Source: a virus
Lineage: Duplodnaviria > Caudoviricetes
DNA: 33,255 nt
Virus record (IMG/VR): IMGVR_UViG_3300001126_000011
Coordinates: 1 to 33,255 of that record
Reading direction: 5' to 3' (one strand)
Shown here: positions 1-33,255 of the stretch, in pieces
Layout of the letters: every line of letters starts with the position of its first letter
Position numbering within the stretch: the first letter of the stretch is position 1
Notes under the pieces: model-generated
What the model was told of the DNA's origin: nothing
Databases searched by the model: none
What the model saw: the letters and a program-made list of their open reading frames with translations, nothing else
Translations under genes and position numbers: made by a program

Positions 1-645
1 CTATGCAGTACGAACCCACTTACCGACGACGACTGATGGTTGAACATTGTTATGCGGCTGACCGCCGCCAGCACTACCTACATAACCTTCTTCTTCGACA
101 CCAGTGGTATCTACAGTTCTATCACTTTCTTGTGAGTCATCATGAGCAATCCTTGTCATAGTAGATATTCCCAGTGGGTGAGCGTGACTTGGGATTTGTT
201 CAACCGTAAGTGTATTTTCATACTCACCCTCTTCAGTACCAATAACCTTAGTCCAATCTGGATCATTTATTTTGGATGATACACCAACGGTCACGCGACC
301 TTCTGCGAACGGTTGCCACTCCCCATAACCTATTGCCGCTGCAACCTCTTGACCTGATGTATAAACCAATGTGGTCTCGAATGTTGCACCGATTGGCAAA
401 ACGGTTACGGTAATAGCAGGGGCTTCTTCTAACTCTTTAATGCGCTTTAGTAGTGATTCAAGAGTAACCTCTTCAGTCGGTTCGCCTTTAATACCTTCTA
501 TTTCCTGCTTAAGATAGGCGGTACGGTTGGCAAGCTGCTCATGTGGTACATTATCCACACCGCCTGCGCCGCCTTGCACAGGATCGTTTGGGTCGATGAG
601 TCGGATACTGCCTTCCCAGACTGGTTTTTCAGTAACTACTGCCAT
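1..645 (-). CDS. Short tail fibre / baseplate collar-domain protein
   Basis: N-term DPVQGG..GVDN....QLANRTAYLK typical of fibre attachment domains; C-term TLTVEQIPSHAH...GGGQPHNNVQPS collar-type motif; follows gpI. Confidence 0.75.
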   Translation of the reverse strand: MAVVTEKPVWEGSIRLIDPNDPVQGGAGGVDNVPHEQLANRTAYLKQEIEGIKGEPTEEVTLESLLKRIKELEEAPAITVTVLPIGATFETTLVYTSGQEVAAAIGYGEWQPFAEGRVTVGVSSKINDPDWTKVIGTEEGEYENTLTVEQIPSHAHPLGISTMTRIAHDDSQESDRTVDTTGVEEEGYVGSAGGGQPHNNVQPSVVVGKWVRTA

Positions 646-1220
646 TGTCCAATTACTCCATCGTAGTTGTAAGTGCCGTTATGTTTGATCGCGCCATTGT
701 GGTTCACTGGTATGTTGATTGAGACTAATTTGCAACGGAGCGGCGCAACATCAATCAGTAACGCTCGTATACGCTCAGCGTCAGCATTACTCATGAGCCG
801 TGGTGTTACCAGCTTATAATGTGTCCAGTCGCCGCCGTAGCCATATCGGTGACTGCTGTTGTGCTTAGCAACACTGTTATGCTCTAAGAATCCTGTACGC
901 TCTATCAACTCACAGTCGCCAAAACCTAGCAGCTTAAGTACCCGCTTAATTGCCCATGGTGTGCCTTTATGCCTGTGAATCTCAATCGCTTCTTTTATCA
1001 GTTCACGTTGGTCGTTTTCAGAGACTGCAAACTCCCAGCCATCACCAAATAAGCTAAAGTGATCTGCAAAAAATGGTAATGTGTCTGCGGGATTAAGATC
1101 GGTCAGCATGATAATAGTATGCTGACTTAGTGAATCTAATCTTTTAAGTAAGCGCTCTAATAGGATGAACCGCGTTTGCTGTAACGGCATCGGTAAGACG
1201 CTATCGTCATAATCAGCCAT
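636..1220 (-). CDS. Baseplate/tail protein I (P2 gpI-like)
   Basis: RELIKEAIEIHRHKGTPWAIKRVL motif; likely start ATG 1220 overlapping gpJ stop rather than 1259. Confidence 0.88.
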   Translation of the reverse strand: MADYDDSVLPMPLQQTRFILLERLLKRLDSLSQHTIIMLTDLNPADTLPFFADHFSLFGDGWEFAVSENDQRELIKEAIEIHRHKGTPWAIKRVLKLLGFGDCELIERTGFLEHNSVAKHNSSHRYGYGGDWTHYKLVTPRLMSNADAERIRALLIDVAPLRCKLVSINIPVNHNGAIKHNGTYNYDGVIGQWQ

Positions 1221-2037
1221 CTTGCGCGGCTCCCAATGTGACCGTGATATCAGTAACATTTGCCCATTGCCATGGTTCTACCATTAAGGGTTTAGCAGGC
1301 GCTATTACCTCAATTTGCCAGACATTATCATCACTTAGCGCGTCTATAATTTGGCTAGGTACAATATCTTGCCCCAATTTTACTTTGAGCTTATCAGCAA
1401 ACGCTTGAGCGTTGACACGAGCATTATCAAGCGCAACCTGAGGGTTAGCACTGGTAAGCGGCGTCACTTTAATTTTTAAGTGTAGGTCTAATGCTTGACC
1501 TGCGATAACGTCCACGCGATCAGATAAGGGGCGCTTTTTTTCATCGCTGGTATTGTCCAGTACTGCTTGGATAAGCTCAGGGCTAGCAGTCCCATCAGCC
1601 GTTAAAATATAGATAAAAATCTTACCACTCGTGCCACGCACTGCCTCACAGTCAATAATGGCAGCATCAGTGGATAGCGCATGAAAAATATAAGCTTGGC
1701 GGCTGCCAGTAGTGGCGTAGCTCTCAGGCGCTAAGCGAATACGTGTTCGCAGCTGCTCATCTGTCTCAGCATCCAATCGCACCACACCAAAAAAGTCACC
1801 TAGGTAGTCCAGCATGACGCCGCTTGCGAATGCGATCAGGTTTTGCTTAGCCGCTTCATTAATTGAGTTACGAATCAACATCTCACGATAGGCAATAACA
1901 TCAATCATCAAGCGATCTGCTTGGGCTGGATATAAGGGCTTGCCGCTGAACTCCTCATATTTGGCAACGAGTTCAGCCGTGATTTTATTTGCATCACGGT
2001 CAATAAAGTTTGGCTCGGTAAGCTTGCTAGTATCCAT
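1213..2037 (-). CDS. Baseplate wedge protein J (P2 gpJ-like)
   Basis: LIAFASGVMLDYLG..RL..ETDEQLRTRIRLAPE...GSRQAYIFHALS and RPLSDRV motifs. Confidence 0.92.
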   Translation of the reverse strand: MDTSKLTEPNFIDRDANKITAELVAKYEEFSGKPLYPAQADRLMIDVIAYREMLIRNSINEAAKQNLIAFASGVMLDYLGDFFGVVRLDAETDEQLRTRIRLAPESYATTGSRQAYIFHALSTDAAIIDCEAVRGTSGKIFIYILTADGTASPELIQAVLDNTSDEKKRPLSDRVDVIAGQALDLHLKIKVTPLTSANPQVALDNARVNAQAFADKLKVKLGQDIVPSQIIDALSDDNVWQIEVIAPAKPLMVEPWQWANVTDITVTLGAAQDG

Positions 2038-2040
2038 CGG

Positions 2041-2406
2041 TTACACTCTATAAGTCATATTCTGCGGGATTAAGCTATCAATCGGTGTCCATGCGATGTT
2101 AAACAGTGCGCCGCTAAAGCTTTGCGCCGCACCGAACTGCTGGGCGGTAATTTTAAGCGACTGTACACGCGGCTCATCTGCCAATATGGCATCAGTCGCA
2201 CGGGCAATAAATAAAGGGGCAACATCGTTAAAGTTACCGTCAATTAAGGGCAGTACGTCACAGCCAAATTCTGGGCGGTGCGGTACGTTGCCTTTTGGTG
2301 TTGATAAAATAATGCGGATGGCTTGCTCAACATCGGCGAAGCCTTCGACAATACCGTCGCTACTCAAGCTTGACTGCCAATGTAAGCTGTTACTGATTTT
2401 TGTCAT
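2041..2406 (-). CDS. Baseplate protein W / gp25-like
   Basis: IRIILSTPKG.VPHRPEFG and EPRV motifs. Confidence 0.92.
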   Translation of the reverse strand: MTKISNSLHWQSSLSSDGIVEGFADVEQAIRIILSTPKGNVPHRPEFGCDVLPLIDGNFNDVAPLFIARATDAILADEPRVQSLKITAQQFGAAQSFSGALFNIAWTPIDSLIPQNMTYRV

Positions 2407-2522
2407 GTGCCATCCGTATTATGGGTATCTCACTTCTCGGTTTTCATTTTTGATGAGTTAAGCACTACATAGTCGCCTCCTATACCTAATGAGTAATCGT
2501 ATTATCTTGGGGGAGAGGCTTT

Positions 2523-2568
2523 ATATTAAGGGGCTAAGCAGCTTCTTGATTTTATAGCGGATTAAGGA
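2523..2568 (-). promoter_or_regulatory. Late promoter copy 1 (upstream of gpW-J-I-fibre): activator site 2549-2568 plus -10 TAATAT 2528-2523
   Basis: TCCTTAATccgCTATAAAAT, 20 nt, TAATAT; same geometry in four intergenic copies. Confidence 0.8.
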
Positions 2569-3105
2569 TTAACTGGGTTTATCGGTCTTGCTGCTGCCAC
2601 GTTCGATACCAGCATGGCCGTGCAAAATAAATGAGATACCAGCAATGACTGCGTTTTTTACAATAGTGGCTATACCATTAATAGTCGTGTCGCCATTAAT
2701 AGTGGTCGGTGCGTTAATAGTGGCTGATGCGGCTGTCAGATTGAAATCACCATCGCAAACGATTTGAATAGACCCCACAGCGCTAATATCTAACAAGCTC
2801 ACAGCGCTGTCATACTCGATGCGCGTCCCATCGTCAAATTTTTTGATATAACGGTGATCGTCGGCTGGGCTATTATCGACATCGCTCATCACAGAGCCAA
2901 GACAAATGGCTGTTTCATTATTGTCAGACAGCAGTAAAGCGACTTGTTCACCCTTTACAGGCGGATCGTAAGTCTTAGCGCCTTGACTACGTGCAGTAAG
3001 TACGAGTGCCCACGGGCTTAATATATCACCCATGTCTGGTAGTACTGCCTGAATGCGTAGCGGTTTATATTCGATGTTTTCAACCAGTCCAAAGACAATA
3101 TTCAT
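2569..3105 (-). CDS. Baseplate spike protein V (P2 gpV-like)
   Basis: P.KGEQV, FDDGTRIEYD and C-terminal HxH (LHGH) iron-binding tip. Confidence 0.92.
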   Translation of the reverse strand: MNIVFGLVENIEYKPLRIQAVLPDMGDILSPWALVLTARSQGAKTYDPPVKGEQVALLLSDNNETAICLGSVMSDVDNSPADDHRYIKKFDDGTRIEYDSAVSLLDISAVGSIQIVCDGDFNLTAASATINAPTTINGDTTINGIATIVKNAVIAGISFILHGHAGIERGSSKTDKPS

Positions 3106-4082
3106 GTACTAAGCCTTATAAATTCGATGCCTGTACTATAGCCACCACGCCTAGAAATAGTATGCGTGGCAGTATTGATTAAGCATTTGCCATCAAACCG
3201 TGCAAAACCTGCTAAATCAAAATTAGCACCAGCTACAAGCAAGGTATTACCTGCACTGCTCAAGCGACCTACCGCTTTTGGGTCATTGTCTTGCGTCAAA
3301 TTGGCATCAGCGCGAGCATTAGCGACTGAGGCAGTACTGGCCTGACCGCGGCTGACTGATTTATCCGCTGATGTTTTGCCTTTAGATTTAGATTGTGACT
3401 TTACCAGGCGTTTAGATTTTGGATTTTGACGTGCGACGACGGCCTCCTTTTTGACCGTGCGAATTTGGTCACGAAACTCCCAACCGCGATCAATTTGGTG
3501 GCGATGTAAGGTGATGACGCTGCTGTTTGTTTTAAGCTGATCTAAGCGGCTAAAGATAAGGCGCTTGCCTTTGACTTTGACGATATAGCCGTACTGCTTG
3601 GCCAGACGATAGATAAACGCAAGGTCAGTCTCACTCTGTGTCACACGCTCAATCATCAGCGGGTAAATTTTACCCTCAACCGTATAACCCAAAGCCGCCG
3701 CTACTTGTTCGATTACATCAGCGAGCAGCACATCGTCAAATGCCGTATAGTGCACTGTGCGTAATGGACTATTAACCCCAGCCGATAGCGCGCGAATCCG
3801 TACTGTGTTTGGGCTATCAGTGATATTAATCTCGTCAATCTCAAACTGGCCGCAATCAAGTACGCTATCGCCGTCAATACCGATCTTAAAGTTAAGCGTT
3901 GCGCCTTTACTCGGATACCACGCATCCATCCACTTGCGCTCAGTGTCCTCTAGTGTGATGTCCAGCTCATCAGACTCGCCCTTTAGCGTGTCTTTATAAC
4001 TGGCATCAAGCAGATGCAAGGCAATGTCGTGAGTGGCTGACTTGTTGTTATACAGCAGCTCAAACGCAGGCATATCAATCAT
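3102..4082 (-). CDS. Baseplate hub / late control protein D (P2 gpD-like)
   Basis: YKDTLKGESDELDITLED, CGQFEIDEI, QSETDLAFIYRLAKQYG motifs. Confidence 0.9.
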   Translation of the reverse strand: MIDMPAFELLYNNKSATHDIALHLLDASYKDTLKGESDELDITLEDTERKWMDAWYPSKGATLNFKIGIDGDSVLDCGQFEIDEINITDSPNTVRIRALSAGVNSPLRTVHYTAFDDVLLADVIEQVAAALGYTVEGKIYPLMIERVTQSETDLAFIYRLAKQYGYIVKVKGKRLIFSRLDQLKTNSSVITLHRHQIDRGWEFRDQIRTVKKEAVVARQNPKSKRLVKSQSKSKGKTSADKSVSRGQASTASVANARADANLTQDNDPKAVGRLSSAGNTLLVAGANFDLAGFARFDGKCLINTATHTISRRGGYSTGIEFIRLST

Positions 4083-4332
4083 CGCTCACCTCACTACCAT
4101 CATCACGTAGCCACGGTGGTATAGTGTCCGCGCCTTTTGCTTTGGGTTTATTAATAATAGGGATAAAGACGATCTGACCTGCCGTAAGCATCGCTGTGAT
4201 TGGCAGATGACGATTAGCGGTTATGATCTGCTCGTAAGCCGTAGCATCGCCATAATATTGATAAGACAAGCTATCCCATCGATCACCATCTGATGCGATA
4301 TGCTGTAGATAACCTTTGGCTACTCGACTCAT
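4075..4332 (-). CDS. Tail protein X (LysM-like, P2 gpX)
   Basis: GDRWDSLSYQYYGD...IITAN..L...AGQ...IP...PPW. Confidence 0.9.
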   Translation of the reverse strand: MSRVAKGYLQHIASDGDRWDSLSYQYYGDATAYEQIITANRHLPITAMLTAGQIVFIPIINKPKAKGADTIPPWLRDDGSEVSDD

Positions 4333-5099
4333 AGTGATTGCCTCGTTGCTGCACTACGTGTCAGCTCAAGCATGACTGCTTGCCGATCGTTTAGTATCTG
4401 TGACAAGTCGCCATAGTTACTACTATCAATGATCGGCAGTGGTGGTACGGTATTGCCTGTCCAGTCGTTACTAGCAAAATAGCCATTCACGATAGACGTG
4501 GCATTATTAATGGCAGAAAAGTCACCACTGGACGCACTGCTTAATGTGCGTATTAGTGCTCGCGCTCGATGCTGAGCAATAAGCGCATCCTCCAAATGTT
4601 GCATCGGTTGCCGCGTGGGCAATAGCTCACTGACATTATCACTGGTAGCGGTTTGTACGGGCACAGGATTGGATAATGATTGATTGTCATCACGTACCGC
4701 AGGGGCGGTAGGTTTCGTCGTCGTGTCGCCTGTAAATTCTGATAAGGAGAGCGAGCCTGTAATCACTAGTGGCTTGCCATTGGGGGCAATCTCTTGATAG
4801 TTGACATCGACATCATCAAGCGTCACCCAGCCTTTATAGTCCACATAGTCAAACACCAGCGGCATTGGCTCGCCTTTATTGCAGGTCGTTAAAATCTTAT
4901 CTAAAACCACTTGCGGATCACAAAAAGCATGGTGCAATTTAAAGCTTAGACGCCACTCATCCAGCCTTGCGCCCAGTTTTTGCTTAGTCGCTTTATTGAG
5001 TGGCCGTTCGTGCTTGGCAAAGTCATAGCCTGTGCGTAGAGACAGACCATGAGCACCGCGTACGTCACCTAAATTGATATCGCCTAAATGGGTAATCAC
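4329..5099 (-). CDS. Tail protein U-like (tube initiator)
   Basis: N-terminal gpU-like domain (FAKHER, LHHAFCDP, LSLSEF); follows tape measure. Confidence 0.8.
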   Translation of the reverse strand: MITHLGDINLGDVRGAHGLSLRTGYDFAKHERPLNKATKQKLGARLDEWRLSFKLHHAFCDPQVVLDKILTTCNKGEPMPLVFDYVDYKGWVTLDDVDVNYQEIAPNGKPLVITGSLSLSEFTGDTTTKPTAPAVRDDNQSLSNPVPVQTATSDNVSELLPTRQPMQHLEDALIAQHRARALIRTLSSASSGDFSAINNATSIVNGYFASNDWTGNTVPPLPIIDSSNYGDLSQILNDRQAVMLELTRSAATRQSL

Positions 5100-7417
5100 G
5101 CGAACGCCCTCCGTTGTCTATTGCCTTCGACCTGCTCAAGCATCCGCTCAAATTCTGCGTAGCTTGCTGCAAGCCCTTGTTGTACTTGGCCTGCTACATC
5201 ACCAGCACCCGCTGCCACTTGGACATTAATGGTTGGACTAAAGCTAATAGAGCCTGCACTCATACCACCGCCTAAGCTCTGCGAACCCAGTACACTGTTT
5301 GAGTATTGCGTTTGCGCGAGGCGTTTTGCCATTTGCTCAGAGGCTTTTAGTGCAAGCGGTGTTTGCTGAGTAATACCGAGTGCTGTTCCTTCAGGGATGC
5401 CGCCGCCTAGTTTGGCAAATACTTTGGACGGTGAATTGATGCCCAGTTTAGATTTAAACCAGCCTGAAACCGAGTCACCCATATTGGTAATAGTGGCTTT
5501 TAATGCCCCAAATTTGGCTTGTACGCCGCTGATTAACCCTTGAATAATATTGACACCGAACTGTCTAAAACGGGCGGGCAATGCGCCAAAGTAAGTAGTA
5601 ACTGATGCCCATGCACGGCTAAAAAATGCCAACGGCTGAAAGCCTGCCAATGCGCCTTTAATAGCACCAACGCCGCGTGTGACCGCAGACTTAAGACCAT
5701 TCCACAAGCCAATAAAGAAGGCCTTAATCGGTGTCCAGTTGCGGTAAATCAGATACGCGGCCACAGCCAGCATCCCAATAGCGATAAATAATGGATTCGC
5801 CATCGCTGCAAGTCCGATAGCACGTAGCACACCACCGACAAACCTTAATGCACCACCAAGCTTCATGAGTATTGGTGATAACTGACCAAGTATTGCCATA
5901 TTGCGTAGAACAGTGATGCCCGCCCGCAATCGGTTAAATGTGGTGACCAACGACGCAATAGGACGTATGACGGATAGCACGGCAAAGCTTACGCCCCAAA
6001 ACGCGACTTTGGCCAATAGCAGACCGCCGACGATTTTTACCGTGCTTGCGATCAATTCAGGGTTTTGTTTCGCCCATGACGCAAAGGACTGTATGAGCGG
6101 TGTGATAGCAGTTATGGCATCACTAAGCGCAGGTAGTAAAGCATCGCCAAGCGTGATTGCGAGTACATTGAAATTATTCTTAAATAGCTGTACTTCGTTG
6201 GCTTTAGTCGAGCTGATACTATCAAACTCTTTATTCATAGAACCAAGGTATTTGCCAGTACCATCAGCATTAGTACCCAGCAGCTCAATGTTTTTCCCTA
6301 ACAACTCAGTGTTATTTGCGACTGATAAAATATCGCCGCCGTAGTTAAGTCCGATAATGCTAGAGACCACGCCCGTACGTTCTTCAGTCGGTAACTTATT
6401 CACTAGATCAAAAAACTCTTGCGTGGCTGCTTGTCCATCTTTCTTAAACTTAGTGGCAAACTCATTGTGATTGATGCCGAGTTTATTAAAGCCAACTATC
6501 TGACGCTTGGTCGCCATATCGAGCGTACTAAACGTCGTAATCATTGACTCAATAGCATTTGCCGTCACTGACGCTTCACGCCCTTGGGCGATCAGCGCAC
6601 CAGTGAGTCCAACGCTAAACTGCTCGCTATAGCCTGCGCTTTTGACCGAGCTACCTACTTGTGATAGCGCGGCAACCATCTCACGCGCTTTAGCAGGTGA
6701 GTTATTACTAATGGTATTGATCATATCGCCGATACGATCAATCTCTTTAATGGGTATTTGCATGACGTTTGACAGCTTTGCCATCGCGTCACCCGCTTGA
6801 TCGGCGGACATATCAAACGCCACGCCCATCTTAGCGACGGTTGTGGTAAAGCCGATTAAGTCTTTATCAGCAACACCAAGCTGACCGCCTGAAGCAGTAA
6901 TAGCTGCTAGCTCATTAGCAGATAATGGTATCTGCAATGACAGTTGTTTTAGCTCCTCGCCAAGCTTGGGTAGGCTATTGCCAGCGGTAAATTCAACCGT
7001 TTTACCGACCTCTGCCATCGCGGACTCGAAGTCCATTGCGGCCTTAACAGACGCGGCCACAGGTATGCCAAAGGCAGCTAATTGTGCGGTGCTGCTAGCA
7101 AGATTACTCCCTGCCTGTGATTGCGCTTCACCGATACGGCGACCACGCTCGACCGAGCGATTCAGCCGCTCTTGCGCCCGCTGTGTCTCCTCAATCGCAC
7201 GAGTGACGCGTTCCTGTTCACGTCTAAAGCGGGTCAAATCCATATTGCCGCGCTGCATACCGCGCTCAATGATACGATTTAAGCGCTCTTGGCGTGCGGT
7301 CAGCTGCGTGGTGCTGCTACCCAAACGATCAAAGTCACGATTGACGCCGCCCAGCACACGGTTCAGCGAGCCGTCTACGACAGCGCCGATCCGCATACTT
7401 AACGACATATCCGCCAT
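5096..7417 (-). CDS. Tail tape measure protein (TP901-type core)
   Basis: AAMDFESAMAEV core, Ala/Gly-rich helical body, C-terminal KLGINSPSKVF. Confidence 0.95.
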   Translation of the reverse strand: MADMSLSMRIGAVVDGSLNRVLGGVNRDFDRLGSSTTQLTARQERLNRIIERGMQRGNMDLTRFRREQERVTRAIEETQRAQERLNRSVERGRRIGEAQSQAGSNLASSTAQLAAFGIPVAASVKAAMDFESAMAEVGKTVEFTAGNSLPKLGEELKQLSLQIPLSANELAAITASGGQLGVADKDLIGFTTTVAKMGVAFDMSADQAGDAMAKLSNVMQIPIKEIDRIGDMINTISNNSPAKAREMVAALSQVGSSVKSAGYSEQFSVGLTGALIAQGREASVTANAIESMITTFSTLDMATKRQIVGFNKLGINHNEFATKFKKDGQAATQEFFDLVNKLPTEERTGVVSSIIGLNYGGDILSVANNTELLGKNIELLGTNADGTGKYLGSMNKEFDSISSTKANEVQLFKNNFNVLAITLGDALLPALSDAITAITPLIQSFASWAKQNPELIASTVKIVGGLLLAKVAFWGVSFAVLSVIRPIASLVTTFNRLRAGITVLRNMAILGQLSPILMKLGGALRFVGGVLRAIGLAAMANPLFIAIGMLAVAAYLIYRNWTPIKAFFIGLWNGLKSAVTRGVGAIKGALAGFQPLAFFSRAWASVTTYFGALPARFRQFGVNIIQGLISGVQAKFGALKATITNMGDSVSGWFKSKLGINSPSKVFAKLGGGIPEGTALGITQQTPLALKASEQMAKRLAQTQYSNSVLGSQSLGGGMSAGSISFSPTINVQVAAGAGDVAGQVQQGLAASYAEFERMLEQVEGNRQRRAFA

Positions 7418-7427
7418 ACGTTACCCT

Positions 7428-7616
7428 TTATTGATTTGCTTGCTTATTTTGCGCGGCTATCTGCGCGTTGGCTTCATCGATCCAGCCAATAAAGTCTGTT
7501 ATTACCATCTCGTCAATTTCAGACGGCTGAATATGAAACCACTTAGCCAGCAGTCCCTGAAGTATCTGCCACTGATTCGTCGGCACTACCGATATTAATC
7601 TCTGAAAATCGCGCAC
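7428..7616 (-). CDS. Tail assembly chaperone E'-like ORF, probably the frameshifted extension of the upstream chaperone
   Basis: LLAKWFHIQPSEIDEM...WIDEA typical of gpE'; overlaps 3' end of chaperone in the +1 frame; no clear RBS. Confidence 0.75.
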   Translation of the reverse strand: MRDFQRLISVVPTNQWQILQGLLAKWFHIQPSEIDEMVITDFIGWIDEANAQIAAQNKQANQ

Positions 7617-7860
7617 TTACGGCTTGATAGTCAATCATGTGCATGTCGTCTAAATCTTCTAGAACCAGATCACAAGCGACCGCTACCATCGCAAGTTCAA
7701 TCTCAGCGCTGTCACCGTTACCACGGCGCTGGGCTTGTTTCATCTCACGCACCTTGATACCGCGCACATGTACTTGCTCAATTGGTGCACCAGCGGCAGT
7801 GGTAAAGGGGTGTTTTAGCTTGATAGGCGAGTTAGCGATTGGAGCTTTAGCTTTGGTCAT
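7543..7860 (-). CDS. Tail assembly chaperone (P2 gpE / Mu gp41 family)
   Basis: IKLKHPF, R..KVREMK, EDLDDM...DY motifs; between tube and tape measure. Confidence 0.88.
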   Translation of the reverse strand: MTKAKAPIANSPIKLKHPFTTAAGAPIEQVHVRGIKVREMKQAQRRGNGDSAEIELAMVAVACDLVLEDLDDMHMIDYQAVSARFSEINIGSADESVADTSGTAG

Positions 7861-7909
7861 AATGGTTATCCTAATATTTGATAATGAAACGTAATTTTAT
7901 AATTGACGT

Positions 7910-7942
7910 AAAAAAACCTTAATGCCACTTTGGACATTAAGG
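7910..7942 (-). terminator. Rho-independent terminator after tail tube gene
   Basis: Minus strand CCTTAATGTCC-AAAGT-GGCATTAAGG (one bulge) followed by T7. Confidence 0.75.
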
Positions 7943-7944
7943 CT

Positions 7945-7990
7945 AGGATAAACAGATAACCGCTTACTTAATTTTATAGCGCATTAAGGA
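7945..7990 (-). promoter_or_regulatory. Late promoter copy 2 (upstream of chaperone-tape measure operon): activator site 7971-7990 plus -10 TATCCT 7950-7945
   Basis: TCCTTAATgcgCTATAAAAT, 20 nt, TATCCT. Confidence 0.8.
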
Positions 7991-8000
7991 TTAGTGCAGA

Positions 8001-8525
8001 TTACATGACGTTGCTACGGTAATCAGCGAGCATATCCTCACCGCCGATCTTAAAGGTATTTGCCATCGCGTCATACTCAACGATTTCGACACCATCCATC
8101 ACTTGCTTAACATACGTGCAGGCAAAGTCATATTCAAAGTCGACGTTTTTGTGATCGCCTAATTTACCAAGCGGCATGTTTTTGGGAGAGATAGTTAGGA
8201 ATGTTACCAGTGGCACTTCATTGGTACGCCCCATGCTGGTATGGACACTGACGCTAGAGCGTACTTGAATTTGACGGGCACGAAACGGTGTCAGTTGCCG
8301 CGATACATCCGCGTACAAGCTGTTCATTTTCATCTTGCCCTCAAGCTTATCAACGCCATTGGTAGGCAGTTCCATCTTACCGATCATACCTAGCGCTTTG
8401 AACTCTTCAAATAAGAATTTAAGCTCAGGCAGATCGACCGTTTCGCATTTGCCCAGCATACTTTTACCATCTAGATAGACGATGCCCTGTGTGATTTTAT
8501 GGACTTCAATACCGTTATTGGACAT
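8001..8525 (-). CDS. Major tail tube protein (P2 FII-like)
   Basis: VDLPEL....EFKALGMIG..EL, YVKQVMDG.E..EYD..AN motifs; after sheath. Confidence 0.92.
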   Translation of the reverse strand: MSNNGIEVHKITQGIVYLDGKSMLGKCETVDLPELKFLFEEFKALGMIGKMELPTNGVDKLEGKMKMNSLYADVSRQLTPFRARQIQVRSSVSVHTSMGRTNEVPLVTFLTISPKNMPLGKLGDHKNVDFEYDFACTYVKQVMDGVEIVEYDAMANTFKIGGEDMLADYRSNVM

Positions 8526-8526
8526 A

Positions 8527-9738
8527 TTAGATGCCTCCCATGTTGACAGATTTTAGGTCAAGCAGATACTCGCCTGTGACTTCGCGCTCGTAGGTGATAC
8601 GCTCCATTGGGAATATCGGCGTGAACTTATAGCCGATACGAATATGCCCTTGGGACAGCTCGCTTGCTGGGTTACGAGCAGGGTCAAAGTACGCCGCACC
8701 GTCTACAATTGCACCCCGCATTTTTAGCACACGCAGGTAATCATCAGTAAAGCCGACCAATGCTTCAATTTGTGGCTGGCGAATATCGCTATCAACAAAT
8801 GGCAAGCTGGATTGGTGAATACTGATCTCAATCATGTCCTTGGTACGCTGGACTTGCTCGAAGTTGTCAAAGCTATTGTTGACTGGATATGCCGCACTGC
8901 GATTGCCCCATGTCAGGAACCCTGTACCAAAGGATTTGAACATCGTTGAGATGCCAGCTTCGTTGAGCAAGTTGGTTTCCGTATCAGGATCATCAATACG
9001 TGCTGAGATGACACGCTCAAGCCCAAGCGTCCCGCGTATCTCTTTGTTAGATGAGCTTGTCCAGTAACCAATCTCACGGTCTACGCGAGCACGTACGCCA
9101 GCCCATGCGATAGATGATGGCTCAAGCTTAATACCATCAGTGACAGGATTAAATACCTTACGGTGAGGATAGCAAATACGTACGCGTGTGGACTGGGTTT
9201 GATAAATATCAACACCAAGCGGTGCAACCCCACCACGACTGGCTACCGACTCAGTTGGGGTTAGACCGAGGGGAAGATCGATATAAGTAATGGCTTTGAT
9301 TTTGCTTGCCATTACGTCTAAAGCCGCAGCAACAGCGGGCACACTACTAAAGCCTGGTGCAATTAAAATCTTGGCATCATACCCGTAGATACCGTAGCCA
9401 TCGCCCATTAATTGAATACCCGTACGCGCCCCCTCAGCGGTTGTAGTGCCAATGATATCAGCCGTAGTAATCGTATCCGTATCAGCGCCGACATTGATGA
9501 CCATGACCATGCCAGCGCCTTGCTCACGTAGCGATTTCAGAGCAGCTGGGATGGTATGGTTGCTGGTAATCTCACCAAACTGAGCGTCATCAGTCGATGA
9601 TAGACAGATGGTGAGCGTATTAACATCACCCAGCGGTGCAGTACCCACCAGCCCGATGATGCCCGAGCGCACTTCGCGGACGGTCGTTGTGCCTTGTGAG
9701 ACGTCGATGGTCTCAGTACCGTGTAAAAATTGGGTCAT
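8527..9738 (-). CDS. Contractile tail sheath protein (P2 FI-like)
   Basis: FLHGTE, IIGLVGTAP, ILIAPGF, GYWTSSSN, WGNRS, PMERITY motifs. Confidence 0.96.
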   Translation of the reverse strand: MTQFLHGTETIDVSQGTTTVREVRSGIIGLVGTAPLGDVNTLTICLSSTDDAQFGEITSNHTIPAALKSLREQGAGMVMVINVGADTDTITTADIIGTTTAEGARTGIQLMGDGYGIYGYDAKILIAPGFSSVPAVAAALDVMASKIKAITYIDLPLGLTPTESVASRGGVAPLGVDIYQTQSTRVRICYPHRKVFNPVTDGIKLEPSSIAWAGVRARVDREIGYWTSSSNKEIRGTLGLERVISARIDDPDTETNLLNEAGISTMFKSFGTGFLTWGNRSAAYPVNNSFDNFEQVQRTKDMIEISIHQSSLPFVDSDIRQPQIEALVGFTDDYLRVLKMRGAIVDGAAYFDPARNPASELSQGHIRIGYKFTPIFPMERITYEREVTGEYLLDLKSVNMGGI

Positions 9739-9752
9739 GGTTTGTCCTTAAA

Positions 9753-10337
9753 TTAATTAGTTTCAAACAAAAAACGGTTTGCCGTGCTCATGCCAATATT
9801 AAATAGCTCAAGCGGGTCCTTATCTGACTTTGTCGTGTCAGTTAGCAGTACATACTCAGCGCTATATCGCTCACGCTGTAGGCGGTAGCACAGACGATTG
9901 TGATCACTCACATACGCAAAAATAATGTCGCTGTTACCGATGTTAAACTTACGCTTATCATCAAGCGACAAGCGCGGATTGGTGATATTGGGATAGAGTG
10001 TCACCACGTTTTTAGCCGCGCTTGAGTCATACCAATACAACTTAGCAACGCCATTTTCGACGTATGCAATCGTTGGGCGCATATTCTGATCAAAACTAAA
10101 GCTCATCTCAGTCACATCACCCGCAAACGCTAATACTGCGATTGGTTCAACACCGCTACGCTGTAGGTAAATAGCTTTACCTTTGACGTAGCCGTACCAG
10201 TAGTACTGCATAGGCTCACTGGTGTCAGATAGGGCGATGCCACCAAGCTCCCAGCACGTTGTCGCTGTCTGCGACTTATTGCGAGGTGGCAAAAACGAGG
10301 CACTATCAAGTTCAGTAAGCGTATTGTCGGGCAACAT
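9753..10337 (-). CDS. Putative virion structural protein (accessory fibre/appendage module)
   Basis: WELGGIALSD, SFSFDQNMRP, LDDKR....SDIIFAY, YRLQRERY resemble conserved phage structural proteins; TAATG-coupled to upstream gene. Confidence 0.55.
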   Translation of the reverse strand: MLPDNTLTELDSASFLPPRNKSQTATTCWELGGIALSDTSEPMQYYWYGYVKGKAIYLQRSGVEPIAVLAFAGDVTEMSFSFDQNMRPTIAYVENGVAKLYWYDSSAAKNVVTLYPNITNPRLSLDDKRKFNIGNSDIIFAYVSDHNRLCYRLQRERYSAEYVLLTDTTKSDKDPLELFNIGMSTANRFLFETN

Positions 10338-11287
10338 TACAATTCGCCCTCATAGCGTCCCCAACTTATTTCAAATGGGATACTTAGAATATCTTTGTTA
10401 GTTTTAACTATTGGCGAATCATTAGCGACTGAACCGAATCGTAACTGCCAAGCAGTCATTGATGATGTTATAGCCATAGTTCTAATGTTGCCGTTACCCC
10501 CATCCAAAGGCACATTAAAGGAAAAACCTTTTTTGTAGCTGCCCTTAACATAGGGGAAGTCTTGAACTGCTTTATATCCACCATACAAACTACCTGAAGG
10601 ATATACTGTATTATTAGCTGTCAGCTCTCCTGACGCGACCATATTGCCAGAATACTCAGCAGCAGTAGATATATGTACAGCAGAGAAAGCTAAAGAGCCT
10701 TGTGTGCCACCTCCTATGTTTACTGGTCTTGCAATAACATTGTAAGGTGTAGCCTCACCACTTCCATCTAACAAATTAACCACAAATGATTTATCACGAG
10801 TATCAATAACTTTATGAGTTTTATAGTAGATATCTAGTGTTTCACCAAGTTTGAGACTAATAGATGTAGGTGCACCTGAACTATCTTTAATTAAAGCGCG
10901 TGTATTTAAGTGATAGTTAGTAGCACCACCTTGACTGACTAGACCAACTTCGCTGATATTTACATCATCTAAGCCCGTAAAGCGATATTTCTTCTGCTGC
11001 CAAACTTTATACAGACTGTCACCCTCATCAACGTAGCTGTAATCTGATGTGGTATCAGAACCTGAAGCAAGCGCAAGAAACGCATCAAGTTTGGTTTGCG
11101 TGATTGCGGGGGTGCTGTTGCCGCTGCCAATCGCGCAACTGGCGTTAATAGAGTTGCCTTTACCGCCACCAAAGAAATCTAACCCTTGATTTAAAATAAG
11201 GTTTTTTTGATAGCCTGTGTCAGTTTTTACTGTGCCGTCGGCTTTTGTGACAACACAGCGAAATTCTCCTGCTATACCTACGTGCAT
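10337..11287 (-). CDS. Putative fibre/appendage structural protein
   Basis: Beta-rich; TGYQKNLILNQGLD, GSGNSTP, ISEVGL, TRALIKD motifs; AT-richer C-terminal half. Confidence 0.55.
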   Translation of the reverse strand: MHVGIAGEFRCVVTKADGTVKTDTGYQKNLILNQGLDFFGGGKGNSINASCAIGSGNSTPAITQTKLDAFLALASGSDTTSDYSYVDEGDSLYKVWQQKKYRFTGLDDVNISEVGLVSQGGATNYHLNTRALIKDSSGAPTSISLKLGETLDIYYKTHKVIDTRDKSFVVNLLDGSGEATPYNVIARPVNIGGGTQGSLAFSAVHISTAAEYSGNMVASGELTANNTVYPSGSLYGGYKAVQDFPYVKGSYKKGFSFNVPLDGGNGNIRTMAITSSMTAWQLRFGSVANDSPIVKTNKDILSIPFEISWGRYEGEL

Positions 11288-11288
11288 A

Positions 11289-11867
11289 CTAAACCTCTGT
11301 CTTTAATGTTATGTCTAATGGCTTAACTGACGGCATATAAGCGTCACCGTCATTTGTTGTTTGCTCAATCAAAACCCGTTTTAGCGTTATATCCAATGGC
11401 TTAACGCTTGGTTTATAGGCGTCACCGTCGATATTCTTACTCATGAGTAGCGACTTCAGAGTAATATCAAGCGGTTTGACTGACGGCTGATAAGCGTCGC
11501 CGTCATCAATATTTTTATTCATAAGCAGTGAGCGTAATGTAATATCGAGCGGCTTAACGCTTGGCTGGTACGCATCGCTATCAATCGTTGTGTCTTTTAA
11601 TATCCGCTTGAGCGTGATGTTTAACGGCTTAACTGTGGGTTGGTAAGCATCTTCCTTTTCTACAAGTACGGGGTATGGCTTACTTGCCCAGAATCGCTTT
11701 GGCACTACTGACTCATCTACTATCAATAGCAGTATTCCTAATAGCCGCTCGGTATAGCTGTTTTCCGAACGATTAATCGGCATTGGTATCTCTGATGGTT
11801 GTATTAGCTGCGTATTTCCATTTTCACTAAAGGCCGTGACACATCCTAAATATTTATAAGCTGGCAT
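11289..11867 (-). CDS. Repeat-containing putative structural protein
   Basis: Five DAYxPSVKPLDITLK repeats; inside late operon. Confidence 0.7.
   Translation of the reverse strand: MPAYKYLGCVTAFSENGNTQLIQPSEIPMPINRSENSYTERLLGILLLIVDESVVPKRFWASKPYPVLVEKEDAYQPTVKPLNITLKRILKDTTIDSDAYQPSVKPLDITLRSLLMNKNIDDGDAYQPSVKPLDITLKSLLMSKNIDGDAYKPSVKPLDITLKRVLIEQTTNDGDAYMPSVKPLDITLKTEV
11292..11651 (-). repeat. Five tandem 75-78 bp coding repeats (25-26 aa period)
   Basis: DAYQPTVKPLNITLK, DAYQPSVKPLDITLR, DAYQPSVKPLDITLK, DAYKPSVKPLDITLK, DAYMPSVKPLDITLK. Confidence 0.95.
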
Positions 11868-11876
11868 AAATAACCT

Positions 11877-12326
11877 CTAAATCTCGCGAACATGCAAGCT
11901 CTGTACATGCACTGCCTCTACATCAAAGTCCACCCCGTAGTACCATAAGCCTGACTGATGCTGGATAAAGTAATCACGTACAGGCGCTAGCGTCTTATCG
12001 GTGTGCTCAGGACGATACCCTGATAGCATTGCTAGCACCCAATCGACCAGCGGTACAGCACCATATCTGTCGTGTAGCCCACGACTGATGATTGTCACCG
12101 TGAAGCCCATTTGCCGTGGTTTAATTATCGCCGCCGTATCATCGTGCTTTGGATAATTGGACTTAGCATAGTTGACCAGCAGCGCCCCATTAGCATGATT
12201 GAGCCGATAACTGGCAGGCTTTTCTGGATAAAAATCAACCGTCAAATCCGTGCCTACCATACTTGCCAACTGGTCAACGATAGACTGAGTAATAGATTTA
12301 GTCTGGCTGTGTTCTGGTATCGCCAT
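11877..12326 (-). CDS. Mu gp37-like tail terminator / neck protein
   Basis: YPEKP..YRLNH..GALLV.Y..S.Y, GLWYY motifs; after gp36. Confidence 0.82.
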   Translation of the reverse strand: MAIPEHSQTKSITQSIVDQLASMVGTDLTVDFYPEKPASYRLNHANGALLVNYAKSNYPKHDDTAAIIKPRQMGFTVTIISRGLHDRYGAVPLVDWVLAMLSGYRPEHTDKTLAPVRDYFIQHQSGLWYYGVDFDVEAVHVQSLHVREI

Positions 12327-12351
12327 GATGGAGCCGCCTTAGTGTTGATGC

Positions 12352-12816
12352 TTAGTATTGGTCAAGTAGATCTTTGCTGAAAGTCGATTGGCGATTACGG
12401 CTGGGGCGCACATGGACTTTAAACTCACCGTCTTCCACGACTTGCTGACCTGCTAGTATTTCGCCTGCTGGTACACCCAATGTCACTTTGCCGTCTTGTA
12501 TTTGCACCAGCATTTTGAGCGCGTCCGTATAGCCATCACGTACGGTTTTTGGTAATTCAAAGCCTTCAGGGCGTCGCTCGTATAACTTATAACGCGCGAT
12601 CTGCTTGGCGATAGATGAGATGATTGTTGGTGTATTGCGAAACGGTAAACTATAGCGTCCACGTAGATAGCCATCGACTGTCTCACAAGCTTCCATAATG
12701 ACCGTTTCAACAACCCCAACATCAGCGATACCATCGGCATCGTCGTCCGCTAGCTCAATCATGACGCGATCTGGTACGAGTGACTTTTGGTCGGTAACGC
12801 TGATATAACTCATCAC
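12352..12816 (-). CDS. Mu gp36-like head-tail adaptor (DUF1320)
   Basis: VDGYLRGRYSLP, IARYKLYERR, Y.DALK.L..I.DGK..LG. Confidence 0.9.
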   Translation of the reverse strand: MMSYISVTDQKSLVPDRVMIELADDDADGIADVGVVETVIMEACETVDGYLRGRYSLPFRNTPTIISSIAKQIARYKLYERRPEGFELPKTVRDGYTDALKMLVQIQDGKVTLGVPAGEILAGQQVVEDGEFKVHVRPSRNRQSTFSKDLLDQY

Positions 12817-13373
12817 GACGCAGCCGTAGCTTGTACTGCATCGTCTTCGATGAGTAGCGCTTCTAGCGTGTCATTGGTAGCCGTCGCATCATGATCTATG
12901 CCGCGCTTATCCAATTCCGCATTTAGGTCTTTTTTCAGCCAGCCGTCATAAGGGTTTGCGACTGCTTCAGGCTCAGGTTGTGGCGTTTCAGGCTCAACGA
13001 CTTCTACCGTTTCAGCTGGTGGCATTTTTACTGAACTAATTGTCTCGGCTTGCACTGCTTCTGGATCAGCTTCGACAACCTTCACAACTTTAGATTGCGG
13101 CGCATCAGGCTCACTATCGCTAGGCGGTTGTGGCTGTAGCCCTGCATGATCAGTATCATCAGGTTCAGTAGCGGTAACCGTCGCTAGCGTTTGGCGTTCT
13201 TCATACGCTTTGAGTTCATCTACCGTCGGTTCACGCACGTAGTTTGCCATTTTTAAGAACACCACATCTTTTTGGGATGCTTCAAATAATGCGCCTTCAG
13301 GATAGTTAATACGGTTGTGACTAATCGCCATCATTGCCACCACGATAGCGTTTAATCGTTTGGTCTGTTTCAT
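12813..13373 (-). CDS. Head-associated protein with acidic/Pro linker and C-terminal helix-extension-helix (SAP/HeH-like) domain
   Basis: YDGWLKKDLNAELDKRGIDHDATATNDTLEALL; position between capsid and gp36. Confidence 0.6.
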   Translation of the reverse strand: MKQTKRLNAIVVAMMAISHNRINYPEGALFEASQKDVVFLKMANYVREPTVDELKAYEERQTLATVTATEPDDTDHAGLQPQPPSDSEPDAPQSKVVKVVEADPEAVQAETISSVKMPPAETVEVVEPETPQPEPEAVANPYDGWLKKDLNAELDKRGIDHDATATNDTLEALLIEDDAVQATAAS

Positions 13374-13402
13374 GGGTTATCCTTAATAAGTTTGTTTTAA
13401 GT

Positions 13403-13450
13403 AAGACGCGCTGTGTTTAGCAACGCGTCTTGTTCAGCATCTAGCTGAAC
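13403..13450 (-). promoter_or_regulatory. Tandem stem-loops 3' of major capsid gene
   Basis: AAGACGCG/CGCGTCTT (13403-13431) and GTTCAGC/GCTGAAC (13432-13450); no U tract. Confidence 0.55.
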
Positions 13451-13454
13451 GCTA

Positions 13455-14378
13455 CTAAGCTACGTTTTTAAATAAAAACCCTGCGCTGATACCCGCGATA
13501 ACAGGCTTACGCTCATGCGTTACTGGATAAAAATACGTCTTAGAATTATCATCATAGTACTTGGCTTCCGCATACGGATGACCTTCCATCTCATAGGTAT
13601 AACCAAACGCTGGCTCTTCACGGTCAAGCTCAGACGCTTCAGGCGTGTAGGCCAAAATGGCATCATTACCCCATGCGTCCACGGTATCGTCCACCACTTC
13701 ATCAAAGTAAAGCGCTTTACCGACCACGACTTCGTCCAAGTCAAAGAGTTCTGCAAGCATAGCTGCGGTGACTGCTTTGCCATCGGCCGTGATCGTAAGA
13801 CGTTTTAAAATCTTAGGATGGTTTTTGAGCGCCGTGAACGCAGCAGGGCCGAGCACCATACGATTGGCATCAACGGCACACGATGAGCGGATCACCTCAC
13901 GCGCGTCATCAACATCACCGATAGGGTCACTATCAGGATTCGTCCATTGACTTGTACCAGACAGCACCTTTTTATTACTGGCATCATAACTATCAGGATT
14001 ACGCGCTAGCAGTGCTTGCTGGACTTCAAGCTCAAGCATCATGGCGTTCCACGGTTTACGTACCGCACGCGATTCAAGCTTAATGGTTGGTGCAAGGGCA
14101 TTGGCATCACGCAAATTCTCACGCGGCAGCTTGCCCTCTAAGCTATGGTTTTCTAGTACATAGTCCGCGCCTTCGAAGCCAACATCGACGCGCTTGGTAT
14201 TAGAGCCTGGTGCGCGTGCGGTGTTATAAATACGGAAATCACGGTCAGTAAACATGATGACCTTGCCGCCTGTGGTTTGCACAGGGACGCGCGGAAATAA
14301 GACGTGACCGACATTGGCAGGAATGCCGATACCTTGCACGACTTTGGTTAAGATGGGATCAACGACAACTGTAGCCAT
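13455..14378 (-). CDS. Major capsid protein
   Basis: VDPILT, LFPRVPV, RAPGS, LSGTSQW...SDPIGD, FGYTY...G.P motifs; 307 aa in head module. Confidence 0.9.
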   Translation of the reverse strand: MATVVVDPILTKVVQGIGIPANVGHVLFPRVPVQTTGGKVIMFTDRDFRIYNTARAPGSNTKRVDVGFEGADYVLENHSLEGKLPRENLRDANALAPTIKLESRAVRKPWNAMMLELEVQQALLARNPDSYDASNKKVLSGTSQWTNPDSDPIGDVDDAREVIRSSCAVDANRMVLGPAAFTALKNHPKILKRLTITADGKAVTAAMLAELFDLDEVVVGKALYFDEVVDDTVDAWGNDAILAYTPEASELDREEPAFGYTYEMEGHPYAEAKYYDDNSKTYFYPVTHERKPVIAGISAGFLFKNVA

Positions 14379-14438
14379 TAGGGTTTCCTTTCAGATTTAA
14401 TGTGATTCATAGGGTTAGATACATCGAGGTAATGAACG

Positions 14439-14804
14439 TTACTTGATCAGCACTTCCGCGTGACCCGTTGCCGCTGCGTCATACAGCACAATGCCATGCA
14501 CGGTGTCACTTGCAGTCAGCGCTGCCGCCGCTGTTTTGATGACCATGCTACCCGTATCGAGGCAGATAACATCACCCTGCATGACCGCACCGCTAGCGAT
14601 GCCATTCATATTCATACTTGCCGTACCCAGTACGGTGACAGATACGATATCGCCCGCCGATGCTGCCTCTTGGGTCACGCCCATTGGTAGTGCATCAGCG
14701 GCCATGAGTTTGCCTGTCGCATCGACCCACGATCCTTTGGGTGTATCTTGTTGCACCGTGACGGGTAGCGCGAGGATGCTACGATGTTGAACGCTCTTAT
14801 CCAT
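14439..14804 (-). CDS. Capsid decoration/cement protein (DUF2190-like)
   Basis: GV...AA..GD.V.V...GT, A...G..EVLI; between protease and capsid. Confidence 0.75.
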   Translation of the reverse strand: MDKSVQHRSILALPVTVQQDTPKGSWVDATGKLMAADALPMGVTQEAASAGDIVSVTVLGTASMNMNGIASGAVMQGDVICLDTGSMVIKTAAAALTASDTVHGIVLYDAAATGHAEVLIK

Positions 14805-14848
14805 GTGAGTTACCTTTTTATGTTTAATATATTGTTAAAGCATTTTGC

Positions 14849-15400
14849 CTAACCACTAATCGCCATTAACGCGGTGGAGTAATCAACCTTGTGCGCTTCG
14901 CTGTAAGTCAGCGCTTGCTCATGTAGCGCTAGGCGATCAGCATCTACCGCCGTACCTGCTGGTGCACCAAATGCTGTATTGGTGGTTTGAGGTTTCCCAG
15001 CAGCTTCACTGAACAAATGCGAAAACGTATTCGCATTTGCGTCAGACAGTTTTGATTTGACGGCGGCTTTTAGCGGCTGTTTGTTATCGCCTTCGCCAAA
15101 CTCAACAGGGGCATGGCTACTGTCACGATCTAGCGCGTCTAGCATTGCGGTGATAATTGACTTCTCGCTAGGCGCAATCTTGCCATCTGTGACTAAAGAC
15201 TCGCTAAAGTCAGCGTTTTCTTTCTCAGCTGCTTGGACTTTGGCTGTCGATTCCGCTTGGGCTTTTGCATCCAATTGCGCTTGTAGTGCCGCAATGGTGG
15301 CGTCTTTATCCGTCGTATCGGCAGGCGGTGTCGCGGGTACGGCTGGTGGCGTGGTCGGAGCAGGTGGCACTGGTGTAGCAGGAGCAGCAGGGTTAGACAT
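14849..15400 (-). CDS. Internal in-frame scaffolding protein (Mu gpZ-like)
   Basis: AAAAGGA-taacttt-ATG inside protease gene, followed by Pro/Ala linker and coiled coil. Confidence 0.6.
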   Translation of the reverse strand: MSNPAAPATPVPPAPTTPPAVPATPPADTTDKDATIAALQAQLDAKAQAESTAKVQAAEKENADFSESLVTDGKIAPSEKSIITAMLDALDRDSSHAPVEFGEGDNKQPLKAAVKSKLSDANANTFSHLFSEAAGKPQTTNTAFGAPAGTAVDADRLALHEQALTYSEAHKVDYSTALMAISG

Positions 15401-15964
15401 AAAGTTATCCTTTTGAGTATCATGTTTAATATTTTGTTCATGAGTCGTGGTATCCGTCGTAGTGTCTTCGCCAAAAAATAGCGTACGCATGGCGGACACA
15501 AAAGTATCAAAGGCGGATTGTTTTTCAGCAAAGTCTACAGTCAGCGTCACCGCATCATCAGACTCGCTAAATTCAATCGGCTGTAGACCTTTGATGGCTG
15601 GTGGCTCAGCACCCAAAAACCCCACATGGCGTAAGTAGTACGCGCCTTTGGCAGGGTTGGCTGGAGAGTTAGGTGGGTAAAACGAGGCGGATACTTTCTT
15701 ATAAGCACCGTTAGCGACTTGCTCGCTAAACTCAGTGTTGACCTGCTCAGGGGTGGCAAACAGATTGCCACCATCACCGTTCAATGACTGCACCCAGCCG
15801 TAAGCTGGATTATCAGTCTTAGGATGACCGACGACGATAGGGGCTTGATGCAGATTAGGATCGTAGGCCGCTACAGCAGCGGTAAGGTCTGCCTCACTGA
15901 ATGTCAGCGTCTGGCCGTGACTGTCGGTATGCGTACCTGTTTTAAAGATGTGAATGCGTTTCAT
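14849..15964 (-). CDS. Prohead protease-scaffold (Mu gpI-like)
   Basis: IHIFKTGTH, APIVVGHP...PAYGWV, YKKVSASFY, YLRHVGFLGA.PPAIKGL; start placed at ATG 15964 because GTG 15994 directly abuts the predicted -10, upstream of the predicted TSS. Confidence 0.9.
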   Translation of the reverse strand: MKRIHIFKTGTHTDSHGQTLTFSEADLTAAVAAYDPNLHQAPIVVGHPKTDNPAYGWVQSLNGDGGNLFATPEQVNTEFSEQVANGAYKKVSASFYPPNSPANPAKGAYYLRHVGFLGAEPPAIKGLQPIEFSESDDAVTLTVDFAEKQSAFDTFVSAMRTLFFGEDTTTDTTTHEQNIKHDTQKDNFMSNPAAPATPVPPAPTTPPAVPATPPADTTDKDATIAALQAQLDAKAQAESTAKVQAAEKENADFSESLVTDGKIAPSEKSIITAMLDALDRDSSHAPVEFGEGDNKQPLKAAVKSKLSDANANTFSHLFSEAAGKPQTTNTAFGAPAGTAVDADRLALHEQALTYSEAHKVDYSTALMAISG

Positions 15965-15994
15965 GTGTCGGTGTACCGTTTGGCATTTAGACAC

Positions 15995-16040
15995 ATGGTA
16001 GGTGATTGACGGGGCAGATTATTTTATAGCAGATTAAGGA
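15995..16040 (-). promoter_or_regulatory. Late promoter copy 3 (upstream of protease/capsid): activator site 16021-16040 plus -10 TACCAT 16000-15995
   Basis: TCCTTAATctgCTATAAAAT, 20 nt, TACCAT. Confidence 0.8.
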
Positions 16041-16109
16041 TAAGATAAGGACTAAGACAATAACTAGCAGATGATGTGATGAGTAGTATTATAATGCGTA
16101 TCAAAAAGG

Positions 16110-16131
16110 CGTTTATAAACGTTTATAAACG
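16110..16131. repeat. Perfect 22-bp palindrome C(GTTTATAAAC)2G in G-I intergenic region
   Basis: Directly visible; each 10-mer is itself palindromic. Confidence 0.9.
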
Positions 16132-16173
16132 AGCTGAACAACCAAGCATGAGCATTCACCGCATTGACACTCC

Positions 16174-16201
16174 AAAGGCGCTTAAATCGCATTTGAGCGC
16201 C
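16174..16201 (-). terminator. Possible terminator after gpG
   Basis: GGCGCTCAAAT-GCG-ATTTAAGCGCC-TTT, 11-bp stem with one mismatch just after the stop. Confidence 0.45.
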
Positions 16202-16203
16202 TA

Positions 16204-16704
16204 TCACTCTATTAAATGGTTCTTGATGAGATCAGTCAAAATAGTCACGTCATTGTTACTTGCGCCCAGATAATTACGTGCAGGAATATCACCCCATAAA
16301 TGCGGATAATCTGCTTTTGTGCCGCCATAGTGCATCATCGCGCCATACACCATGTTTGTACCGATGGTCACACCAGCACTTGCTGCCTCATAATGAATTG
16401 ACTGCATCAGCGTATGATTCATGATAAGCGGCTGCTTGCTTGCCACTTTATTTGCGCCGCGTCTGTTTAGACGACCACTTTGATTGGTATCAGATGCGCC
16501 AAGCATACTGGCAAATGTCGCCTCAGAGTTAGCCGCCCACGGCTCACCATCAGGCGACGTTGAGTTCTCAAAATTATCATGGGTGCTATTAACCATATGT
16601 TCACCCATGTCGCTAAACACAGGAGACAGATCACCGCCACGCTCTATGATGCGTAGCACATAACGCTGGGCTTGCTCAAGACCGTCTATATTGATGGTAA
16701 TCAT
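16204..16704 (-). CDS. Virion morphogenesis protein (Mu gpG-like)
   Basis: SPDGEPWA, IGTNMVYGAMMHYGG, IPARNYLG. Confidence 0.9.
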   Translation of the reverse strand: MITINIDGLEQAQRYVLRIIERGGDLSPVFSDMGEHMVNSTHDNFENSTSPDGEPWAANSEATFASMLGASDTNQSGRLNRRGANKVASKQPLIMNHTLMQSIHYEAASAGVTIGTNMVYGAMMHYGGTKADYPHLWGDIPARNYLGASNNDVTILTDLIKNHLIE

Positions 16705-16712
16705 TATTGCCC

Positions 16713-17459
16713 TTACAAAGCATCATCGACATCAATACCTGCATTAAGCAAACTTGTCAGTAGTGCTTGACCAATGATAGGCGCGTATTTACTAATTGTT
16801 GGCTTCCACGTACTGCCTGCCGCATGTTCCCATCCTACTGCTGCCACGCCGTCAATATCGGGTGTATCAGCAATGCTTAGACCCAATCTATCCATATCAG
16901 CCATACTCAATACACGCACATAGCAATTACAGCCGTAACCGTTTGGCGGGTAATTAATCGACCACCAGATATCATCCGCGCGTAGCACGGTATTATTTAA
17001 GCGCAGGTGCGATAGACGTGGATTGCTACGCGTCACATGACGATACTGCCAATAAGGACGAGATTGAAGCATCTCAGGCGTAGTCATCTGCTGCCAGCGT
17101 CCAGCAGCGTGAGAGGTGCGCATATTGGTTAAGTAGATAACACGGGTGCGCCAAGCGCGGCCAGCGGCACTATCACTGCCTGTGTAATCTTTCCAACCAC
17201 GCTTTTGCACGATGTCTTTGAAGCGTTTTCGAAACGCGCCAAGGCTTTCACCATCCTCAATAGCAGCACCTACCGCATCATTCAGGTCTTGCAATAAGTC
17301 TGCTTTCATCGCACCTGCTACCGTAAACGCTTTGTCATGCTGCGCGGCTTGTATGTCTTTATATGTGGGCGTTAGTAGCAGCGTCTTCTGTTTAAAGAAG
17401 GCTATTTGTGATTGAAACTTAAGGCCAAATGCCGCTTGGGTTTTTGATAACTCACTCAT
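16713..17459 (-). CDS. Head morphogenesis protein (Mu gpF / SPP1 gp7-like)
   Basis: AFTVAGA, IYLTNMRTSHAAGRW, PYWQY, R.SH, PPNGYGCNCYV. Confidence 0.93.
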   Translation of the reverse strand: MSELSKTQAAFGLKFQSQIAFFKQKTLLLTPTYKDIQAAQHDKAFTVAGAMKADLLQDLNDAVGAAIEDGESLGAFRKRFKDIVQKRGWKDYTGSDSAAGRAWRTRVIYLTNMRTSHAAGRWQQMTTPEMLQSRPYWQYRHVTRSNPRLSHLRLNNTVLRADDIWWSINYPPNGYGCNCYVRVLSMADMDRLGLSIADTPDIDGVAAVGWEHAAGSTWKPTISKYAPIIGQALLTSLLNAGIDVDDAL

Positions 17460-18985
17460 AAGGTTAACTCATCAACGACTTCAGCGACTACTTCAGCACG
17501 TCCCGCCAGCGTTGCCGCTGTCATTGCCTCTGCAATCACCTCAATGAGCTGCGTATCATCCAAGTTATCAAACTCACGGGCGATCATATCAGGCAGCGCC
17601 TCAAGACTTGGTGCAGTATTGATAATAGTCTCAAGACTTACTAACCACTCATCGACCGATGACTGACTGCTTGCTGCCAGCTTATCAATATTGGCATCCG
17701 CATAGTCCAGACGCACAGGCGTAAAACCTTGCTCAGAAAAATCCGCTTTCATTCCTGATACTTGAGCGCTAGCATTAGACTTGTTAGCACGCGCAGTAGG
17801 CGCAGCCTTAACTACCTCGTCAACTTCCACCTCATCTTCTGCCAAATTATATGCACGTTGAAAATACACTTTCGTCAGTCGTGCGCCGGCCTTTTGTAGT
17901 TTTTCATCACGGGTGGCGAGCTTATCAGTCACGTCCTCATCTGACCACATCGACCATGTTGGCATGATCTCATTGTCACCGATGTTTAGTTGCACCGCAT
18001 AACGTAGCAGCGTATTGATTGCCTCAGCGATCATCTCGCCATCAGCGTCACGGATATCATCGGTGACCTCAAGACCTGCTTGTGCACTGGCATTGGTACT
18101 GGATGAGTCAGTCGATTGGTCTTGACCCAGCAGCGCAATATTAATCTCGCTACGGCAGTACTTCAGCAGCCGCTCAAACATATCCGCGGTAGCGCCTTTA
18201 CCAGCTGCTTCCAATATCTCAACTGAGCCATCATTAGGAATCGCTGCTACGCCGTCTTGCGCTAGCGTCTCAAGGCTATCAAGTATTAGGTTAACCTCAC
18301 TGTCAGGCGTGCCGCGAGGATGCTTGCCCACGATAAAAGCTTGCCCATATTTATCGGCAAACCGTAGCCAAAACTTCAAGCCACCTTTACGGAATACCGC
18401 CGACCAATAGACGGCGGCAAGGTCTGCCACGCCATAAGGATTGGCATAGGTCGCATCATTACGTGCCATGATGAACTTCATATCAGGCACAGCATCGCCT
18501 GTGATATTACCCAATTGGCGAAAGCACAGCTCATTATCATGGTTAAAACTAAACCATTCAGGCGGTTTACCGATCACGCGCTCAGGCAGCCATAACCCAC
18601 CTGATTTGCCAGTGCCTTTAGACCAGTACACCTCAGCAGGACTATAACCGTACAGTGCTGCGTCATGCAGCTCACGAGTGAGTCCTCGCATATTGATATT
18701 GGCCAAAGTTTGCTGGCATAGATTGAGGGTTTTATCAGAGGCATTCCCTTGCGTGAGACCGTACTCAAGACCAACCACCGATGAGCGCCGACGCCGTACT
18801 GCACCTTTGATCGCAGGGTCGTTTAGGATATCGCGGTATACCTCGACATCACGTCCCAGTTTTTTGAGCACCGCATCAGGATTGGGCAACGCCATCATAA
18901 GACCGCCCATATCAAAGCCGCCATACATGGCAGCCGCACGGCTAGCGATCTCTGATGATAAGCTTTGAGTAATTTGTGCGGTCAT
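17456..18985 (-). CDS. Portal protein (Mu gp29, DUF935)
   Basis: NPYG......YW...F.K..LKFW..FADKYG, IALLGQ, DIRDAD motifs. Confidence 0.93.
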   Translation of the reverse strand: MTAQITQSLSSEIASRAAAMYGGFDMGGLMMALPNPDAVLKKLGRDVEVYRDILNDPAIKGAVRRRRSSVVGLEYGLTQGNASDKTLNLCQQTLANINMRGLTRELHDAALYGYSPAEVYWSKGTGKSGGLWLPERVIGKPPEWFSFNHDNELCFRQLGNITGDAVPDMKFIMARNDATYANPYGVADLAAVYWSAVFRKGGLKFWLRFADKYGQAFIVGKHPRGTPDSEVNLILDSLETLAQDGVAAIPNDGSVEILEAAGKGATADMFERLLKYCRSEINIALLGQDQSTDSSSTNASAQAGLEVTDDIRDADGEMIAEAINTLLRYAVQLNIGDNEIMPTWSMWSDEDVTDKLATRDEKLQKAGARLTKVYFQRAYNLAEDEVEVDEVVKAAPTARANKSNASAQVSGMKADFSEQGFTPVRLDYADANIDKLAASSQSSVDEWLVSLETIINTAPSLEALPDMIAREFDNLDDTQLIEVIAEAMTAATLAGRAEVVAEVVDELTL

Positions 18986-20697
18986 TAGTAACCTCGAATA
19001 ATTGAGTTAAAGCGCTGGCGCATACCGACGCCTTTTTGCACTTCTTTATCTTTAGCAGCAGGGCGACTATTCACGGTCAGCTTGCCATTTTTCATGTTGA
19101 GATAAGCGCAATTGGATAAGCATAGCGACGGCGCAAAATCCCCATGGCGTACAAGGTCTGGGTCTTTTAAATCTTCGCGCCTTAGCGTGTTGACCATCTT
19201 AATACCGTTCACGTCTTCAATCTGGCGCAAGTCTTGAGTTAAGTTGTTATCAGCAGGGATAGTTATCATATCGTCTTCAAATAGCCCTGTCATTTTAGGC
19301 ATGTATTCGCCGTACCACTTTAGGTTGAGCTTGACCTGCATGATCCGAGAGTGACCGTATTTATCAGCGGTCAGCTCAGCCGTGGTCTCACCACTACCTG
19401 TAGCATCCATCGCGCCGCCAATAAAGTTCGGCAAGCCATCAATAAACGCCCACAGTATTTGCATTTGCTGGCGGGCGGGTACTTTTTGCATCTCAATCAC
19501 AAACGGTACGTTACGTTGTAGATTCTGTTCAATACCGAGCGGATTGATAATACTAAAGTCACGGTGACGGGCATAATCTTGCCCAAAGTACCACGGCATT
19601 CGCGGATCAAGCTCTGCAAGTAGCGGCTCTAGATGCACCTTAATCCACGCATCCGCAAAGTCTTCGCGTTCATCGACTGTCTTTTCGACGAAGTTCTCAG
19701 GCAGTATCAAGCGCAGCACAGTGCGACCTTGTACCGATGCGCGTTCAATCCATACCGTCGGTAGACTGGTACTATTACCATCACGCGGTATGGCGTCCAG
19801 CTCTTCACGCATCTGCGCTTTACGGCTACCATAACCACGGCGGATTTTCTTATACCACTTTTCTTTACCCTCAGGCGTTGGCAGCTCGCCTTTAATGAGA
19901 CACACGCGCTCATACAGCCCATTGGCTACTGCATCATCAAAGGTGACTTTATAGACGATGGCTGTGTCTTTATAGACATCGCCTTCAATCTCTTTAATAA
20001 GCTGATTAAAGGCATTAGTCGTGCCGTTGTGGGTGCTGATAATGACAATACGGCTACCCCAAATCAGTAGCGCCGTTGCAGCATCTAGTACCGCCTGTAC
20101 GTTACGATGGAACGCCGCTTCATCAATAATGACATGCCCTTGCAAGCCACGGATGTTTTCAGGGCGGCTTGATAGCGCGACAATCTGAAAGCCACTGGCT
20201 AAGCGAATACGCCAACTGGTGATGTATTTGGTTTTGCCGTGTTCGTCTTGGTCTTCAAACAAAAACTCTTCAATACCGCTCACGCCTTGACCTTGAGCGA
20301 CTGCAATCGTACGCAGGAACTTGGCACAGTAACCGACAAACTCAAGGCCTTTTTCTTTGGTATCGCCCACGTAGTAGACGTTATCGCCGCCTGCATGGCG
20401 TTGACTGGCCGCCACCAGAGACTTATCAAGCGCCATACCAAAAGTAATACCTGTTCGCCGTCCTTTTTCCACGACCAAGATGTCATACTCATGCGACAGT
20501 GCAATGGTCTCTGATTGGTGGCGCATGAGTAACCCATCCGCCATAGGATTAAACGTATCAGGAATATCACGTACCGACTGGGGTAGCTCTTCCCATTCCA
20601 CGATAGCCTTGGTGTCACGGGCAGGTTTAAGCGTACTCATAAGCTTAGCACCAGCGACGGCTGCGCTATTGGCAAAGGCTTTTATCTTGTCGCTCAC
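18985..20697 (-). CDS. Terminase large subunit (Mu gp28-like)
   Basis: EKGRRTGIT Walker A variant, VIIDEAAF Walker B, ISTHNG, GQDYAR..D, DATGSG, HGD; start uncertain (GTG 20697 with RBS, or ATG 20640). Confidence 0.92.
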   Translation of the reverse strand: MSDKIKAFANSAAVAGAKLMSTLKPARDTKAIVEWEELPQSVRDIPDTFNPMADGLLMRHQSETIALSHEYDILVVEKGRRTGITFGMALDKSLVAASQRHAGGDNVYYVGDTKEKGLEFVGYCAKFLRTIAVAQGQGVSGIEEFLFEDQDEHGKTKYITSWRIRLASGFQIVALSSRPENIRGLQGHVIIDEAAFHRNVQAVLDAATALLIWGSRIVIISTHNGTTNAFNQLIKEIEGDVYKDTAIVYKVTFDDAVANGLYERVCLIKGELPTPEGKEKWYKKIRRGYGSRKAQMREELDAIPRDGNSTSLPTVWIERASVQGRTVLRLILPENFVEKTVDEREDFADAWIKVHLEPLLAELDPRMPWYFGQDYARHRDFSIINPLGIEQNLQRNVPFVIEMQKVPARQQMQILWAFIDGLPNFIGGAMDATGSGETTAELTADKYGHSRIMQVKLNLKWYGEYMPKMTGLFEDDMITIPADNNLTQDLRQIEDVNGIKMVNTLRREDLKDPDLVRHGDFAPSLCLSNCAYLNMKNGKLTVNSRPAAKDKEVQKGVGMRQRFNSIIRGY

Positions 20698-20698
20698 G

Positions 20699-21274
20699 TT
20701 AAATCCCTTTTTTAACCCCTGATTTGACACCGAGGAACTCACGCCGCCAAAAGTCTACTTGTTCCGCACCCAGACCACCCGCTTGTGCATGTTCCTCAAG
20801 CTTTTCGGCTTGTTCAGCGAGCAGCTCCGCTCGAGCACGAGCTTTGACTTCTGTTTCCCATTTTTTTTGGGTGATGTTAGCGCGGGTCAGCTCAGCCATA
20901 GATTTACTAATTTTGGCGAGTAACAGCAATCGCTCTTCAGGGGTCTGGTCGTCCTCAAGCTCTTTTAAGGCAACAAGGCCATTAAAGGCCTCAGTCTGCA
21001 TCAGCGTGATGGTGGCATTCGATAGCGCACCCGTATCATCGGCGGCATTTTCGGCAAAGTGTATCGCCATATCGGTCGCCACTTTAGCCGCGGCCAACTT
21101 GGTTTCCAGCTTTTTACCATAGCGATGGACTGATGACTTACTGATCTCATAGCCTAATCGTTGTAGCCAACCTGCCAAGTCTTCATAGCCATTAAAGCCA
21201 TTATCAAACAGCTTATCGTCTAGCTGTTTTTTGTGGTCAGCGGCCAGCTTGTCGATTGCACTTTCGCGTGCCAT
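20699..21274 (-). CDS. Mu gp27-like small terminase (DUF3486)
   Basis: MAR.S.IDKL, GYEISKSSVHRYG. Confidence 0.85.
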   Translation of the reverse strand: MARESAIDKLAADHKKQLDDKLFDNGFNGYEDLAGWLQRLGYEISKSSVHRYGKKLETKLAAAKVATDMAIHFAENAADDTGALSNATITLMQTEAFNGLVALKELEDDQTPEERLLLLAKISKSMAELTRANITQKKWETEVKARARAELLAEQAEKLEEHAQAGGLGAEQVDFWRREFLGVKSGVKKGI

Positions 21275-21275
21275 A

Positions 21276-21587
21276 TTAGCTCCAATACTTTGCAGGGCGA
21301 GCGATACCAGCGCGGCAGTCTACCGTATAGTCCACGACATCGATACCGAGTGCAGTACAGCGCCCATGCCAGTGTCCGTCTGGATTTTTAGTCAGCATTA
21401 CCATCTTGCGTTTTTCAAGATAGCTAAGCTGCTGGTGCAACTCGGTGGGCGTCACCTCACCGTAGATATCATCCATGATGGTTTTTAGCATCACATCACC
21501 GCAGCCAAGTGGTTCGGCGCGGTGCATGGCAACGAGTAGATACCAACGCATACCCTCGCGGCGGCTTTTATCAAGATCAATAGGCAT
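21276..21587 (-). CDS. Mu gp26-like winged-helix protein
   Basis: RRE.MRW.LL, LSYLE.R..V, T..G.DVV......GIARP. Confidence 0.75.
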   Translation of the reverse strand: MPIDLDKSRREGMRWYLLVAMHRAEPLGCGDVMLKTIMDDIYGEVTPTELHQQLSYLEKRKMVMLTKNPDGHWHGRCTALGIDVVDYTVDCRAGIARPAKYWS

Positions 21588-21590
21588 CAG

Positions 21591-21920
21591 TTATCCTTGT
21601 TTTTGCTGGTTTAACAGCTCATAGAGCCGATCAAGTTTGGCTTCAACCACAGTAAATGTACGGTTGAAGTCCGCGCGCGTTAGATATTTTTCAGGCAGCT
21701 CAGCCTTGAGTAGAAGGAAGTCTCTTTCAATTTGCCTAACCTCAGTGGTTTGCTGTTGCACTTGCTTTGATACGTTACTGATTGCATCTTCTAGCGAGTC
21801 ATCACGCTCACGAAGCGCCGTATCAAAGCGAGCAAAAAACGCCGAACCTGCACCCCAGATTGAGCCTGCAATGGTGAGCAAGATACCGATGGCTTGATAG
21901 GCTTCAAGTTCCAATGTCAT
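21591..21920 (-). CDS. Membrane-anchored coiled-coil protein (Mu gp25-like position)
   Basis: N-terminal TM, LKAELP.KY..R.DF....EAKLD; start ATG 21920 with AAGGAG RBS. Confidence 0.65.
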   Translation of the reverse strand: MTLELEAYQAIGILLTIAGSIWGAGSAFFARFDTALRERDDSLEDAISNVSKQVQQQTTEVRQIERDFLLLKAELPEKYLTRADFNRTFTVVEAKLDRLYELLNQQKQG

Positions 21921-22117
21921 TACTGCTCCTTGTGATATGGCTGGCATTCAATGCAGTAGGTGGCATGAGGGGCGGCTTTTTTGCGGTCAGTACCGATAGG
22001 GTCACCGCAATCGATGCAGTCCGTAATATCATTAGCGGCTTGGGTTTTGATACGGGATAGCGCGGCGTTTAGATGCACCGCCGCGATTTTGTTGGCATCA
22101 TCAATAATGTCACCCAT
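21920..22117 (-). CDS. TraR/DksA C4-type zinc finger protein
   Basis: MGDIIDDA, CIDCGDPI...R...P.ATYCIECQ. Confidence 0.9.
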   Translation of the reverse strand: MGDIIDDANKIAAVHLNAALSRIKTQAANDITDCIDCGDPIGTDRKKAAPHATYCIECQPYHKEQ

Positions 22118-22418
22118 TACCACCTACCTTGCCACTGCCTTTGATGGGCTTGCCTGTGACAAGGCGCAAGATGGCATTGATAAACGCCACACCTGTTGCC
22201 AGTACACCGTAGACCTCAGGGGTCATTAGCGCCTCAAGGCTAGGCGTAGCAGCCGTTGCCAGCGTCATCGCAGTGATGATGAGATTAAACCAGATGGTTT
22301 TGGACTCGTACCATGCCTTATGCTCAGGCGTGGGTATGGGCTGATTAGTGGTTGGCGAGGTCTGGGGGAGTCCAGCATGGCTTACCTCATGAGGGAATGG
22401 TTCAACATGATCGGACAT
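22110..22418 (-). CDS. Putative holin
   Basis: WYESKTIWFN plus two TM segments and LR.VT..PI; adjacent to endolysin. Confidence 0.7.
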   Translation of the reverse strand: MSDHVEPFPHEVSHAGLPQTSPTTNQPIPTPEHKAWYESKTIWFNLIITAMTLATAATPSLEALMTPEVYGVLATGVAFINAILRLVTGKPIKGSGKVGGNG

Positions 22419-23215
22419 TACCAGCCCTCCTGCTTAGCTTTTTTATAGGCCGCTGCGAGCTTGGTATCGTACTTATTCGCCTTGTAGCCTTCACCGTTAT
22501 AGCGCAAGGCAAACCCAGCCCAGTCATTACGCTGTATCTCATCGACTAAGCCGTTGACCTTGATGTATCGACACATAGCATCTATCTGCGCAGCCTCCGA
22601 CTCATGCATCGCATCTATGAAAGCCTTGAGCGATGGGTACTTTAGATCTTGCCAATTAAAGCCCATGACCTGACCCTTACCCCAGCTACACGCCATGTGT
22701 GCGGCGTCCCAGTCCAGCACTGCTGCAACGGCTAGCTTGTCATGTTGTGGACGCACGTTATACAGCGAGCGATCCCATGTGCGGCTTACCATGTCAGGAA
22801 ATAGCGTTTGTAGCTGATCACGCTTGGTAATGATATTGGCGCGTGTGAGGTACTTGTAATAGATATGCGGCTCAAACAGGATCGTTGGACGGCCTTCATC
22901 GTCGAAGCCGTCCATTGGGCACTCAACGTCTATGATCGATTTTAGGGCAGCGGCTTCGACGCCTAGACCTTTGGCACTAGCGACAATATCAGCACGAGTT
23001 AGCACAGGTAAAGTGACACTAGCGCCAGCCCCAGCTTGTACGGCAATAGCACTACCAAAAATAGTAATGATCTCTTGAAGGTCAGCAGGATTTATAGGGC
23101 GAAATATTGTATTGACTAGATCAACGATATCTTGAGTCAAACCATATTCATCCAGCATTGTTTTAGACCAGTCAAAAAACGCTTTATCGGTCATTATTGG
23201 TTTGTTATTAGACAT
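22418..23215 (-). CDS. Endolysin, N-acetylmuramidase (DUF3380 family)
   Basis: IIDVE, ILFEPH, SWGKGQVMGFNW, FA..YNG.GY..N.YD.KL..AY. Confidence 0.92.
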   Translation of the reverse strand: MSNNKPIMTDKAFFDWSKTMLDEYGLTQDIVDLVNTIFRPINPADLQEIITIFGSAIAVQAGAGASVTLPVLTRADIVASAKGLGVEAAALKSIIDVECPMDGFDDEGRPTILFEPHIYYKYLTRANIITKRDQLQTLFPDMVSRTWDRSLYNVRPQHDKLAVAAVLDWDAAHMACSWGKGQVMGFNWQDLKYPSLKAFIDAMHESEAAQIDAMCRYIKVNGLVDEIQRNDWAGFALRYNGEGYKANKYDTKLAAAYKKAKQEGW

Positions 23216-23250
23216 AAAAAAACCTGTTAGCTTATTATTGCTAACAGGTT
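23216..23250 (-). terminator. Terminator hairpin enclosing the endolysin RBS
   Basis: AACCTGTTAGC-AATAATAA-GCTAACAGGTT-TTTTT-ATG; perfect 11-bp stem. Confidence 0.8.
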
Positions 23251-23291
23251 ATAAAAAACAGACGTTTTTTGATTTTATAGGGAATTAAGGA
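23246..23291 (-). promoter_or_regulatory. Late promoter copy 4 (lysis/packaging operon): activator site 23272-23291 plus -10 TAACCT 23251-23246
   Basis: TCCTTAATtccCTATAAAAT, 20 nt, TAACCT. Confidence 0.8.
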
Positions 23292-23297
23292 TTATAA

Positions 23298-23329
23298 GGT
23301 TAAAAGCGAATACGTATTCGCTTTTAACC
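23298..23329. repeat. Perfect 32-bp palindrome after the repressor operon (hairpin/terminator or protein site)
   Basis: GGTTAAAAGCGAATAC-GTATTCGCTTTTAACC. Confidence 0.85.
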
Positions 23330-23335
23330 CAAATA

Positions 23336-24130
23336 TCAAACCGCATCTATTGTAAAGAACAGTCCGCCCAAGCCCTCAGAGTAGTTTGCAGCGTAGCTGG
23401 CATTACCAATCACGCGCTTTTGGCTCTCGCCTTTATTATCGATAGCGGCAGGAATTATATCAAGTATTGCTTGACTGACTTCCTCTTTAGCGACTGAGCC
23501 ATTAACAGCATTGGCGGCAGCCAGACTCATTGCGATTACCTTTAGATTTTCTGTGCCAGTGCCGTTACCACCAATAGCTAAAATGATGCCGCGTAGCTTA
23601 CCGTCGTCGGTGATGATACCAGACATACTAGCGTTATTAGGCATAGGCGCATAGCTTACCGATTGACCGTTATCAATACCATTAATAATTAGATTTTTAT
23701 CCGCTTTTGCGATGATGGCATTGTAGTTTTTGACAAACTGGTCAGAGGTGAGATCAAAGTCAGGTAGTGTGTTTTTGACCTCAATAGGCTCAGCTTCAAC
23801 TGCTGGCTCAACTGCTTTTGGCGTCTCTTTAACTTCGGCTATTTCAGGCGTGGCTACAGGCTGCGGTTCAGGTTTGGCGGGTTCTGTCTTATCAACTGGT
23901 TCATCAACAGCGGCGGTTAGCTCATCGTCTACAGCGGGCAACATCGCACCGCCAATCCCTAAGCACAGTACGCTTGCCACGATACTAAACACCGCGATTT
24001 GCATACGGCTGGCATGAGTCTTGTCTGGTTTTTTGATCAGGCTTGGCTTAATTAGACCCACGATTAATATCAAAGGGAAAACAATCACGCCAAATAATAC
24101 CAACAACCCACCAAAAAACTCCATGCTCAC
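23336..24130 (-). CDS. Inner-membrane protein, two N-terminal TMs, Pro/Glu linker and extracytoplasmic domain (lysogenic conversion gene)
   Basis: Hydrophobic segments near aa 4-27 and 44-64, EPAKPEPQP linker; TAGGAG RBS; third gene of repressor operon. Confidence 0.75.
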   Translation of the reverse strand: MSMEFFGGLLVLFGVIVFPLILIVGLIKPSLIKKPDKTHASRMQIAVFSIVASVLCLGIGGAMLPAVDDELTAAVDEPVDKTEPAKPEPQPVATPEIAEVKETPKAVEPAVEAEPIEVKNTLPDFDLTSDQFVKNYNAIIAKADKNLIINGIDNGQSVSYAPMPNNASMSGIITDDGKLRGIILAIGGNGTGTENLKVIAMSLAAANAVNGSVAKEEVSQAILDIIPAAIDNKGESQKRVIGNASYAANYSEGLGGLFFTIDAV

Positions 24131-24139
24131 TCCTAATGA

Positions 24140-24562
24140 TTAATTTAATTGATACAACCGTTTTCTAAAGACTTCTTTACGCTGCTGAAGCTTACCAAGA
24201 TAAGCGCTCAATAAAGCGCAAATAGCAAAGCTAACGACAGCCAACCACATCACATTTATCCAAAAAGACAATAACATAACAAGTGCTGTACCTATTAGCC
24301 ATAAGCTATATTTATCAATCTGATGACTCATATAACCGATCTCTCGCCGCAACCGTCTACACTCTAACTCACCTTTAATATCTGCTCCGCAATGCACACA
24401 GTCTGGTGTATTTCGCCATGTATGTTGCTCGCATTGATGGCACTTTATTGCGTTTTGATGATATGGCGGTGGTGCGACACGCCCAAAATACACGTCGCCT
24501 TCATGTGTTCCCTGATTGATATAGCCATGATTTTCAGGCCAGTTATCGGGACTACTTGCCAA
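24140..24562 (-). CDS. Zinc-ribbon membrane protein with N-terminal motif shared with repressor C-terminus
   Basis: TTG start with GAGGTG RBS overlapping repressor stop; NHGYINQG motif; CHQC-x10-CVHCG; two TM helices. Confidence 0.75.
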   Translation of the reverse strand: MASSPDNWPENHGYINQGTHEGDVYFGRVAPPPYHQNAIKCHQCEQHTWRNTPDCVHCGADIKGELECRRLRREIGYMSHQIDKYSLWLIGTALVMLLSFWINVMWLAVVSFAICALLSAYLGKLQQRKEVFRKRLYQLN

Positions 24563-24613
24563 AATTCACCTCACCTTTATGCCTGCCTTGATTGATATAG
24601 CCATGATTATCAG
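24483..24613. repeat. 55-bp imperfect direct repeat (24483-24537 and 24559-24613)
   Basis: 46/55 identical by hand alignment, 20-bp exact core TGATTGATATAGCCATGATT. Confidence 0.92.
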
Positions 24614-25001
24614 TCGTATTATTAGGTGCGTTATTGATAGTCGCTGCGCCGCCACTGACTGATCCTATGCTGCCGCTATCGACTGTTTGTTTAGCATGAC
24701 TGCCAGCGCCGAGTAGTAACATCAATACTTGATTCTGAGTATCGTTATCTGCTTGATCATATTTCTCTAGTATGAGTGCTTTGTCATTACCCACACTCAC
24801 ATTACGCCCATGCACCAAATAATCAAGCGAATATCCCGTCATTTCTTGCAATTTTATCAGAAAACTAATGTCTGGTGAGCGTTCATCATTCTCATAGCGC
24901 TGTAGCGTGGCTGTTCCTACGCCTGTTTTATCGGCAAAAACCTTTCTAGACTCCTTACCTCTGATTGCAAAGATACGTTGTCCCAAAGTTAAACCAGCCA
25001 T
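24552..25001 (-). CDS. XRE-family HTH prophage repressor with low-complexity C-terminal tail
   Basis: LGQRI..IRG..SRK.FA...GV...TLQRYE..ERSP...SLDYLV.G; divergent from Ner-like gene; no S24 peptidase domain. Confidence 0.88.
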   Translation of the reverse strand: MAGLTLGQRIFAIRGKESRKVFADKTGVGTATLQRYENDERSPDISFLIKLQEMTGYSLDYLVHGRNVSVGNDKALILEKYDQADNDTQNQVLMLLLGAGSHAKQTVDSGSIGSVSGGAATINNAPNNTTDNHGYINQGRHKGEVNFGK

Positions 25002-25014
25002 AGCTACCTACCTT

Positions 25015-25034
25015 TTTAATCATTTTTGATAAAA
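25015..25034. promoter_or_regulatory. Putative operator O1
   Basis: TTTAATC-N6-GATAAAA, one mismatch to O2, 32 bp away. Confidence 0.6.
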
Positions 25035-25039
25035 TTTCA

Positions 25040-25068
25040 TTGACTATTTAATCCGAATGGATTAAATT
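25040..25068 (+). promoter_or_regulatory. Early promoter (TTGACT-17-TAAATT) overlapped by operator O2 (ATTTAATCC-gaat-GGATTAAAT, 25046-25067)
   Basis: Near-consensus sigma70 boxes with perfect 9-bp inverted repeat in spacer and -10. Confidence 0.72.
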
Positions 25069-25123
25069 ATATACATTGATTGGTACAAACTTGTTTCATT
25101 AACTCAAAGAAGGATTTTAGCAC

Positions 25124-25375
25124 ATGGCTACTAACACCGCAGCACCAACTGAACCTCAAACACCAAATCAATTTCGCAAGCAGCTCATTGATCAAGGATT
25201 GACACTAAAAGAATGGGCAGAAGCGCGGAACTACAATCCCGAATACTGCTCTCGTGTCCTAACTGGTCTTGTTAAAGGCACACGCGGCAAGGGGCATGAT
25301 ATTGCTGTTGCTATGGGTATCAAAGCTGATTTATCAGCCAAACCTCAAACAACTGTTAACGAGGTGAACGTATGA
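25124..25375 (+). CDS. Ner/Cro-like DNA-binding protein (BcepMu gp16-like)
   Basis: G.TLKEWA, VL.G..KG.RGKGHDIAVAMGIK. Confidence 0.88.
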   Translation: MATNTAAPTEPQTPNQFRKQLIDQGLTLKEWAEARNYNPEYCSRVLTGLVKGTRGKGHDIAVAMGIKADLSAKPQTTVNEVNV

Positions 25376-25740
25376 AATTGTTTACTAAACCCCAGCCAAC
25401 GGGCGCAAGTCCGCTCCATCTGAACAATAAAGAGCTACGCCGTGAATTGGCTTATGCCGACACGATCATTGCCAATATTGAATCGATCATTATTGATGAG
25501 CAAAAGGGTTGCCTTGAAGATATGAACGCTATCAATGCAAATGCTACTTCATCAGATCCTTTTAGAAGCGAATCACGTAAGCGAGTAATGCACCGCATTA
25601 CCCCAAAGCGTGACTACCTCAAAATCATACTGATAGCGCTGTGTATTTTACTAGGTTTTGCATGGTACACCGCCCAACAAGAGCGTGATTTCTTTATGCA
25701 ACAAACAGCAAAAGGAGGACAACATGGCTCAATCCACTAA
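25372..25740 (+). CDS. Hypothetical early protein with C-terminal TM helix
   Basis: GAGGTG RBS, ATGA overlap, IILIALCILLGFAWY. Confidence 0.7.
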   Translation: MKLFTKPQPTGASPLHLNNKELRRELAYADTIIANIESIIIDEQKGCLEDMNAINANATSSDPFRSESRKRVMHRITPKRDYLKIILIALCILLGFAWYTAQQERDFFMQQTAKGGQHGSIH

Positions 25741-26008
25741 ACGCGCCCTAAAAATCATCAAAGCAATGCGTAGCACCACTTTTAGCGGTATTAGCGTCAC
25801 CGAACTGGCACAGTCTGTCGGTACATCAGCAGTAAATATTTGCCGCGACCTAGACGATTTAATGGATGAAGGGATGGTCGAAAAACGTGATGACGGACGC
25901 TATCAGTTATCGGTTGCCATGCTGCAAATCGCCGCTGCGTATCAGACTGACTATAACCGCATGGCGAGCCGCTTAGCTGAAATCAATAATCGCATTAACA
26001 ATCATTGA
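25724..26008 (+). CDS. IclR-type winged HTH protein
   Basis: AGGAGG RBS before ATG 25724; RALKIIKA, SVTELA..VG.S..NICRDL..L..EG.VEK..DGRYQLS. Confidence 0.82.
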   Translation: MAQSTKRALKIIKAMRSTTFSGISVTELAQSVGTSAVNICRDLDDLMDEGMVEKRDDGRYQLSVAMLQIAAAYQTDYNRMASRLAEINNRINNH

Positions 26009-26015
26009 GGACATT

Positions 26016-27026
26016 ATGAAAGACATTACTCCAGAAGCCACAATAGAAACCAGTATCAATGCTGCACCAAATGACCAGAGTCAACTAGCCGTTGCTACTG
26101 CAAGACTCGCTAACAGCTTAGGATACGAGGGTAATCTCACTATTGGCACACTTGAAGATGAGATCCGCTTTTATCAGCAGCGTACCGCCGAGGCATGTGT
26201 CGAAATGGGCAAGCGCTTATTGATACTCAAAGAGATGTGCCCGCATGGTGAATTTGCCCAGCGTCTTGAAGTATTGGGTTTCCAGCCACGCACTGCACAA
26301 AAATTCATGCAAGCGGTACTTAAGATTTCAAATGCGAATACGTCGACGCTTTTGGACAAAGTGGGCAGTCAAAGCAAATTATTAGAGCTGGTCACACTGG
26401 ATGACGACCAGCTTGACGCGCTCAGTAACGGCGACAGCATTGGCGATATCACGCTTGATGATATCGAAATGATGAGCGTACGTGAGTTAAAAAAAGCGGT
26501 CAAAGACGCTCGCGCTGATACTGCCGCCAAAGATGATTTATTGAGCAACAAAAACAAAAAAATCGACGAGCTAGACGCCAAGCTTAGCTTGCGCCGTCAG
26601 CCCGACCAGCAGCACGTTGTCAGTGCCGAACTAGAAGCGCATATCAGCAGCGAATTAGCCCAGTCCGTCACCAGCATCCTGACCGCCATCAGCCAGTTTA
26701 ATGCCAGCATCTTGACCCTACGCGAGCAAGCCGACACCGACGCGCCGCACCTAAGCGCCAAGATTGATAGTGACGTCAGCTACGCCTATGGCCGCATTGC
26801 CGAGCTTGCCGCGACCGATGGTATTGAGATTGATCTGGCGCAGATGGTCACCCCTGATTGGATGATCGATACACCATCTATAGATATACCAGCCGCAGCG
26901 CCGCAGCCTACCAATGACCCAGCGCAAGAGGCAGCTACGTTTCAGGCGTGGCGCGAGGAGCAAGGCTATGTCAGCGATGATGACTTTGAGCTGCGCGGTC
27001 AGACCCCTGACCAGCTAAACGACTAA
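26016..27026 (+). CDS. DUF3102-like early protein
   Basis: EMGKRLLILKE..PHGEF...L..LG...RTAQKFM; precedes transposase. Confidence 0.78.
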   Translation: MKDITPEATIETSINAAPNDQSQLAVATARLANSLGYEGNLTIGTLEDEIRFYQQRTAEACVEMGKRLLILKEMCPHGEFAQRLEVLGFQPRTAQKFMQAVLKISNANTSTLLDKVGSQSKLLELVTLDDDQLDALSNGDSIGDITLDDIEMMSVRELKKAVKDARADTAAKDDLLSNKNKKIDELDAKLSLRRQPDQQHVVSAELEAHISSELAQSVTSILTAISQFNASILTLREQADTDAPHLSAKIDSDVSYAYGRIAELAATDGIEIDLAQMVTPDWMIDTPSIDIPAAAPQPTNDPAQEAATFQAWREEQGYVSDDDFELRGQTPDQLND

Positions 27027-27060
27027 ACCCTAATAATCTTAAAAAAATAAGAGCAACACT

Positions 27061-28794
27061 ATGGATACCGCAACTCTCGACTATTTACGCACCATTGCCA
27101 AGCGCTTAGACAGTGCTAAACATGGCGAAAAGTCAGCCATCGTTGAGCTAGCAGCAGCATACCTGTGTTGCTCAAACAAACAAGTCTATCAACTGCTAAA
27201 AGATGCAGGGCTTACCACGCCGCGTAAAACTCGCACGGACAAAGGTGAGTCTATCATCACCCGCGCTCAAGCCGAGCTGATCGGCGGCATGATATTAGTC
27301 GCCACCCGTGCCAATGGCAAGCAAATCTTATCGGTCACTGACGCGGCTGAAATGCTAAAGGCACAAGGCAAAATCCCAGACGTGGCCGTTAGTACCATAC
27401 TACGAGCGCTAAAGGCCTACCACTGCCACCCAAGCCAGTTAGCAACACCGACAGCGCACGTCACCCAGCGCAGTTTGCATCCCAATCATGTCTGGCAAAT
27501 AGACGCCTCAGTCTGCGTGCTGTTTTATTTGCCAAAAGGTGGATTGGCAGTGATGGAGCAAAAGGAATTTTATAAAAACAAACCTGCCAATGTCAAAAAG
27601 ATTGAGAAAGAGCGCGTCATTCGCTACGTCGTCACCGACCATTACAGCGCCGCCACTTACGTGGAATACGTCATGGGTGCAGAGTCTAGCGAGAACTTAA
27701 CGCAAGTTTTTCTAAACTCCATCCAGCGCCGCGACGCCAATGATCCCATGCATGGCGTCCCAAACATCCTAGTCATGGATAAAGGTAGCGCCAACTTATC
27801 AGGCTTATTTCTTAACTTACTGGATCGCCTTGGCGTTGAGCATATCGAACACGCCGCAGGCAATAGCCGCGCCAAAGGACAGGTCGAAAAGCACAACGAC
27901 ATCGTCGAGTGCAAGTTTGAGAGCCGCTTGTCTTTTTTGAACATCAGATCACTAGATGAGCTAAACGCCTACTGCACTAAGTGGCGCGCGCACTTTAATG
28001 CTAATGCCGTGCACAGCCGCACTCGTCAGACGCGCAACGCCATATGGCTCACGATTACCAATCAGCAGCTGCGGTTAGCGCCGTCATTAGAGATATGCCG
28101 CGAGCTGGTCACGACCAAGCCTAAAACCGTCAAAGTGCGTGGCGACTTGACCATTACTCATACCGTAAAAGGCTATGCAAACCAAGCCTACGACCTGACG
28201 CATCTGCCTGATATCTACCCCAAAGCCGAGATCGATATCGTCGTCAACCCTTACCGCGCCCCTGATATTGATGTCACTTGGCTAGATACCGTTTACACCA
28301 TTAGCCCAGTAGAGACTGACGCCGCAGGTTTTGCCATTCATGCGCCCGTCATTGGTGTACAGATGATTGCCAAGCCTGAGAGCCAAGCTGATAGCAACCG
28401 CAAAGCCATGATGAAAGCCGCTTATGGCGCGGATACCGAAAGCGAAGTCGATAAAGCCCGTAAGCAAAAACAAGCCGCTTACGTCGGTACAGTCGACGCG
28501 ATGGCAGACGTTGATAATAGCTATAGCGATGGGAACGTGCCAAACGTCATTACCAAAGCTGCGCAGACCGTAGACACCAGCGCCCACGTCGCCAGCCGTG
28601 AGGTCAAGCCATACACCCATGTTGAAGCCGCCATGCAATTGCGCGGATTACTTGGTAGCCAGTGGACAAGTGACCACTTTGCCGACTTGCAAAAGCAATA
28701 TCCACAAGGTGTACCACACAGCGCCATTAACGAGATTGCAGACCGCATCGTCATGGGCAAACCAGTTACCTATTTAAAAGCAGTTAATGAGTAG
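27061..28794 (+). CDS. Transposase A (DDE integrase family)
   Basis: PNHVWQIDAS, VMDKGSAN, AKGQVEK..DIVE catalytic motifs; RKTRTDKG. Confidence 0.94.
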   Translation: MDTATLDYLRTIAKRLDSAKHGEKSAIVELAAAYLCCSNKQVYQLLKDAGLTTPRKTRTDKGESIITRAQAELIGGMILVATRANGKQILSVTDAAEMLKAQGKIPDVAVSTILRALKAYHCHPSQLATPTAHVTQRSLHPNHVWQIDASVCVLFYLPKGGLAVMEQKEFYKNKPANVKKIEKERVIRYVVTDHYSAATYVEYVMGAESSENLTQVFLNSIQRRDANDPMHGVPNILVMDKGSANLSGLFLNLLDRLGVEHIEHAAGNSRAKGQVEKHNDIVECKFESRLSFLNIRSLDELNAYCTKWRAHFNANAVHSRTRQTRNAIWLTITNQQLRLAPSLEICRELVTTKPKTVKVRGDLTITHTVKGYANQAYDLTHLPDIYPKAEIDIVVNPYRAPDIDVTWLDTVYTISPVETDAAGFAIHAPVIGVQMIAKPESQADSNRKAMMKAAYGADTESEVDKARKQKQAAYVGTVDAMADVDNSYSDGNVPNVITKAAQTVDTSAHVASREVKPYTHVEAAMQLRGLLGSQWTSDHFADLQKQYPQGVPHSAINEIADRIVMGKPVTYLKAVNE

Positions 28795-28814
28795 CGACCA
28801 CTCAGGAGGTATCA

Positions 28815-29933
28815 ATGCAACACGTCAAACAATTATTAAAGGACAACGGCATCAGCCAGCGCAATTTGGCCAGCCATTTAAGCGTTAGCCCTGCTGCCGT
28901 CAATCTGATTTTGAACCACGACCAATACCCAGCAGCGTCAGCCAAGAGCGTCATTGTTAACAGTATTAACCAGTTTTTAACCAATCACGGCATCAAATTT
29001 GACCATCCAAAACCAACCAATAACTTAGAGGAAGACCTTATGTTACTTCGCAAACAAACCCTAACCCAGCCAGCACGTAAGCAGTTCAAGTTATTTACCA
29101 ACCCGTTCACCAGTGACATTCGCAGTGCGGACGAACTTTATCAGTCAAGCGATACCGCATACGTACGCGCCGCCATGCACCATACCGCAAAACATGGCGG
29201 CTTCATCGCAGTCACTGGCGAGTCGGGCGCAGGGAAAACCACGTTAAAGCGTGACCTCATTGACCGTCTCAAGCGTGAGAACCAATCCATCATCACCATT
29301 GAGCCGTACGTGTTAGCCGCTGAAGACAACGATATGAAAGGAAAAACGCTAAAAGCTGCGCATATTGCCGAAGCCATCTTGCACGCGCTAAGCCCACTCG
29401 ACAACCCAAAGCGCAGCCCTGAAGCCCGTTTCCGTCAAGTGCATAACTTACTACGTGAGTCGCACAAAGCAGGCAACAGCCATGTACTGATTATTGAAGA
29501 GGCGCACAGCTTACCGATTCCAACCCTTAAGCACCTCAAACGCTTTTTTGAACTAGAAGACGGTTACGACAAGCTTTTAGGTATTGTCTTAATTGGACAA
29601 AACGAGCTGACGGTCAAAATGTCTGAACGAAACCCATCTATCCGCGAAGTGGTCCAGCGTTGTGAGATTGTCACCCTAGAGCCGATAGCTCCCAGCGAAC
29701 TATCAAGCTATCTTGCCAAGCGTTTGGGCAAGCAGTCCGAGCTTAGCGGCATCATTGATGAGTCTGGCATTGACGCCATGGTAAACCGCTTGGTGCGCAC
29801 CGATAACAAGGGGCGCGTCATGCAAAGCCTGCTATATCCGCTAGCTGTCGGCAACCTTATTACTGGCGCAATGAATATGGCAGCAGACCTAGGCGTACCC
29901 ACTGTCACCCGCGACATCATTATGAATGTTTAA
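28815..29933 (+). CDS. Transposition B protein: N-terminal HTH plus ExeA-like AAA+ ATPase
   Basis: GISQRNLA..L.VSPAAV HTH, GESGAGKTT Walker A, LIIEEAH Walker B, REVVQRCE. Confidence 0.93.
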   Translation: MQHVKQLLKDNGISQRNLASHLSVSPAAVNLILNHDQYPAASAKSVIVNSINQFLTNHGIKFDHPKPTNNLEEDLMLLRKQTLTQPARKQFKLFTNPFTSDIRSADELYQSSDTAYVRAAMHHTAKHGGFIAVTGESGAGKTTLKRDLIDRLKRENQSIITIEPYVLAAEDNDMKGKTLKAAHIAEAILHALSPLDNPKRSPEARFRQVHNLLRESHKAGNSHVLIIEEAHSLPIPTLKHLKRFFELEDGYDKLLGIVLIGQNELTVKMSERNPSIREVVQRCEIVTLEPIAPSELSSYLAKRLGKQSELSGIIDESGIDAMVNRLVRTDNKGRVMQSLLYPLAVGNLITGAMNMAADLGVPTVTRDIIMNV

Positions 29934-29954
29934 CCCACCAAAGGAGCAATACCC

Positions 29955-30590
29955 ATGACTAACCAAACCACCAGCCCCGTAACCACCATCGACGATAAAG
30001 ACTACATGACCGACGACAAGGGCCGCTTAACACCTGTTGACGCCATCAAGCCTATTGACAAATTACGTGACGAAACCGTTTGCCAAGCGGCGCAAAAGGT
30101 CATCGCTTTACATCAGACAATGAAGTCCGAAAAAGAGGCGCTGTTTACATTGGTGTATGACTTTTTGGAACTATCCGCAGCCGAGTACGACACCAAATAT
30201 GGTGGCAAAAAAGGCAACGTGTCCCTACCAAGTTTTGACGGCAGATACAAAGTCCAGATCGCCATGAGTGACAATATTGTCTTTGATGAGCGCTTGCAGA
30301 TCGCCAAAAACCTCATTGATGAGTGCATTAGTGAATGGAGTGCAGGCAGCGCCACCGAAATCATGACACTGGTAAACGACGCGTTTCAGGTTGATAAAGA
30401 AGGAAAAGTATCAACGCACCGTGTTTTAGGTTTGCGCCGCCATGATTTTGATCACCCCAAATGGCTCAAAGCAATGGCAGCCATAGCAGACGCCAGCCAA
30501 ACCGCCAGTACCACCGAGTACATCCGCATGTATGAGCGGGACGACAAAGGCAAATACGTCCAGATCCCGCTCGACTTTAGCAAAGTGTAA
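29955..30590 (+). CDS. DUF3164 family protein
   Basis: GGKKGNV.L.SFDG.YKV, FDERLQ.AK.LIDEC, AFQVDKEG, W.KAM.AI. Confidence 0.88.
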   Translation: MTNQTTSPVTTIDDKDYMTDDKGRLTPVDAIKPIDKLRDETVCQAAQKVIALHQTMKSEKEALFTLVYDFLELSAAEYDTKYGGKKGNVSLPSFDGRYKVQIAMSDNIVFDERLQIAKNLIDECISEWSAGSATEIMTLVNDAFQVDKEGKVSTHRVLGLRRHDFDHPKWLKAMAAIADASQTASTTEYIRMYERDDKGKYVQIPLDFSKV

Positions 30591-30600
30591 GGCGGCAAAC

Positions 30601-30873
30601 ATGAATAACATCCCACTGAATATGACAACTATTGATGAGCTAAAAATACAGGCCGCCCACACTGCTTATCAGCTCACTATCAGAGTTACGTCGCTCAATG
30701 AGCGCCTAGCAAAAATGAATATGAGCGTTTGGTGGGAGGGCGACACGTATTTTATCAACACCCATGGTCTGGATCAGATTGTCGGTACTGGCTTTTATTT
30801 AGACGACTATATCTTAGGCCACCTAATGGCCATGACAGATATCAAACTCAACACATTTTTAAAAGGTTTTTAA
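30601..30873 (+). CDS. Hypothetical early protein
   Basis: ATG 30601 after AAGGCGG, fills gap in operon. Confidence 0.6.
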   Translation: MNNIPLNMTTIDELKIQAAHTAYQLTIRVTSLNERLAKMNMSVWWEGDTYFINTHGLDQIVGTGFYLDDYILGHLMAMTDIKLNTFLKGF

Positions 30874-30923
30874 CCGCCGCCAGTCGGACACTGGTAAATC
30901 AAACTAATTTAAGGATAGATATT

Positions 30924-31196
30924 ATGAATAAGCAAGATTTAATCAACGTAATTGCTGAAGAGACTCAAATCACTCAAACTAAAGCTAAAGAAGTGCTTGA
31001 ATGTACTTTGAGCACTATTGGTGTAGCATTGATGGACGGTGACGATGTTAGGCTCATAGGCTTTGGTACTTTCAAAACCTCCGAGCGCAAAGCCCGAACT
31101 GGTCGCAATCCAAAGACAGGCGAAGAACTTCAAATTCCTGCTAAGACAGCGGTCACTTTTAGTGCAGGCAAAACCCTAAAAGACGCCGTTAACTAA
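30924..31196 (+). CDS. HU-family DNA-binding protein
   Basis: MNKQDLI, GFGTF, RKARTGRNPKTGE..IPAK...F.AGK.LKDAVN; AAGGA RBS; 90 aa. Confidence 0.96.
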   Translation: MNKQDLINVIAEETQITQTKAKEVLECTLSTIGVALMDGDDVRLIGFGTFKTSERKARTGRNPKTGEELQIPAKTAVTFSAGKTLKDAVN

Positions 31197-31240
31197 TCTG
31201 GTACCCAACTTTTCACTCATCATTATAGGACATTATAAAA

Positions 31241-31522
31241 ATGGCAAAACTAACTCCCGAACTATTAAAAAGCAAAATCACAGGCGAAGCCTATCACCAG
31301 TTTGACGGCACGACAGTCACCATCTGCTGCCTAACCTTAGAGAATGGTTATAACACCATTGGTCAAAGCGCTTGTATCGACCAGTCAATGTTTGATGCTG
31401 AGGTAGGTAAAGATTTGGCTTACCAGGATGCCTTTAGCAAGCTATGGCAGCTTTACGGCTTTAATGCTAAGGAAGCACTATTCCAAGCCGTACAAGGCGC
31501 GGAACAAAACAAGCTATCTTAA
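31241..31522 (+). CDS. Gp49 family (N4 gp49/Sf6 gp66) protein, candidate nucleotide sponge
   Basis: TVTICCLTLENGY..IG.SAC.D...FD.EVG...AY..A..KLW.L.G. Confidence 0.8.
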   Translation: MAKLTPELLKSKITGEAYHQFDGTTVTICCLTLENGYNTIGQSACIDQSMFDAEVGKDLAYQDAFSKLWQLYGFNAKEALFQAVQGAEQNKLS

Positions 31523-31550
31523 GCAATCATTAAGCCCTCTGGGTAAACAC

Positions 31551-31587
31551 AAAGGTGGGTAACGCATTAGCGCTATCCACCTTTTTT
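31551..31587 (+). terminator. Rho-independent terminator ending the early operon
   Basis: AAAGGTGGGTAACGC-ATTA-GCGCTATCCACCTTTTTT. Confidence 0.75.
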
Positions 31588-31609
31588 ACTTTCATGATAA
31601 GGAACCCAT

Positions 31610-32320
31610 ATGAGTCATCAAAGCAAACAACGCATCATGGATAAGATTATCCGCTGCTTAGCGCTGAGCAAATCAAGTAACGAACATGAGGCTGCCACGG
31701 CACTGCGTCAAGCTCACGCACTGATGCAAAAGCACGACATCAGCGTGAAAGATATTGAATTAGCCGATATCAAGTTTAAAGCCTCAAATACACGCTCTGC
31801 AAAGCATCCACCTATCTATCAAATTGCCCTTGCCAACATGATCGCCAAGCTTTTTGGTTGTCAGAATTATATGGGCAATGGTACTGGTGACCGTAGCCAC
31901 ATTCGCGTGATGTGTTTTGTCGGTTTAGAGACACACAGCGACATTGCCAGCTACTCTTACGACACGCTATTTCGTCAACTAAAGCAAGCTCGCCAAGCCT
32001 ATATTAAGACTGAGTTAAAACGAGTCAGACTTGCCAAAAACAAAGCAGCCCGCGCGGATGCGTTTTGTCTTGGCTGGGTATCAACAGTGCACCAGTTGGT
32101 CAGAAAACTAGTGCCTTTATCGACTGACATGGCACTTATAGAGCGGGCGATGCGCTCAGAGTTAGACTTAAGGTCTACAAGCGGCGTAGACCGAGTGTCC
32201 AAGAGCAAAGCCAAAACCGCAACCAATGATTTTCATAACGGCCGCATAGTAGGCAAAGACGCCCAGCTAAACCATGGCATGAACACCGACGCGCACCAAA
32301 CCAAACGAATCGCCCAATAG
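31610..32320 (+). CDS. DUF2786-domain protein
   Basis: KI.RCLALS.S.NEHEA..AL..A..LM.KH, AFCLGW. Confidence 0.85.
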   Translation: MSHQSKQRIMDKIIRCLALSKSSNEHEAATALRQAHALMQKHDISVKDIELADIKFKASNTRSAKHPPIYQIALANMIAKLFGCQNYMGNGTGDRSHIRVMCFVGLETHSDIASYSYDTLFRQLKQARQAYIKTELKRVRLAKNKAARADAFCLGWVSTVHQLVRKLVPLSTDMALIERAMRSELDLRSTSGVDRVSKSKAKTATNDFHNGRIVGKDAQLNHGMNTDAHQTKRIAQ

Positions 32321-32330
32321 GAGCATAACC

Positions 32331-32789
32331 ATGTCACAGCGTACCCCAAACAAACCAAAGCTGATCCAATTCATTCACATAGCTAAGAGCCAGCTTAAGC
32401 TTGATGACGCCACTTACCGCCACATGCTCACCGAGCAAACTGGTAAGGACAGTTGTAGCAAAATGTCTAAAAGCGAACTCGTCGTCGTATTTGAGCATCT
32501 AAAATCCTTAGGCTTTAAGACCACACCTGCCAAATCAGCGGGCAAGGTCGCTCAAGCAGACGATGCCCAATCACGTAAGATACGCAGCCTATGGCTCACA
32601 TTGCATGATCTAGGCGCAGTGCGTAACGCAAGCGAGCGTGCATTAGCCAAGTACGTCGAGCGTCAAACAGGCAAATCAGCACTACAATTTATCAGCACAG
32701 AGGATGCCAGCCGAGTCATCGAAACTCTAAAGAAGTGGCAACAGCGAGTAGAAGACACCCAATTGATGGCCAATATTGATAATAAATAA
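32331..32789 (+). CDS. gemA: GemA / Mu gp16 (DUF1018) regulatory protein
   Basis: IHIAKSQL.LDD.TYR..L...TGKDS, KIRSLW..L...G, VIETLKKW. Confidence 0.9.
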   Translation: MSQRTPNKPKLIQFIHIAKSQLKLDDATYRHMLTEQTGKDSCSKMSKSELVVVFEHLKSLGFKTTPAKSAGKVAQADDAQSRKIRSLWLTLHDLGAVRNASERALAKYVERQTGKSALQFISTEDASRVIETLKKWQQRVEDTQLMANIDNK

Positions 32790-32886
32790 TCGGTTATAAA
32801 TGGCAGACCTGCCATCTTACCTACACCTTATTTTTATCAACTATAGTAAGATTCAATTAATCAGGTCAAACTAAACGGAGCGCGTA

Positions 32887-33255
32887 ATGTCAGACACCAA
32901 ACCAAACGGCAAATTCACCTCTCTAGGCACTGCTTTCTTGCAGGACATGGTAGGTATAGGTTCTGGCATTATCGCTACCAGCGCTCAGATACCAACTGAG
33001 CAAGCCCAGCAGATAGCGTATGACCTCGCTCAGTCAATGACAGCGCACTGGGGCGGCAGCATGCTCTATGTCCCCAAAACCAACCCTGAAAAGATTCTAA
33101 AACGTAATCTGGCCATTTGGAATGACTTCACAGGCAACAATCATCATCAGCTCGCTCAAAAGTATGATCTTGCCACACCAACGGTCTATCAAATACTAGC
33201 TGACATTCAAAACACTCTCCCTAAACCACAAAAAGACCTATTCGATAACGAGTAG
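32887..33255 (+). CDS. mor: Mor/C-family transcription activator
   Basis: HWGG..LYVPK, RN..IW.DF.G.N...LA.KY.L....VYQI. Confidence 0.92.
   Translation: MSDTKPNGKFTSLGTAFLQDMVGIGSGIIATSAQIPTEQAQQIAYDLAQSMTAHWGGSMLYVPKTNPEKILKRNLAIWNDFTGNNHHQLAQKYDLATPTVYQILADIQNTLPKPQKDLFDNE

Follow-up and report, generated by a model that had tools for sequence, protein, structure and literature searches.

The window analysed here, a stretch of viral DNA taken at its full length of 33,255 nucleotides, is by its gene content a B3/Mu-like transposable tailed phage. Its plus strand carries genes for a DDE transposase, 41% identical to the transposase of phage B3, and for a transposition ATPase, and its minus strand encodes endolysin, terminase, portal, head, sheath, and tape-measure proteins (PHROG assignments). 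The immunity region is arranged as in B3/Mu-like phages, with the repressor gene divergent from a ner-like gene and upstream of the transposase and the ATPase. Since the named relatives of the repressor come from Acinetobacter and Faucicola, the host is likely a member of the Moraxellaceae. The repressor, a zinc-ribbon membrane protein (hereafter, the partner), and a third gene probably form a three-gene lysogenic operon; two runs labeled as RNA give no coverage of the repressor/partner pair. The features of the region are as follows:

23221..23250, minus strand: terminator-like hairpin separating the three-gene unit from the endolysin gene (11-bp stem and T run; consensus match only)
23336..24124, minus strand: third gene, a membrane-anchored protein of unknown function (phrog_23546, E 1.6e-9)
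24140..24562, minus strand: partner, 140 aa, read from a TTG; in order, the motif, a spacer rich in proline, the Cys4 zinc ribbon, a long helix, and a hairpin of hydrophobic helices
24194..24310, minus strand: two predicted transmembrane helices of the partner joined by a very short loop, about residues 85-123 (Kyte-Doolittle up to 2.1-2.3)
24389..24442, minus strand: CxxC-x10-CxxC zinc ribbon (C41/C44/C55/C58, W49), invariant in 46 aligned homologs
24479..24535, minus strand: partner N-terminal motif, E10-R28 (codon comparison)
24552..25001, minus strand: XRE/HTH_3 immunity repressor, 149 aa, divergent from the ner-like gene (Pfam HTH_3 E 8.6e-10; PHROG 8/3037)
24555..24611, minus strand: repressor C-terminal motif, D131-K149 (codon-by-codon comparison)
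24567..24572, minus strand: Shine-Dalgarno-like GAGGTG, putatively serving the partner, within the repressor motif codons (sequence)
24612..24704, minus strand: linker rich in G, S, and N, residues 100-130; a weaker G-x-V/I-x-G unit occupies 110-118 (sequence; pLDDT <50)
25012..25068, no strand assigned: candidate operators, two imperfect palindromes at a distance of 32 bp from each other, located between the repressor and the ner-like gene (sequence)
25124..25375, plus strand: ner-like HTH gene, which opens the early operon (PHROG 925)
27061..28794 and 28815..29933, plus strand: transposase and transposition ATPase of the early operon (PHROG 310 and 296)

Two further observations concern the surroundings of the operon. 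In contigs of several wastewater runs, the early genes (window 25236-25800) are covered far more deeply than the repressor operon; because of this depth step and of loose ends near 25231, the early genes read as common to related phages whose immunity cassettes differ. The endolysin (window 22418-23215; N-acetylmuramidase family, PF11860) has an additional N-terminal stretch of about 65-85 residues with no family match.

The repressor, the partner, and their shared motif

The repressor ends in DNHGYINQGRHKGEVNFGK, directly before its stop codon. AlphaFold2 places helices up to residue 99 (the HTH domain and two more, 72-99) and leaves residues 100-149 as a disordered tail with pLDDT below 50. 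The first-pass annotation had described a repressor without an S24 autocleavage domain, whose motif follows a G/S/N-rich low-complexity linker, and both points held: Pfam returned HTH families only and no peptidase, the linker spans residues 100-130, and the C-terminal S24 peptidase of self-cleaving LexA/lambda CI-type repressors is absent by Pfam and AlphaFold2 alike. It had also proposed RecA-independent control. The S24 domain is indeed missing, but RecA-independence is general among Mu-like repressors and does not follow from the motif module. Within the repressor motif, the core NxGYINxG..G.V.F is invariant across 10 aligned repressors, one of them only 28% identical, and the sequence contains a 9-residue internal repeat (DNHGYINQG/RHKGEVNFG).

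The partner begins with MASSPDNWPENHGYINQGTHEGDVYFGR, and its TTG start overlaps the last 11 nt of the repressor gene. GAGGTG lies 4 nt upstream of the TTG, and no ATG precedes the zinc ribbon. A start downstream of the motif would have removed the motif from the protein; the evidence is against it, given the GAGGTG and the presence of the motif in all nine non-self close homologs, whose starts are gene-caller predictions. A fusion of the two products by frameshifting within the 11-nt overlap was also considered; at other loci, the two genes lie apart and the partner has its own ATG. The partner motif is also present in five homologs at about 30% identity and, like the repressor tail, has low pLDDT in the AlphaFold2 monomer, although the partner as a whole is modeled at pLDDT 88.

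The partner belongs to phrog_17537 (function unknown, E 1e-8). Its CxxC-x10-CxxC cysteines and two transmembrane helices are as originally read, the latter as a predicted hydrophobic hairpin: AlphaFold2 helices 62-102 and 105-139 are modeled as a helical hairpin, whose loop appears too short for an evident periplasmic sensor, which makes the envelope coupling of the first-pass annotation speculative. Zinc binding is probable from the cysteine pattern, for which Pfam gives a weak DZR_2 match. The spacing is common to RanBP2-type Cys4 zinc fingers and DZR_2, and homology to these was not significant (7mnv_B, a weak structural row, E 1.0; Pfam DZR_2 E 0.04). Foldseek searches of PDB and BFVD gave no match at E<=0.001 (best 3e-3) and no toxin or defense-type fold, and the ESM Atlas returned only unnamed clusters, below 0.9. 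No repressor-zinc-ribbon fusion was found among the 46 representatives or among proteins of 281-2000 aa, with 262-280 aa covered by the representatives alone. One branch of the partner family starts with a motif of the type K-V/I-x-R-L/M-P/F, followed by a long proline-rich linker (P0064, P0066, P0069, P0070, P0072, P0074, P0075, P0082, P0083, P0085, P0087, P0088, P0090, P0096, and P0100).

Comparing the two proteins, we recovered the 13 of 17 identical residues first noted between NHGYINQGRHKGEVNFG (repressor) and NHGYINQGTHEGDVYFG (partner), the four synonymous differences (CAA/CAG, GGC/GGA, GGT/GGC, and GGC/GGG), and the lysine/glutamate exchange at one position. The motif DNA is identical at 44 of 57 nt over 19 codons, including an 18-nt run. 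Among 1,980 tail/head combinations of the 45 window genes, the repressor tail and the partner head scored highest (95; next, 41), and none of 1,000 shuffles reached this score. The 33-kb window holds no third copy of the motif (next best score 38 vs 94). A short motif is thus shared by the C-terminus of one product and the N-terminus of the adjacent product, the layout of amyloid signaling pairs.

Co-variation of the motifs across loci

To compare loci, we assembled 50 of them: the window, seven found through the repressor (near-duplicates omitted), and 42 found through a DNA pattern for the zinc ribbon. The pattern yielded 67 loci, 64 with an open frame, from which 15 were dropped at <=20 bits against the partner profile and seven for want of an HTH gene directly upstream. 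An HTH-type gene was therefore present directly upstream of 42 of the 49 family-like partners; 37 of these had a Pfam HTH match, three were recognized by our own repressor profile only, and two by eye. The 50 loci collapse into 31 non-redundant repressor/partner clusters, which are not phylogenetically independent. Heads were cut from stop-to-stop frames, so that some loci include residues ahead of the true start, which adds noise. In a separate genome sampling, the repressor was found in 3 of 401 genomes and the partner in 3 of 401, two of the latter weak and unused.

Cognate tails and heads scored 39.2 on average, compared with 22.2 for non-cognate combinations (31 clusters; 0 of 100,000 permutations). 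The main refutation set beforehand was that homologous loci lack the paired motif, leaving a one-off local duplication in the window. This is ruled out: the motifs co-vary across the 31 clusters, independently of repressor ancestry and with silent sites randomized. As in amyloid signaling pairs, motifs are matched within pairs; 7 of the 31 clusters show no match. In a post hoc split by the pattern of a helical tail, 24 clusters gave 45.7 vs 24.3 (0 of 100,000), and the seven helical-tail clusters gave 16.9 cognate vs 17.9 non-cognate (75,798 of 100,000), keeping the zinc-ribbon partner without a matched motif. Because these seven retain it, the partner, judged by its sequence distribution, has a role or docking mode that is independent of the match. 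Taken one by one, 16 of the 31 clusters were strong (score matched or exceeded by no more than 10 of 1,000 shuffles), and 8 of the 24 non-helical clusters were individually weak; a shuffle p near 0.005 can arise by chance, as in phage Fc22, which has no pair and gave 6 of 1,000 at score 31. Eight hand-picked Moraxellaceae-type loci (seven of one repressor family and L094) scored 56.4 vs 25.9 (2 of 100,000).

As the clusters are not independent, contrasts between individual loci weigh more. The window and L001 have repressor cores that are 63% identical and unrelated motifs, with cross scores of 23 and 18 vs cognate scores of 95 and 38. Conversely, the window and L126 have repressor cores that are only 22% identical and the same motif, with cross scores of 85 and 74. 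Between L002 and L029, partner bodies are 54% identical and motifs differ (cross scores 21 and 21 vs cognate 39 and 80). Motif type is decoupled from repressor ancestry. Examples of matched tail/head pairs are FNIDNVSGGEVNGIKN/FNVNHVSGGNLTGIIN (L008), NNFNGGFGGDYVEGDK/HHFNGNFGGDYVEGDK (L029), and KVRTVRGDMVQRDKI/KVRDVHGDYVERDKF (L139).

The long DNA identity in the window (44/57 nt, with its 18-nt run), together with modular exchange in the region, is what one would expect if the 3' end of the repressor gene had repeatedly been copied into the next gene by local duplication or gene conversion, leaving a match without function. Across the 17 clusters scoring at least 35, however, 86 of 182 identical residues use the same codon, where a rough estimate of local codon usage predicts 81.1±6.4 (9 vs 6.6 in the window alone). 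Since silent sites are randomized, the match is kept at the protein level. The window motif type also persists in partners that are about 30% identical, and contigs of eight runs, which drop rare variants, show no joint between the two copies. A DNA-level by-product is hence largely refuted, and we regard it as barely credible.

In 11 of the 17 clusters the repressor motif is more basic than the partner motif, and in one it is less basic. Charge complementarity was considered as a general rule and rejected, as most charged residues that align have the same sign (39, vs 11 of opposite sign).

Rather than touching each other, the two proteins might carry a common tag recognized by a third factor, such as a host protease or adaptor or a phage protein. 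The stability of the Mu repressor is controlled at its disordered C-terminal tail, a precedent for such a tag, and identical tags on co-expressed proteins would co-regulate them. A host receptor, however, poorly explains why related hosts hold unrelated motif types that are matched only within each phage, and the lack of a third copy in the 33-kb window also speaks against this account. We consider it very unlikely.

Several loci depart from the common arrangement. L090 (845-1782) and its relatives (L093, L095, L096, L101, L107, L114, L117, L129, L135, L137, L145, L150, and L153-155) encode repressors with a helical C-terminal domain ending in RILKLVVNR and zinc-ribbon partners whose N-terminus consists of a helix and a beta segment rich in G/N, which may represent a second mode of docking. 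In L084 (reverse strand, 1438-1992), the repressor tail carries two motif types in tandem, HGSVGSQMQAQGDI and then the window type, and the partner matches the last. L007 (3429-3920) has a repressor followed by a two-TM protein without a zinc ribbon, with a head/tail resemblance that is not significant (score 27). In L102, L103, and L149 (reverse-oriented, 0-312 and 1332-1644), a zinc-ribbon partner without TM segments is separated by about 1 kb of other DNA from an upstream repressor-like frame that ends in a motif. In 5 of the 31 clusters, the partner has no TM segment, and its W/R-rich end looks amphipathic by eye.

Alternative forms of the module in related phages

In 10 of 46 repressor homologs, a C-terminal hydrophobic two-helix region replaces the motif. 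The Mu-like repressors whose C-terminus is a pair of predicted TM helices (SGFTxLPF...) are P0020, P0022-24, P0031, P0033-35, P0044, P0051, and the one at L027:14-649; by sequence, they are candidate membrane-anchored phage repressors. P0020 differs from the window repressor at two of the first 124 residues and then diverges. Likewise, a contig of run X4 departs from the window sequence at 24631 and continues into the hydrophobic-helix allele, so that the switch point near 24631 falls inside the repressor linker. Because a near-identical repressor allele swaps the motif for hydrophobic helices, the sequences suggest two alternative routes to the membrane, the motif pair and a covalent anchor. 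The idea, put forward when the locus was first read, that the membrane protein binds or templates the repressor tail is thereby supported in part: the 10 hydrophobic-helix alleles favor tethering, indirectly. The fused hydrophobic region has no detectable homology to the partner (hhalign probability 4.4%) and no ESM Atlas match. The gene behind a fused repressor is visible in L027 only, where no partner is present; further fused-allele loci were found in 0 of 401 genomes, a search with no positive control.

Motif pairs of another type occur in cultured phages, namely B3 ORF18/ORF20 (score 51) and Ps59 gp17/gp18 (score 41). Their partners have no zinc ribbon and are annotated as hypothetical. 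The module that follows the motif in these partners has a homolog (score 90) at the start of the L090-type partner, where the first motif is absent, and the L090-type repressor lacks the tail motif. The window repressor and partner themselves have no tblastn match in cultured phages, and other partners used as queries gave none either. The pair is absent from Fc02 and from all five cultured phages chosen by transposase similarity (Fc22, U3, PhiKM, KP12, and Mae-JY22); Fc02, Fc22, and U3 have neither motif nor partner. The B3-like immunity region (B3, Ps59, and Fc02) otherwise resembles that of the window, with a repressor divergent from ner, followed by accessory membrane or lipoprotein genes before the lysis genes. 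According to the available sections of the Fc02 study (PMC9936078), the cloned repressor alone blocks infection and confers immunity, and the lysogen transcribes the repressor together with the gene behind it, which differs from the partner and is lipoprotein-like. Motif-like repressor tails with no matched gene within contigs of 2.4-3 kb were found in L025, L033/34, L035/36, and L037; the tails of L025 and L035 score 43-47 against the head of partner P0077, and in L025 a homolog of the third gene lies directly behind the partner-less repressor. Because Fc02-type phages lack the pair and some motif-bearing repressors lack a partner, the module is accessory and dispensable. The tail may serve first of all for self-association of the repressor.

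The dependence could also run in the reverse direction, with the partner a membrane-active toxin or an exclusion or abortive-infection effector that the repressor motif checks or triggers, so that cell fate is tied to the repressor level. A small two-helix membrane protein adjoining an HTH gene in an operon that lysogens probably express fits this proposal, as does the asymmetry whereby partners are rarely without an HTH neighbor (42 of 49 have one) and repressors are often without a partner; the transcription of the Fc02 gene behind the repressor, different and lipoprotein-like as it is, points the same way in the available part of PMC9936078. Against it, partners persist beside motif-less repressors in seven clusters, 5 of 31 lack a TM segment, and no toxin or defense-type fold matched at E<=0.001. 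We judge this direction quite unlikely.

Proposed mechanism and significance

Considered together, the sequences make it likely that the repressor motif and the partner motif bind each other, tying the dormancy switch to the membrane. We lean, by a little better than an even chance, toward a small regulatory tether in which the matched motifs hold the repressor at the membrane partner and lower the amount of free repressor. The G/N-rich motifs of both proteins, disordered as monomers, would co-assemble into a small beta-stack that tethers the repressor to the predicted inner-membrane zinc-ribbon protein, both ends of which would face the cytoplasm. The disorder in the monomer models speaks neither for nor against such a stack. 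The repressor tail would be a self-association element that the partner's copy joins, and the partner would probably be the less abundant species, given that its TTG start overlaps the repressor gene. Acting as a sink or a nucleator, it would draw the repressor off the operator on some cue and thereby favor induction or destabilize lysogeny, and the module would add an optional control on the amount of free repressor. Direction and signal are the weakest steps of the tether proposal. P22 Ant, VP882 Qtip, and Mlc-PtsG are known antirepressors or cases of transcription-factor sequestration; as proposed here, the partner in these systems removes the repressor from DNA without RecA-dependent cleavage. 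Unlike the window partner, those partners are not known to mirror the terminus of the repressor or to be encoded overlapping it in the repressor operon.

The closest likeness in layout is to amyloid signaling pairs. In the available parts of the reports on BASS1-10 (10.1101/2020.01.06.895854) and Bab/Agp BASS11 (10.1101/2024.11.07.622273), these pairs and fungal HET-S/NWD2 have adjacent, often overlapping genes, and a G/N/Q-rich motif of about 20 residues that closes the first product and opens the second, with several motif families, all as here; Bab/Agp pairs are also located in prophages (10.1101/2024.11.07.622273). The likeness is one of layout, any amyloid state of the window pair being hypothetical. 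The components differ: the C-terminal motif lies on a phage immunity repressor (XRE HTH) rather than on a death effector with a Bell/HeLo-like, TIR, or CHAT domain, and the N-terminal motif lies on a 140-aa zinc-ribbon membrane protein rather than on an NLR (NB-ARC/NACHT) or a TPR-GreA/B-PIN protein.

This likeness raises the prospect of a templated amyloid switch, in which an activated partner nucleates cross-beta polymerization of many repressor tails, so that repression would be lost or gained in an all-or-none and possibly heritable way. Besides the gene layout (10.1101/2020.01.06.895854; 10.1101/2024.11.07.622273, available parts), such a switch would fit the occurrence of several unrelated motif types, all rich in G/N/Q/aliphatic residues with periodic glycines, the disorder of the motifs as monomers, and the 9-residue internal repeat; the split and fused forms recall two-gene and all-in-one NLR architectures, as far as the available text on the latter goes. 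However, PHROG, Pfam, and Foldseek showed no death domain, whether NLR, TGP, Bell, or another, the partner has no evident oligomerizing sensor domain, and proline or an abundance of lysine occurs in some motif types (L002 and L094). The strict G-phi-Q-phi-G core of RHIM/BASS3/PP, as given in the available part of 10.1101/2020.01.06.895854, occurs in none of 24 tails and none of 24 heads; a loose [VI]GQ-phi pattern was found in five tails and two heads among the 24 clusters and is absent in the window. We therefore hold a templated switch to be unlikely. The broader proposition is similarly doubtful, namely that temperate phages co-opted amyloid signaling, with a membrane zinc-ribbon sensor templating repressor polymerization through a private, exchangeable motif code, one version of which B3 carries. 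If true, it would constitute an SOS-independent, all-or-none, and possibly heritable induction switch.

Our literature search, judged on titles and the openings of abstracts, with most subscription papers and the BASS/Bab-Agp supplementary motif tables, which may include motifs associated with HTH proteins, outside its scope, found no description of motif pairing between a repressor and a membrane partner. The word "repressor" occurs 0 times in the main text of 10.1101/2020.01.06.895854 and of 10.1101/2024.11.07.622273, and PMC12261475 gave 0 matches for phage, repressor, or HTH. The available portions of PMC3564109, on B3, contain nothing on the partner gene, and those of PMC9936078 no mention of the motif. 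The motif pairing of a repressor with a membrane partner is real, recurrent, and apparently undescribed, a paired-motif layout with different components.

To our knowledge, the natural inducers of Mu-like prophages are poorly known. A cognate, swappable peptide code between a repressor and a membrane protein suggests that the lysogeny switch has a so far undescribed input. Phage B3 and laboratory P. aeruginosa PAO1 allow this to be tested directly, and Fc02 supplies the natural null. Even a simple tether would provide a set of naturally orthogonal peptide pairs. If the motifs do stack in a cross-beta fashion, amyloid signaling would extend from cell-death effectors to a transcription factor.
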